Shown here: piece after piece, positions 1-55,472 of the stretch | Numbering within the stretch: position 1 is the first letter of the stretch | How the letters are laid out: each line of letters begins with the position of its first letter | Assembly (NCBI GenBank): GCA_964479595.1 | Contig: CAYZMU010000005.1 | Location: 5,298 to 60,769, forward strand | Length of the DNA: 55,472 bases | DNA from: an uncultured Ruminococcus sp. | GTDB taxonomy: Bacteria > Bacillota > Clostridia > Oscillospirales > Ruminococcaceae | Direction of reading: 5' to 3' | Notes under the pieces: model-generated | Told to the model about the DNA's origin: nothing | The model's input: only the letters and a program-made list of their open reading frames with translations | Database searches by the model: none | Translations under genes and position numbers: made by a program

Positions 1-821
1 GCCTTCGCGATTCTGCCCTCTCTGAGCGCCTCGCGCAGCGCGTCCGCGTCGTTATTCTCCAAAGCCTCCAGATAAGGCTTCAGATTTTCAATTAGTACCC
101 GAAGCTCCCCCGCGAGGTATTCGCGGTTGTCGAGCATCAGTTCCGTCCACATATTCTCGTCCAGCCTCGCGACTCTTGTCAGGTCTCTGAAACTCCCCGC
201 CGAAAAGCCCCTGCGCTCGCGCGCGGTCGGGGATTTGACGTAGGCGCCGGAGACAATGTGCGCCAGCTGCGAGGTGTAGGCGATAATGCGGTCGTGGTCT
301 TCCGGGGTCGTGAAGGTGAGGTTCGCGAACCCGATATCGGTAAAGTAGTTCTTGAGCGTCTCCAAAGTCGGCATATCGGTGCGCGCGTCGGGGGTGAGAA
401 TCATGGAGGCGCCGTCAAATAAGTCTTCCGAGGCGTTGACGAAGCCGCCGGATTCCTTGCCCGCCATGGGGTGTCCGCCGATGTAGCGGAATCCGTGCTC
501 GCGCGCGATTTCGGAGAGCCTTCCGCAGACCGCCCGCTTGACCCCGCAGATGTCCACCAGCACGCAGCCCGCCGCGCCCAGAGCCTCCGCGTGGCGTTCG
601 GTCCACTCAATCGCCTTGCCCGGGCACAGCGCGACAATGCACAAATCGCACCCGCGCAGCAGTTCCTCGGTAAGTTCGGCGTCCATGGCGCCGCAGAGCC
701 GGGCAAACATCAGCACTTCCCGGTCAATGTCATAGCCGTAGACCGTGTGCAGCGTCCGCGCTTTCGTCGCTTTCGCGTACGAGCCGCCGATAAGCCCCAG
801 ACCGATAATCGCGATATTCAC
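1..821 (-). CDS. tyrA: prephenate dehydrogenase (3' end cut by window edge)
   Basis: Not in the ORF track because it runs off the window. My own minus-strand translation from GTG at 819-821 gives VNIAIIGLGLIGGSYAKATKARTLHTVYGYDIDREVLMFARLCGAMD...VDICGVKRAVCGRLSEIAREHGFRYIGGHPMAGKESGGF. It has a Rossmann GxGxxG and the GGHPMAG motif typical of prephenate dehydrogenase. GTGA start/stop overlap with aroF. Confidence 0.85.
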   Translation of the reverse strand, partial: MNIAIIGLGLIGGSYAKATKARTLHTVYGYDIDREVLMFARLCGAMDAELTEELLRGCDLCIVALCPGKAIEWTERHAEALGAAGCVLVDICGVKRAVCGRLSEIAREHGFRYIGGHPMAGKESGGFVNASEDLFDGASMILTPDARTDMPTLETLKNYFTDIGFANLTFTTPEDHDRIIAYTSQLAHIVSGAYVKSPTARERRGFSAGSFRDLTRVARLDENMWTELMLDNREYLAGELRVLIENLKPYLEALENNDADALREALREGRIAK

Positions 822-1837
822 GCGCCGTCCCCCCGCTCCCCAAGAAAGCCGTGCAGGTCTCTCAGACGCCCGGCGAGGACTGAAAACTCCTCGGGACCGA
901 TTGCCTGCGGGCCGCCGCAGACCGCGTGCGCCGGGTCGCTGTGCACGTCAATCAGGATTCCGTCCGCGCCCAGAGCGACCGCCCCCGGCGCGAGTTTCGG
1001 CACCAGTTTCGCCTTTCCCGCGGCGTGGCTCGGGTCCACCATGACGGGCAGGTGGGTGAGGGTTTTGAGAATCGCCACCGCGCCCAGATCCAGCGTGTTG
1101 GGCGTGTAGGTTTCAAAGGTGCGGATGCCGCGCTCGCAGAGAATGACGTTGTGGTTGCCCTCGGACATGATGTATTCCGCGCTCATGAGCAGTTCCTCGT
1201 AAGTCGCGCAGAGCCCCCTGCCGAGCAGAACGGGTTTCTCCTGCCGCCCCAGCAGCTTCAGAAGGCTGAAGTTCTGCATATTTCTCGGCCCGACCTGTAT
1301 GATATCGACATCCTTGAACGCGCCGATTTCGTCCGCGTCGAGAATCTCCGAGCAGATGGGCAGCCCCGTCTCCTCTTTCGCGGTCTTGAGCAGCCGCAGT
1401 CCCTCCTCGCCGAGCCCCTGAAACGAGTAGGGCGAGGTTCTGGGCTTAAACGCCCCCGCGCGCAGAATGTCCGCGCCGCTCGCCTTGAGCTTTTTTGCGA
1501 TTTCGACAATCTGCTCCTCGCTCTCCACCGCGCCCGGCCCCGCCATCAGCGTGAGGTTTCCCCCGCCGATTCGCGTGTTCCCGACTTGGATAACGGTGGG
1601 CTCGGGGTGGAACTCGCGGTTCGCGTGTTTGTAGGGCTCCTGCACGCGCTTGACGTCCTCCACGATGTCCAGCGCGGAGATGAGGTCGGTGTCAATCGCG
1701 GCGGTGTCGCCCACCAGCCCCAGAATCGTGCGCGACGTGCCCACGCTCGTGTGTACGGAGATGTTCTTTTCCCGGAGCCACGCGATGAGGCTGTCAAGCT
1801 GCGCGGCGTCGGGGTTGGGCTTTAAGATTACAATCAT
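818..1837 (-). CDS. aroF: 3-deoxy-7-phosphoheptulonate (DAHP) synthase, type I-beta with N-terminal ferredoxin-like regulatory domain
   Basis: 339-aa ORF. Core motifs LMAGPGAVESEEQ, KPRTSPYSFQG and MVDPSHAAG. About 70 aa N-terminal extension as in Thermotoga-type DAHPS. Adjacent to tyrA. Confidence 0.9.
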   Translation of the reverse strand: MIVILKPNPDAAQLDSLIAWLREKNISVHTSVGTSRTILGLVGDTAAIDTDLISALDIVEDVKRVQEPYKHANREFHPEPTVIQVGNTRIGGGNLTLMAGPGAVESEEQIVEIAKKLKASGADILRAGAFKPRTSPYSFQGLGEEGLRLLKTAKEETGLPICSEILDADEIGAFKDVDIIQVGPRNMQNFSLLKLLGRQEKPVLLGRGLCATYEELLMSAEYIMSEGNHNVILCERGIRTFETYTPNTLDLGAVAILKTLTHLPVMVDPSHAAGKAKLVPKLAPGAVALGADGILIDVHSDPAHAVCGGPQAIGPEEFSVLAGRLRDLHGFLGERGDGA

Positions 1838-3486
1838 GAAACAGTTTCCTCCTCGGCGTATCCGGAAAGCCGCCTCCGCGTTTCCTCCTCGCCCAGAACC
1901 GCGCTTACCTGCCAGATATCCGGGGCGTTTTGCCGCCCCGTCAGCGCGACGCGCAGCAGATTCGTCACATCCACCACGCTGCCCTTGTAAGCCTCGGGGT
2001 TTTTCTTATATAATTTTACCTGCGCGGCGTAGCCGAGCGATTCGGTGAGTGTTCTGACTTTCTCAAACCACCGCTCCGGGCTGTCCGAAAAGTCAAGCGT
2101 CTCAAGATACGCGTTCAGAATGGCTTTGCGGTCTTCTGAACTGATATTTTCGGGGCAGCTGTCGGCGCGCTCAAAAGTCTCGCTGTCGTAAAAGGCCAGA
2201 AACTGAGCCGCTTCCTTCCATGTGCCGTAGTCCTTGCGCGGCTTGGGGATATCCCTGCCCACGCCGATCGCCGCGCGGTAGAGCGTTTCTTTGTCTCTCA
2301 GACGCCGCGCAAGTTCCGGGTCGTACGTATCCGCCCACGAAAGGAGCCCGTCATAGATAAACGAGACGGACTGCCGCGCGAGATACTCTCTGGCGACGGC
2401 GCGGAGTTTGTCAAGATCGAAAATAGCCCCCGCCGTGTTCATCTTCTCAAGCGAAAACGGAAAATCCCTCGCCGGCGTGTCGGGGTGTTCGCGGTGCCAG
2501 TCCTCGAAATTGCTGTTGAGCACGGTCAGCAGATAAATCCAGACCGCCTCGGCGGGGTAGCCCTCCGCGCGGTAGTACGAAAGCGCCAGCTCGGGGTCCT
2601 TGCGCTTGGAGAGCTTGCGCTTGGAGCCGCCCTCCTGCTTCATGAGCGTCGCCGTGTGGCAGTAGACCGGCCTTTCCCACCCGAGCGTGTCAAAGAGCTG
2701 CAGGTGAATCGGAAGCGTCGCGAGCCATGATTCATCCCGGATTACGTGCGTGACGCGCATGAAGTGGTCGTCGCAGACGTGCGCGAAGTGGTAGGTCGGG
2801 ATCCCGTCGGATTTGAGCAGCACGAAATCCATGTTGTTCTCGCGCACGCGCAGCGTCCCGCGAATGCCGTCGTGCGCCTCAATGACCTTCTCCGGGTCGC
2901 CGCTTGAGCGAAACCGCAGCACATAGGGCTTGCCCTGCGCGAGATTTTGCCGCACTTCCTCGAGCGTCAGATTTCTGCAGCGCGCGTATTCGCCGCAATA
3001 GCCCGGCGTCAGCTTCTGTTCCTGCTGCAGCTGTCTGTCGCGCGCAAGTTCCTCCTCCGTGCAGAAACACGGGTAGGCGAGCCCGCGCTCCACCAGCGAT
3101 TTCGCGATAGTTTTGTAGAGCACCGCGCGCTCGGTCTGCCGGTACGGGCCGTAATCGCCGTGTTCGCCCCGCGCGGTGACGCCCTCGTCAAAGCGCACGC
3201 CGAAATAATCCATGGACTCCAGCAGCGCCTCGACCGCGCCCTCGACCGCGCGTTTTTGGTCGGTGTCCTCCACGCGCAAAAAGAACACGCCGCCGCTCTG
3301 ACGCGCGAGCAGTTCACCGGCGGCGTTATAGAGGTTGCCTAAGTGCGGCAGTCCCGTGGGACTCGGCGCGATTCGGGTGACGACCGCGCCGGGGGGAAGA
3401 TTTCTGGGCGGGTAGAGCGCCTCGTAATCCTCCGGCGTCGCGGTGATATCGCCAAAAAGCGTCTGCGCGAGTGCGTGAAAATCCAT
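1834..3486 (-). CDS. gltX: glutamate--tRNA ligase (long ~550 aa form)
   Basis: Class I aaRS motifs RIAPSPTGLPHLGN (HIGH-like), LRVEDTDQKR and KLSKRK (KMSKS). ATG at 3486 has a GAGGTG RBS 6 nt upstream; the ORF-track start at 3495 is a GTG 9 nt further up. Confidence 0.85.
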   Translation of the reverse strand: MDFHALAQTLFGDITATPEDYEALYPPRNLPPGAVVTRIAPSPTGLPHLGNLYNAAGELLARQSGGVFFLRVEDTDQKRAVEGAVEALLESMDYFGVRFDEGVTARGEHGDYGPYRQTERAVLYKTIAKSLVERGLAYPCFCTEEELARDRQLQQEQKLTPGYCGEYARCRNLTLEEVRQNLAQGKPYVLRFRSSGDPEKVIEAHDGIRGTLRVRENNMDFVLLKSDGIPTYHFAHVCDDHFMRVTHVIRDESWLATLPIHLQLFDTLGWERPVYCHTATLMKQEGGSKRKLSKRKDPELALSYYRAEGYPAEAVWIYLLTVLNSNFEDWHREHPDTPARDFPFSLEKMNTAGAIFDLDKLRAVAREYLARQSVSFIYDGLLSWADTYDPELARRLRDKETLYRAAIGVGRDIPKPRKDYGTWKEAAQFLAFYDSETFERADSCPENISSEDRKAILNAYLETLDFSDSPERWFEKVRTLTESLGYAAQVKLYKKNPEAYKGSVVDVTNLLRVALTGRQNAPDIWQVSAVLGEEETRRRLSGYAEEETVS

Positions 3487-3496
3487 CGTTACCACC

Positions 3497-4561
3497 TCAG
3501 TTCATGTCCTGCAGCGAATACTGCGTCGGCGCGTTGTTTCCAGGCGGGGCGATACCCAGATGCGCGTAGGCGAGCGCTGTCGCCATGCGTCCTCTGGGCG
3601 TGCGCGCTATCATGCCAAGCTGCATTAAATAGGGCTCGCAGACGTCCTCCAGCGTGACGGATTCCTCCCCCAGCGCCGAGGCGAGCGTTTCCAGCCCCAC
3701 AGGCCCGCCCTGATAGCCCTTAATCATCATCTCCAACAGCCGCAAATCGAGCTTGTCCAGCCCCAGTTCATCGATTTCCAGCCGCTCCAGCGCCATGCGC
3801 GCGGTCTGCGCGTCAATGACGCCTGTCCCCATCACGTCCGCGAAATCCCGCACGCGCCGCAGCAGGCGGTTCGCGACTCTCGGTGTCCCGCGCGAACGCT
3901 TCGCCAGCTCCATCGCGCCGCCGTAATCGCAGGGGATGTCCAGAATCATGGCGCTGCGCCGGATAATGTCGCAGAGCTGCTCGGGGGTGTAGAGTTCGAG
4001 GCGCTGCACAATCCCGAAGCGGTCGCGCAGCGGCGGGGAGAGCTGTCCCGCTCTCGTGGTGGCGCCCACAAGCGTGAACGGCTGCAGATCAATGCGGATG
4101 CTCCGCGCGGCGGGCCCTTTGCCGATGACAATGTCAATCGCGCGGTCCTCCATGGCGGGGTAGAGAATCTCCTCCACGGCGCGTGAAAGGCGGTGGATTT
4201 CGTCCACAAAAAGCACGTCCCCGCGCCCTAAATTGGTCAGCAGCGCCGCCAAATCCCCCGGCTTCTCAATCGCGGGGCCGGAAGTTACGCGCAGATTGAC
4301 CCCGAGCTCATGCGCGATGATGCCCGAAAGCGTTGTTTTCCCGAGCCCCGGCGGGCCGTAGAACAGCACATGGTCGAGCGGTTCGCCGCGCCGCCGCGCC
4401 GCCTCGATATAGACGGCGAGGTTCTGCTTGACCTGGTCCTGACCGATGTACTCCTTGAGCGTCTTGGGCCTTAGCGAAAGTTCGACATCCTCGTCGCCGA
4501 GCTGCTCCTTGGGGCTGGAAAGGCGCTCAAGCTCTTCCTGTGGCGTTTCGCTCTGAATCAT
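3497..4561 (-). CDS. ruvB: Holliday junction branch migration DNA helicase RuvB
   Basis: 354 aa. [12 protein letters not shown], Walker [10 protein letters not shown], Walker [11 protein letters not shown]. Full-length RuvB-like. Confidence 0.95.
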
Positions 4562-4573
4562 GCCTTCCCTCCC

Positions 4574-5299
4574 CTAGCGTTCAAAGAGCCGCTTCTTGCG
4601 CGTGTAGAAAGGCTGCATATGCTCGACCGCCTTCTTCGCGGAGGGCTCCTCCAGCGTGACAAAGACCAGACTGTCGCCGGATTTGGTGTAGTTCTGCATA
4701 TATTTGGAGAGCGGGTAGAAGAGCTTGCGGGTGTTTCCGCTCATATCAAACACGAAAAGCGTCTGCGGACGCTCGCAGCCGCGCACCATCTCGAGAAGAT
4801 AGCACTTTTCGACATTGTCCTGCCGCGCGAGATAGCGCGTCATGGGCCGCAGCAGGTGGTCGACATTGCGCTTGGCGGGGCGGTATTCGATATTCTCCTC
4901 CTCCTTCATGGAAATAGCCGGGATGTTGAGATTGCGCGCGACCATCAGGATGCTGCGAATTTCCCGCGAGGAGAACTCCTTCCCGAAGGAATTGGGGTTT
5001 AGTACCGCGTTCGCCGTCTGGATGAGGTCGAACAGCCGCAGACAGTTGATGCGGTAGCTGTTGACATAGCGCTTGGCAAACTGCTGCAGCGCGCGGTAGC
5101 TCGAAAAGAACGGGATAAAGACCTCGCCCTCGGGATTCTGCGTCGTCACAAGTTCCATGGAAACGCCCCCGCTGACCTCGTCCTGTCTGACGGGGTTCTT
5201 GCAGATGACGTAGACATCGCTCTTGATGAGCCGCTGCAGGAAAAGAGGACGCTTTTCCGGCTTGGTAATCGCTTCCTTGAGCAATTCGTCCAAATTCAT
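4574..5299 (-). CDS. SseB family protein (SseB N- and C-terminal domains)
   Basis: 241 aa. The N-terminus NLDELLKEAITKPEKRPLFLQRLIKSDVYV resembles the SseB family. Assignment is from memory of the family pattern, not a search. Confidence 0.55.
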   Translation of the reverse strand: MNLDELLKEAITKPEKRPLFLQRLIKSDVYVICKNPVRQDEVSGGVSMELVTTQNPEGEVFIPFFSSYRALQQFAKRYVNSYRINCLRLFDLIQTANAVLNPNSFGKEFSSREIRSILMVARNLNIPAISMKEEENIEYRPAKRNVDHLLRPMTRYLARQDNVEKCYLLEMVRGCERPQTLFVFDMSGNTRKLFYPLSKYMQNYTKSGDSLVFVTLEEPSAKKAVEHMQPFYTRKKRLFER

Positions 5300-5338
5300 A
5301 CTCTGGTTCCTCCTCTTCCCTTGATAAATACCGCAGAT

Positions 5339-6079
5339 TTAACTATCGCCCTCAAAGACAAGCGCCGCGGTATTGTTAAGAACCGTGTCGGTGAGGTTGA
5401 CGCGCCACTGCCCGTCCTCCTCGCTGACGCGCAGCGTCTCGCGCGCCGTGTCCCCGCCGCTTAAAGTCTCTGTAACCTCAAAATCCACGCGCTCCCCGAC
5501 GGCGTTTGCCCGCTGTGCCAGCCCCTGAATGAGATACCCGGTGTAGGCGTCGGCTTTCTGAACCGCCTTTGTGACTTTTTCGGGCCGCGCGGTTTCCGGG
5601 ATTTGCGCGGGGCTTGGCCGTCCCGTGATTTCGTAGTCCTCAAACACCCCGAAAAAGGCGGCGGCAAACTCCCCCTTGAGCATTTCGCGCAGTTCTTCCT
5701 CGCTGACATCCCCGAGCTCATCGCTCTGGCGCGCCGCCTCGACCTCGCAGTCCGCCCACTCGCGGATATCGCTGCTCTGTATCAGCGCGTCGGCGTCCCC
5801 TTTGGCGGCCGCGGACAGGAAATCCTTCAGAACCTTTTTCGCTTCCTCGTAGCTTTTCGAGGGCGCGGTCGTTTCCGTATGCGCCGTTTCGGAAGAAGCG
5901 GTCTGCTCTGCGGTGGTCTGAGAGGCGGTGTGAGAAGAGATGGCGGAGGAGAGCGTCGTTTCGGCGGAAGAGGCTGTCTGTACGGGCGCGCTTTCCTGAG
6001 AATCGCCGCGCGCGCAGCCGCAGCATCCCGCCATGAGCGCCGCGGCAAGCAGCGCGAGCGTCCGCCTCATTCGGTTCAT
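5339..6079 (-). CDS. putative lipoprotein, unknown function
   Basis: Signal peptide with lipobox MNRMRRTLALLAAALMAGC, followed by a Ser/Thr/Ala-rich linker and a globular C-terminal domain. Confidence 0.6.
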   Translation of the reverse strand: MNRMRRTLALLAAALMAGCCGCARGDSQESAPVQTASSAETTLSSAISSHTASQTTAEQTASSETAHTETTAPSKSYEEAKKVLKDFLSAAAKGDADALIQSSDIREWADCEVEAARQSDELGDVSEEELREMLKGEFAAAFFGVFEDYEITGRPSPAQIPETARPEKVTKAVQKADAYTGYLIQGLAQRANAVGERVDFEVTETLSGGDTARETLRVSEEDGQWRVNLTDTVLNNTAALVFEGDS

Positions 6080-6096
6080 GTGCGGTTCCTCCTGTT

Positions 6097-6693
6097 TCAG
6101 CCGAATTTCGCTCTGCCCAGCCGCGCGAGCGAAAGCCTTATCAGTTCGGAGGCGGGCAGCGATTCGTCCAGCGGCTCCAGCGCCATGGCGGCCTCGCTCT
6201 GAGAATAGCCGAGCACGAGCAGCGCGGAAAGCGCCTCCGACCTCGCGCCGGAATCTGGAATCCGCGCGGGCGCGCCCTCAAAATCCGCCTCTTTCGCGAT
6301 TTTGTCTTTCAGCTCCAGCACAATGCGCTGCGCCGTCTTGTTCCCGATGCCCTTGATTCTGGTCAGCTGCTTGTAATCCCCCGCCGCGACGGCGAGCGCG
6401 AAACGGTCCGGCGTCAGGTCCGAAAGAATCGCCAGAGCCGCTTTCGGGCCCACTCCGCTCACCCCCGTCAGTTCGTCAAAACAGGCGCGTTCGCTAAGCG
6501 TCTCAAACCCAAACAGCGTGATTTCGTCCTCACGCACGCAAAGCCTTGTGTAGAGCGTCATTTCGCTGTCAGCAGGGGGCGCGGCGGAGGCGGTTCTGGC
6601 ACTTACACAGAGCGCGTAACCGATGCCTCCCGCTTCCAAGACCACAAGCCCCATATCCTTGCGGCGGACCGTGCCGCGTATGAAATCAATCAT
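6097..6693 (-). CDS. ruvA: Holliday junction DNA helicase subunit RuvA
   Basis: MIDFIRGTV... is a canonical RuvA N-terminus, with HhH region GVSGVGPKAALAILS and IKGIGNKTAQRI. The ORF-track start at 6744 adds 17 non-homologous residues overlapping ruvC. ATG at 6693 chosen. Confidence 0.9.
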   Translation of the reverse strand: MIDFIRGTVRRKDMGLVVLEAGGIGYALCVSARTASAAPPADSEMTLYTRLCVREDEITLFGFETLSERACFDELTGVSGVGPKAALAILSDLTPDRFALAVAAGDYKQLTRIKGIGNKTAQRIVLELKDKIAKEADFEGAPARIPDSGARSEALSALLVLGYSQSEAAMALEPLDESLPASELIRLSLARLGRAKFG

Positions 6694-6703
6694 GTTAGCC
6701 CTT

Positions 6704-7183
6704 TCAGTAATCCGGCGGCGCGCTGTGGCCGTGGCAGATGGCAAGCGCGAGCGCGTCCGCGGCGTCGTCGGGTCTGGGCACTTCCGAAAGCCGCAGAATC
6801 CGCTTTGTCATATCCATGACCTGCGCCTTTTCCGCCGCGCCGTAGCCCACAACCGCCGATTTGACCTGCAGCGGGGTGTATTCGTACGCGCCGACATCGT
6901 GCAGCTGAGCTGAGAGGAGAATGACCCCGCGCGCCTCCGCGACGTGAATGCCGGTTGTTTTGTTCGTGTTGAAATACAGTTTTTCTATCGACATGACCTG
7001 CGGGCGGTGGCGCTCCAGAAGAAAGTTCATGTCTTCATAAATCTGCGCCAGACGCGCGGGAAAATCCTTGTCGGGCTCTGTCAGGATCGCGCCGTATTCG
7101 ACCACCCTGAAATCCATGCCCGCGTAGTCCACAATGCCGAACCCCACCGTGGCGTAGCCCGGGTCGATTCCGAGAATCCGCAA
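6704..7183 (-). CDS. ruvC: crossover junction endodeoxyribonuclease RuvC
   Basis: LRILGIDPGYATVGFG is a RuvC N-terminus. TTG at 7181-7183 is preceded by GGGAGGTG 6 nt upstream. The ORF-track ATG at 7231 would sit at the predicted transcription start. Confidence 0.88.
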   Translation of the reverse strand: MRILGIDPGYATVGFGIVDYAGMDFRVVEYGAILTEPDKDFPARLAQIYEDMNFLLERHRPQVMSIEKLYFNTNKTTGIHVAEARGVILLSAQLHDVGAYEYTPLQVKSAVVGYGAAEKAQVMDMTKRILRLSEVPRPDDAADALALAICHGHSAPPDY

Positions 7184-7240
7184 GTGCCGCACCTCCCGCA
7201 GCCCCGCGCAAAGGCGCGAAACCCCTATCATACATCTTCT

Positions 7241-7269
7241 ATTATACCACGCCTTGCGCGAATCGTCAA
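7241..7269 (-). promoter_or_regulatory. sigma-A type promoter upstream of ruvC
   Basis: On the minus strand: TTGACG (7269-7264), 17 nt spacer, TATAAT (7246-7241). Confidence 0.55.
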
Positions 7270-7298
7270 GGGATTCGCCAAAAAGAGCGCGAATGGAC

Positions 7299-7345
7299 TA
7301 AAAAACGCGCGGCAGCCCCGCCCCAAAAAGCGAAACCGCCGCGTG
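7299..7345 (-). terminator. possible intrinsic terminator after tRNA-Arg
   Basis: Minus-strand RNA ACGCGGCGG...CUGCCGCGCGUUUUUUAG. GC-rich stem arms CGCGGC/GCCGCG followed by a U6 run. The loop is large, so the call is uncertain. Confidence 0.4.
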
Positions 7346-7349
7346 TCCG

Positions 7350-7423
7350 TGCGCCAGAAGGGACTCGAACCCCCGACCTACTGGTTCGTAGCCAGTCACT
7401 CTATCCAGCTGAGCTACTGGCGC
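7350..7423 (-). tRNA. tRNA-Arg (anticodon ACG)
   Basis: Reverse complement GCGCCAGTAGCTCAGCTGGATAGAGTGACTGGCTACGAACCAGTAGGTCGGGGGTTCGAGTCCCTTCTGGCGCA. It has a 7-bp acceptor stem, a D arm GCTC/GAGT, an anticodon stem ACTGG/CCAGT with loop CTACGAA, and a T loop TTCGAGT. CCA is not encoded. Confidence 0.9.
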
Positions 7424-7440
7424 GTTTATGCAACGGCTTT

Positions 7441-7469
7441 ATTATAGCACACTTTGCCCGGCTTGTCAA
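7441..7469 (-). promoter_or_regulatory. sigma-A type promoter for tRNA-Arg
   Basis: On the minus strand: TTGACA (7469-7464), 17 nt spacer, TATAAT (7446-7441), about 11 nt upstream of the mature tRNA 5' end. Confidence 0.65.
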
Positions 7470-7589
7470 GGGATTTGCGCAATTTCCCGCCTTTTGCACA
7501 TTTTTCGTCATTTTGCACAAATTAAGCCCCGCTATTTGCGGCAAATTACCCTACACGCGCGAAGTTTGCGGCATTCTTGCCGCGCGCCC

Positions 7590-7618
7590 TTGACAATTGA
7601 GGGGAAAAGGGGTAAAAT
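7590..7618 (+). promoter_or_regulatory. sigma-A type promoter for the 7657 lipoprotein gene
   Basis: TTGACA (7590-7595), 17 nt spacer, TAAAAT (7613-7618). Confidence 0.55.
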
Positions 7619-7656
7619 AAAAGAGTATGATTCTCAGAAGGAAGGTTTATACCGGC

Positions 7657-8745
7657 ATGAAAATCACCAGATTCCTTTCAGCGGCCGCCGTGCCGATTGT
7701 CTGCATGGGGGTTTGTGTGCTGACGGGCTGCCTGCTGCAGGACATTCCCGACGCGCAGAGCCGCCCCGACGAAAGTTCCCAAAGTCAGGCGGTAGGGGAG
7801 GTGCCCGAATCCCCGGAGTCCTCTCTCGCCGATTCGGTTCCTGACGACCCCGAACGCGCGGACGCCATGAAGCAGGCGCTCAGACAGAATGTCATGCACA
7901 TCAACAACGGACTGCTTCTCAACAATGTTCCGCATTTCTACCAGCGCGGGGACTACGCCACCGCCTGCGAAAGCTACGCCGCGGTCGCGGTGCTGCGGTA
8001 TTTCGGCTACGATATCAGCCCGGAGGAGTTCATTGAGGAGCATCTGCCCGTGGCGGATTATCCCGCCGCGAATGATAAGGGCGTCCTGACGGGGGAGAGT
8101 CCGTGGGAATACTTTATCGGCGACCCGCTGGAGAAAAGCGCCTACGGCTGCTACAGCCCGGTCATCGCGCGCGCCGTCAACGATATGCTGCCGGACGCCG
8201 CGCGGGATGTGCGCGATCTCTCGCTCGACACGCTCTGCGACGAATACGTCGCGCAGGGATACCCGGTCGTCATCTGGACGACGATTGCCATGCTGCCCGC
8301 GGAGAACGGCAACCAGTGGACACTGCCCAACGGGGAGACGTTTATCTTCTTAAAGCCCGAGCACGCGCTGGTGCTGATAGGCTATGACGACAGCTATTAC
8401 TACTTCAGCGACTCGCTGGTGAATTCCGACGTGGTCAAGTACGACAGAATCGCCGTGGAAAAGGCGTATCAGTCCATGTACGCGCAGGCGGTTGTCATCG
8501 CGCCGAGCGCGCCGGGGGAGATGAATATCCAGACAGGCACGCAGATGCCCGGCATCGGAACCGTGACCACAACCACCACGACCACCACGACAACAACCAC
8601 GACGACCACGACCACCACAACCGCGACATCGACCTCCACGACCACGGCACGGCCATGGACGTCGAGCACCACCACGACATGGCACGCCCAGACCTCGACC
8701 ACAACCGCGGCGCCCGCGTGGCACGGAGCGTGGCAGGGCGCGTGA
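7657..8745 (+). CDS. secreted lipoprotein with C39-like (Peptidase_C39_2 type) cysteine peptidase domain and C-terminal poly-Thr tail
   Basis: Lipobox [25 protein letters not shown]. Candidate catalytic Cys in [19 protein letters not shown] and His in [11 protein letters not shown]. C-terminal run of 21 consecutive Thr. An alternative, possibly leaderless start is ATG 7627. Confidence 0.7.
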   Translation: [362 protein letters not shown]

Positions 8746-8773
8746 AGAATTTATGAAATTTTTTGGCGGAATC

Positions 8774-8802
8774 TTGACTTTCCCCCGGGAATGGGGTATC
8801 AT
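8774..8802 (+). promoter_or_regulatory. sigma-A type promoter for the 8836 lipoprotein gene
   Basis: TTGACT (8774-8779), 17 nt spacer, TATCAT (8797-8802). Confidence 0.5.
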
Positions 8803-8835
8803 AACTTTTGGATTTTCAAGGAGGATTTCGGGGCT

Positions 8836-10245
8836 ATGAAGGCTTTCAAACGCGCTTTGGCGCTGGCGGCGGCGGGCGCTCTGGCCATAGGCGTCACTTC
8901 CTGCGGGGAAAACACCGCGAACGCGATGACCATTGACGGGCGCGATGTGCGCGCGGGCATTTATCTTTACTATACCATCAGCGCCTACAGCGACGCGATG
9001 TCCACGTTAAGCGACGGCGGCGAGGAGTTCGAAAACTGCGAGACCACGCAGGACGTCAAGAAGATCATGAAGAAGGCGAACATCGACAACGTCAGCGCGC
9101 AGGAGTGGATTCAGAATAAGGCGGTTGAGTACTGCGCGAACTATGTTGAGATTGAGCGCGAGTATGAGGAGCTGGGCTTTGAGCTGACGCAGGACGAGCA
9201 GAAGCAGATTGAGGCGAACGCGGCGGCGAGTCTGGAAACTTTCGGAGATTTCTTCAAGAAAACCGGAATCGGCCAGCAGTCGCTGGAGGACATCATGGCG
9301 TCTTCCTACAAGCAGGAGGCCATCTGGGAATACTACTACGGCGAGGACGGCGAGAAGGACATCAAGGACGAGGAACTCTACGACCACTACGCGGAGAATC
9401 ACCTCAGAATCAAGTACATCGAGATGCCGCTCAAGGACGGCGAGGGCAATCTGCTCAAGGCGGACGGCAAGGAAGAGATCAAGGAGATGGCGGAGGATTA
9501 CCTTACGCGTCTGGACCGCAAGAAGGGCAATGAGGCGGATCTGATGGAGGAGTTTGACTTCCTGATTGACGAGCACAGCGCCTATGTGACTTCTCTGTCC
9601 AACGCCGCGGTGACCACAACCGACGCGAGCGGCAACACCGTCACCACGCCGACTACCGCGAAAATCACGACGGACGAAAACGGCGAGACGGGCACAACCG
9701 AGACCACGACACAGGAGACGACAGAAGTCACCGGCGGCACGACGCAAACCACCGGGACCGAAACGACGACGACCGAGACGACCACCACCACGAACGCGCT
9801 GGGCTACGACACCGCCAAAGAGCGGATTTTAGCGGTCAGCACGACGGGAACGCCCGAGGCGGAGGGTGCCGCGGAAACCACAACCACCGAGCCCACCTAC
9901 ACCCCCTGCGAAAAAGTCTACAACTGGGCGGCGGACGACGACACCGAACTGTTAAAACCCGAGCTGATTGAGGACGACGAGTGCTATTACATTGTGATTA
10001 AGATGGATATTGAGGACCGCATGACCGACGACGACCTGTGGAGCGATTCCGCGAAGGAATCCGTGCGCAGCGAGCTTTATAATCAGGAATTTCTCGACAG
10101 CATCAACGACGCGGCCTCCAAACTCGCGGTCGAGCGCAACGAGAAGGCGTTCCGGCGATATAAAGTTTTGGACGTCGACGTGGTGGAATACCAGAATCTG
10201 CTCTACCAGAGCTATTCGAATATGTACGGCGGCTACGGAGGCTGA
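8836..10245 (+). CDS. lipoprotein, SurA-N/PrsA-like foldase-type protein without an obvious parvulin domain
   Basis: AAGGAGGA RBS before ATG 8836. Lipobox LAIGVTSC. The N-terminus MTIDGRDVRAGIYLYYT resembles the SurA N-terminal domain of PrsA-like lipoproteins. Internal Thr/Glu-rich linker. Confidence 0.55.
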   Translation: MKAFKRALALAAAGALAIGVTSCGENTANAMTIDGRDVRAGIYLYYTISAYSDAMSTLSDGGEEFENCETTQDVKKIMKKANIDNVSAQEWIQNKAVEYCANYVEIEREYEELGFELTQDEQKQIEANAAASLETFGDFFKKTGIGQQSLEDIMASSYKQEAIWEYYYGEDGEKDIKDEELYDHYAENHLRIKYIEMPLKDGEGNLLKADGKEEIKEMAEDYLTRLDRKKGNEADLMEEFDFLIDEHSAYVTSLSNAAVTTTDASGNTVTTPTTAKITTDENGETGTTETTTQETTEVTGGTTQTTGTETTTTETTTTTNALGYDTAKERILAVSTTGTPEAEGAAETTTTEPTYTPCEKVYNWAADDDTELLKPELIEDDECYYIVIKMDIEDRMTDDDLWSDSAKESVRSELYNQEFLDSINDAASKLAVERNEKAFRRYKVLDVDVVEYQNLLYQSYSNMYGGYGG

Positions 10246-10264
10246 ATGACCGGATAATACGGGA

Positions 10265-10294
10265 GGGGAGCGAAGCAATTGCGCTCCCCCGTTT
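10265..10294 (+). terminator. hairpin, weak intrinsic terminator
   Basis: GGGGAGCG (10265-10272), 9 nt loop, CGCTCCCC (10282-10289), followed only by cGTTTgg. Confidence 0.4.
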
Positions 10295-10314
10295 GGCGAA
10301 AAGGAGGATTTTGA

Positions 10315-10986
10315 ATGGAACAGCAGGCAGTTTCCCCGGCGCGGGAACATCTCTACGCGCGGCTGGAACGTACGGTAAAAGCGCTGCGGGAGAACCGCAT
10401 GGAGGCGCAGTGGGTCAAAACAAAGGAGGAGGCGCTGGCGGTCTGTAAGGAAACGCTGACACCCGGCGCCACTGTCGCGGCGGGCGGTTCCGTGACGCTC
10501 GCGGAGTGCGGCGTGATGGATTTGCTGCGCGGCGGGGATTATCATTTTCTGGACCGCGAGGCGGTGGCGCCTGAGGAAATCCCCGCGCTCTACCGCAAGG
10601 CTTTCTCGGCGGATTTCTTCCTGATGAGCAGCAACGCCGTCACGGAACAGGGCGAGCTCTATAACGTGGACGGCAACGGAAACCGCGTCGCCGCGCTGAT
10701 TTACGGGCCGAAAAAGGTCATTGTCATCGCGGGCGAGAACAAGCTCTGCGCGGACATTCCCGAGGCGGTGCGGCGTGTCAAGCGTATCGCGGCGCCGGTA
10801 AACGCCATGCGTCTCAAGCAGGAAACGCCCTGTGCCTCGTGCGGCGTCTGCGCGGGCATCAAAGGCGACTTGGCGGCGGGATGCCGCTCACAGCAGCGCA
10901 TCTGCTGTTCCTACGTCGTCAGCGGCTATCAGCGCGTGGCGGACAGAATCAAGGTCATTCTGGTCGCGGAGCCGCTGGGCTTCTGA
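10315..10986 (+). CDS. LUD-domain (lactate utilization LutC/YkgG-like) protein with Cys-rich C-terminus
   Basis: 223 aa. GGSVTLAECGV and SSNAVTEQGELYNVDGNGNRV are typical of the LUD/DUF162 family. C-terminal CASCGVCAGIKGDLAAGC...CC. AAGGAGGA RBS. Confidence 0.7.
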   Translation: MEQQAVSPAREHLYARLERTVKALRENRMEAQWVKTKEEALAVCKETLTPGATVAAGGSVTLAECGVMDLLRGGDYHFLDREAVAPEEIPALYRKAFSADFFLMSSNAVTEQGELYNVDGNGNRVAALIYGPKKVIVIAGENKLCADIPEAVRRVKRIAAPVNAMRLKQETPCASCGVCAGIKGDLAAGCRSQQRICCSYVVSGYQRVADRIKVILVAEPLGF

Positions 10987-10994
10987 GCGCTGTC

Positions 10995-11837
10995 ATGAGA
11001 GAAATTTCAGCGGACGATATCGCGCGGGCGGTCTGCGAACTCTGTGTGGAGGCCAATCACATTCTGCCGGAATCTCTGGAGGAAAAGGTGCGCGGCGGCG
11101 CGGCGCGGGAGCGTTCCGAGGCCGCCAAAAGCGTTTTTGAGGACCTCTGCGCGAATCTGGACGCCGCGCGCGAAACGCCGCTGCCGATTTGTCAGGACAC
11201 CGGAATGGCGGTGGTCTTTGTGACGATGGGGCAGGACGTCCGCGTCACCGGCGGCGGGCTGAAGGACGCCGTCAACCGGGGCGTGCGCGAGGGGTATCTT
11301 TCGGGATATCTGCGCTGTTCCGTCGTTTCCGACCCTTTGGAGCGCGTCAATACCGGCGACAACACCCCCGCCGTGATTCATTTTGACATCGTGGAGGGGG
11401 ATTCGTTTCGTCTGGATGTCTGCCCCAAGGGCTTTGGCAGCGAGAACATGAGCGCGCTTCGGATGATGACGCCGGCGGCGGGCGAGGACGAAATCGCGGC
11501 GTTTGTGGAGGAGACCGTGAAAAAGGCGGGGAGCAATCCCTGTCCGCCGATGGTCATCGGCGTGGGAATCGGGGGGGATTTTGAGCTCTGCGCGCTGCTC
11601 GCCAAACGCGCGCTGTGCCGTGATATTTCCCGGCGCAATGAGATTCCGCGCTACCGCGCGCTCGAACAGAGAATGCTTGACACGGTCAACGCGCTCGGCA
11701 TCGGACCCATGGGCTACGGCGGCGCGCAGACGGCGCTGGCGGTCAACATCGAGACCGCCCCCACGCATATCGCGGGGCTGCCCGTCGCGGTGAATATCGG
11801 CTGCCATGTGACGCGCCACGCCTCCCGCGAACTCTGA
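10995..11837 (+). CDS. Fe-S type hydro-lyase (class I fumarate/tartrate dehydratase) alpha subunit
   Basis: MREISADDIARAV...PICQDTGMAVVF...NTPAVIHFDIV...PKGFGSENMS...CPPMVIGVGIGG matches the fumarate hydratase N-terminal (alpha) domain. ATG 10995 chosen; the ORF-track start 10839 overlaps the previous gene. Confidence 0.8.
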   Translation: MREISADDIARAVCELCVEANHILPESLEEKVRGGAARERSEAAKSVFEDLCANLDAARETPLPICQDTGMAVVFVTMGQDVRVTGGGLKDAVNRGVREGYLSGYLRCSVVSDPLERVNTGDNTPAVIHFDIVEGDSFRLDVCPKGFGSENMSALRMMTPAAGEDEIAAFVEETVKKAGSNPCPPMVIGVGIGGDFELCALLAKRALCRDISRRNEIPRYRALEQRMLDTVNALGIGPMGYGGAQTALAVNIETAPTHIAGLPVAVNIGCHVTRHASREL

Positions 11838-11855
11838 GACAAGGAAAGGAAACTG

Positions 11856-13649
11856 TTGGCTATGACGAAAATTCGGGAACGTCTGCACCGGTTTGACAAA
11901 AAGTTTTTCGTTCGCTCGCTGCTGCTGAGCCTCAGCGTCTGTCTGACCTATCTGTTCTTTACCCCCGGGGAGATTTACCTGCGCAACCAGAAGGATTTCA
12001 TCGTCTCCGCGCGCCATATTTTGCTGCCCATGCTCTTGTCGGCGCTCGCGGTCACTGCCGCGGCGATGCTGCTGCTGTATCTCGCGGAGTTCATTCACCC
12101 GGAGGTTCACGACATCTGCGCGGATCTGGCGCTCGGGGTGCTGCTGGCGTCCTACGTGCAGGAACTGCTTCTCAACCGCGACCTCGCCGCGCTGACGGGC
12201 AAGGATGTGCTGGACGACTTGTCTAAGAAGGTTCTTGTCGCCGACCTTGTTATCTTTATCGTCATCGCGCTGCTGCCGCTGCTGGGGCATTTTATAAAAA
12301 AGATTCTCCCCAAATGGCGTCTGTTTCAGGGCGACAACGGCGTGGTGGTGCTGTTTCTGAGCGCCGCCGTGATCATCATGCAGGCGGCGGGCTTTACAAG
12401 TTCCGCGGCGAGTTTCGGCTTCAACGCCTATAGGCGCAGAAACGACTTAGGCTTTGCCTACGCGCCGGCCTCCTCGCTCTCCAAGGAGGGGAATGTCATC
12501 GTTTTCCTCGTGGACCGTCTCGACAGTCACTATATGGACGAGGTTCTCAGCACCTACCCGGAGGTTGAGGGCGAACTCGACGGCTTTACGTTCTATCAGA
12601 ACAACATCGCGCACTACACCAGCACGTTTCCTTCCATCACGTCCATGTTCACCAAGGAACCCTACTCCGCGGGGGAGGAATGGATAGACTATTTTTCGCG
12701 CGCGTGGGCGAAGGACAATCTCTGCGGCGCGCTCAAAGACGGCGGCTATCAGGTCAATCTCCTGATGGACAGCCCCAATATTTTCGGCTCTCAGGAGGAA
12801 ATGACGCCGCTTTGCGACAATCAGGATTACTTAAACGATATTACCTATAATTATCTCGGCAGCGGAGGCGTGGTCCGGATTATGACGAAGCTTTCCGCGA
12901 TAAAGCTCTTCCCCTACGCGGCGAAAAAGCTCGTGCTGGCCATCACCCCGCAGGATTTCTCCGTCGCGTTCGTGCGTTTCACCGACCGCGACAAGAGCGC
13001 GTTTATGCCCGCCACGGTCGCCGCCGAATCCGACCTGCGCTTTTACGACCACCTGAAAAACGACCCGCTGCGCGCGGACAACGCAAAGAAAACCTTCTCG
13101 TTTATCCACCTCACGGGCGCGCACGACGCCTACGCGTCGATTGAGAAACTCTACCCCGGCGAGCGCAAGAAAGGCTCGTTTGAGCAGATGGCGACGCTGC
13201 GCGGGGATTTTGAGATTCTCTTCCTCTATTTCGAGCAGATGCGCGCGTGCGGTGTTTTTGACAATTCCACGATTCTCATTCTCGGCGATCACGGACGCGC
13301 CCCCAGAGAAATCGAGATTGACGAGGGGGACCGCCTCACTTCCCCCATTGTGACGGGGCTGCTGATAAAGCCAGCCTACAGCACGGGGCGGCTCCTCTAT
13401 GACGATATATCCGAACTCTCCAACGACTACTTCGCCGCGAGCGTTCTGGAATACGCGGGGCTTGACCGCAGCGCGTACGGAATTTCCTACGAGGACGTCA
13501 TTTCCCGGGGGCAGGTCCGGTCGCGCGACTTCTGCGCGACTTGGTACCGGAGCGTGGGCAGTCTCGATATCATCGCGGACTACCGCGTCACCGGGAACGC
13601 GCGGGATTTCTCAAACTGGGAGATGCTGCCCCGCGAGGGGGAAGAATGA
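11856..13649 (+). CDS. membrane-anchored sulfatase-like transferase (alkaline phosphatase superfamily, LTA-synthase/phosphoglycerol-transferase-like)
   Basis: About 190 aa of N-terminal TM helices, then an extracytoplasmic domain with VIVFLVDRLDSHY, YTSTFPSITSMFT (candidate nucleophile Thr/Ser), HLTGAHDAY and ILGDHG. The start is TTG 11856 or ATG 11862. Confidence 0.7.
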   Translation: MAMTKIRERLHRFDKKFFVRSLLLSLSVCLTYLFFTPGEIYLRNQKDFIVSARHILLPMLLSALAVTAAAMLLLYLAEFIHPEVHDICADLALGVLLASYVQELLLNRDLAALTGKDVLDDLSKKVLVADLVIFIVIALLPLLGHFIKKILPKWRLFQGDNGVVVLFLSAAVIIMQAAGFTSSAASFGFNAYRRRNDLGFAYAPASSLSKEGNVIVFLVDRLDSHYMDEVLSTYPEVEGELDGFTFYQNNIAHYTSTFPSITSMFTKEPYSAGEEWIDYFSRAWAKDNLCGALKDGGYQVNLLMDSPNIFGSQEEMTPLCDNQDYLNDITYNYLGSGGVVRIMTKLSAIKLFPYAAKKLVLAITPQDFSVAFVRFTDRDKSAFMPATVAAESDLRFYDHLKNDPLRADNAKKTFSFIHLTGAHDAYASIEKLYPGERKKGSFEQMATLRGDFEILFLYFEQMRACGVFDNSTILILGDHGRAPREIEIDEGDRLTSPIVTGLLIKPAYSTGRLLYDDISELSNDYFAASVLEYAGLDRSAYGISYEDVISRGQVRSRDFCATWYRSVGSLDIIADYRVTGNARDFSNWEMLPREGEE

Positions 13650-13650
13650 G

Positions 13651-15687
13651 ATGAATGTGATCTACGCCTTCGGGGAACTGCTCGGGAAGCTGATGTGCGT
13701 CATCATCAATCTGGTGCGTGACTACGGGCTGAGCATCATTGTGTTTACATTGCTTACTAAAATCATCCTCTTCCCGTTAAACCTCATCATGCAGCGCAAT
13801 TCCATCAATATGGCGCGGCTTATGCCGGAGGAAAACGCTCTCAAAATCAAGTATGTTGACGATAAGGAGCGACTGGGCGACGAGCGGCTCGCGCTCTACA
13901 AACGCTATCACTACCACCCCATTCTCGGGACCATCCCGCTTTTGGTTCAGATCCCGCTGATTCTGGGGCTTGTCTACGTCATGTATCACCCGCTGTCTTT
14001 CGTGCTGCAGTACGATTCCGCGACGATTGACGCGCTGCGCGACTGGCTTTCTACTATCGCGCAGGGCGACGCGCTGCGCGAGAACAACTATCAGCTCGAG
14101 ATTCTGGCGCGGATTCGCGCGGGGCAGCTGCCCGATTCGCCCGCGCTCGCTTCGGCGGCGGCTGGGATTCAGACGCTGGACATGACCTTTCTGGGGATGG
14201 ATCTGAGTCTGGTGCCGTCGTTTCACGGAAACTACATTCTGCTGCTGATTCCGCTGCTTTCGGGGCTGAGCGCGTGGCTGCTGTGCTTTGTGCAGAACCG
14301 GATCAATATCCTTCAGATTACGGCGAGCACGCTCAACAAGACGGTGACGACCGTGTTCCTCATCGCCTTCTCGACCTATTTCGCGTTTCTCGTTCCCGCG
14401 GGCGTGGGGCTCTACTGGATTTTCGGCAATCTCTTCGCGATTCCCGTGATGTATCTTTTAAATATTGTGATGCCGCCTCAGAAGTACGTGGACTACGATA
14501 TCCTCAAAAAGATGAACGAACAGCGTATCGCCACGGAAAAGGAGCACAAGGTCTATCGCGGTCGGGAAAAGGCGGATGTCAGGAAATTTTACGCCGTGGA
14601 GAATATGAAGCTGATGTTCTACGCCGAGCAGGGCGGCTTTTATAAATATTTTTCCGGCATGATTGATTATATCTGCGAACATTCCGAGGTTGAGATTCAC
14701 TATGTGACGAGCGACCCCAACGACAGGATTTTTCAGGACGAGCGCCGCCAGATTCACCCCTATTATGTCGCCTCGGACCAGTATCTGATCCCGCTTTTCA
14801 TGAAACTGGAGGCGGATATGTGCGTGATGACGACGCCCGATTTGGAGAAATACCACCTCAAGCGCTCGCGGGTGCGCAAGGACGTGGAGTATGTTTTCGC
14901 GTGCCACGGCATGGGCAGTGTGGCGATGACCTACCGCAAGGGGGCGCTGGACTGGTTTGACACGATTTTCTGCCCCGGGCCGGATCAATTCGCGGAGATT
15001 CGCGCCGCCGAGGAGCATTACAATACCCCCAAAAAGCGCCTTGTGGAGGCGGGCTACCCGCTCATTGACGAGATGATCGCCGATTTTGAGTCCCATGAGC
15101 ACCCGCAAAACCCGCGCCCCAAGATTCTTATCGCCCCCTCGTGGCAGCCGGAGAACATCATTGACCTCTGCGCGGAGAAAATGCTTACCATCCTCAAAGA
15201 CGAGCCTTACGACGTGATTCTGCGCCCGCACCCGCAGCAGGTCCGCCACGAGCCCGAAAAATTCGACGCGCTCAAGGAAAAATTCGCGGGACAGGAGAAT
15301 ATCGGAATCCAGACCGATTTCTCCTCCAATTCCCCCGTCATGGAGGCGGATTTGCTCATCACGGACTGGTCGGACATCGCGTGGGAATACGCTTTCGTGA
15401 CGAAGCGCCCGGTGCTTTTCGTGGACACGCCGATGAAGGTCATGAACCCCGAATACACCGAACTGCCGACTACGCCCATCAACATTGCCCTGCGCGACAT
15501 TATCGGGAGGCGGATAAGCCCGGACAGCATGGACGCGCTGACGGGAGAAATCGCGCAAATGCTGCGCGATCGCGACACCTACCGCGAAACGATTGAGAAA
15601 ACCCGCTCCGAGCGCGTCTACAATCTCGGCAAGAGCGCGCTGCTGTGCGGACGCTATATTATCCGCGCGCTCGACCACAAGATCTGA
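13651..15687 (+). CDS. fusion protein: YidC/Oxa1-type membrane insertase (N) + CDP-glycerol glycerophosphotransferase TagB/TagF-like domain (C)
   Basis: ATG 13651 lies 1 nt after the stop of the previous gene. N-terminal half: YGLSIIVFTLLTKIILFPL, ARLMPEENALKIKY, YKRYHYHPILGTIPLLVQIPLILGLVYV, GVGLYWIFGNLFAIPVMY. C-terminal half: IHYVTSDPND, IAPSWQPENI, ILRPHPQ, LLITDWSDIAWEYAFVTKRPVLFVD. The frame is continuous over 678 aa. Confidence 0.7.
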   Translation: MNVIYAFGELLGKLMCVIINLVRDYGLSIIVFTLLTKIILFPLNLIMQRNSINMARLMPEENALKIKYVDDKERLGDERLALYKRYHYHPILGTIPLLVQIPLILGLVYVMYHPLSFVLQYDSATIDALRDWLSTIAQGDALRENNYQLEILARIRAGQLPDSPALASAAAGIQTLDMTFLGMDLSLVPSFHGNYILLLIPLLSGLSAWLLCFVQNRINILQITASTLNKTVTTVFLIAFSTYFAFLVPAGVGLYWIFGNLFAIPVMYLLNIVMPPQKYVDYDILKKMNEQRIATEKEHKVYRGREKADVRKFYAVENMKLMFYAEQGGFYKYFSGMIDYICEHSEVEIHYVTSDPNDRIFQDERRQIHPYYVASDQYLIPLFMKLEADMCVMTTPDLEKYHLKRSRVRKDVEYVFACHGMGSVAMTYRKGALDWFDTIFCPGPDQFAEIRAAEEHYNTPKKRLVEAGYPLIDEMIADFESHEHPQNPRPKILIAPSWQPENIIDLCAEKMLTILKDEPYDVILRPHPQQVRHEPEKFDALKEKFAGQENIGIQTDFSSNSPVMEADLLITDWSDIAWEYAFVTKRPVLFVDTPMKVMNPEYTELPTTPINIALRDIIGRRISPDSMDALTGEIAQMLRDRDTYRETIEKTRSERVYNLGKSALLCGRYIIRALDHKI

Positions 15688-15693
15688 AACTTC

Positions 15694-15724
15694 GCCCCCG
15701 TCCTAAAAAAAACGGGGGCTTTTG
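15694..15724 (+). terminator. intrinsic terminator
   Basis: GCCCCCGT (15694-15701), 10 nt A-rich loop, ACGGGGGC (15712-15719), then TTTT. Confidence 0.7.
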
Positions 15725-15884
15725 AGAGCCAAAGTTCAGGCAAAACACACAAACCAAAGAAGGTTTAACAGCAAATTTTTGTAAATCCCTACAAAATTCC
15801 TGGAAGATGCACAAATTTCGGGGGCCCGCGCTGTATAGTAAACGGGGGTTGTATCACACGCCTGAAACGGGGGAGGAAAGGGCT

Positions 15885-17390
15885 ATGAAACAAACGAGTT
15901 TTCAGCGTGAGATGGAGAAGATTCACTGGTCGGGGAAACGCCGCGCGGAGATTGAGAAGAAGCTGCGCGCACCGGCGGAAAGCGAGGACGAGGACACCGA
16001 CGGAGGATACGCGGTCGCCCCGGAAAAAGCGCCGCACCGGGGCGCGATTGCGTGGGCGGTGCCGGCGGCGTGCGCGCTGGCGCTGGCGGTCGGCGGCGTT
16101 TCGATGTCGGTGGCGTTTTCGCGCTCGCGCGAGCGGACACAGGGCAGCAGCCTGCCCATTGAGGAAGTGCTCCCCGACAGCGGGTCTCTGATTCTGTCGG
16201 GGCAGAGCGATACGCCGCAGAGCCGGGGGCTTTCCGGCCCGCGCGGGTTTGCCAAGTCCGGCGAGACATGGTTTTTCGTGGAGCGGCTTTCTTCTGAAGA
16301 ATCACTTCTGTGCCGCGGCGCGGGGGACGGCGGCAAGCCCGAGCCGCTCTGTGAAAAGGCGGGCTGTCCGCACACGGCGGAATCGGGCTGTCCCGCGTAC
16401 TTTTCGGATTATACCGTCAGCGCGCCCGCCGTTCTGGACGGCTATGTTTATCTGCTTGCCGTGCGCCGCGACGACTGCCGCTACGCGCTTCTTCGCGTTT
16501 CCCCCGAAAGCGGGGAGAGCGAGGAGATTTATACATGGAGCGACACCGCGCTTTCTCCTCAGACCGTCCCCGAGGCGCCGCTTGCGCATAAGGGGATTCT
16601 GTGGTGCTCCGTTCCGGATATGGCGCGGGGGCAGTCAAAGCTGCGCTGGAAGATTCACGGCTTTGACCCCGTGACAGCAAACTGTGTGGAGATTGCCGGT
16701 GGCGAGGCGCTCTATGACGGGGAGCTTTCCATCGCGCGCGACCTTCGCGGCGCGGGGGATTATCTCTATTACTGGCAGGACGGCGCGGAGATGGAAGGCA
16801 TCAACAGCGCGGGGGTCTGCCGCGTCAATCTCCTGACCGGTCAGAACGAGCAGGTTTTATACCGCGCCACGGACGACCCCGAGCTGTCCGATGACTGGAT
16901 TTTGTGCGGCGGCACTATCGTTTACGGCGACAATCTGCGCCGCGAGGACGAGGATACCGCGCCGCAAGGGCAGTGCCGCGCCGCGGATCTGGAAAGTTCA
17001 AACGCGCTGAACCTGCCCCGGGAATGGAATGTCGGACTGCTCTCTCAAAGCGTCCTTACCGATAACGCGCTGATAGCTTACCGCGAGGGCTCGATTCTGG
17101 TCTTTACGCGCGAAAAAGACGGCTACGCGTATCGCGGCGATGTTTTGGTCGGCGGGACTTTCCGCGGCGGGGAGGAGTGTCTGCTCAATCTCTTCGCGCG
17201 TGACGGCATGGTCTATCTGGCGACCGTCAGCGCGAATGATAGAGCGGTTCTGAGTGACGCGCCGTACGGGCTTTCGCTTTCTGGCAGCGGCGAGGCGCGG
17301 CAGGAAGACGGCTGCGCGCTGTTCTCGCTGCCGGAATCGGAGCTTCTGCGCGGCAATTCTGTTGCGGCTTCTACCGAGTTTTCCCCGTAA
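15885..17390 (+). CDS. single-pass membrane protein, anti-sigma-like N-terminus with extracytoplasmic beta-propeller-like (DUF5050-like) domain
   Basis: GGGGGAGGAAAGG RBS before ATG 15885. Short cytoplasmic N-terminus (MKQTSFQREMEKIHWSGKRRAEIEKKL), acidic linker, one TM segment (AIAWAVPAACALALAVGGVSMSV), then about 400 aa with repeated GxxYY/xxIYY-type strands. The function is inferred only. Confidence 0.5.
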   Translation: MKQTSFQREMEKIHWSGKRRAEIEKKLRAPAESEDEDTDGGYAVAPEKAPHRGAIAWAVPAACALALAVGGVSMSVAFSRSRERTQGSSLPIEEVLPDSGSLILSGQSDTPQSRGLSGPRGFAKSGETWFFVERLSSEESLLCRGAGDGGKPEPLCEKAGCPHTAESGCPAYFSDYTVSAPAVLDGYVYLLAVRRDDCRYALLRVSPESGESEEIYTWSDTALSPQTVPEAPLAHKGILWCSVPDMARGQSKLRWKIHGFDPVTANCVEIAGGEALYDGELSIARDLRGAGDYLYYWQDGAEMEGINSAGVCRVNLLTGQNEQVLYRATDDPELSDDWILCGGTIVYGDNLRREDEDTAPQGQCRAADLESSNALNLPREWNVGLLSQSVLTDNALIAYREGSILVFTREKDGYAYRGDVLVGGTFRGGEECLLNLFARDGMVYLATVSANDRAVLSDAPYGLSLSGSGEARQEDGCALFSLPESELLRGNSVAASTEFSP

Positions 17391-17448
17391 AATCGCCCTC
17401 ACGGGGCAGGGGAGTGTTCAAAATTCGTGTCAGACGGGAGGTGTGCGT

Positions 17449-17940
17449 ATGCTCGATTTTGAAGAGGAGAATCTCGCGCTCCACGCGTTCGCGCGCTACG
17501 GCGACATGGCGCTGCGGGAGGCTTTCTGCGTGGTCGGCAACCGCGAGGACGCCGAGGACATCGCGCAGGAAGTGTTCTTCGCGATGCACCGCCATCCTCC
17601 CGAAATCGAAAGCGAGGAGCACCTCAAGGCGTATGTGCTGCGCGCCGTGATAAACCGCGGCCGAAACTACAGACAATCCCGTCTCAGACACCGCCGCGAG
17701 CCGCTCGATGAGACTGCGCGCGCGGATGTGAGCGAGGAGGATTTTGACGGGGATTTCCCCGAGATTCTGAACCTTCTGCCCCGTTCGCAGGCGGCGGTGC
17801 TCTATCTGCACGACTGCGAGGGCTGCACGATTGGGGAAATCGCGCAAATGCTCGGGAAAAAGGAGAACACGGTGGGCTCTCTGCTGCGGCGCGGGCACAA
17901 AAAGCTCAAGGAATCGCTCACGGAGGACCCGGAGGAATAG
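17449..17940 (+). CDS. ECF-type sigma-70 family RNA polymerase sigma factor
   Basis: Region 2 DAEDIAQEVFFAM...YVLRAVINRGRNYRQS. Region 4 LPRSQAAVLYLHDCEGCTIGEIAQMLGKKENTVGSLLRRGHKKLK. GGGAGGTG RBS before ATG 17449. Confidence 0.8.
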   Translation: MLDFEEENLALHAFARYGDMALREAFCVVGNREDAEDIAQEVFFAMHRHPPEIESEEHLKAYVLRAVINRGRNYRQSRLRHRREPLDETARADVSEEDFDGDFPEILNLLPRSQAAVLYLHDCEGCTIGEIAQMLGKKENTVGSLLRRGHKKLKESLTEDPEE

Positions 17941-17946
17941 GAGGCT

Positions 17947-18282
17947 TTGCGCGTGGAAAAGAGAGAGATTGTGATTCGCTTTCGGGTGAACGAGGAGGAG
18001 GCGGGACAGCTCGCCAGGAAAATGGAAAAGGCCGGCTGCCGCACGATGAGCGAATTCATGCGCCGAGAGCTTTTTGCCGAGGGCGCGCTGCGTTCGGACG
18101 AGGAGATAGCGGGGCTTCTGAGTGCCGCGCTGCTGCGCTTTTCGGACGAACTGGACCGCCTTGAGAAGGAGGTGCGCGAGGGAGAGAGCGACACGATGGC
18201 TCTGCTCGCGGATATCGACGCGCTGCGCGGCGAACAGACGCGCCTTCATAACTTGCTTGTCAGGATTTCCGCCTCCGGATAG
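17947..18282 (+). CDS. ribbon-helix-helix protein, MobC-like
   Basis: KREIVIRFRVNEEEAGQLARKMEKAGCRTMSEFMRRELF matches the RHH pattern of MobC/CopG-like proteins, with a coiled-coil-like C-terminus. The start is TTG 17947 or GTG 17953, 8 nt after AGGAGG. Confidence 0.5.
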   Translation: MRVEKREIVIRFRVNEEEAGQLARKMEKAGCRTMSEFMRRELFAEGALRSDEEIAGLLSAALLRFSDELDRLEKEVREGESDTMALLADIDALRGEQTRLHNLLVRISASG

Positions 18283-18388
18283 CTTTACTTTTCACGGAAT
18301 TTTCACACTTTGTTTATAAAACTCACACCATTTGCCGCGCCCGTACGGTTATAATAAAATCGGGATCTTGTGCGTGTGAGGTGAGCAT

Positions 18389-19495
18389 ATGGCGGACGAG
18401 CATATTGATGTCATCGCGGATTTCGTCTACGATTCCGAAAACGACGGATACAACCGCGAAAACCGGCTGTGGCGGCAGAAAACGGAGGCGCCCTTTATCT
18501 ACCGCGTCGCCGCGAACAGACAGGAGCGCTCCTATGTGGCGGGCAGCGCGCAGGCGCGCGGAAATGTGCCCGTGGCGGAGCGTTCGGCGCTGCTGAGCAG
18601 CTACGATTTCATAGGGATCGTGCTGATGTTCTATCTCGCCTGCGAACTGCTCTTTTCCTCGCTGCTGGCGTGGGGATTTCACATCTTCTCTTTTGACGTG
18701 GAGTTGGATTTTCTGTCTTTCACGTTAAGCGGCGATTTCTGGCTGGTCTGCGGCATCCGCACATTTGTCAATCTCCTGAAATACGGTCTGCCGCTGCTGC
18801 TCGCCGTGCGTTTCTTTAAACTCCCCGAAGGGCTCAGAATGCCTCTGAGCGTGGGCTCCGTGCCGGAGTTTTTCGGCTCGGTGGGCTTTGGAATGCTGAT
18901 AGGTCTGATAAGCGGTCTGACGGACGGTGAACCGTCCGCTCTGGGCGCCGCGGGAGTCTTTACCTACACCGATACCTCCGCGATTCTTACCTGCGCCGTG
19001 GTGGACGTCACATTCGGCACGCTCCTCGCGGAAATGCTGCTGCGCGGCGCGCTGATGCCTGTGCTGCGCCAGTTCGGGGACGTTTTCGCGGTGCTTACCA
19101 TGGCACTCTGCGGCTTTCTGCTTCCAAACGACTTTTCCGGCCGTCTCAAGGAAATGCTCCTCGGGCTGGCCTGCGGCTATCTTCTGCTCAAGAGCGGCTC
19201 GCTGCTGCACTGCATGATTGTCCGCGCGGTCTGCGCCACGGTAAACTACGCCCGCGTGATTCTCGTCTACGCCAACGATTCGGTCAGCCTGCGGACATTT
19301 ACTTCCAATATTTTCCTCTTCGGCGCGCTCTTCTCGCTTATCTATCTGCTGCTGCGCGTGAGCGGTCTGGGGCTTTCCAACCGCCGCTCGTGGCTTAAAC
19401 TCCGCGAAAAGTGGAGTATCGCGATGCAGTCCCCGTCCATGCTCGTGTGGCTTTGCTGCTGCGTTCTGAGCCTGCTGCTGCGCGCGCTTTATTGA
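18389..19495 (+). CDS. polytopic membrane protein, CPBP (CAAX/Abi) intramembrane protease-like with degenerate motifs
   Basis: About 8 TM segments. LAEMLLRGALMP resembles CPBP motif 1 (EExxxR) but has only one Glu. The later His-containing motifs are not canonical (LLHCMIVRAVCATVN). It has a roughly 75-aa soluble N-terminal extension. Confidence 0.45.
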   Translation: MADEHIDVIADFVYDSENDGYNRENRLWRQKTEAPFIYRVAANRQERSYVAGSAQARGNVPVAERSALLSSYDFIGIVLMFYLACELLFSSLLAWGFHIFSFDVELDFLSFTLSGDFWLVCGIRTFVNLLKYGLPLLLAVRFFKLPEGLRMPLSVGSVPEFFGSVGFGMLIGLISGLTDGEPSALGAAGVFTYTDTSAILTCAVVDVTFGTLLAEMLLRGALMPVLRQFGDVFAVLTMALCGFLLPNDFSGRLKEMLLGLACGYLLLKSGSLLHCMIVRAVCATVNYARVILVYANDSVSLRTFTSNIFLFGALFSLIYLLLRVSGLGLSNRRSWLKLREKWSIAMQSPSMLVWLCCCVLSLLLRALY

Positions 19496-19502
19496 CAGCA
19501 AG

Positions 19503-19534
19503 AACCTCCCTCGTTTATCCGGGGGAGGTTTGGT
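19503..19534. terminator. hairpin between convergent genes (bidirectional terminator candidate)
   Basis: AACCTCCC (19503-19510), 12 nt loop, GGGAGGTT (19523-19530). The flanking T/A runs are short. Confidence 0.45.
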
Positions 19535-19537
19535 GTC

Positions 19538-20443
<906 letters not shown>

Positions 20444-20476
20444 AGGTCATGTTCCTCCCTGAGATTGTTCTCTGTT

Positions 20477-21643
20477 TTACGTTTCCAGTACCTCGCGCAG
20501 AATCGCGAGCCCTTCGTCCATCTCCGCCTTCGTGATGGTGAGCGGCGGCAGCAGCCGCACTTTTTCCTTCGCCGTCAGCACCAGCAGCCCGTGCTCAAAC
20601 GCCTTTTGCAGCACCTCGCCCGCGCTCCTGGTCCTGAGCGTCACGCCAATCATCATGCCGAGCCCCGAAAGCGACGCTATTTCGCCGATTTTGGAAAGCT
20701 CCCCGCGCAGGTACCGCGCCTTCTGATCCACTTCCTCCGGAAAGCCCTCCCTTGTCAGCACGTCAAGCACGGCGTTCGCGCCCGCGCAGACGACGGGATT
20801 GCCTCCGAACGTGGAGCCGTGCGTGCCCTTTGTCAGAACCTGCGCGCGTTCCTCGTCCGCGAGACAGGCCCCGATGGGCAGCCCTCCGCCGAGCGCCTTG
20901 GCGAGTGTCGTGACGGCGGCTTTCACACCGTAGCACTGCGCCGCGAGGAATTTTCCCGTGCGCCCGCAGCCCGTCTGCACCTCGTCAATCATCAGCAGCA
21001 CGTCTCTCTCTTCACAGAGTTTCGCGACTTTGCGTACATAATCGCCGTCCAGTTCGTTGACGCCGCCCTCGCCCTGAATGAGCTCGAGCAGCACCGCGCA
21101 GACGCTGCCGTCCATTTTGCGCTCCATATCCTCAAAATCGTCCGGCCGCGCAAAAACGAACCCCTGCGGAAACGGGTCAAAAAACCGGTGGAATTCCTCC
21201 TGCCCCGTCGCCGCGAGTGTCGCGAGCGTTCTGCCGTGAAAGCTGCCCTGCAGCGCGATGATGGTCGAGCGCCCCGCCCCGTAGCGGTCGAAGCTGTATT
21301 TTCTGGCGATTTTGATGGCGCATTCATTCGCCTCCGCCCCGGAATTGCACAGAAAAACCCTCCGAAAACCCGTGACGGCGCAGAGCCTCTCCGCAAGTTC
21401 GGATTGCGGCGCGCTGTAGTAGTAGTTGCTCAGGTGCGCGATCTTCCGCGTCTGCGCGCAGACCGCGTCCGCCCACGCGTCCTGACAGTAGCCCAGAACA
21501 TTCGTCCCGATGCCGCTGCCGAAATCGAGATAGCGCCTGCCTTCCTCGTCCTCGCACACGCAGCCCGAGCCCGAAACCGCCGCGAGCGGCAGCCTGCCGT
21601 AGGTCGGCATCAGGTATTCCTGTGCTGTTTCAATCGTGTTCAC
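20477..21643 (-). CDS. argD: acetylornithine aminotransferase
   Basis: 388 aa class III aminotransferase. NSGAEANECAIKIARKY and DEVQTGCGRTGK. Sits in the arg operon. Confidence 0.9.
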   Translation of the reverse strand: MNTIETAQEYLMPTYGRLPLAAVSGSGCVCEDEEGRRYLDFGSGIGTNVLGYCQDAWADAVCAQTRKIAHLSNYYYSAPQSELAERLCAVTGFRRVFLCNSGAEANECAIKIARKYSFDRYGAGRSTIIALQGSFHGRTLATLAATGQEEFHRFFDPFPQGFVFARPDDFEDMERKMDGSVCAVLLELIQGEGGVNELDGDYVRKVAKLCEERDVLLMIDEVQTGCGRTGKFLAAQCYGVKAAVTTLAKALGGGLPIGACLADEERAQVLTKGTHGSTFGGNPVVCAGANAVLDVLTREGFPEEVDQKARYLRGELSKIGEIASLSGLGMMIGVTLRTRSAGEVLQKAFEHGLLVLTAKEKVRLLPPLTITKAEMDEGLAILREVLET

Positions 21644-22548
21644 GCCTCGTCCTCCTTCCCGTAGACGCTCAGAAACTGTGTCCCCACGCCCTCGTTGCTG
21701 CAGATTTCCACAAGAATCGCGTGCGGCACCCGCCCGTCGATGATGACCGCCTTCTTCACCCCGCGCCGGATGGCCTCCACGCAGCAGTCCACCTTCGGAA
21801 TCATGCCGCCGGAGAGCACGCCCTCGCGCTTGAGCCCCGGCACCTCGCTGACGCGCACGGACGGAATCAGCGTGGCGGGGTCGTTCTTGTCGCGCAGCAG
21901 CCCCGCGATATCTGTCATGAGAATCAGGTTCTCCGCGTGGAGCGCCGCCGCGACAGCCGCAGCCGCCGTGTCCGCGTTGACGTTGTAGACCTGCCCGTCC
22001 GTGCCGCAGGCGACCGTGGCGATGACGGGCACGTAGCCCTCCGAGAGCGCCATCAGAATGGGCTTGGTGTTGATTTGCGTAATTTCCCCGACAAGGCCTA
22101 AGTCGGGCTTGGATTCCTTCTTTTTCGCCAGCAGCATGGAGCCGTCCATGCCGCTTAAACCAATCGCGTGTCCGCCGTGGCTTTCGAGATGCGAGACAAG
22201 CTCCTTGTTCACTTTCCCCGCCAGCACCATGCGCACGACATCCGCCGTCTCCGCGTCCGTGTAGCGCAGCCCGTCGATAAAACGGCTCTCGATGTGCAGC
22301 CGGGAGAGCATATCGCTGATTTCGGGCCCGCCGCCGTGCACCAGCACCACGCGAATCCCGACCAGCGACAGCAGCACGATATCGCTCATGACGGCGGCTT
22401 TGAGCGACTCGTTGGTCATGGCGTTGCCGCCGTATTTGATAACGATAATCTTTTGATTATACCGCTTGATATAGGGCAGCGCGTCAATCAGCACCTGTGA
22501 GCGCACGCGCGTCGGAATCTTCTCCGGTATCTCCATCTTTTCTATCAT
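21640..22548 (-). CDS. argB: acetylglutamate kinase
   Basis: IIVIKYGGNAM and VLVHGGGPEI. ATG 22548 with an AGGAG RBS is chosen. The ORF-track start 22617 would overlap argJ by 58 nt. Confidence 0.9.
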   Translation of the reverse strand: MIEKMEIPEKIPTRVRSQVLIDALPYIKRYNQKIIVIKYGGNAMTNESLKAAVMSDIVLLSLVGIRVVLVHGGGPEISDMLSRLHIESRFIDGLRYTDAETADVVRMVLAGKVNKELVSHLESHGGHAIGLSGMDGSMLLAKKKESKPDLGLVGEITQINTKPILMALSEGYVPVIATVACGTDGQVYNVNADTAAAAVAAALHAENLILMTDIAGLLRDKNDPATLIPSVRVSEVPGLKREGVLSGGMIPKVDCCVEAIRRGVKKAVIIDGRVPHAILVEICSNEGVGTQFLSVYGKEDEA

Positions 22549-22559
22549 CTTCGAACTCC

Positions 22560-23816
22560 TCAGCTGCGGTAGTCGCCGTTGATGCGGACGTAGTCGTACG
22601 TGAGGTCGCAGCCCCACGCCGCGGCGCTGCCCTCGCCCTCTCCGATGGAAATCAGCACCTGAATCTCGTCCTCGCTCAGGATTTCCTTCGCCTTTTCCTC
22701 CGAGAATTCCACCCCGAAACCGTCCCGTGCCACCGCGATTCTGCCCTTTTGCGACGCGATGTCCACGGAAACTTCCGAGACGTCAAAATCCGCGTCCGCG
22801 TAGCCTATCGCGCAGGCGATTCTGCCCCAGTTGCAGTCCTCGCCGAACATGGCGGTCTTGAACAGGCTCGAACTTACCACACTTTTCGCGACCGCTTCCG
22901 CGTTCCCTTCGTCCCGCGCGCCCGAAACGATACATTCAATCAGTTTCGTGGCACCCTCGCCGTCCGCCGCGCACATTCGCGCGAGATTGAGCATGACCGC
23001 GTAGAGCGCCCCGCGAAACACGGCGTAGTCGGCGTTTTCGGAGCGGATTTCGCGGTTTTCCGCACTCCCCGAGGCGAGGATACAGACCATGTCGTTGGTG
23101 GAGGTGTCCCCGTCCACGGAAACGCGGTTGAGCGTTACGCGCGTGACGTCGCTGAGCGCGATTTGCAGCATATGGGGGCTGATAGCGCAGTCGGTCGTCA
23201 GAAACGTAAGTGTCGTCGCCATATTCGGGTGAATCATGCCGCTGCCCTTGAGCATTCCGCCTAAACGGCAGGTTTTCCCGCCCGCTTCAAAGGTCACGGC
23301 GATTTCCTTTTCCCGCGTGTCGGTCGTCATAATCGCCCGCAGCGCCTCGCGGTTTCCGGTTTCGGAGAGACTCTCCGCGAGTTTGGGCATGGCGGCGGCG
23401 ATGGGCTCAATCGGCAGCACCTGTCCTATCACCCCGGTGGAGGCGACCACGATATCGTTTTCATCAAGCGAGAGCGCCCGCGCGGCGAGTTCGCACATCT
23501 TCTCCGCCTTTTCCACGCCGTCCGCGTTGCAGGTGTTGGCGTTGACAGAATTCACAATCACGGCCCGCGCGTGTCCGTCCTCCAGATGCCGCTTTGTGAC
23601 GAGCAGCGGCGCGCCCTTGACCTTGTTGCGCGTGTAGACGGCCGCGGCGGCGCATTCCCTGTCCGCCGCGATGAGGCAGAGGTCGTTCTTCTGCCCTGAC
23701 CCCGGCGCGGCGCCCTCGTGCGTCAGCCCGCAGCAGACCCCGCCCGCGCGAAAACCCTTCGCGGCGCAGACCCCGCCCTCAATGATGGGATAATCCGAAA
23801 AACTCTGCAGTTTCAT
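22560..23816 (-). CDS. argJ: bifunctional glutamate N-acetyltransferase / amino-acid acetyltransferase
   Basis: 418 aa. Autoprocessing site context HPNMATTLTFLTTD. Confidence 0.93.
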   Translation of the reverse strand: MKLQSFSDYPIIEGGVCAAKGFRAGGVCCGLTHEGAAPGSGQKNDLCLIAADRECAAAAVYTRNKVKGAPLLVTKRHLEDGHARAVIVNSVNANTCNADGVEKAEKMCELAARALSLDENDIVVASTGVIGQVLPIEPIAAAMPKLAESLSETGNREALRAIMTTDTREKEIAVTFEAGGKTCRLGGMLKGSGMIHPNMATTLTFLTTDCAISPHMLQIALSDVTRVTLNRVSVDGDTSTNDMVCILASGSAENREIRSENADYAVFRGALYAVMLNLARMCAADGEGATKLIECIVSGARDEGNAEAVAKSVVSSSLFKTAMFGEDCNWGRIACAIGYADADFDVSEVSVDIASQKGRIAVARDGFGVEFSEEKAKEILSEDEIQVLISIGEGEGSAAAWGCDLTYDYVRINGDYRS

Positions 23817-23832
23817 GCGTGTTCCTTTCCTT

Positions 23833-24786
23833 TTAGCCCCTAAGCCCCGTGTCCTCCGCCGCGCCCGTCATCAGATTGAGACACTGCACGGCGGCGCCGG
23901 CGGCACCCTTTCCTAAGTTGTCAAGCCGCGCCGCGAGCAGAACTCTCTCCTCCCCGCCGCAGACGAAAATTTCCATCAGGTCTCTCCCCGCGAGCGTGTT
24001 CGCGGGCAAGAACCCGTCTTCCAGCACGTCCTCTCCCCCGAGCGCGCGGACCTTCACAAACGCCTCGCCCTCGTAGTGGCTGGCGAGCGTTTCGCGGATT
24101 TGGCGCGCGTCGGGGTGCCCGGGCAGCAGGCGCGTGTGCAGCGGCACGGAAACGGTCATCCCCGCGTAGAAATCGCAGACCATGGGATTGAACACGGGCG
24201 CGAAATCGAGCCCGGCGATTTTTTGCATCTCCGGCAGGTGCTTGTGCGTCCCCGAAAGCGCGTACTGGCGCGGGCTGTCAAACGACACGGGGCGGTCCTC
24301 AGACTCATAGCGCGCGATGGCGGCTTTCCCCGCGCCGCTGTAGCCCGAAACGGCGTGGCAGACGAGCGGGTAGTCCCTCGGCAGAACCCCCGCCTCGACC
24401 AGCGGACGGACAAGGGCCAAAAACCCCGACGCGTAGCAGCCCGGCACCGCCACACGCTTGGAAACACGGACGCGCGCGCGAAACTCCGGCGCGAGCTCAG
24501 GGAAGCCGTAGTCCCAGCCGGGCTCGACGCGGTGCGCCGTGGACGCGTCAATCAGCCGCACACGATCATTTCGGACCATGCGCACCGCCTCTCTCGCCGC
24601 GTCGTCGGGCAGGCACAGCACGGTTATCTCCGATTCGTTGATAAGCCGCCCGCGCTCCGCCGCCTCTCTGCGGCGCTCGGGGTCTATGGCGAGCAGCTCG
24701 ATATCCGCGCGGCCCTCAAGCCTTTTGGCGAGGTTTAAACCCGTCGTGCCCGACTGCCCGTCAATATACACCCTTGTAGTTTTCAT
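23833..24786 (-). CDS. argC: N-acetyl-gamma-glutamyl-phosphate reductase
   Basis: VYIDGQSGTTG and the catalytic Cys context VAVPGCYASG. ATG 24786 has a GAGGA RBS 8 nt upstream. An alternative ATG lies at 24801. Confidence 0.9.
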   Translation of the reverse strand: MKTTRVYIDGQSGTTGLNLAKRLEGRADIELLAIDPERRREAAERGRLINESEITVLCLPDDAAREAVRMVRNDRVRLIDASTAHRVEPGWDYGFPELAPEFRARVRVSKRVAVPGCYASGFLALVRPLVEAGVLPRDYPLVCHAVSGYSGAGKAAIARYESEDRPVSFDSPRQYALSGTHKHLPEMQKIAGLDFAPVFNPMVCDFYAGMTVSVPLHTRLLPGHPDARQIRETLASHYEGEAFVKVRALGGEDVLEDGFLPANTLAGRDLMEIFVCGGEERVLLAARLDNLGKGAAGAAVQCLNLMTGAAEDTGLRG

Positions 24787-24993
24787 TTCTCTCGTCCTCA
24801 CGCTGTTTTTTCTCGATATGCCGCACGCGCAGGATGTTCCACAGACAAGTCCCCGCGAACACGGCGGCAGCCCAGACTTTCGCCGCCGTCATGCCCGATT
24901 CCGGGAAGCCGAAGACAAGCACCAGCTCCCCCGCAATCCAGATTGCGAACCCCGCCGCGCAGCCGATAAGAATGCTTACAAGGCACTTTTTCC

Positions 24994-24997
<4 letters not shown>
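24761..24997 (-). CDS. small two-TM membrane protein, unknown function
   Basis: 78 aa. ATGA start/stop overlap with argH, and a GAGGAG RBS 8 nt upstream. Two hydrophobic segments (LVSILIGCAAGFAIWIAGELVLVFGF and VWAAAVFAGTCLWNIL) and a basic/acidic tail. Overlaps the argC start by 26 nt. Confidence 0.45.
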
Positions 24998-26379
<1,382 letters not shown>

Positions 26380-26406
26380 ATCGCAGCCCCTTTCAGGAAT
26401 AGCAAA

Positions 26407-26427
26407 GGGCGAACAGGTCGTTCGCCC
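26407..26427 (-). terminator. hairpin in the argG-argH spacer (possible partial terminator or processing site)
   Basis: GGGCGAAC, 5 nt loop, GTTCGCCC. On the minus-strand RNA it is followed by UUUGCUAUU. Confidence 0.3.
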
Positions 26428-26457
26428 CGCTGAAATCTTATGTTCGCTCAGAGCCGC

Positions 26458-27684
26458 TCATTTGCCGCGTTTCTGGTCGAGTTTCGCCTTGACCTTGATG
26501 GGCAGCCCGAAGAGATTGATGAATCCCGCGCTGTCGCTCTGGTCATAGACATCGTCCGCGGAGAAAGTCGCGACTTCCTCGTCATAGAGCGTGTCGGGAG
26601 AGGTAATGCCCGCCGTGATGATATTGCCCTTGTAGAGCTTGAGCTTCACCGCGCCGTTGACCGTGCGCTGCGTGCTGTCCACGAAGGCGTCCAGCGCCTC
26701 GCGCAGCGGCGTGAACCACTGCCCGTTGTAGACCAGATCCGCGTACTGCTGGCTCAGCTGCTGCTTCACGCGCGCCGTCGCCTTGTCAATCGTGATGGTT
26801 TCGAGCGCCTCGTGCGCGTAGTAGAGAATCGTCCCGCCCGGGGTTTCATACACGCCGCGGCTTTTCATGCCGACCAGACGGTTCTCCACAATATCCGCGA
26901 TGCCGATGCCGTTGGCACCGCCCAGTTCGTTTAGTTTTCTGACAATGTCGCTGCCCTTCATCTTCACGCCGTCCACCGCCGTCGGAATGCCCTTCTCAAA
27001 GTCAATCGTCACATAAGTCGGGGTGTCGGGCGCCTGCTCGGGCGAAACGCCCAGTTCCAGAAAACCGGGCTTGTTGTACTGCGGCTCGTTCGCGGGGTCT
27101 TCCAAATCCAGCCCCTCGTGCGAAATATGCCACAGGTTTTTATCCTTGGAGTAGTTTGTTTCCCGGGAAATCCGCAGCGGAATGCCGTGCGCCTCGGCGT
27201 AGTCTATCTCCTCGTCCCGCGATTTGATGTCCCAGACTCTCCACGGCGCGATAATCTGCATATCCGGCGCGAAAGCCTTAATCGTCAGCTCAAACCGAAC
27301 CTGGTCGTTGCCCTTGCCCGTGCAGCCGTGGCAGATGGCGTCCGCGCCCTCCGCCTTGGCGATTTCGGCGATGCGCTTGGCGATAATCGGTCTGGCGAAG
27401 GAGGTGCCCAGAAGATACTTGCCCTCGTAGACCGCCCCCGCCTTCATGGTCGGGAAAATATAGTCCTCCACAAATTCGTCCGTCAGATCCTCAATATACA
27501 GCTTCGACGCGCCGGATTTGATCGCCTTTTCCTCCAGCCCGTCCAGCTCCGTTCCCTGCCCGACGTCGCCCGAAACCGCGATGACCTCGCAGCCCGGATA
27601 CGTCTCCTTCAGCCACGGAATGATGATGGACGTGTCCAGCCCGCCCGAATACGCGAGCACGATCTTTTTCGGTGTGTTTTCCAA
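26458..27684 (-). CDS. argG: argininosuccinate synthase
   Basis: [13 protein letters not shown] is the ATP-binding motif. TTG 27684 has GGGAGG 7 nt upstream. The ORF-track start 27747 lies inside the predicted promoter (-35 at 27747-27742), so it is rejected. Confidence 0.9.
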
Positions 27685-27718
27685 AGCAGCTGCCTCCCGT
27701 TTCCTGAAACTTTCCTCT

Positions 27719-27747
27719 ATCATACCCGATTTTCGCCCGCTTGTCAA
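27719..27747 (-). promoter_or_regulatory. sigma-A type promoter of the arg operon
   Basis: On the minus strand: TTGACA (27747-27742), 17 nt spacer, TATGAT (27724-27719). Confidence 0.6.
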
Positions 27748-27777
27748 GCGAATTTTCGGTTTTTTTGCATATTTCGC

Positions 27778-27826
27778 GAATATTCACGTATATTATACAG
27801 TTTTCCGAAAATATTCCGTATATTAT
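27778..27826 (-). promoter_or_regulatory. pair of AT-rich direct repeats upstream of the arg promoter (candidate ArgR/AhrC operator)
   Basis: Plus strand GAATATTCACGTATATTAT (27778-27796) and GAAAATATTCCGTATATTAT (27807-27826), offset about 30 bp. Confidence 0.3.
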
Positions 27827-27829
27827 GCG

Positions 27830-28990
27830 TCAATTCCACCCCGTGAAGTAATCCTGCGTGCCGTAAATGCCGTACTGGGAATCCGCGTTGTAGGCAAAGC
27901 CTATCCCCACATTCGTGAAATCCCCCAGCAGATTGCCGCGGTGTCCCGACTCGGAATTGTACCAGCCGTCGAGCGCCGCGAACGGGTCCGTATAGCCCGC
28001 GTCAATGTTCTCCGCGCACGAGGACCAGTCAATCCCCGCGTCGAGCAGGCGCTGCGCGGAGGTTTTTCCGTCGGGGCTCTTGTGGTCAAAATAGCCGTTC
28101 TGGGCCATATCCTCGCTGTGCGCGCGCGCGACGGAGCAGACCGTCTCATTCCAGCGCAGCCGCGAGCAGCCGTTTAACGCCCGCGCCGCGTTGAGTGCTA
28201 AGTAATTGAGCCGCGCAAATCCGGTCAGATTGGACGGGTCCTCAATATTGACCACGCGCAGCGAATAATCCGCGTCGAGAATCAGCGCCGCGTACTGCTT
28301 GCCCGACCCCTCCGAATGCTCGTCGTAATAGCGCGTGACGGCGTAGTCAAACTCGTCGTTTACCGTCAGCGAGGCGTTTTCGCAGAACGCGTAGCAGCCT
28401 AAAATGGTGTCGTCCGAGACAATCAGAATGAGCAGATGCTCCGTATTTTCGTTGTACGTCATAAATTTCAGGTCGTAGTGTTTGTAGCGCATCATCATGG
28501 ATTCCGAACAGTCCCCGGCCGTCTGTGTAAACTCCGAAACAGGCGCGCCGAGCGGTATCGTAACCGAGGCGTCAAGGATGACGTATTCCGCCTTCTGCGG
28601 CGCGGCCGTAGTTGCGGTCGTGACGGTTGTCGCGGCGGTCGTGGCGGTCGTTGTCGTCGTGGAGGCAGTCTCTGTCTCATAGACAGGGTCGGGCAGCGGA
28701 TAGCCTTCCGGGTCGGAGAGATTGCGCATCAGCATCAGAATATCCAAATTCCCGACTTCCCCGTCCCCGTCGATATCCGCGTTGTCAAAGCTGAAGGTCA
28801 TGTTATCGGGCACGTCGTCCTCCGCTGTCACACGCGCGGTGACAATCGCGTCCTGAATCGTAATCTTCCCGTCCTCGTTCGCGTCGCCCGGGAACCAAAG
28901 CAGATTCGCCGCGCGGGCGGATATCGGGACGGCGCCCGCGCAGAGTACCGCCGCGAGCCCGAGAGCGGCAAGCCGAAATCGCTGTTTCAT
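27830..28990 (-). CDS. secreted CAP/SCP (YkwD-like) domain protein with N-terminal type I dockerin and Thr-rich linker
   Basis: Signal peptide MKQRFRLAALGLAAVLCAGAVPISARA. Dockerin repeats DANEDGKITIQDAIVTAR and DIDGDGEVGNLDILMLMRNL. C-terminal CAP motifs AHSEDMAQNGYFDHKSPDG and GHRGNLL. ATG 28990 preferred over 28999. Confidence 0.75.
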   Translation of the reverse strand: MKQRFRLAALGLAAVLCAGAVPISARAANLLWFPGDANEDGKITIQDAIVTARVTAEDDVPDNMTFSFDNADIDGDGEVGNLDILMLMRNLSDPEGYPLPDPVYETETASTTTTTATTAATTVTTATTAAPQKAEYVILDASVTIPLGAPVSEFTQTAGDCSESMMMRYKHYDLKFMTYNENTEHLLILIVSDDTILGCYAFCENASLTVNDEFDYAVTRYYDEHSEGSGKQYAALILDADYSLRVVNIEDPSNLTGFARLNYLALNAARALNGCSRLRWNETVCSVARAHSEDMAQNGYFDHKSPDGKTSAQRLLDAGIDWSSCAENIDAGYTDPFAALDGWYNSESGHRGNLLGDFTNVGIGFAYNADSQYGIYGTQDYFTGWN

Positions 28991-29056
28991 GTGGAACACC
29001 CCTTTGCACGCGTTACCCCAGTGTGGTCTGCGAATTGGCAGACTCTCCTAATTTGA

Positions 29057-29085
29057 ATGATACCACAAAATCCCGCTTTTGTCAA
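29057..29085 (-). promoter_or_regulatory. sigma-A type promoter of the dockerin-CAP gene
   Basis: On the minus strand: TTGACA (29085-29080), 17 nt spacer, TATCAT (29062-29057). Confidence 0.55.
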
Positions 29086-29101
29086 GCATTTTCTAAAGTT
29101 T

Positions 29102-32100
29102 TTACTCAATTGCCTTCATGGACGCCGCCATGTCAATATTCCGCAGTTTTCGCCCCAGAAGGAGGTTTACAACCGCCGTGAAGAGCATGGTAATCGCCGC
29201 GGAGAACAAAAAGCAGTACCACGGAATGTCCTTGGCGAACATCACCACGTCCACCTCCGCCGTCCGCACGACATACCTGCACAGAAAAACCCCTGCTACG
29301 AGCCCCGCGAGCATCCCCAAGAACGACGAGAGAATGTTCTCGCGGAAAATGTAGGCGCGGACCTCCTTTTCGTAAAATCCGAGAACTTTCAGCGTGGCGA
29401 GTTCCCGCGTGCGCTCCAGAATGTTGATATTCGCGAGATTGAAGAGCACCACGAACGCCAGCAGCCCGGAGAAAACGATAATCAGCAGCACGACATAGCC
29501 CAGAACCTGCACGAGATTGCGGAAATTCTGCCCGCTCTCGGCGGTGAACTCCAGACGCAGCAGCGCCCCGGTGTCGAGCAGCTCCCGCGCGAGCGCGTCC
29601 TCGTCGGTGTTCGCCGTCTCGTTGGCGAAGAAGCAGTTGGGCTCATATTCGCCAAAGAGCGATTCATAGACTTTCGGCGACATCATGATACGGTTCATCG
29701 CGTAGTTTTCCATAATCGCCGAGACGACGGCGGGCTCCCGGCTGTCCGCGATCGTTATCGTGTCGCCCACGCCGACGTCAAGCAGCGAGGCGAGTTTTTC
29801 GTTGATGATGACCCCGGTGTCGTCCAGCGTGTAGGGGGTGTGGGTCTCGCGGTCGCGCATGACGACAAAATCCGAAAACGTTCCGGGTTCCTCCGGCGCC
29901 GTCATCAGCACCTCATAGCTGTTGGACTCGGCCTGAACCGTGCCGCTCTTGAAACAGCCGAAAGCAAATCCCGTCAGTTCCTCACGCTCAGAAAGCGCGT
30001 CGGAGAGCGTTTCGCGGTTCTCTGCGTCCTCCTCGTCGTAGAGCCCGAAGACGTCATAGACAAAGATATCCTCGTACTGCAGGTCCACGATGGCGGCAAT
30101 CGCGTGGTAGAGTCCGAAACCCGTCACCAGCAGCGCCGTGCAGCCGCAGATGCCCAGCATGGTCATCAGCACGCGGCTGCGGTAGCGGCAGAAATTGCGA
30201 ATCGTCACCTTGACATTGAACGAGCAGCGCCGCCAGAGCCATTTGACGCGCTCGAGCAGGATTCTGCGGCCCTGTTTGGGGGGCTTGGGGCGCATGGAAT
30301 TCGCCGGCTCCTCCCGCAGCGCGGAAAGGCACGCCGCGAGGGACGTAAGCCCCGTGCAGAGCAGCGCCGCGCCCAGACAGCCCAGCGCGTAGTCCATGTG
30401 GTAGGGGCAGTTGATGAAGGGGAAGTGGTACATCATCTGGTAGCAGATGAAAATGACGCGCGGGAAGACCTGATAGCCGACGGCCGTGCCGACTGCGACA
30501 CCCAGCACGCTCGCGAGAAACGCGTACACCAGGAACTGCGCCGCGATGGTCCACGCGGAGAAGCCCAAGGCCTTGAGCGTGCCGATTTCCGTGCGCTGTT
30601 CCTCCACCATGCGCGTCATGGTCGTCAGGCAGACGAGCGCCGCGACCAGCAGGAAAAAGACGGGGAACACGCGCGCGATGCGGTCGATGCGGTCCGCGTC
30701 CTCGCCGTAGCTGGCAAACCCGGGGTTGTCGGAGCGGTCAAACGCGTACCACTCGATTTCGTCCGGGATGTTCGCAATCTCCTCCTCGGCGTCCGCGATG
30801 TCGCTTTCGCCCTGATCGAGTTTCTCCTTCGCCTCCGCGAGTTTCGCCCGCTCGGTTTCCTCCCGCGTTTCCAGTTCCGTCTTGCTGCTCTCATAGGATT
30901 CCTTCGCGGCCGCGAGCCGCGTCTTGCCCTCTTCCAAAGCCGTCGCGGAACTGTCAAGCTCCGCCTTCGCGGCATTGAGCTGTTCGCGCGCCGCGTCAAT
31001 CTGCGCCTGTGAGGTATTCAGCTGCGCGCTTGTCGCCTCCAGCGTGCTTTGGTTTGTCCGCAGCGTCTGCGAGGCCGTCGTCACCGCACCCGTCAGCGCG
31101 GCGTAAAGCTCGGCTTTCTGAGGCGCTTCCCCCGGCAGCGAAAGATAGGTGTCCAGCGCCCCGGAGACCGAAAACTGATCGGTATCGAGCCGCGCGGCCG
31201 CCGCGTAACCCGCCGCGTACGTCTGCGGCAGCGCCGTTTCAAGCGCTCCGTTCCGATACGCCTCCAAAAGCTCGGAGAGATTGGAAAGCGCCGTCTGCTG
31301 CGCGGCAATCTCTGAAAGCCCCGCGTCGGTCTGCTCTTTGGCGCTCGTCAGCTGCTCCTGCCGCGAATCCAGTTCCGCGGAGCCCGATTCATATTCGTTC
31401 AGCCCCGCGTCGTATTCCGCCTGCCCGCTCTCAAGCTGCGTTTCGCTCTCTTCTATCTGCGCGGCCGCCTCGTTCAGTTTGGTCCTGCCCTCCGCGAGCG
31501 CCGTTTCCAGCTCCTCCGAGCCGCTCTCGTATTCCGCGCGCGCCTCCTCAAGCTCCGCCTTCGATTGGTCAAGCTCCTCCCGCGCCTCGTCCTGCAGCGC
31601 CTTCGCCCCGGGCGCGGAAAGCTCCGCCTTCTGGTCGAGCAGCGCGTCGGCGTTTCGCTCCACAATGTCCATATAGTCGTCTTGGAAGCTGTTGACCCCG
31701 TCCGTTTCGGTGAGGGTCAGAAAAACGTCCGTATAGCGCGGGGAATCAAACGCCTCGGGCGGCACAATCAGAAAGCTGTCAATGCTGCCGTTGCCGATGG
31801 TGGTCGTGCCGCGCTCAAAATCCACGTACATGGACCAGTCCGCGCGCCCGACTATCGTAAATTCGGTCTCCTTGAGCAGCGTCGTTTCCTCGTCCGCGAC
31901 GGTAATCCGAAGGCTGTCCCCGACCGAAAAAGCCGCCGGGGTGTCGACCTCAATCAGGCACTCATCCGGTTTCTCGGGCAGCCGCCCCTCCGTGAGCGTC
32001 AGCGCGTTGATTTCCCCGCCCGCTTTGAGCCCCGGCTGCGGCAGGCTGTGGACAATGACGAGCTCGTTCGCGGAATCTTCTCCGACGGGGAGAAAAGCCG

Positions 32101-32401
32101 CCTCGGAATACGCTCCGTAAAGTTCCTCCACCGACGAGAGCCCCGCGATTTGCGCTAAATCATCCTCGTGAAAGCCCGCGGTCGAGACCAGCCGCACGTC
32201 CATGAGCCCGGTTTCGTTGTAATACTCCTCCGCGGAATCCTTCATGTCCCTGCCCGTGACCTTGAGCCCCGCGAAAAACGCCGAGGCGATGGCGATAATC
32301 CCGAACAGCGAGAGGAATCTGCCCATGGAGCGCCGCGCGCCGCGCAGGGTGTTGAGGCGGAGTCTGCGGGTGCCGTGATACCGCTTTTCGCGCTTTACCA
32401 T
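29102..32401 (-). CDS. ABC transporter permease, FtsX/MacB-like, two FtsX modules with a long coiled-coil extracytoplasmic insert
   Basis: 1099 aa. N-terminal TM, about 300 aa of Ala/Glu/Gln-rich heptad-like sequence (AELEEARAEYESGSEELE..., QLNAAKAELDSS...), and two 4-TM FtsX-like blocks (TEIGTLKALGFS, RELATLKVLGFY). Confidence 0.8.
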   Translation of the reverse strand: MVKREKRYHGTRRLRLNTLRGARRSMGRFLSLFGIIAIASAFFAGLKVTGRDMKDSAEEYYNETGLMDVRLVSTAGFHEDDLAQIAGLSSVEELYGAYSEAAFLPVGEDSANELVIVHSLPQPGLKAGGEINALTLTEGRLPEKPDECLIEVDTPAAFSVGDSLRITVADEETTLLKETEFTIVGRADWSMYVDFERGTTTIGNGSIDSFLIVPPEAFDSPRYTDVFLTLTETDGVNSFQDDYMDIVERNADALLDQKAELSAPGAKALQDEAREELDQSKAELEEARAEYESGSEELETALAEGRTKLNEAAAQIEESETQLESGQAEYDAGLNEYESGSAELDSRQEQLTSAKEQTDAGLSEIAAQQTALSNLSELLEAYRNGALETALPQTYAAGYAAAARLDTDQFSVSGALDTYLSLPGEAPQKAELYAALTGAVTTASQTLRTNQSTLEATSAQLNTSQAQIDAAREQLNAAKAELDSSATALEEGKTRLAAAKESYESSKTELETREETERAKLAEAKEKLDQGESDIADAEEEIANIPDEIEWYAFDRSDNPGFASYGEDADRIDRIARVFPVFFLLVAALVCLTTMTRMVEEQRTEIGTLKALGFSAWTIAAQFLVYAFLASVLGVAVGTAVGYQVFPRVIFICYQMMYHFPFINCPYHMDYALGCLGAALLCTGLTSLAACLSALREEPANSMRPKPPKQGRRILLERVKWLWRRCSFNVKVTIRNFCRYRSRVLMTMLGICGCTALLVTGFGLYHAIAAIVDLQYEDIFVYDVFGLYDEEDAENRETLSDALSEREELTGFAFGCFKSGTVQAESNSYEVLMTAPEEPGTFSDFVVMRDRETHTPYTLDDTGVIINEKLASLLDVGVGDTITIADSREPAVVSAIMENYAMNRIMMSPKVYESLFGEYEPNCFFANETANTDEDALARELLDTGALLRLEFTAESGQNFRNLVQVLGYVVLLIIVFSGLLAFVVLFNLANINILERTRELATLKVLGFYEKEVRAYIFRENILSSFLGMLAGLVAGVFLCRYVVRTAEVDVVMFAKDIPWYCFLFSAAITMLFTAVVNLLLGRKLRNIDMAASMKAIE

Positions 32402-33096
32402 TCGATTTCCTCCACGGGACGCGGGTTGTCGTTGACGCGCGTGGAGCGGATTTTGCCGCTGCGCATCTCAATCACGCGGTCCGCCATGGGCATCAGCGCG
32501 CTGTTGTGCGTGATGACGACGACCGTCATGCCGTCCTTTCGGCAGCTGTCCTGCAAAAGGCGCAGCACGGTCTTGCCCGTCTGGAAATCGAGCGCCCCGG
32601 TGGGTTCGTCGCAGAGCAAAAGCTTCGGGTTTTTCGCCAGCGCGCGCGCGATGGAGACACGCTGCTGCTCCCCGCCGGAGAGCTGCGCCGGGAAGTGGTC
32701 GGCTCTGTCCAGCAGCCCCACTTTCTCAAGCATCTGTTCGGGCGAGGCGGCGTTTTTGCAGATTTCCGAGGCCAGCTCGATATTCTCCAGCGCGGTGAGG
32801 TTCTGGATAAGATTGTAAAACTGGAAAACAAAGCCGATATCCTCGCGGCGGTAGCGGGTGCGCTCCTTGGAGGAAAAGCTGTCCACGCGCGCGGAATCGA
32901 CGAGAATCTGCCCCTCGTCGCAGCGGTCCATGCCGCCCAGAAGGTTCAGTACGGTGGTTTTTCCCGCGCCGGAGGGCCCAACAATCAGGGCAAACTCGCC
33001 CTTTTCGATGGAAAAGCTCACATGGTCCGAGGCCAGCACCGCGACGCCCTCCCCGCGGTAGGCCTTGCAGACATCTTTGAGTTCAATAAAAGCCAA
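32395..33096 (-). CDS. ABC transporter ATP-binding protein
   Basis: Walker A GPSGAGKTT, signature LSGGEQQRV, Walker B LLLCDEPT. TTG 33096 with a GAGG RBS is chosen because the ORF-track start 33198 would overlap hpt. Confidence 0.88.
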   Translation of the reverse strand: MAFIELKDVCKAYRGEGVAVLASDHVSFSIEKGEFALIVGPSGAGKTTVLNLLGGMDRCDEGQILVDSARVDSFSSKERTRYRREDIGFVFQFYNLIQNLTALENIELASEICKNAASPEQMLEKVGLLDRADHFPAQLSGGEQQRVSIARALAKNPKLLLCDEPTGALDFQTGKTVLRLLQDSCRKDGMTVVVITHNSALMPMADRVIEMRSGKIRSTRVNDNPRPVEEIEW

Positions 33097-33106
33097 TGGT
33101 ATCGCC

Positions 33107-33646
33107 TCAAAATTCAAGATACATGATATCGGTGAGAGTCCTGTAGCGGTCGTTGTAGTCAAGCCCCCAGCCGACCACGAACAGGTCCTCAATCTCAAAG
33201 CCCGTGTAGTCGGGTTTTACATGGGCAAAGCGCGGGTCCCTGCGCGAAGGCTTGTCCAGGAGCGCGCAGACCCGCAGACGCCTCGCCCCGCGGCGCTCAA
33301 ACGTGCGCAGCACCGTGTCAATCGTCTGTCCCGTGTCCACAATGTCCTCGAGAATCAGCACATCTCTGCCGTTCAGATCAAGGTTTTCGCCGAGTTCAAA
33401 CAGCGGCGCGCCCGCGGGCCTTGTGCCGGAATAGGAACAGAGCTTGATAAAATCCAGACGTATCGGTATCGTCAGGACGCGCGTCAGTTCGCAGGCGAAA
33501 TAGACCGCCCCGCGCAGCGTGCAGAGACAGAGCAGCGGGTTTTCCTCCGTTATATCGGAAAAATCGCGGGAAATCTCAGTGCCCAGACGCGCAATCGCGG
33601 CGCGTACTTCGGCTTCCGGTATCAAAAGATTTAACTTCTCCGCCAT
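33107..33646 (-). CDS. hpt: hypoxanthine phosphoribosyltransferase
   Basis: 179 aa. PRPP-binding motif VLILEDIVDTGQT and C-terminal GWGLDYNDRYR. Confidence 0.92.
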   Translation of the reverse strand: MAEKLNLLIPEAEVRAAIARLGTEISRDFSDITEENPLLCLCTLRGAVYFACELTRVLTIPIRLDFIKLCSYSGTRPAGAPLFELGENLDLNGRDVLILEDIVDTGQTIDTVLRTFERRGARRLRVCALLDKPSRRDPRFAHVKPDYTGFEIEDLFVVGWGLDYNDRYRTLTDIMYLEF

Positions 33647-33658
33647 AGCGATGCCCCC

Positions 33659-33687
33659 TTGACAAATCAGCGCGATTTTGCTATTAT
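33659..33687 (+). promoter_or_regulatory. sigma-A type promoter of the flavin reductase-lipoprotein-GH5 unit
   Basis: TTGACA (33659-33664), 17 nt spacer, TATTAT (33682-33687). Confidence 0.55.
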
Positions 33688-33714
33688 TATACTATGAGAG
33701 CGCGAAAATGTCAA
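33686..33714 (-). promoter_or_regulatory. sigma-A type promoter of hpt (and the ABC genes)
   Basis: On the minus strand: TTGACA (33714-33709), 17 nt spacer, TATAAT (33691-33686). Confidence 0.55.
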
Positions 33715-33751
33715 GACTTGCGCGCTCGCCACAGCGAAAGGAAGGATTGCT

Positions 33752-34330
33752 ATGAAGAAGAATCTCGGGGTCAAGCCCTATCTCTTTCCGATGCCTGTCG
33801 CCATTATCGCGGCGTACGGCGCGGACGGCTCCATCTGCGCGATGAACGCGGCGTGGGCGCAGATTTGCGAAATGGACAAAATTGCCCTGTTCATCAGCGA
33901 GGAGCACAAGACCACCAAAAATATCCGCGAAACCTCCGCGTTCACCGTGAGCATCGCGGACCGCGCGCACATTGAGGCGGCGGATTTTCTCGGTATCGCG
34001 ACGGGGAACAAAATGACGGACAAATTCGCCCGCAGCGGCCTTACCGCGGTTAAAAGCGAGTTCGTGAACGCCCCTGTCATTCAGGAATTTCCGCTCACAC
34101 TCGAATGCGAGCTGGCGGAGATTGTCAGCACGGAAAACCTGCACGCGGTTGTGGGGAAAATTGTCAATGTGCTGGCGGACGAGCGGGTTCTGGACGAATC
34201 CGGGAAGGTCTGCCCCGAAAAACTCGACGCCATTCTCTTTGACCAGTTCCGTTCGGGCTATTACGCCATCGGCGAGAAAGCGGGACAGGCGTGGAACAGC
34301 GGCATGACGCTGATGCCGGAAGAACGCTGA
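33752..34330 (+). CDS. flavin reductase family protein (flavoredoxin-like)
   Basis: 192 aa. PMPVAIIAAYGADGSICAMNAAW and FTVSI are typical of the FMN-binding split-barrel flavin reductase family. AAGGAAGGA RBS. Confidence 0.75.
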   Translation: MKKNLGVKPYLFPMPVAIIAAYGADGSICAMNAAWAQICEMDKIALFISEEHKTTKNIRETSAFTVSIADRAHIEAADFLGIATGNKMTDKFARSGLTAVKSEFVNAPVIQEFPLTLECELAEIVSTENLHAVVGKIVNVLADERVLDESGKVCPEKLDAILFDQFRSGYYAIGEKAGQAWNSGMTLMPEER

Positions 34331-34352
34331 CGCGCGGGGGAGGAGAGCGCTT

Positions 34353-35078
34353 ATGATTTTTAACAAAAGGATGACGGCGCTGCTGCTGGCGGGGCTTTGC
34401 GCCGCGGCGCTGGCGGGCTGCAGCAAGTCTGATGATGATTCGGAAGCGTCCGCGGAGACGACCGTCTCGCAGACCGCCGAAACGACTGCCGCGCAGACCA
34501 CGTCCGCCGAGACGACGGCCGCGGCGGAGCAGACGACAACCGCGCCGCAGACCACCGCTTCTTCGGCGAGTACGACGGCATCGAGCGGGACGACCGCGTC
34601 AACCACACCGCCCCCGCAGGCGGAGAACGTCAAGATTCTCTGGAGCGAGCGCGGGCTGGAGGCTGTGGCGGCGGACAGCACGGAAGGCTACGGCGAGCCG
34701 CTGGCAACGGGAAGTACCTATCTGGATTGGACACTGCGGTCCGTTACGGGGAGCCTCGGGGACTTAACACTCGATTTTGATTACGCGGGCGAGCTGCAGA
34801 CAAACGGCATCGCGGAGATTCTGCCCTCTGACCACGCGGCGTATCCGAACGCGCTCTACCTGCGCGTGGACAATCAGGCGGATTTCCCGTATTTCCCGAG
34901 CGACACGCGCGAGCGCGGAAAGTTCATCATCGAAAACTCGGATGAGGCGAAAGAAATGCTCAAGGTGGAAGCCGGCGAGCAGTCCGTGGCGGTCGCGGTC
35001 AATATCACCACGCTGAAAATCCATCTCTCCCCGGACGGCTACGACCTCGTCACCGTGACGAGTGCCTCGAGACGCTGA
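34353..35078 (+). CDS. putative lipoprotein with Thr/Ala-rich linker, unknown function
   Basis: GGGGAGGAG RBS. Lipobox LLAGLCAAALAGC. About 70-aa T/A/S linker, then a roughly 140-aa globular domain. Confidence 0.6.
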   Translation: MIFNKRMTALLLAGLCAAALAGCSKSDDDSEASAETTVSQTAETTAAQTTSAETTAAAEQTTTAPQTTASSASTTASSGTTASTTPPPQAENVKILWSERGLEAVAADSTEGYGEPLATGSTYLDWTLRSVTGSLGDLTLDFDYAGELQTNGIAEILPSDHAAYPNALYLRVDNQADFPYFPSDTRERGKFIIENSDEAKEMLKVEAGEQSVAVAVNITTLKIHLSPDGYDLVTVTSASRR

Positions 35079-35079
35079 G

Positions 35080-36390
35080 ATGAGGACGCTGAAACGCTTT
35101 TCGGCGCTGCTGCTGGCGGCGTTGACCGTTCTGACGGGCTGCCATTCCGAGCGCGGCAGTGAGGACAGCGCTCTGAACACGACAGCGGAACTGACCACTG
35201 CCTCACAGACGTCAACGTCGGCGCCGGACACAACCGCGCCGTCTCAAACTACTCGGAGCGTCTCAACCGCTCCCACAACCGGGGATGACGCCATGGTGCC
35301 GCAGCTGCAGCTGGAGCCTTTTCAGATTCCCGACAGCGAGGGTCTGCGCTTTGTGCGGGATTTGGGGATAGGCTGGAATCTCGGCAATACTTTTGACGCG
35401 CACGACGCGGAAGACATCGAGGACGAGATGGACTACGAATCCGCGTGGTGCGGGGAAGTGACGACAAAGGAAACCATCGCGGCCGTCAAGGAGGCGGGGT
35501 TTCAGACCGTGCGGATTCCCGTTTCGTGGCACAACCACGTCGACGCGAATTTTCAGATCTCGCAGCCGTGGCTCCAAAGAGTCCGGGAGGTCGCCGACTG
35601 GTGCCTGGAGAGCGGGCTGTACGTGATTGTGAATATCCACCACGACAACGCGCAGGAGTACTACTACCCCGACAACGCCCATCTGGAGGCGTCCAAGAAG
35701 TACTGCGCTGCCATCTGGCGTCAGGTGGCGGAGGCGTTCGCGGACTGTGACGACCATCTGATTTTAGAGTCGCTCAACGAGCCGCGTCTGGTCGGGACTT
35801 CGAACGAGTGGTGGTTTGACCCCAATAACGCGCAGTGCCGCGAGGCGCTCACCTGTATCAATACGTTAAATCAGCTCTTTGTGGACACCGTACGGGCCGC
35901 GGGCGGCAACAACGCGCGGCGGTATCTGCTCTGTCCCGCCTACTGTGCCGCGCCCGACGCCGCGCTGGACGGCGAGTTCAGACTGCCCAATGACCCGCAG
36001 AACCGCGTGATTCTCTCCGTACACGCCTACACGCCCTATGATTTCGCGCTCGATATGCCCGGGCGGTCGGATTTCTCCTGCGAGAATGACGGCGACAAAC
36101 GCGCGGTGACGGATTTTATGGACAAGATCTATCAGAAGTTTGTCCAGAACGGCACGCCTGTGCTGATTAGCGAGTTTGGCGCGCGCAGCAAGGACAACTT
36201 GGAAGCGAGGGTGCAGTTTGCCGCGTTCTATACGGCGGCGGCGCGCGCGAGAGGCATCTCCTGCTGCTGGTGGGACAACAATTCCTTCACGGACGAGGAG
36301 GGGGAGAATTTCGGGCTGCTGTTTCGTTCGGCGTCTGTTTTCAGCTTCCCCGAAATCGTCGCGGCGCTGATAAAATACGGCGCGGTGTGA
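35080..36390 (+). CDS. glycoside hydrolase family 5 (cellulase-type) lipoprotein
   Basis: Lipobox LLAALTVLTGC, Thr/Ser linker, GWNLGNTFD, VNIHHD, acid/base ESLNEPR and nucleophile LISEFG. ATG 35080 follows the previous stop by 1 nt. Confidence 0.85.
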   Translation: MRTLKRFSALLLAALTVLTGCHSERGSEDSALNTTAELTTASQTSTSAPDTTAPSQTTRSVSTAPTTGDDAMVPQLQLEPFQIPDSEGLRFVRDLGIGWNLGNTFDAHDAEDIEDEMDYESAWCGEVTTKETIAAVKEAGFQTVRIPVSWHNHVDANFQISQPWLQRVREVADWCLESGLYVIVNIHHDNAQEYYYPDNAHLEASKKYCAAIWRQVAEAFADCDDHLILESLNEPRLVGTSNEWWFDPNNAQCREALTCINTLNQLFVDTVRAAGGNNARRYLLCPAYCAAPDAALDGEFRLPNDPQNRVILSVHAYTPYDFALDMPGRSDFSCENDGDKRAVTDFMDKIYQKFVQNGTPVLISEFGARSKDNLEARVQFAAFYTAAARARGISCCWWDNNSFTDEEGENFGLLFRSASVFSFPEIVAALIKYGAV

Positions 36391-36437
36391 CCTGTGCGCT
36401 GTCCCGTGAGCCGCGGCTGACGTCTCATAAATATCAC

Positions 36438-36470
36438 AAAAAAAGACCTCCCATAAACGGGAGGTTTTTT
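36438..36470. terminator. bidirectional intrinsic terminator between GH5 and cysE
   Basis: A7 run, ACCTCCC (36446-36452), 6 nt loop, GGGAGGT (36459-36465), then a T6 run. Confidence 0.75.
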
Positions 36471-36480
36471 GCGTACCGCG

Positions 36481-37107
36481 TTATTTTTTGTGTTCGAGCG
36501 CGCCCACACGGCGGGAGAGCTTGGAGAGTTCCTGCGCGACAGGGTCGGGAATATGGATCTGGTCCAAATCCGACAGCCGCACACCGTTCATCTTGACGAC
36601 CCGGGCGGGCACGCCGACCGCCGTGGCGTTCGCGGGAACATCCTTGAGCACCACCGCGCCCGCGGCGATTTTGGCGTTGTCCCCGACTGTGAGCGGCCCC
36701 AGAACCTTCGCGCCCGCGCCCACCATAACATTGTTGCCGAGCGTGGGGTGGCGTTTGCCCCGGTCCTTTCCCGTTCCGCCGAGCGTCACGCCCTGATAGA
36801 GCGTGCAGTAATCCCCGATGACGGTGGTTTCCCCGATGACGACGCCCATGCCGTGGTCGATAAAGAGCCCCTTGCCGATGGTCGCGCCGGGGTGGATTTC
36901 AATCCCCGTGAAGAAACGCGCCAGCTGCGAGACAATCCGCGCCAGTGTCGGGAAGCCGTGCTTTAAGAGACTGTGCGCGATTCTGTGCGCCAAAACCGCG
37001 TGCAGCCCGGAATAAGTCAGAAGAATTTCGAAGAAACCGCGCGCCGCCGGGTCGCGTTCCTGAACGGAATGCACCTCGCTGCGGATCGCGGTGATGAATT
37101 TGAGCAT
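36481..37107 (-). CDS. cysE: serine O-acetyltransferase
   Basis: 208 aa. [17 protein letters not shown] and hexapeptide repeats up to the C-terminus. Confidence 0.9.
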
Positions 37108-37134
37108 AATGACCCCCCTAAGGTCTGCGGCGTG

Positions 37135-37716
37135 CTACTGATTCGGGTCAATGTCCTTCCAGTAGTGCGTGAGGTAGCGAATCCCCGAGAGAACCGTCAG
37201 CCCCGCCGCGATCCAGAAAAGCACGTCCAGCGCGATTTCAATCCCTGTAAAGACGTTCTTCGCCTGAATCCCGAACGCGCCGAAGTCGTCGCGGAAGGAG
37301 AGGTAGAAAAGCTGCGCGACAATCGCCGTCATCGTGAAGGCGGTTTTGAGCTTGCCCGCCAAATCCGCGGGGACGACCGTGCCTTTTCCCGCGACCACGA
37401 GCCGCAGCGCCGAGACCATGAATTCCCGCGCGACAATGAGCAGAAAAACGACGATATTGAGATACTGCCGCTGCAGCAGACACGCGAGCGCCGTCACGAC
37501 AAGCACCTTGTCCGCGAGCGGGTCCAGAAACTTCCCGAAATCGGTGACCAGTCCCAATTTCCGCGCGAGATGGCCGTCAATCGCGTCTGTGACGGACGCC
37601 GCGACAAAGACGATGGCGGCGGCGAGCATATGCGCGGGGAACGGCACATAAAAGCATATCACAAAGACCGGGACCAGAAAAACACGCAGAAGCGTCAGTT
37701 TATTCGGTGTGTTCAC
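37135..37716 (-). CDS. pgsA: CDP-diacylglycerol--glycerol-3-phosphate 3-phosphatidyltransferase
   Basis: CDP-alcohol phosphatidyltransferase motif DAIDGHLARKLGLVTDFGKFLDPLADK. N-terminal PNKLTLLR. Confidence 0.9.
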   Translation of the reverse strand: MNTPNKLTLLRVFLVPVFVICFYVPFPAHMLAAAIVFVAASVTDAIDGHLARKLGLVTDFGKFLDPLADKVLVVTALACLLQRQYLNIVVFLLIVAREFMVSALRLVVAGKGTVVPADLAGKLKTAFTMTAIVAQLFYLSFRDDFGAFGIQAKNVFTGIEIALDVLFWIAAGLTVLSGIRYLTHYWKDIDPNQ

Positions 37717-39043
37717 GCTGCGTCACCTCGCCGATTAAATCATAATCCAAAGTATCCACGATTCGCGCCTTCACGTACTCCCCGACTCTGAGCCCGTCCT
37801 CGGGTTTGCCGGGTATGAACAGTTTCCCATCAATATCCGGCGCGTCGCGGCGCGTGCGTCCGAAGAAGCAGTCCCCCCATTTGTCGTAGCCCTCAATCAC
37901 GGCGTCCACAATCTCCCCGCGCATCTGTTCATTCTTTTTCGCGGAGATGAGCAGCTGCTGGCGCATGAGCGAATCCGCGCGGCTTGCCCTGATTTCCTCG
38001 TCCACGCGCGGTGTCATGTTCGCCGCGGGCGTGTTTTCCTCCTCGGAATAGGCAAAGCACCCCATGCGGTCAAATTCCATTTCGTTTACAAATGCGGAAA
38101 GCCGCTCAAAGTCTTCTTCCGTCTCCCCCGGAAAGCCCGTCATCAGAGTTGTGCGCAGCGTAACCCCCGGGATTTTCGCCCGGATACGCGCAAAAAGCGC
38201 GCGGAGAGTTTCCTCGCTGCCCTGGCGGTTCATGGCGCGGAGAATCTTTTCGCTGCAGTGCTGAATCGGAATATCCAGATATTTTACAATCTTGTCCTCG
38301 CCCGCGATGACGTCAATCATCTCGTCGGTGACGCGCTCGGGGTAGAGGTAGAGCACCCGAATCCAGCGAAACCCCTCGATTCGACAGAGCGCGCGCAGCA
38401 GCTCGCAGAGTCTGGATTCGCCGTAAAGGTCCTCGCCGTAGCGCGTGGTGTCCTGCGCGATGACCACCAGCTCCGTAACGCCCGCGTCCGCCAGAAACCG
38501 CGCCTCCTCAAGCACTTTCTCCATCGGAACGGAGCGGTATTTTCCCCGTATCTGAGGGATGGCGCAGTAGGAGCAGCCGTTGGAACAGCCCTCCGCGATT
38601 TTGAGATAGGCGAAGAACGGCAGCGTGGAGATGATTCGGTCTCCCCAGAGGGGCATCTGGCTCTTTTGCGCGAAACGCAGCACCCTGCAGCCCTGCGAAA
38701 TGCGGTCGATGACCTCGCAGATCCGCGGCTCGTCCCCGATTCCGATGACGGCGTCCACTTCCGGGAAGAGTTCCGCCGTTTCCTCCCGATAGCGCTCCGC
38801 GAGACAGCCCGTCACGATAATGCCCTTGAGCTGCCCCTCCTCCTTGAGTTTCGCGAGCTCGAGGATGGTCTCAATCGCCTCTTCCTTGGCGCTCTGGATA
38901 AACCCGCAGGTGTTGACAACGGCGATTTCGGCGTCGCCCGGCTCCACCGTCAGCGTGTGGCCGTGCGCGCGCAGCAGATGGAGCATCCGCTCAGAATCGA
39001 CTAAGTTCTTGGCACAGCCAAGCGAAACGACACTGACGACCAT
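37700..39043 (-). CDS. rimO: ribosomal protein S12 methylthiotransferase
   Basis: 447 aa. N-terminal SLGCAKN, radical SAM CSNGCSYCAIP and a C-terminal TRAM domain. Confidence 0.88.
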   Translation of the reverse strand: MVVSVVSLGCAKNLVDSERMLHLLRAHGHTLTVEPGDAEIAVVNTCGFIQSAKEEAIETILELAKLKEEGQLKGIIVTGCLAERYREETAELFPEVDAVIGIGDEPRICEVIDRISQGCRVLRFAQKSQMPLWGDRIISTLPFFAYLKIAEGCSNGCSYCAIPQIRGKYRSVPMEKVLEEARFLADAGVTELVVIAQDTTRYGEDLYGESRLCELLRALCRIEGFRWIRVLYLYPERVTDEMIDVIAGEDKIVKYLDIPIQHCSEKILRAMNRQGSEETLRALFARIRAKIPGVTLRTTLMTGFPGETEEDFERLSAFVNEMEFDRMGCFAYSEEENTPAANMTPRVDEEIRASRADSLMRQQLLISAKKNEQMRGEIVDAVIEGYDKWGDCFFGRTRRDAPDIDGKLFIPGKPEDGLRVGEYVKARIVDTLDYDLIGEVTQREHTE

Positions 39044-39055
39044 CTCTTTCCTCCT

Positions 39056-39697
39056 CTAGGGCTGCGCGCTTTCGTCAAAATAATCCTCCAGCGCGTCGCG
39101 GATTTCCTCATAGCCAAAGCCCCGCGCGGCGAGCGAGCGCTTTGCTTTCTCAACGGCGGCTCTGTCTCCCGGGTCCTTTAAGAGCGCGCTGTATTTGCCG
39201 CGCAGCAGCGCGTCCAAAGACTGCCGTATGACGCCGTTTTCCTCGTAGGGCGCGATGGCGTTGTCGATATCCTCGTCGGAAAGCCCCTTCTGCCGCATCT
39301 CCATTTTCGCGCGCCACGGCCCGAAACGCTTGACTTCCAAGTAGTGCCGCGCGAGTTCCTCCGCGCAGCGTTCATCGTTTACAAGCCCCGCCGCGGTGAG
39401 CCGCTCAAGCGCTCTGAAAACGGCCGCCTCATCCGAATTTTTCGCGTCCAGCAGCTTGTCACAGAGTTCCTTATAGGAATACATCCGCCTGTCGAGCAGA
39501 TAGAGCGCGTATTCGTAGGCGCGGTGTTCCGCCGCGAGGGACCGCAGCCGCGCGATATCGCTCCCGGCAAGCTCCGTGCCCTTTCGCAGCCCCTGAGAAT
39601 GGACGATATCCTCGTGCAGATAGATTTTGCGGTCGTCGTTCTCGAAAGAAATCTCGAGCACCTTGCCCTTGTACGGGGCAATTCCGGCAATCTTCAC
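39056..39697 (-). CDS. recX: recombination regulator RecX
   Basis: 213 aa, directly downstream of recA. Three-repeat helical pattern (YALYLLDRRMYSYKEL, FRALERLTAAGLVNDERCAEELAR). The family call is partly contextual. Confidence 0.7.
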   Translation of the reverse strand: MKIAGIAPYKGKVLEISFENDDRKIYLHEDIVHSQGLRKGTELAGSDIARLRSLAAEHRAYEYALYLLDRRMYSYKELCDKLLDAKNSDEAAVFRALERLTAAGLVNDERCAEELARHYLEVKRFGPWRAKMEMRQKGLSDEDIDNAIAPYEENGVIRQSLDALLRGKYSALLKDPGDRAAVEKAKRSLAARGFGYEEIRDALEDYFDESAQP

Positions 39698-39703
39698 GCC
39701 CGC

Positions 39704-40891
39704 TCAGAATTCGTCCGGCGAAAATTCGTCAAAATTTTCTTCTTCCGGCGGCACATTCTCAAATTCCGACACGACCTTGATGTCCTGCGCCGCGCTTTCG
39801 GCGGATTCCTTCGCCTGCGCGACCGCCGCGTCACGCTTGCTCTTCTTCGAGACCATCTGAATCTCCGACTTGCGTTCGATAATCTGCCGCTCAATCTCGC
39901 TCGCCAATTCCGGTTCGCGCTCCAAAAGCGTCTTGACCGCCTCTCTGCCCTGACCGAGTTTTCGCTCCCCGTAGCTGAACCACGAGCCGCTCTTGTGGAT
40001 AATGTCGAGCTCCGTGCCCAGGTCGAGGATCTCCCCGATTCTGGAGATGCCGCTGCCGTAGATCATGTCAAACTCGCACTCGCGGAACGGCGGCGCGACT
40101 TTGTTCTTGACCACTTTCACCTTGGTGCGGTTGCCGATAATCTCCGCGCCGCTCTTGATGGATTCCGCTCTGCGGACCTCAAGGCGGATGGTGGAATAGA
40201 ACTTGAGCGCTCTGCCGCCTGTGGTGACTTCCGGGTTGCCGTAGGAGATGCCGATTTTTTCGCGGACTTGGTTAATGAAAATAGCGATACAGTTGGATTT
40301 GGAGATGGTCGAGGTGAGCTTGCGCATGGCCTGAGACATCAGCCGCGCGAGCTGTCCCACGTGCGAATCGCCCATCTCGCCCTCGATTTCCGCCTTCGTC
40401 GTCATCGCCGCGACGGAATCGATGACCACCACGTCAATCGCGCCCGAGCGCACGAGCGCCTCGGTGATTTCCAGCGCCTGTTCGCCGCTGTCAGGCTGAG
40501 AAACCAGCAGTTCGTTGATATCCACGCCCAGCTGCGACGCGTAAACGGGGTCCAGCGCGTGCTCCACGTCGATAAACGCCGCCTCGCCGCCGTTTTTCTG
40601 CGCCTCCGCGATCACGTGCAGCGCCACGGTGGTTTTCCCCGAACTTTCCGGCCCGTAAATCTCAATGATTCTCCCTCTGGGCAGGCCGCCCACCCCGAGC
40701 GCCAGATCCAGCGAGAGCGAGCCCGTGGAGATGGTCTCGATATTCATGGAGGGGTTCTCCCCCAGACGCATGACCGCGCCCTCGCCGTAGAGTTTCTCAA
40801 TCTGCGCCATCGCGTTGGCGAGCGCTTTCTGACGCTCCTCGTCTGTCGTCGGCGCTACGAACGCGTTGGATTTCTTATCCTGCTTTGCCAC
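39704..40891 (-). CDS. recA: recombinase RecA
   Basis: Walker [10 protein letters not shown], then [27 protein letters not shown] 40891 is chosen because the ORF-track start 40972 would overlap ridA. Confidence 0.95.
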
Positions 40892-40904
40892 TTTCGAACC
40901 CCTT

Positions 40905-41279
40905 TCAGCCGGCCTGCGCGATGACTTCCACTTCCACGAGCGCGCCCTTGGGCAGGGCTTTGACCGCCACACAGCTGCGCGCGGGAAGATTGGTGAAATA
41001 TTTCCCGTAAATCTCGTTAAATGCCGCGAAATCGTTCATATCCGCAAGATAGCAGGTCGTTTTCACGGCGCGTTCCGCGGAACTGCCCGCGGCTTCCAGC
41101 ACGGCACAGAGATTTTTCATGACCTGCAGCGTCTGCCCCTCGATATCGTCAGCCGCTAAAACCCCCGTTTCGGGGTCCAGCGCGATTTGTCCGGAAGTGT
41201 AGACCAGCCCCCCGCAGACCACCGCCTGCGAATACGGCCCGACGGCCGCGGGCGCTTTGTCGGTGTGAATCGTTTGCAT
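40905..41279 (-). CDS. ridA: RidA family reactive enamine/imine deaminase
   Basis: 124 aa. [20 protein letters not shown] and [19 protein letters not shown]. Confidence 0.9.
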
Positions 41280-41291
41280 CAGTTTTCCTCC

Positions 41292-42491
41292 TCATTCGTT
41301 GACCAGCCGGAAGCCGTTTTCCTTGAGGGCGTTCCGGATTTGCTCGATATGTTCGTAATTGCGTGTTTCCAGCACCAGCCGCAGATAGCAGCCGTTGACC
41401 GCGGAGCCCTCGTTCGCGCGCTCGTGGTGAATGGAGATGACGTTTCCGCCGAGTTCCGCGATAATCCTTGAGACATCCATCAGCTGCCCGGGCTTGTCAA
41501 TCAGCTCGATATTCGTGGAGAAAGTCCGCCCCGTCATGAGCAGCCCGCGCTTGATGACCCGTGAGAGAATCGTCACGTCAATGTTCCCGCCCGAGAGCAG
41601 ACAGACCGTTTTCCTGCCCTTGATGGGCACTTTATTGAACATCGCGGCCGCCACAGACACCGCGCCCGCGCCCTCCGTGACGAGTTTCTGATGCTCCATG
41701 AGCGCCAGAATCGCGGCGGAAATCTCGTCGTCCGTCACGGTCACAATGTCGTCCACGTAGTCCGAAACCAGCGCGAAGGTGTTTTCCCCGGGCTCCTTGA
41801 CGGCGATGCCGTCCGCGATGGTGGAAACGCCCTCGAGCGTCTCAATATGTCCGTCGTGCACGGAATTGAACATACTCGGCGCGCCCGCCGCCTGCACCCC
41901 GTAGACTTTCACCTCGGGCTTGAGCGTCTTGATGGCGTACGCCACGCCCGAAATCAGCCCGCCCCCGCCGATGGGGACAATGACCGCCTCCATCTGGGGG
42001 AGCTGTTCGAGCAGTTCCAGCCCGATGGTGCCCTGTCCCGCGATGACGTCCTCGTCGTCAAACGGGTGAATGAAGGTGAGCCCCTGTTCGTCGCGCAGCC
42101 GCAGCGCCTCCGCGTACGCGTCGTCGTAGACGCCCTTCACCAGCCGCACCTGCGCGCCGTAGTGCTTGGTCGATTCCACCTTCGAAATCGGCGCGGAATC
42201 CGGCAGGCAGATGATGGACGGAATGCCGTTTCGCGCCGCCGCGAGCGCGACGCCCTGCGCGTGGTTTCCCGCGGAACAGGCAATCACCCCGCGCGCTTTC
42301 TCCTCGTCGGAAAGCTGCGACATTTTATAATACGCCCCGCGCACCTTGAACGAGCCCGTAATCTGCAGATTCTCCGTTTTCAGGTAGATTTCGGATTCGG
42401 GGTTGATGTTCGGCGCGTGAATGATACCCGTTTCCCGGATGACCTGCTTGAGGATGAATTTCGCGTGATAGATTTTATCCAGCGTCAGCAT
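41292..42491 (-). CDS. ilvA: threonine ammonia-lyase (short form with one C-terminal ACT-like domain)
   Basis: 399 aa. PLP-lysine motif GSFKVRGA, then GNHAQGVA and GGGGLISG. GAAGGAG RBS. Confidence 0.9.
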   Translation of the reverse strand: MLTLDKIYHAKFILKQVIRETGIIHAPNINPESEIYLKTENLQITGSFKVRGAYYKMSQLSDEEKARGVIACSAGNHAQGVALAAARNGIPSIICLPDSAPISKVESTKHYGAQVRLVKGVYDDAYAEALRLRDEQGLTFIHPFDDEDVIAGQGTIGLELLEQLPQMEAVIVPIGGGGLISGVAYAIKTLKPEVKVYGVQAAGAPSMFNSVHDGHIETLEGVSTIADGIAVKEPGENTFALVSDYVDDIVTVTDDEISAAILALMEHQKLVTEGAGAVSVAAAMFNKVPIKGRKTVCLLSGGNIDVTILSRVIKRGLLMTGRTFSTNIELIDKPGQLMDVSRIIAELGGNVISIHHERANEGSAVNGCYLRLVLETRNYEHIEQIRNALKENGFRLVNE

Positions 42492-43779
42492 GCTTGAGCG
42501 CTCCTTCGTCTTTGCGGTTTTGGGATTCGATGGGGTAGGCCTTCCCCTCGGGGTCTTTGTGCTCGTGCGAATAGTTCTGTTCCGGGTCGCGCACGTTCGC
42601 GCGCAGCGTGTCGATAAACTGCCGTGCCGCGCGCGGGGAGCGTCCTCCGCACTGCAGCGCGAAAGCCTCCGCGTCCTCCGAAAGGGTGGGGGAGTCTATC
42701 GCGTACTGCTCCGCGAGCGAGCTTACAATCCGCAGATACTCGTCCTTCGTGGGGCGCTGGAAGTTGACCCTCAGCCCGAAACGCGCGGAGAGCGAGAGCT
42801 GCTCCTGCATGGTGTCGCCGCGGTGAATGTCGTCCCCGTCGCGGTCGGAAAACTGCTCGCGCAGCAGATGGCGGCGGTTGCTCGTCGCGTAGATTACGAG
42901 GTTCTGCGGACGTGCCGCGACCGAGCCCTCCAGTGTCGCCTTGAGGCGGTTGAACACATCGTCCCCCGCGCTGAAGGACAGGTCGTCTATAAACAGAATG
43001 AACTTGAGCGGGTTGTCCATCACGCGGTCAATTACGCGCGGAATCTCCGAAATCTGGTCCTTTCCGACCTGAATGAGCCGCAGCCCGTCCATCGAAAATT
43101 CGTTGACAATCGCCTTGACCGATGAGGATTTGCCCGTGCCCGCGTCGCCGTAGAGCAGCGCGTTCTGCGCGGGTCTGCCCTCCAAAAGCGCGCGGGTGTT
43201 CGCGATAAGCTCCTCGCGCTGCGCCTCGTAGCCGAAAAGCTCGTTGAGCGCGATGGGGTCGGGGTGGCGCACAAGCTCCAGCCGCCCGCCGTTTAAGGTG
43301 AACATCGGTCCGCGCGAGAAGAGCCCGTAGCCGTACTTTCGGATATTCGCAAGCCGCCGCGTATAGATCTCCGTAAAATCGATATTCTCCGTCTCCCATT
43401 CCGGCAGAATCCCGTAATAGGACACTTCCTTCTGCATTTCCCTCGGTGTAATCCCGCCCAGACGCTCTAAAATCTTCAGCTCGTTTACCAGACAGGCGTC
43501 GAGCATCTCATTGGAGGGTTCGCCTTTCGCCGCCCGGATGACGTAGAAGTTCTCGTCCTCCAGCACAAGGTTTAAAATGTACCGGGTGAGGTTCGGGTTC
43601 TTCGAAAAGAGCCGCGACACAAACTCCGCGTACTGCTGCAGCTGCACCAGCGGGTCCATGACCTCGGTGTCGAGCATCTGCCGCAGCGGGACGATGACCT
43701 CGTTGGAGAGCAGCTTGCGGAAAATGACCAGAGAATTGAGCGCCAGCTCGATTTCCTGAAGTTTCTTGTTCTTGACCAT
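42475..43779 (-). CDS. DUF815-type AAA ATPase, unknown function
   Basis: 434 aa. Walker A GDAGTGKSS, Walker B ILFIDDLSF, then LEGSVAARPQNLVIYATSNRRHL, typical of the DUF815 family. Confidence 0.7.
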   Translation of the reverse strand: MVKNKKLQEIELALNSLVIFRKLLSNEVIVPLRQMLDTEVMDPLVQLQQYAEFVSRLFSKNPNLTRYILNLVLEDENFYVIRAAKGEPSNEMLDACLVNELKILERLGGITPREMQKEVSYYGILPEWETENIDFTEIYTRRLANIRKYGYGLFSRGPMFTLNGGRLELVRHPDPIALNELFGYEAQREELIANTRALLEGRPAQNALLYGDAGTGKSSSVKAIVNEFSMDGLRLIQVGKDQISEIPRVIDRVMDNPLKFILFIDDLSFSAGDDVFNRLKATLEGSVAARPQNLVIYATSNRRHLLREQFSDRDGDDIHRGDTMQEQLSLSARFGLRVNFQRPTKDEYLRIVSSLAEQYAIDSPTLSEDAEAFALQCGGRSPRAARQFIDTLRANVRDPEQNYSHEHKDPEGKAYPIESQNRKDEGALKHADAG

Positions 43780-43782
43780 GGC

Positions 43783-44856
43783 TTACACGCGCTCCAGAAG
43801 CTGCCGCGTCATCTCCGCGCAGCCCACGGGTTTTGTTTGCGCGTCCCCCAGAATATCCGCCGTGCGCCAGCCCGCTTCCAGCAGCTCGTCCACCGCGTGC
43901 TCGATACAGTCCGCCTCCTGTGAAAGCCCGAAGGCGTAGCGCAGCATCATCGCGGCGGAAAGCACGGTAGCGAGCGGGTTTGCCATATCCTTTCCCGCCA
44001 AATCCGGCGCGGAGCCGTGAATCGGCTCGTACATTCCGCGCTTGCTGTCCCCTAGGGAGGCGGAGGCGAGCATCCCGATAGAGCCCGTAATCTGCGACGC
44101 CTCGTCCGACAGAATATCCCCGAACATATTGGAGGTCACAAGGACGTCAAACTGCCTCGGGTTGCGCACCAGCTGCATGGCGGCGTTGTCCACAAAGAGG
44201 TCGTTGTAGGCGACATCGGGGTATTCCTTCGCCAGTCTGTGCATGGTTTCGCGCCACAGCCGCGAGCTCTCCAGCACATTCGCCTTGTCCACGCTCGTGA
44301 GCCGCCCCGAGCGCTTTCTCGCCGCGTCAAACGCCGCGCGCCCGATACGCTCGATTTCCATGACGCTGTAGCGCTCGGTGTCGAACGCCTCCTCGCCGTT
44401 TGCCCCCTGCGCGCGCCCGCGCTCGCCGAAGTAAATGCCTCCCGTGAGCTCGCGCACAATCAGCAGGTCAAAGCCTTCCCCGACAATGTCCTCCCGCAGC
44501 GGAGAGGCGCCGCGCAGCGCGGGATAGAGCTTCGCCGGGCGCAGGTTCGTGTAGAGCCCGAGCGCCGCGCGAATCCCCAGCAGGGCTTTTTCCGGGCGCT
44601 TGTCGCCGGGCAGGTTATCCCATTTCGGCCCCCCGACAGCCCCCAGCAGCACGCTGTCGCTGGCAAGGCAGCCCTCCACCGTTTCTTTGGGCAGCGGCTC
44701 TCCCGTCGCGTCAATCGCGCAGCCGCCGATGAGATAGGGCGTGAAGACGAACTTGTGCCCGAAGCGTTCCCCGACTTTCTCGAGCACGGCACAGGCGCTC
44801 TCCACGATTTCCGGACCTATGCCGTCCCCTTTGAGCAGTGCGATATGATATTCCAT
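43783..44856 (-). CDS. leuB: 3-isopropylmalate dehydrogenase
   Basis: 357 aa. [12 protein letters not shown] signature and GSAPDLAGK. Confidence 0.95.
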
Positions 44857-44872
44857 TTCCTTACCCTCTCTA

Positions 44873-45367
44873 TCACTTTACGCTGCCGTTCTTCACGGAT
44901 TCCACCAGCCCGCCGTTTTCGATAATGGTCTGAACAAAGGGCGGAAACGGCGCGGTTTTCCAGCTCCGCCCCGTGCTCAGGTTCTCAATGACGCCCTCGT
45001 CCAGATTGACCGCCACGGTGTCGCCCTCGCGGATGCCGTCGGCCGCCTCGGGGCATTCCACAATCGCGAGCCCGATGTTGATGGCGTTGCGGTAGAAAAT
45101 CCGCGCGAAGCTCTTCGCGATGATGACGGAAATTCCGCTCTCCTTAATCGCGATGGGCGCGTGCTCGCGCGAGGAGCCGCAGCCGAAATTCTGCCCCGCC
45201 ACAATGATATCCCCGGGCTTTACGCGCGTGACAAAGGTCTTGTCAAGGTCCTCCATGCAGTGCGCCGCCAGTTCCTTGCGGTCGCTCGTGTTGAGGTAGC
45301 GCGCGGGAATGATGACATCGGTGTCGACATTGTCCTGATAGCGGATAACCGTTCCCTGATATTTCAT
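44873..45367 (-). CDS. leuD: 3-isopropylmalate dehydratase small subunit
   Basis: 164 aa. [13 protein letters not shown]. Confidence 0.92.
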
Positions 45368-45370
45368 GGC

Positions 45371-46633
45371 TCAGCAGACCTCCCACGGACTTGTGATTTT
45401 TCCGGTCAGCGCGCTCGCCGCTGCCACGGCGGGGCTTGCCAGATAGACTTCCGATTTCGGGTGCCCCATTCTCCCGACAAAATTGCGGTTTGTGGTGGCA
45501 ACCGCGCGCTCGCCTTCCGCCAGAATCCCCATATAGCCGCCCAGACACGGCCCGCAGGTCGGTGTGGAGACGACAGCGCCGCTCTCTATGAAGATTTCGA
45601 GCAGCCCCTCGCGCATGGCGTCCAGATAAATCCGCTGGGTCGCGGGAATCACAATCACCCGCACGCCCTTGGCGCATTTTTTGCCCTTGAGAATCCCCGC
45701 CGCAATCCGCAGGTCCTCAAGCCGCCCGTTCGTGCAGGAGCCGATGACGACCTGATCAATCGGGATATCGCCGAACTCCCCGAATGTCTTCGCGTTCTCT
45801 GGCAGATGCGGGAAGGAAACCGTCGGCTCGAGCGCGCTCAGATTAATCTCAATCGTCTCGTCATATGGAGCGTCCGCGTCCGCGCGGTAGACAGCCGCCT
45901 TCTTCGCGCCGTGGGCTTCCAGATAGGCAAGCGTGGCGTCGTCGACCTCAAAAATCCCGTTCTTCGCGCCCGCCTCAATCGCCATGTTCGCGACGCAGAA
46001 TCTGTCCGCCATGGTCAGTGCCGACAGCCCCTCGCCCGTAAACTCCATAGACCGGTAGAGCGCGCCGTCCACGCCGATTTGCCCGATAATGTGCAGAATC
46101 AGGTCCTTCCCGCAGACATATTCGCGGAATTTGCCCTTGAGGACAAAGCGAATCGCCGAGGGAACCTTGAACCACGCCTTGCCGATGGCCATGCCGCACG
46201 CCATATCCGTCGAGCCGACGCCCGTGGAGAACGCCCCGAGCGCGCCATAGGTGCAGGTATGGGAATCCGCGCCGATGACCGCGTCGCCCGCCGTGACGAG
46301 CCCTTTTTCGGGCAGCAGCGCGTGTTCCACGCCCATCTCGCCGACGTCGTAGAAATGCGGGATCCCCTCGCGCGCGCAGAAATCCCTGCAGACCTTGCAC
46401 TGCCCCGCCGCCTTGATGTCCTTGTTCGGGGCAAAGTGGTCCATCACCATGGTGACTTTCTCCCGGTCAAAGACGTCCTTCCTGCCCAGCCGCTCAAACT
46501 CCTCAATCGCGACCGGGGAGGTGATGTCGTTGCCGAGCACGCGGTCCAGATTCGCGAGAATCAGCTCTCCCGCCTTGACCTCCCCCGAATCCGTGTGCGC
46601 CGCGAGAATCTTCTGCGTCATGGTCATTCCCAT
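45371..46633 (-). CDS. leuC: 3-isopropylmalate dehydratase large subunit
   Basis: 420 aa aconitase-family protein. [21 protein letters not shown] and PTCGPCLG cluster ligands. Confidence 0.95.
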
Positions 46634-46646
46634 TTTCTTCTCTCCC

Positions 46647-48311
46647 TTAAACCTGATTGATAATGGCGCCCTTGTCCGCGCTCTGAACCATTGCCGCGTA
46701 GCGCTTCAGATAGCCCGTGATGTTCTCCTTTTTGCGAATCGGCATGCTTTCTTTGCGGCGCTCGATTTCCTCTTCGGGCACTTCCAGCGTGATTTTGTAG
46801 TTCGGAATGTCAATCGAGATGATGTCGCCTTCTTTCACATAAGCGATAAGCCCGCCGCTCGCCGCCTCCGGCGAGATGTGCCCGATGGACGCGCCTCTCG
46901 TGGCGCCGGAGAACCGTCCGTCCGTTATCAGCGCGACTTCCTTGTCCAGCCCCGCGCCCGCGATGGCGGAGGTCGGCGAGAGCATTTCGCGCATGCCCGG
47001 GCCGCCCGCGGGACCTTCATAGCGGATGACAATCACGTCTCCGGGGCGAATCCCGCCGTCGTAAATCACCTTGATGGCGTCTTCCTCGCTGTCAAAGACC
47101 CGCGCGGGACCGCTGTGCTTTAACATTTCCGGCGCGACCGCGCTGCGCTTGACCACACAGCCGTTGGGGCTTAAATTCCCGCGCAGCACCGCGATGCCGC
47201 CTGTTTCGCTGTAGGGGCGGTCAATGGGCCGGATAATCTCCTCGTTTAAGTTTTTGACATTCTGAATGTTCTCCCCGAGCGTTTTGCCCGTGCAGCTGAG
47301 GCAATCGAGGCTGAGAAGATCCTTCTTGGCGAGTTCCGCGAGCACCGCGTAGACGCCGCCCGCCTCGTTGAGGTCCTCCATGTAGGTCGGCCCCGCGGGC
47401 GCCAGGTGGCAGAGATTGGGTGTGCGCGCGCTGATTTCGTTGGCGATGTCAAGGTTTATCCGCACGCCGCACTCATTGGCGATGGCGGGCAGGTGCAGCA
47501 TACTGTTGGTCGAGCAGCCCAGCGCCATATCCGCCGTCAGCGCGTTGTGAAACGCCTTCTCGGTCATGATGTCGCGCGGGCGGATGTTTCTGCGCCAGAG
47601 TTCCATGACCTGCATCCCCGCCTCTTTCGCCAGCCGCAGCCGGTCGGAATACACCGCCGGGATCGTTCCGTTGCCGCGCAGCCCCATGCCCAGCACTTCC
47701 GTCAGGCAGTTCATGGAGTTGGCGGTGTACATTCCCGAACACGACCCGCAGGTCGGGCAGGCGTGGCACTCGTAGTCGAGCAGGTCTTCCTGTGAAATCT
47801 TCCCCGCGCTGTAGGAGCCGACCGCCTCAAACATGCTCGAGAGACTGGTTTTGTGCCCCTTGACGTGCCCCGCGAGCATCGGCCCGCCGCTTACGAAAAT
47901 CGTCGGCACATTGACCCGCGCCGCCGCCATGAGAAGCCCCGGCACGTTCTTGTCGCAGTTGGGAATCATCACCAGCGCGTCAAAATGATGCGCCAGCGCC
48001 ATGCACTCGGTCGAGTCCGCGATGAGATCCCTTGTGACGAGCGAATATTTCATGCCCTCGTGTCCCATCGCGATGCCGTCGCAGACCGCGATGGCGGGGA
48101 AAACCACCGGCGTGCCGCCGCCCATTGCCACACCGAGTTTGACCGCCTCGGTGATCTTGTCGATGTTCATGTGCCCCGGGACAATCTCGTTAAACGAGGA
48201 AACAATCCCGACCAGCGGGCGCTTCATGTCCTCACTCGTGAACCCTAAGGCATTGAAAAGCGAGCGCTGGGACGCCTTTTCCATACCCTCGCTAAAATAA
48301 TTTCCGCTCAT
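46647..48311 (-). CDS. ilvD: dihydroxy-acid dehydratase
   Basis: 554 aa. [22 protein letters not shown] and TDGRFSG. Confidence 0.95.
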
Positions 48312-48454
48312 GACAAAGTCCTCTTTAGTTTTTTATGATTTCCGCAAGACCGTTTCGGACGCTTATCCGCCGTCATCTGCCCGGTAAAATTCCGCCGCCT
48401 CGCCGCGAAATCCCGCTTCGGTCGGATTCCGGCAGGGGCTGTCTCTTTCGCCTT

Positions 48455-48491
48455 GTAAAACGCCCGCGCCGCGCACAAGGCAGCGCGGGCC
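48455..48491 (-). terminator. strong GC hairpin + U4 just after ilvC (attenuator or partial terminator candidate)
   Basis: Minus-strand RNA GCCCGCGCUGC-CUUGUGC-GCGGCGCGGGC (about 11 bp including one G-U pair), followed by GUUUUAC. Confidence 0.4.
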
Positions 48492-48508
48492 GTGAAATTC
48501 CGCCGCGC

Positions 48509-49558
<1,050 letters not shown>

Positions 49559-49621
49559 CTAAAGTAAATATTGTGCGATACGCCTTTTCAGGGAAGGCGT
49601 CCGTTGCGAAAGTTTTGCCCC

Positions 49622-50134
49622 TCAGAGCGAGGCGGGGGAAGTCTTGAGGCAGTTTTCGCCGCGCTCAATCGCGACAATCCCCGTGCGGCACATCTCCAGA
49701 ATCCCGTATTCGCGCATCAGCCCGATGAACGCGTCGAGTTTCGCGGATTCCCCGGTCAGTTCGCAAATCAGCGCGGTAGGGGAGTAGTCCACGATTTTGG
49801 AGCGGAAGATTTCCACCGCCGCCATGATGTCCTGCCGCGTCTGCGCCGTGTTGCGCACTTTCAGCAGCAGCAGTTCCCTTGTGACCGTCACGGAGCGGTC
49901 GAGCACCTCGACCTCGCGCACGTCGTAGAGTTTTTCAAGCTGCCGCACGATTCTGCGCTTGATGTCCTCGTCGCCGTGAAAGGTGATGGTAATGCGCGAA
50001 ACGCCGCTCTCCTCGGTCTCCCCGACCGTGAGACTGTCGATATTGAAGCCCCTTCTGGTAAACATTCCCGAAACCCGCGAAAGCACCCCCGCGATGTTCG
50101 AGACCAGCACTCCGATTACATATTGATTCTCCAT
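49622..50134 (-). CDS. ilvN: acetolactate synthase small (regulatory) subunit
   Basis: 170 aa. ACT domain VLVSNIAGVLSRVSGMFTRRGFNIDSLTVG. Confidence 0.92.
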   Translation of the reverse strand: MENQYVIGVLVSNIAGVLSRVSGMFTRRGFNIDSLTVGETEESGVSRITITFHGDEDIKRRIVRQLEKLYDVREVEVLDRSVTVTRELLLLKVRNTAQTRQDIMAAVEIFRSKIVDYSPTALICELTGESAKLDAFIGLMREYGILEMCRTGIVAIERGENCLKTSPASL

Positions 50135-50146
50135 CTTCAGCAGCCC

Positions 50147-51886
50147 TCACTTGATCTCTGTGATAATGTCGTCGATGGAACCGCCCGGAGGCAGCATCGG
50201 CAGCACGAAATCGTCGCAGTCCACGGCGCAGTCAATCAAAAATGTCCCGTTTTGCCCAAAGGCCTCGTCCAGCGCGCGGGAAAGCTCGTCCGTGTTCCGC
50301 GCCCGCGCGCCTCTGGCCCCGAACGCCTCCGCGACCTTGACAAAATCCGTCTTGCGGCTGAGCGTGGTGTTGGAATAGTGCTTGTCAAAGAAGAGCGTCT
50401 GCCACTGCCGCACCATGCCCAGCACGCCGTTGTTCATGATGACGATGATGAGCGGGATGTTCTCGGTGACCGCCGTCGCCAGCTCGTTTAAGTTCATCCC
50501 GAAGCTGCCGTCGCCCGTAAAGAGAATGCTGCGCCGCCCCGTCGCGACAGCCGAACCGATGGCGGCGCCCATGCCGTAGCCCATCGTCCCGAGCCCGCCG
50601 CTCGTCAGGAAACTTCTGGGGCGCTTGAGAGGATAGCGCTGCGCCGTCCACATCTGGTGCTGTCCCACGTCCGTGACGATATTATCTTCCACCGTGGCGC
50701 GCGCGCTGACCGCGTCAATAATCTCAAAGGGCGTGAGGCGTTCCGCCGCGGGAATCCCGGCGTGGGCGCATTCCGCCGCGCAGTTCGCGCAGTTCTTCTC
50801 CCGCTCGAGCTTGAGCGCGTGCTCGACTCTGCGCTTTTCCTCCTCTTTGAGCTCGCCCACGCGCTTTTCCCATTCGGGTCTGCGCTGCTGGGGCAATTTC
50901 TTGAGCAGGCGCGCCGCGGTCTCCTTGAGATCCCCCTGAATCGCCAGCGTGGCAGGGATATTCTTGTGCAGTTCCGCGTTGTCGACATCGATGTGGATAA
51001 TGCGGAAGTTCTTCGCGAACCGCTGTTTCTTGCCGGTCGCGCGGTCGCTGAAGCGCGCCCCGAGCGCGATGACCAAATCCGCCTCGTCCTCCGCGACAGA
51101 GGAGGCGTAATGCCCGTGCATACCCTGCATTCCGAGGAATTTGGGGTGGTCATAGGGCACGGCGGAAAGCCCCATGAGCGAGCAGCCCATCGGCGCGTCG
51201 ATACGCTCCGAGAGCGCCATGACTTCCTTGCCCGCGCCGGAGGCTATCACACCGCCGCCGAAGTAGATATACGGCCTCTGCGCCTGCTCAATCATCTCCG
51301 CGGCGCGGTCCACTCTTGCCTCTGAAGGCGAATGCATCGCAAACGGCTGTACAGGTTTGCTCTGCGGCTCAAACTCGCAGAACCCGCACTGCACGTCTTT
51401 CGGGATATCCACCAGCACCGGCCCGGGACGCCCGGATTTCGCAATCTGAAACGCCGTGCGGATGGTGTCCGCCAGTTTGTTTACATCCTTGACAATGAAG
51501 TTGTGCTTCGTGACGGGCATACTGATGCCCACAATGTCCACTTCCTGAAAGCTGTCGCGCCCGATTAAATCGCAGGGCACATTCCCCGTAATGGCGACGA
51601 GCGGCACGGAATCGAGATACGCCGTCGCGATGCCTGTGACGAGGTTTGTGGCACCCGGCCCCGAAGTCGCGATGACCACGCCGACCTTCCCGGTGGAACG
51701 CGCGTAGCCGTCCGCGGCGTGCGCGGCGCCCTCCTCGTGCGCGGTGAGTATGTGGCGGATGCGGTCGCGGCTCTGCCAGAGCTCGTCGAACAGGTTGATG
51801 ACCTGCCCGCCCGGGTAGCCGAAGATAGTGTCGCAGCCCTGCTCAATCAGCGTTTCGACGACGATTTTTGCACCGTTTATTCTCAT
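50147..51886 (-). CDS. ilvB: acetolactate synthase large subunit
   Basis: MRINGAKIVVETLIEQGCDTIFGYPGG and the TPP motif GDGSFGMNLNELAT. ATG 51886 chosen; the ORF-track start 52039 overlaps leuA. Confidence 0.95.
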   Translation of the reverse strand: MRINGAKIVVETLIEQGCDTIFGYPGGQVINLFDELWQSRDRIRHILTAHEEGAAHAADGYARSTGKVGVVIATSGPGATNLVTGIATAYLDSVPLVAITGNVPCDLIGRDSFQEVDIVGISMPVTKHNFIVKDVNKLADTIRTAFQIAKSGRPGPVLVDIPKDVQCGFCEFEPQSKPVQPFAMHSPSEARVDRAAEMIEQAQRPYIYFGGGVIASGAGKEVMALSERIDAPMGCSLMGLSAVPYDHPKFLGMQGMHGHYASSVAEDEADLVIALGARFSDRATGKKQRFAKNFRIIHIDVDNAELHKNIPATLAIQGDLKETAARLLKKLPQQRRPEWEKRVGELKEEEKRRVEHALKLEREKNCANCAAECAHAGIPAAERLTPFEIIDAVSARATVEDNIVTDVGQHQMWTAQRYPLKRPRSFLTSGGLGTMGYGMGAAIGSAVATGRRSILFTGDGSFGMNLNELATAVTENIPLIIVIMNNGVLGMVRQWQTLFFDKHYSNTTLSRKTDFVKVAEAFGARGARARNTDELSRALDEAFGQNGTFLIDCAVDCDDFVLPMLPPGGSIDDIITEIK

Positions 51887-51896
51887 TTCCCCAACC

Positions 51897-53582
51897 TCAG
51901 ATGTTTTTCTGTCCCGCGCCGCGCGCGAGCAGCATATTGTTGACGGCGCTGATGAGCGCCTTGATGGAGGACGTGACCGTGTCGGTGTCCGTCCCCGCGC
52001 CCCAGAAGCTCTCCCCGGAATCGGAGAGAATCTGCACATACGAGACCGCCGCGGAAGTCGAGCCGTTCTCCAGCGCGTGCGCGGTGTAGTCCTCGATGTT
52101 GTAGCTGACGTTCAGACAGGAGCGAATCGCGTTGGAAACCGCGTCCAGACGCCCGTTTCCGGAATCCGTCGCCCCGATGGCCGCGCCGTCCATGGAGACC
52201 TCAATCTTCGCCTCAATGCCGTTTCGCTGCGCGTAGTGCGCCGAAATCAGGTTGAGCGGCGCGGTGATGTTTAAGTAGTTGTCCTTGAAAATCCCGTAAA
52301 TCTCCTCGGGCATCATTTCCTTGTGCTCGCGGTCGGAGACGCCCTTGACCAGATACCCGAAATGCTCCCGCATCTTCGGCGGCAGCTTGAAGCCGAAGCG
52401 CGATTCGAGAATGTAGCCGATGCCGCCCTTTCCCGACTGGCTGTTGACGCGGATGACGTCCTTCTCGTAGACGCGTCCCACGTCCGTGGGGTCCAGCGGC
52501 AGATAGGGCACGGTCCAGTGCGGGGTGTTTTTCTCCTCGCGCCATTTCATACCCTTGGTAATCGCGTCCTGGTGCGAGCCGCTGAACGCCGTAAAGACCA
52601 ATTTGCCGCTGTAGGGCTGGCGGTCGTCCACGGTCATTCTCGTCAGGCGCGTGTAGAGTTCGGTGATGGCGGGAATATTGCTGAAATCCAGCCCCGGGTC
52701 CACGCCCTGGGTGTACATATTCAGCGCCAGCGTGATGATATCCACGTTCCCCGTGCGCTCGCCGTTTCCAAAAAGCGTGCCCTCGACTCTGTCCGCCCCC
52801 GCGAGCAGCCCCATCTCGGTGTCCGCGACGGCACAGCCGCGGTCGTTGTGCGGGTGCAGCGAGACGATGACGTTTTCGCGGTCCTTCAAGTTGTCGCACA
52901 TATACTCTATCTGGTTGGCGTAGACATGCGGCATGGAGAGCTCCACCGTGACGGGCAGGTTGATGATGACCTTGTCGTCGGCGCTCGGTTCCCAGACGTC
53001 TAAAACGGCGTTGCAGATTTCCAGCGCGAACGGCGGCTCGGTGCCCGTGAAGCTTTCCGGGGAATACTCAAAGCGGAAGTTGCCCTTGCTCTTTTCGCGG
53101 TATTCGCGGCAGAGTTTCGCGCCCGAGACCGCGATGCCGATAATCTCCTCGGGGCTCTTGCGGAAGACCTGCTCGCGCTGCGCCAGCGAGGTGGAGTTGT
53201 AGAGGTGGACAATCGCGTTCTCACAGCCCTGAATCGCCTCGAAAGTCCGTCTGATGATGTGTTCGCGCGACTGTGTCAGCACCTGAATTGTCACGTCCGG
53301 CGGAATCAGCCCGCGTTCAATCAGCGCGCGGCAGAATTCGTATTCCGTTTCCGACGCCGCGGGGAAGCCAATCTCGATTTCCTTGAACCCCAGCGCGACG
53401 AGTTCCGCGAAGAACTCCAGTTTCTCGTCCAGACTCATCGGCGTAATCAGCGCCTGATTGCCGTCGCGCAAATCCACGCTGCACCAGATGGGCGGCTTTT
53501 CAATCATGGATTTCTGCGCCCAGCGCATCGGCGTCGGCGGGGCCTCAAAGAATTGTTTGGTGTACTTCTGAGCGTTTTTCAT
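51897..53582 (-). CDS. leuA: 2-isopropylmalate synthase (long ~560 aa type)
   Basis: WCSVDLRDGNQAL and HPHNDRGCAVA. ATG 53582 has a GGAGGAAATGAA RBS context. The ORF-track start 53705 runs into the T-box leader. Confidence 0.93.
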   Translation of the reverse strand: MKNAQKYTKQFFEAPPTPMRWAQKSMIEKPPIWCSVDLRDGNQALITPMSLDEKLEFFAELVALGFKEIEIGFPAASETEYEFCRALIERGLIPPDVTIQVLTQSREHIIRRTFEAIQGCENAIVHLYNSTSLAQREQVFRKSPEEIIGIAVSGAKLCREYREKSKGNFRFEYSPESFTGTEPPFALEICNAVLDVWEPSADDKVIINLPVTVELSMPHVYANQIEYMCDNLKDRENVIVSLHPHNDRGCAVADTEMGLLAGADRVEGTLFGNGERTGNVDIITLALNMYTQGVDPGLDFSNIPAITELYTRLTRMTVDDRQPYSGKLVFTAFSGSHQDAITKGMKWREEKNTPHWTVPYLPLDPTDVGRVYEKDVIRVNSQSGKGGIGYILESRFGFKLPPKMREHFGYLVKGVSDREHKEMMPEEIYGIFKDNYLNITAPLNLISAHYAQRNGIEAKIEVSMDGAAIGATDSGNGRLDAVSNAIRSCLNVSYNIEDYTAHALENGSTSAAVSYVQILSDSGESFWGAGTDTDTVTSSIKALISAVNNMLLARGAGQKNI

Positions 53583-53599
53583 TTCATTTCCTCCTTGGT

Positions 53600-54147
53600 G
53601 GGCATCAGCTGCCCGGGCATTGGAGAGCAATAAAAAAATCCCCCCCCAAGAAACCGGAAAGAGACGAAGATTATCAAAACTCCGCGGTACCACTCTTCTT
53701 GGCACAGATGTGCCCCCTCAGCGGGTGCTCACAACACCCTTCTCTGTCACGGGAGAACCCGTCGCGAACTAATCCGATACCGGAACCGGCGTACCCGGGT
53801 CACGCACCGCGCCCCATCAAGCACCGCGCCCCATCAAGCACCGCGCCCCATCAGCCGCCGCGCCCCATCAGCCGCCGCGCCCCATCAGGACACCATACCC
53901 GTCAGCCACCGTACCCAACCGGACACCGCGCCCAATCAGCCGCCGCGCCCGTCAGTCACCGTACCCAATCGCGCACCGCGCCCAACCAAGCACCGCACCC
54001 TTGCGCCCTTGTGTGGCACACCCGGAATCGTTTCGCCCGCGCCGCTCGGGGAGGAGTTATCAGGCCGGGGCGGCTGCTGCCTTTCAGCAAACGGCAGCTC
54101 TCTGAAAACCGCGCACACGGCTCTTTGTTCCCTTCATGGCGTTTATC
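53600..54147 (-). promoter_or_regulatory. T-box leader (tRNA-sensing riboswitch, probable Leu specificity) of the leuA-ilv-leu operon
   Basis: Minus-strand RNA. Stem I-like part: AG bay CAGAGAG (54104-54098), distal loop GCUGAAAGG, and candidate specifier region UGAUAACUCCUC (CUC = Leu; 54056-54051). Stem III hairpin GGCAC-AUCU-GUGCC. T-box motif AGAGUGGUACCGCGG (53696-53682). Antiterminator pairing GAAGAG/CUCUUU and GCGGAG/CUUCGU. Downstream G8 then U7 (53647-53632). The specifier assignment is tentative. Confidence 0.75.
53804..54008. repeat. tandem array of about 12 imperfect 16-19 bp units (plus-strand unit gcaccgcgccccatcaa)
   Basis: Read directly. 53804-53820 and 53821-53837 are identical. 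53838-53853 is the same unit minus 1 nt. 53854-53870 and 53871-53887 are identical (gccgccgcgccccatca). Seven progressively diverged units follow, up to about 54008. Confidence 0.9.
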
Positions 54148-54153
54148 CCTTTA

Positions 54154-54182
54154 AGTATACAATAAAATTTGGGGTTTGTCAA
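54154..54182 (-). promoter_or_regulatory. sigma-A type promoter of the T-box/leuA operon
   Basis: On the minus strand: TTGACA (54182-54177), 17 nt spacer, TATACT (54159-54154). Confidence 0.65.
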
Positions 54183-54231
54183 GGGTTTTTGGAAAAGTTT
54201 TCGCGGAGAGGGAGGGAAATTTTCGCGCCGC

Positions 54232-54260
54232 TTGCAAATTTCAAAGGAATGTGCTATACT
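54232..54260 (+). promoter_or_regulatory. sigma-A type promoter of nspC
   Basis: TTGCAA (54232-54237), 17 nt spacer, TATACT (54255-54260). Confidence 0.5.
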
Positions 54261-54300
54261 GTAGTTGTGTTATTTTGTCTTTTGGGAAGGAGTGCCGTTT

Positions 54301-55422
54301 ATGCTCGAATCCGAACTGCCCTCGCCGTGCTATCTGATAGACCAGACCGCGCTGAGAAAGAACCTCATTGTACTGGATACCCTGCGCGAGTCCTGCGGCT
54401 GCAAAATTCTTTTCGCGCAGAAGGCGTTCTCCTCGTTTCCGTTCTATTCCATGATTTCGCGCTTTCTGGACGGCGCGTCCTCGTGCTCGACTTATGAGGC
54501 GCAGCTGGCGCATCTCTATTTTCACGGCGAGAACCACGTCTTTCAGACCGCCTATCTGCCCGGGGAAATCGAAACCTTGCTGCCCATCTGCGACCACATG
54601 GTCTTTAATTCCCCGCTGCAGCTCAAGGCTTACGGAGCGCTGGCGCGGGACAAGGGCGTTTCCGTGGGGCTGCGCGTCAATCCCGAGTGCCTCTCCCAGC
54701 AGCTTGATGAATTTGACCCCTGCGCGCCCTGTTCGCGCCTCGGCACGACCGTCCTGCAGTTCCCCGCAGAGCTGCGCGGGCTGATACAGGGGCTTCATGT
54801 CCACGCGCTCTACGAACAGAACGCCGACGCGCTGGAGTACCTGCTCGACGCGATGATTGACAAATTCGGCACGCTGCTGCCGCAGATGGAGTGGGTGAAT
54901 TTAGGCGGCGGCCACCACATCACCCGCGAGGGCTATCAGACGGAGCGTCTTGAGGCGTGCGTGCGGCTTCTGCGCGAAAAATACGGCCTCACCGTCTATT
55001 TTGAGCCCGGCGAGGCGATTGTCTGGGAGGCGGGGTATTTCATCACCACGGTCGTGGATCTGATAGACAACGGCATGCCCATCGCCGTGCTCGATTCCTC
55101 CGCCGTCTGCCACGCCTCTGACATCACGGAACTGCAGTACCGTCCGCCGCTTGAGGGCGCGGACAAGCCTTCCGTGCTGGCCCATACTTATCGTCTCGCG
55201 GGGCGCAGCCCTCTGCCGGAGGATATCTTCGGGGACTACTCTTTCGACCACAAGCTCGAAATCGGCGAGCGGCTGGTCTTCCGCGATATGGCGATCAACA
55301 CCCTCACCAAGGCGAGAATGTACACCGGAATGCCCATGCCCTGCGTCGCCGTGCGCGAATCCGACGGCAGCTGCCGCGTCCTGCGCACCTTCACCTTCGC
55401 CGATTACAAATCCCGTTTTTGA
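54301..55422 (+). CDS. nspC: carboxynorspermidine/carboxyspermidine decarboxylase
   Basis: 373 aa from ATG 54301 (GGGAAGGAG RBS). PSPCYLIDQTALRKNL, ILFAQKAFS, VNLGGGHH and a C-terminal beta-barrel region, typical of the NspC/CANSDC family. Confidence 0.85.
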   Translation: MLESELPSPCYLIDQTALRKNLIVLDTLRESCGCKILFAQKAFSSFPFYSMISRFLDGASSCSTYEAQLAHLYFHGENHVFQTAYLPGEIETLLPICDHMVFNSPLQLKAYGALARDKGVSVGLRVNPECLSQQLDEFDPCAPCSRLGTTVLQFPAELRGLIQGLHVHALYEQNADALEYLLDAMIDKFGTLLPQMEWVNLGGGHHITREGYQTERLEACVRLLREKYGLTVYFEPGEAIVWEAGYFITTVVDLIDNGMPIAVLDSSAVCHASDITELQYRPPLEGADKPSVLAHTYRLAGRSPLPEDIFGDYSFDHKLEIGERLVFRDMAINTLTKARMYTGMPMPCVAVRESDGSCRVLRTFTFADYKSRF

Positions 55423-55472
55423 GCGCCCGACCTTTGTTATCGGTGGAATTTGCCTTATCCCCGAAGCTTTTT

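Follow-up and report, generated by a model that had tools for sequence, protein, structure and literature searches.

The leuA leader of an uncultured Ruminococcus-like Oscillospiraceae species raises the question of how about twelve G-rich tandem repeats can be accommodated in a T-box riboswitch, apparently between elements that must touch one and the same tRNA. The locus lies in a 55,472-nt stretch of DNA, referred to here as the window, in which a leucine (CUC) T-box leader precedes leuA-ilvBN. An original prediction on this DNA had placed the array between Stem I and the antiterminator. We asked where in the T-box the repeats are located, how they vary among strains and which explanation accounts best for them.

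The T-box leader of leuA-ilvBN

T-box elements were searched and aligned with Infernal using the Rfam model RF00230, and the alignment was combined with promoter and terminator scans, folding and comparison of alleles. In what follows, WIN is the allele of the window, L001 the other complete allele and L002 the closest relative, which has a compact leader. The features of the locus, as predicted by these analyses, are the following:

54154-54182, minus strand: predicted sigma-70-type promoter, TTGACA-17-TATACT (scan, 11 of 12 matches)
54044-54140, minus strand: Stem I, with the K-turn (AUGA...GAG), the specifier loop and the distal T-loop motifs AGAGA and UGAAA (Infernal; homologous to Stem I of L002)
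54022-54043, minus strand: Stem II 5′ strand, with the base helix CGCGGGC, the internal (S-turn-type) loop GAA and the upper helix CGAU-U-CCGG (Infernal and MFE)
54008-54021, minus strand: 5′ portion of the Stem II apex, GUGUGCCACACAAG, invariant and the last stretch common to all alleles
53785-54007, minus strand: hypervariable tandem array with degenerate edge units (TRF, unit listing, allele comparison and folding)
53763-53784, minus strand: Stem II 3′ strand, with the upper helix CCGG-U-AUCG, the internal-loop strand GAUUAGUU and the CGCG base (Infernal and folding)
53749-53762, minus strand: Stem IIA/B hairpin ACGGGUUCUCCCGU, a pseudoknot element (Infernal)
53701-53716, minus strand: Stem III, GGGGCACAUCUGUGCC (Infernal and folding)
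53658-53698, minus strand: antiterminator with the T-box sequence AGAGUGGUACCGCGG (53696-53682), in a canonical A1/bulge/A2 fold of -9.1 kcal/mol (Infernal)
53632-53665, minus strand: intrinsic terminator, GUCUCUUUCC-loop-GGGGGGGGAU plus a U7 run (terminator scan and folding)
51897-53582, minus strand: leuA, 2-isopropylmalate synthase of 561 aa, the regulated gene (Pfam HMGL-like, IPMS_D2 and LeuA_dimer on homologues)
50147 to about 51890, minus strand: ilvB, after leuA
49622-50134, minus strand: ilvN, after ilvB

The gene order leuA-ilvB-ilvN was also found in L002, with the Pfam domains present. Scanning of the minus strand between 53300 and 54600 recovered a single promoter-like site, at 54182-54154, which was the one originally named, and its hexamers were the same in L001. 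The predicted transcription start (about 54147) falls directly upstream of the first T-box model position (54146), and the distance of about 565 nt between start and ATG was correct as first given. Leader-peptide attenuation was discarded, the small ORFs over Stem I being spurious.

When RF00230 was run at its gathering threshold (93 bits), the window leader gave no match. Below this threshold the model split around the array, in keeping with the claim that the repeats lie within a leucine T-box leader. The Stem I half matched 54146-54026 (39.6 bits, E=4e-7), while the downstream half, which comprised the 3′ half of Stem II, IIA/B, Stem III, the T-box sequence and the terminator, matched 53820-57 (31.8 bits, E=4e-5). 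Positions 54146-54044 were aligned, at high posterior probability, to positions 1-103 of the model. L001 produced one Infernal match of 47.6 bits, in which the Stem II hairpin is interrupted after GAA by an insertion of 267 nt; the penalty for this insertion explains the sub-gathering score. All the structural elements of the family, from Stem I to the terminator, were thus present whereas the gathering score was not reached, so membership is based on the two half-matches and on homology to L002. It had been considered that the functional T-box might lie wholly downstream of the array, or that transcription might start there. RF00230 found no Stem I downstream of the array, and the sole promoter-like site, upstream of Stem I, predicts a start on the other side.

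The individual elements were well preserved. A candidate specifier CUC (Leu) occupied the specifier position of the Infernal alignment (54056-54054), and polymorphisms in Stem I among strains affected only permissive positions, such as the x of UGxRA. The IIA/B hairpin was the same in L002 and widespread among orthologues, and the T-box sequence was identical in L002. The 7-nt antiterminator bulge, UGGUACC, starts with UGGU; pairing of the final U of UGGU with the discriminator base is predicted, and we take this base to be A73, as is usual for tRNA-Leu. The 5′ strand of the terminator is also the 3′ strand of the antiterminator, and this overlap makes the two structures mutually exclusive. 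The terminator was less stable than that of L002 (-12.9 versus -17.6 kcal/mol), with G-U in 5 of its 10 pairs. As modelled, the expression platform is intact, and the leader is by prediction an intact, transcription-attenuating leucine T-box that would respond to tRNA.

Similar leaders without repeats were found in relatives. L002 and 12 of the 80 orthologues, scored with Rfam, carried compact T-boxes of 240-283 nt (89-120 bits; 98.5 bits for L002), and leuA-ilvBN is, judging from these compact leaders, under T-box control in related species that have no array. The canonical leuA leaders of L002 and Ruminococcus flavefaciens (L028) share with the window the leuA-ilvBN context, the CUC specifier context, the Stem I motifs, the IIA/B hairpin, Stem III, the T-box sequence and the terminator. 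They differ in Stem II, 33-52 nt as against about 280 nt, and in that the window fails the Rfam gathering score. TRF, run on 1 kb of upstream sequence from each of the 80 orthologous loci and from L002-L006, detected a leader array of this kind in WIN and L001 alone; in this comparison of orthologous leaders, which had been suggested at the outset, none of the 80 loci had one. Gaps of about 240-670 nt between Stem I and IIA/B, obtained with regex anchors in six orthologues, were mis-anchored, as Rfam identified ordinary compact T-boxes in them. A metagenome scan with the conserved 3′ flank gave no match. The degenerate three-unit pattern gave at least 120 metagenome matches and 11 viral matches, none of which contained the array unit or lay in an Rfam riboswitch; they were rejected as relatives, being either repeats of period 9/18, which are probably coding, or short GC-rich arrays of an unrelated kind.

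Location of the array in the apex of Stem II

The array proved not to be a spacer between Stem I and the other elements. Infernal and folding locate it not in the Stem I-Stem II linker but in the loop that caps Stem II, distal to the conserved internal loop; the 267-nt insertion falls within the hairpin loop itself. RNAfold closed the same base and upper helices in the Stem II segments of WIN and L001 and in the 45-nt Stem II of L002, which has an apical loop of 13 nt, and the sole large indel in the alignment to L002 was in Stem II. Whole-leader MFE folds, in which T-box elements mispaired with the array, were left out. The 5′ strand of Stem II was unchanged across 8 assemblies and its 3′ strand was identical in WIN, L001 and L006. 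This placement largely removes the paradox of an insert lying between parts that contact one tRNA. The expansion of the Stem II apex is about six-fold, giving a whole element of about 490 nt compared to 240-283 nt in compact T-boxes.

[quoted passage not shown] The original prediction knew of no described T-box with such an insert. This does not hold for size, as large lineage-specific inserts have been published, but none of the inserts that we found described in the literature is a tandem repeat. [quoted passage not shown] In contrast, the insert in the window is at the Stem II apex, consists of a 17-nt tandem array and is different in every strain. The 42-nt stem Sa insertion of the staphylococcal glyS T-box is also a lineage-specific appended helix, although it forms part of the antiterminator/terminator domain, is needed for function and is conserved among staphylococci (PMC9177973), whereas the array is not conserved in sequence.

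Units, folding and strain variation of the array

TRF delimited the array to 53800-54000, with a period of 17, 11.9 copies, 74% matches and a score of 155, and it was the strongest tandem repeat of the window with a period that is not a multiple of 3. Reading of the units confirmed the original list: about 12 head-to-tail units of 16-18 nt with the RNA-sense consensus (U)UGAUGGGGCGCGGYGC. As listed, two pairs of identical copies stand at the end nearest the gene. Identical neighbouring copies point to recent duplication, and the copy number in the window is uncertain where such units adjoin. An array was present at 53804-54008, as first indicated, but the variable tract defined by comparison of alleles was slightly wider (54007-53785, 223 nt), and the 3′ boundary TGACCCGGGTACGCCGG, native-looking as it is, was recognized as a diverged repeat unit. 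The units abut directly, without spacers, so that the array is not a CRISPR array, as had been noted. The 15-nt core TGATGGGGCGCGGYG was found in five exact copies and two with 1-2 mismatches, all seven inside the array, and nothing closer than 2 mismatches was found elsewhere in the window. Unit cores varied (GCGC, GUAC, GUGC, GUAU and GCAC), and the double transition CG to TA was in excess among them. The GC content was 0.72 and the GC skew on the plus strand -0.46, which makes the transcribed RNA G-rich: 50% of its bases are G and every unit contains GGGG or GGG.

The sense RNA of the apex is predicted to self-fold into a long, imperfect hairpin rich in G-C and G-U pairs, a rod of about 90 pairs. 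Its MFE of -129.3 kcal/mol (z=-5.69, none of 200 shuffles being as good), as well as the 74% of array bases predicted to be paired, should be read in the knowledge that the details of MFE folds cannot be relied upon for a G-rich RNA of 230 nt. The antisense apex gave z=+1.84. With a stricter, tandem-preserving null in which unit columns were permuted, z values were only -2.3 and -2.0 (5/300 and 6/300), and selection for self-pairing is therefore not demonstrated. Unit order had no effect on predicted stability. Core-to-core pairing of the self-complementary tetramers (GCGC, GUAC, GUGC and GUAU), with GCAC beside GUGC in L001 taken as covariation, was considered and dropped as evidence, since the predicted rod pairs G-runs with U-rich linkers instead and its stability does not depend on unit order.

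Exact look-ups with the LeuA of the window and with its identical NCBI copy P0124 returned no contig, and the alleles were obtained via P0001, P0123 and the neighbour P0125. Repeat units were found at the same position in 8 independent Logan assemblies from 7 sequencing runs, in addition to the window record, and one Logan assembly spans the entire array with unique units; the source samples are represented by runs SRR14209494-96 and SRR34575285/86/89/90. Thus, an assembly artefact, against which the original prediction had advised a check, is effectively refuted as to the presence of the array. Six different alleles (WIN, L001, L218, L219, L221 and L222) diverged immediately after the invariant flank, within which L223 and L224 end, and in L006 the last unit was replaced in register. 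Only WIN and L001 are complete, 6 of the 8 Logan contigs breaking inside the array, and all alleles but that of the window come from short-read assemblies, which may collapse or mis-join repeats. WIN and L001 differed at 24.3% of the apex and at 0 of 368 nt in the rest of the leader, from promoter to ATG, while neighbouring genes differed by 1.0-3.0%. If the leader diverged at the 1.7% obtained by pooling the genes, 368 nt would be expected to show about 6.4 differences (Poisson P of none about 0.002). The complete alleles have 12 units versus 11 plus a diverged terminal unit; the others end at contig breaks, with short-read collapse possible. The apex measures 237 and 242 nt in the two complete alleles, a near-equality that could hint at a length constraint not predicted by pure neutrality (n=2 alleles). 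A mechanism of the DGR type was discarded, the variation not being adenine-specific. Spacer-free, head-to-tail short units and a polymorphism far above that of the flanks are the marks of a minisatellite, and a hypervariable one, in sequence and unit content, is strongly supported by the comparison of alleles. The variable tract suggested at the outset is borne out, as regards sequence and unit content, by the apex divergence and the six distinct alleles.

Origin and possible roles of the array

The explanation that we consider fairly probable is that a hypervariable 17-nt minisatellite has expanded at the apical loop of Stem II in a leucine (CUC) T-box that is otherwise intact, where it is tolerated and where any effect would be mainly kinetic. 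Slippage during replication, unequal recombination or conversion between units would generate the array and keep it turning over, and this may be favoured by a non-template strand that is rich in G and lies downstream of a strong promoter. As the insert is predicted to self-fold into a rod whatever the order of its units, its two ends would be brought together, so that Stem II could still close and its internal loop reach the codon-anticodon duplex. Much like an expansion segment of rRNA, the array is probably tolerated because the apex of Stem II is directed away from the core that binds the tRNA. T-box riboswitches act as kinetic switches in the course of transcription. The main effect, if any, would be kinetic, as about 220 extra nt between Stem I and the antiterminator/terminator decision may lengthen the window for tRNA capture. 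By analogy, rRNA and RNase P expansion segments are also extra helices that grow from the tip of a peripheral hairpin and leave the core undisturbed; they are usually stable within species, whereas the array turns over between strains. VNTRs, minisatellites and contingency loci share with the array the short head-to-tail units and the extreme inter-strain polymorphism beside conserved flanks. Classical contingency repeats, however, act via coding frame shifts or promoter spacing, while this array is embedded in a structured riboswitch domain.

The comparison with contingency loci raises the alternative that the array is an adaptive element, kept since its length or stability sets riboswitch behaviour through the time window, polymerase pausing or RNase III, its high mutability providing heritable strain-to-strain or cell-to-cell variation in the set-point of the leucine/branched-chain operon. 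We regard this as unlikely, though by no means negligible. Hypervariability in every sample beside frozen flanks would fit it, and so would two complete alleles that are almost equal in length although their sequences differ by 24%, but two alleles are too few for a length constraint. The unit is among the approximately 2% most self-complementary arrangements of its own composition. By its length the rod could in principle be a substrate of RNase III, an enzyme known to cut a different T-box leader (PMC7913692), yet this idea is pure analogy. The contig breaks in most Logan assemblies are compatible with mixed alleles within samples and are equally explained by repeats longer than k, and the same operon is under compact T-boxes in related species. 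The more specific proposal of a hypermutable 'tuning knob', in which slippage and recombination in a highly transcribed, G-rich minisatellite would constantly produce Stem II apex alleles, all of them rods but differing in length and stability, that set the T-box decision window or RNase III susceptibility, appears to us doubtful. A riboswitch in decay, in which the expansion and a G-U-rich terminator would have disabled or weakened attenuation and the leader would be becoming a pseudo-T-box, is very unlikely. The weaker terminator, with its five G-U pairs, would allow for a partial loss of regulation, and the insert exceeds any size that we found described; the low Rfam score, which might also be taken as decay, is fully accounted for by the insertion penalty. 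Furthermore, the conserved motifs are all intact and identical to those of L002, Stem I polymorphisms of other strains fall at permissive positions, and the core leader has no substitution in 368 nt between strains that are 1-3% apart in neighbouring genes.

Two of the roles first envisaged for the array, a protein-binding array and a quadruplex-prone spacer, fit the data poorly. Binding of a multimeric RNA-binding protein in the manner of TRAP, or of a DNA-binding roadblock protein, could be suspected from about 12 regularly spaced units, each with UGA(U/C) and a G-rich core, and the Bacillus trp leader likewise has some 11-12 repeated elements in front of amino-acid biosynthesis genes. TRAP sites, however, consist of 9-11 (G/U)AG triplets, 2-3 nt apart, in single-stranded RNA, whereas the array has a period of 17 nt, no (G/U)AG-N2-3 periodicity and an RNA predicted to be largely double-stranded. 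Its core, unit length (15-18 nt) and order all vary, the core between strains as well as between units, related species have no array and the unit recurs nowhere else in the window; such a binder is highly improbable. Equally improbable is a G-quadruplex tract acting as a structural switch or pause site in the RNA or the non-template DNA. The G-rich strand is the non-template one, and each allele has four two-tetrad motifs and three G3 motifs with loops up to 15 nt, but a regex scan of both complete alleles found no canonical G3+N1-7 motif (loops of at most 7 nt), the G-tracts are about 13 nt apart and a very stable duplex is predicted to compete. An artefact of assembly, for which the error-prone joining of identical adjacent units and the 6 of 8 contigs ending in the array might speak, can practically be dismissed, given the same unit family at the same position in the window and the Logan assemblies and one assembly that crosses the whole array.

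Altogether, the most likely reading of the array is that of a rapidly evolving expansion which the riboswitch tolerates, as opposed to a novel regulatory device. Reviews count the functions of lineage-specific inserts and of the diversity of Stem II among the open questions (PMC7583486), and this locus constitutes a natural experiment in which a repeat-expanded Stem II varies by strain while the tRNA-contacting elements are fixed and a near relative is compact. For annotation, the insert drops a genuine T-box under the Rfam gathering score, so that expanded riboswitches of this type would be missed by standard pipelines. If the alleles behave alike, they would provide a measure of how much peripheral RNA a T-box tolerates, and a safe site for engineered insertions. 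If they behave differently, this would be, to our knowledge, the first case of a hypervariable repeat that tunes a riboswitch. Were the tuning-knob proposal true, populations would carry heritable set-point variation in a branched-chain amino-acid operon, and the array would be a contingency locus that acts via RNA structure and timing instead of reading frame or promoter spacing.

Placement of the array within the leucine T-box leader

Tandem Repeats Finder reported a single array in the leuA-ilvBN leader (53800-54000; period 17, 11.9 copies, 74% matches, score 155). On the minus strand, which is the RNA sense, it comprised twelve units of 16-18 nt, each built on the core GGG-YRY-GG-YG with a linker of the (C/U)UGAU type; these were the units listed in the original prediction, and two identical pairs were present among the five gene-proximal ones. 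The 15-nt core TGATGGGGCGCGGYG had five exact matches and two matches with one or two mismatches, all within the array, and nothing closer than two mismatches was found outside it in the 55-kb window. The G+C content of the tract was 72% and its plus-strand GC skew was -0.46, so the array transcript is about 50% G. Elsewhere in the window, an ACC/ACG-rich tandem repeat (8559-8645) showed periods of 3, 9, 21 and 24, each divisible by 3, and is probably a low-complexity coding stretch.

No T-box was detected in the window at the Rfam gathering threshold. A focused RF00230 search returned two half-matches, both on the minus strand, with the array filling the gap between them. All T-box features testable by sequence or structure were present, with the sole exception of the curated Rfam score, which fell below threshold because of the array insert itself.

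Features of the leuA leader (window coordinates)
54182-54154, minus strand: predicted promoter, TTGACA-17-TATACT
54146-54026, minus strand: T-box half-match 1, Stem I, model positions 1-103 (RF00230, 39.6 bits, E=4e-7)
53820-53657, minus strand: T-box half-match 2, Stem II 3' half, IIA/B, Stem III, T-box sequence and terminator stem (RF00230, 31.8 bits, E=4e-5)
53665-53632, minus strand: predicted terminator-like hairpin followed by U7
53582, minus strand: leuA start, followed by ilvB and ilvN

The codon at the specifier position was CUC (Leu), and the T-box sequence AGAGUGGUACCGCGG gave the canonical antiterminator fold with the bulge UGGUACC. We also looked downstream of the array for a complete T-box or a transcription start. 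No second copy of Stem I was found there, and the only promoter-like site on the minus strand between 53300 and 54600 was the upstream one, whose predicted transcription start coincided with the first T-box model position. The array had therefore been correctly placed inside a leucine T-box, between Stem I and the antiterminator. The terminator used a G8 run, 5 of its 10 pairs were G-U and its sequence was identical in all three strains covering 53632-53665. The single tRNA gene in the window was a tRNA-Arg(ACG) (7349-7423, minus strand); no tRNA-Leu gene, and hence no tRNA cognate to the CUC specifier, was present within it.

In L001, an independent Logan assembly of the same species with a complete array allele, Infernal produced one spanning alignment with a 267-nt insertion within the Stem II hairpin, flanked upstream by CGCGGGC (5' strand) plus the conserved GAA and downstream by GUUCGCG (3' strand). 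When the Stem I-to-IIA/B segments of the window and L001 were folded with RNAfold, the same helices closed in both (a base helix, an internal loop and the upper helix CGAU-U-CCGG / CCGG-U-AUCG), in agreement with the 45-nt Stem II of L002, the closest distinct relative. Pairwise alignment of the window and L002 leaders revealed homology on both flanks and one large indel, within Stem II. This insertion site, these helices and this indel position show that the array enlarges the apex of Stem II and does not separate that stem from Stem I. A structural review identifies the S-turn midway along Stem II, where the codon-anticodon duplex is contacted, as the stem's main functional element (PMC7583486); a self-folding apical insert would point away from that core. 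The 200-nt insert between elements holding one tRNA was confirmed as an observation, and the reading first given to it was supported in part. With the array at the tip of Stem II, the paradox that it seemed to pose disappears.

Variation among strains and related species

Divergence between the window and L001 was 1.5% in nspC, 1.0% in leuA, 3.0% in ilvB and 1.7% in the upstream intergenic region. The pooled gene rate of 1.7% predicted about 6.4 differences in the 368 nt of the leader core (promoter, Stem I, both Stem II strands, IIA/B, Stem III, antiterminator, terminator and ribosome-binding region), and none was found (Poisson probability of zero about 0.002). In contrast, the Stem II apex diverged by 24.3%, and the two arrays had only two unit types and no 30-mer in common. 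Four further partial 5' alleles came from other sequencing runs, on contigs reached via the divergently transcribed neighbour. All six alleles had a common invariant ...CGAUUCCGGGUGUGCCACACAAG and diverged from the very next base, which bears out the proposal of a variable tract as regards sequence and unit content. In L006, a same-species contig covering the array 3' end, the final unit, next to the 3' strand of Stem II, was also replaced, in register. The few polymorphisms in Stem I lay at permissive positions (for example the x of UGxRA and an internal loop).

The neighbour (54301-55422, plus strand) is a carboxynorspermidine decarboxylase homologue whose protein was 100% identical in seven Logan contigs from seven runs; the adjoining array differed in every sample. 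L006 (1-30) and L222, a partial 5' allele, both from run SRR14209494, entered the array from opposite sides and had a 26-nt stretch, GGTGCGGTGTCTGATGGGGTGCGGCG, in common before diverging, reflecting either an assembly-graph branch within the array (the 26-mer occurring twice in one allele) or two alleles in one sample. Among unit cores GGG-NN-CGG (window 53785-54007, L001, L218, L219, L221 and L222), the double transition CG to TA (GGGTACGG) was much commoner than the single-step TG or CA, and GCAC and GUGC cores sat in neighbouring units of L001. This CG-to-TA excess could have arisen because a single unit with both mutations was duplicated, because methyl-cytosines were deaminated on both strands, or because self-complementary GUAC was selected for.

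LeuA placed the organism among uncultured Ruminococcus-like Oscillospiraceae, with the nearest distinct relative at 81% identity and a large cloud of MAGs at 69-78%. L002 (81% LeuA) carried a compact 259-nt T-box (98.5 bits, above the Rfam threshold) and its leader contained no repeats. Tandem Repeats Finder detected no comparable array in any other leader at 80 orthologous loci from GTDB species representatives. Twelve of these 80 leaders were checked with Rfam and were compact T-boxes of 240-283 nt (89-120 bits); Stem II measured 33-52 nt in leaders with both anchors located. In the relative L005 (LeuA 78% identical), Stem II was non-repetitive and about 100 nt long, roughly twice the usual length, suggesting that in this clade the Stem II apex tolerates changes in length. 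Altogether, the comparative evidence across species and strains indicates that the array is real, species-specific and hypervariable, and that the functional parts of its host riboswitch are under purifying selection.

Some contigs presented other peculiarities. The T-box sequence of L005 (1-130) looked divergent and gave no Rfam hit, the contig being cut within Stem I. In L010, a Ruminococcus MAG, the T-box (801-1070) lay about 430 nt upstream of leuA (ATG at 1501), and the interval contained a 27-nt repeat in 2.2 copies (about 1279-1336; GGGGGCTCTGCCCCCTAAACCCCCATC) with a palindromic core, GGGGGC...GCCCCC, which may be an inserted REP-like element. L019, L025, L043 and L073 were labelled as Alistipes or Prevotella MAGs yet carried a Ruminococcus-type leuA (70-77% identical), in L043 behind a compact T-box leader of 90.1 bits, and are probably mis-binned or mislabelled.

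Predicted folding of the array RNA

The 232-nt sense apex had a predicted minimum free energy of -129.3 kcal/mol (z=-5.69), a stability that none of 200 dinucleotide shuffles equalled, and was predicted to form one long imperfect hairpin with 46 G-C, 31 G-U and 11 A-U pairs (74% of bases paired). The antisense strand showed no excess stability (z=+1.84). Since tandem repeats may beat shuffles trivially, we used a stricter null that kept the tandem structure and inter-unit divergence and permuted the unit columns. The real unit ranked within the best 2% or so (z=-2.3 and -2.0; 5/300 and 6/300), and shuffling the unit order left stability unaffected; therefore, formation of the predicted rod is a property of the unit. 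Any allele should accordingly join the ends of the insert. The indication of selection on rod formation is only suggestive.

Origin of the array and its likely effect

We consider it probable that a minisatellite has expanded within the apical loop of Stem II and is tolerated there, the T-box still acting as a tRNA-Leu-responsive attenuator. Such a tract, prone to slippage and recombination, would have grown in this loop and would be tolerated because it self-folds and sits distal to the S-turn. Its likeliest functional effect would be kinetic: once Stem I has captured the tRNA, about 220 extra nt must be transcribed before the choice between terminator and antiterminator is made. The same idea was put forward for the 150-nt insert of the S. 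aureus met leader (PMC7913692). That the array is instead an adaptive tuning or contingency element seems rather unlikely. A riboswitch in decay would fit the G-U-rich terminator, whose predicted stability falls short of that of the Watson-Crick terminator in L002 (-12.9 vs -17.6 kcal/mol), but the frozen core makes this improbable. The variable cores, the variable spacing and the predicted duplex all speak against an array of protein-binding sites by analogy with TRAP, to which we assign very little probability. A quadruplex element is likewise highly unlikely, as the array contained only two-tetrad motifs and no canonical G3 motif with loops of up to 7 nt. An assembly artefact, also raised in the original prediction, is scarcely credible given that independent assemblies carry the array.

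Lineage-specific T-box inserts are already a recognised phenomenon: a review describes [quoted passage not shown] and the "remarkable diversity" of Stem II (PMC7583486). Stem Sa is a 42-nt insert (PMC9177973), and the S. aureus met insert lies between IIA/B and Stem III, unlike the present one at the Stem II tip. Our full-text literature search found no description of a T-box or other riboswitch with an internal tandem-repeat array or strain-hypervariable content, an absence that is no proof for the whole literature. The most probable reading is an expansion segment that the riboswitch tolerates, rather than a new mechanism. The locus is nonetheless unusual, its documentation is clean and it lends itself to experiment; it also reveals a blind spot in annotation.
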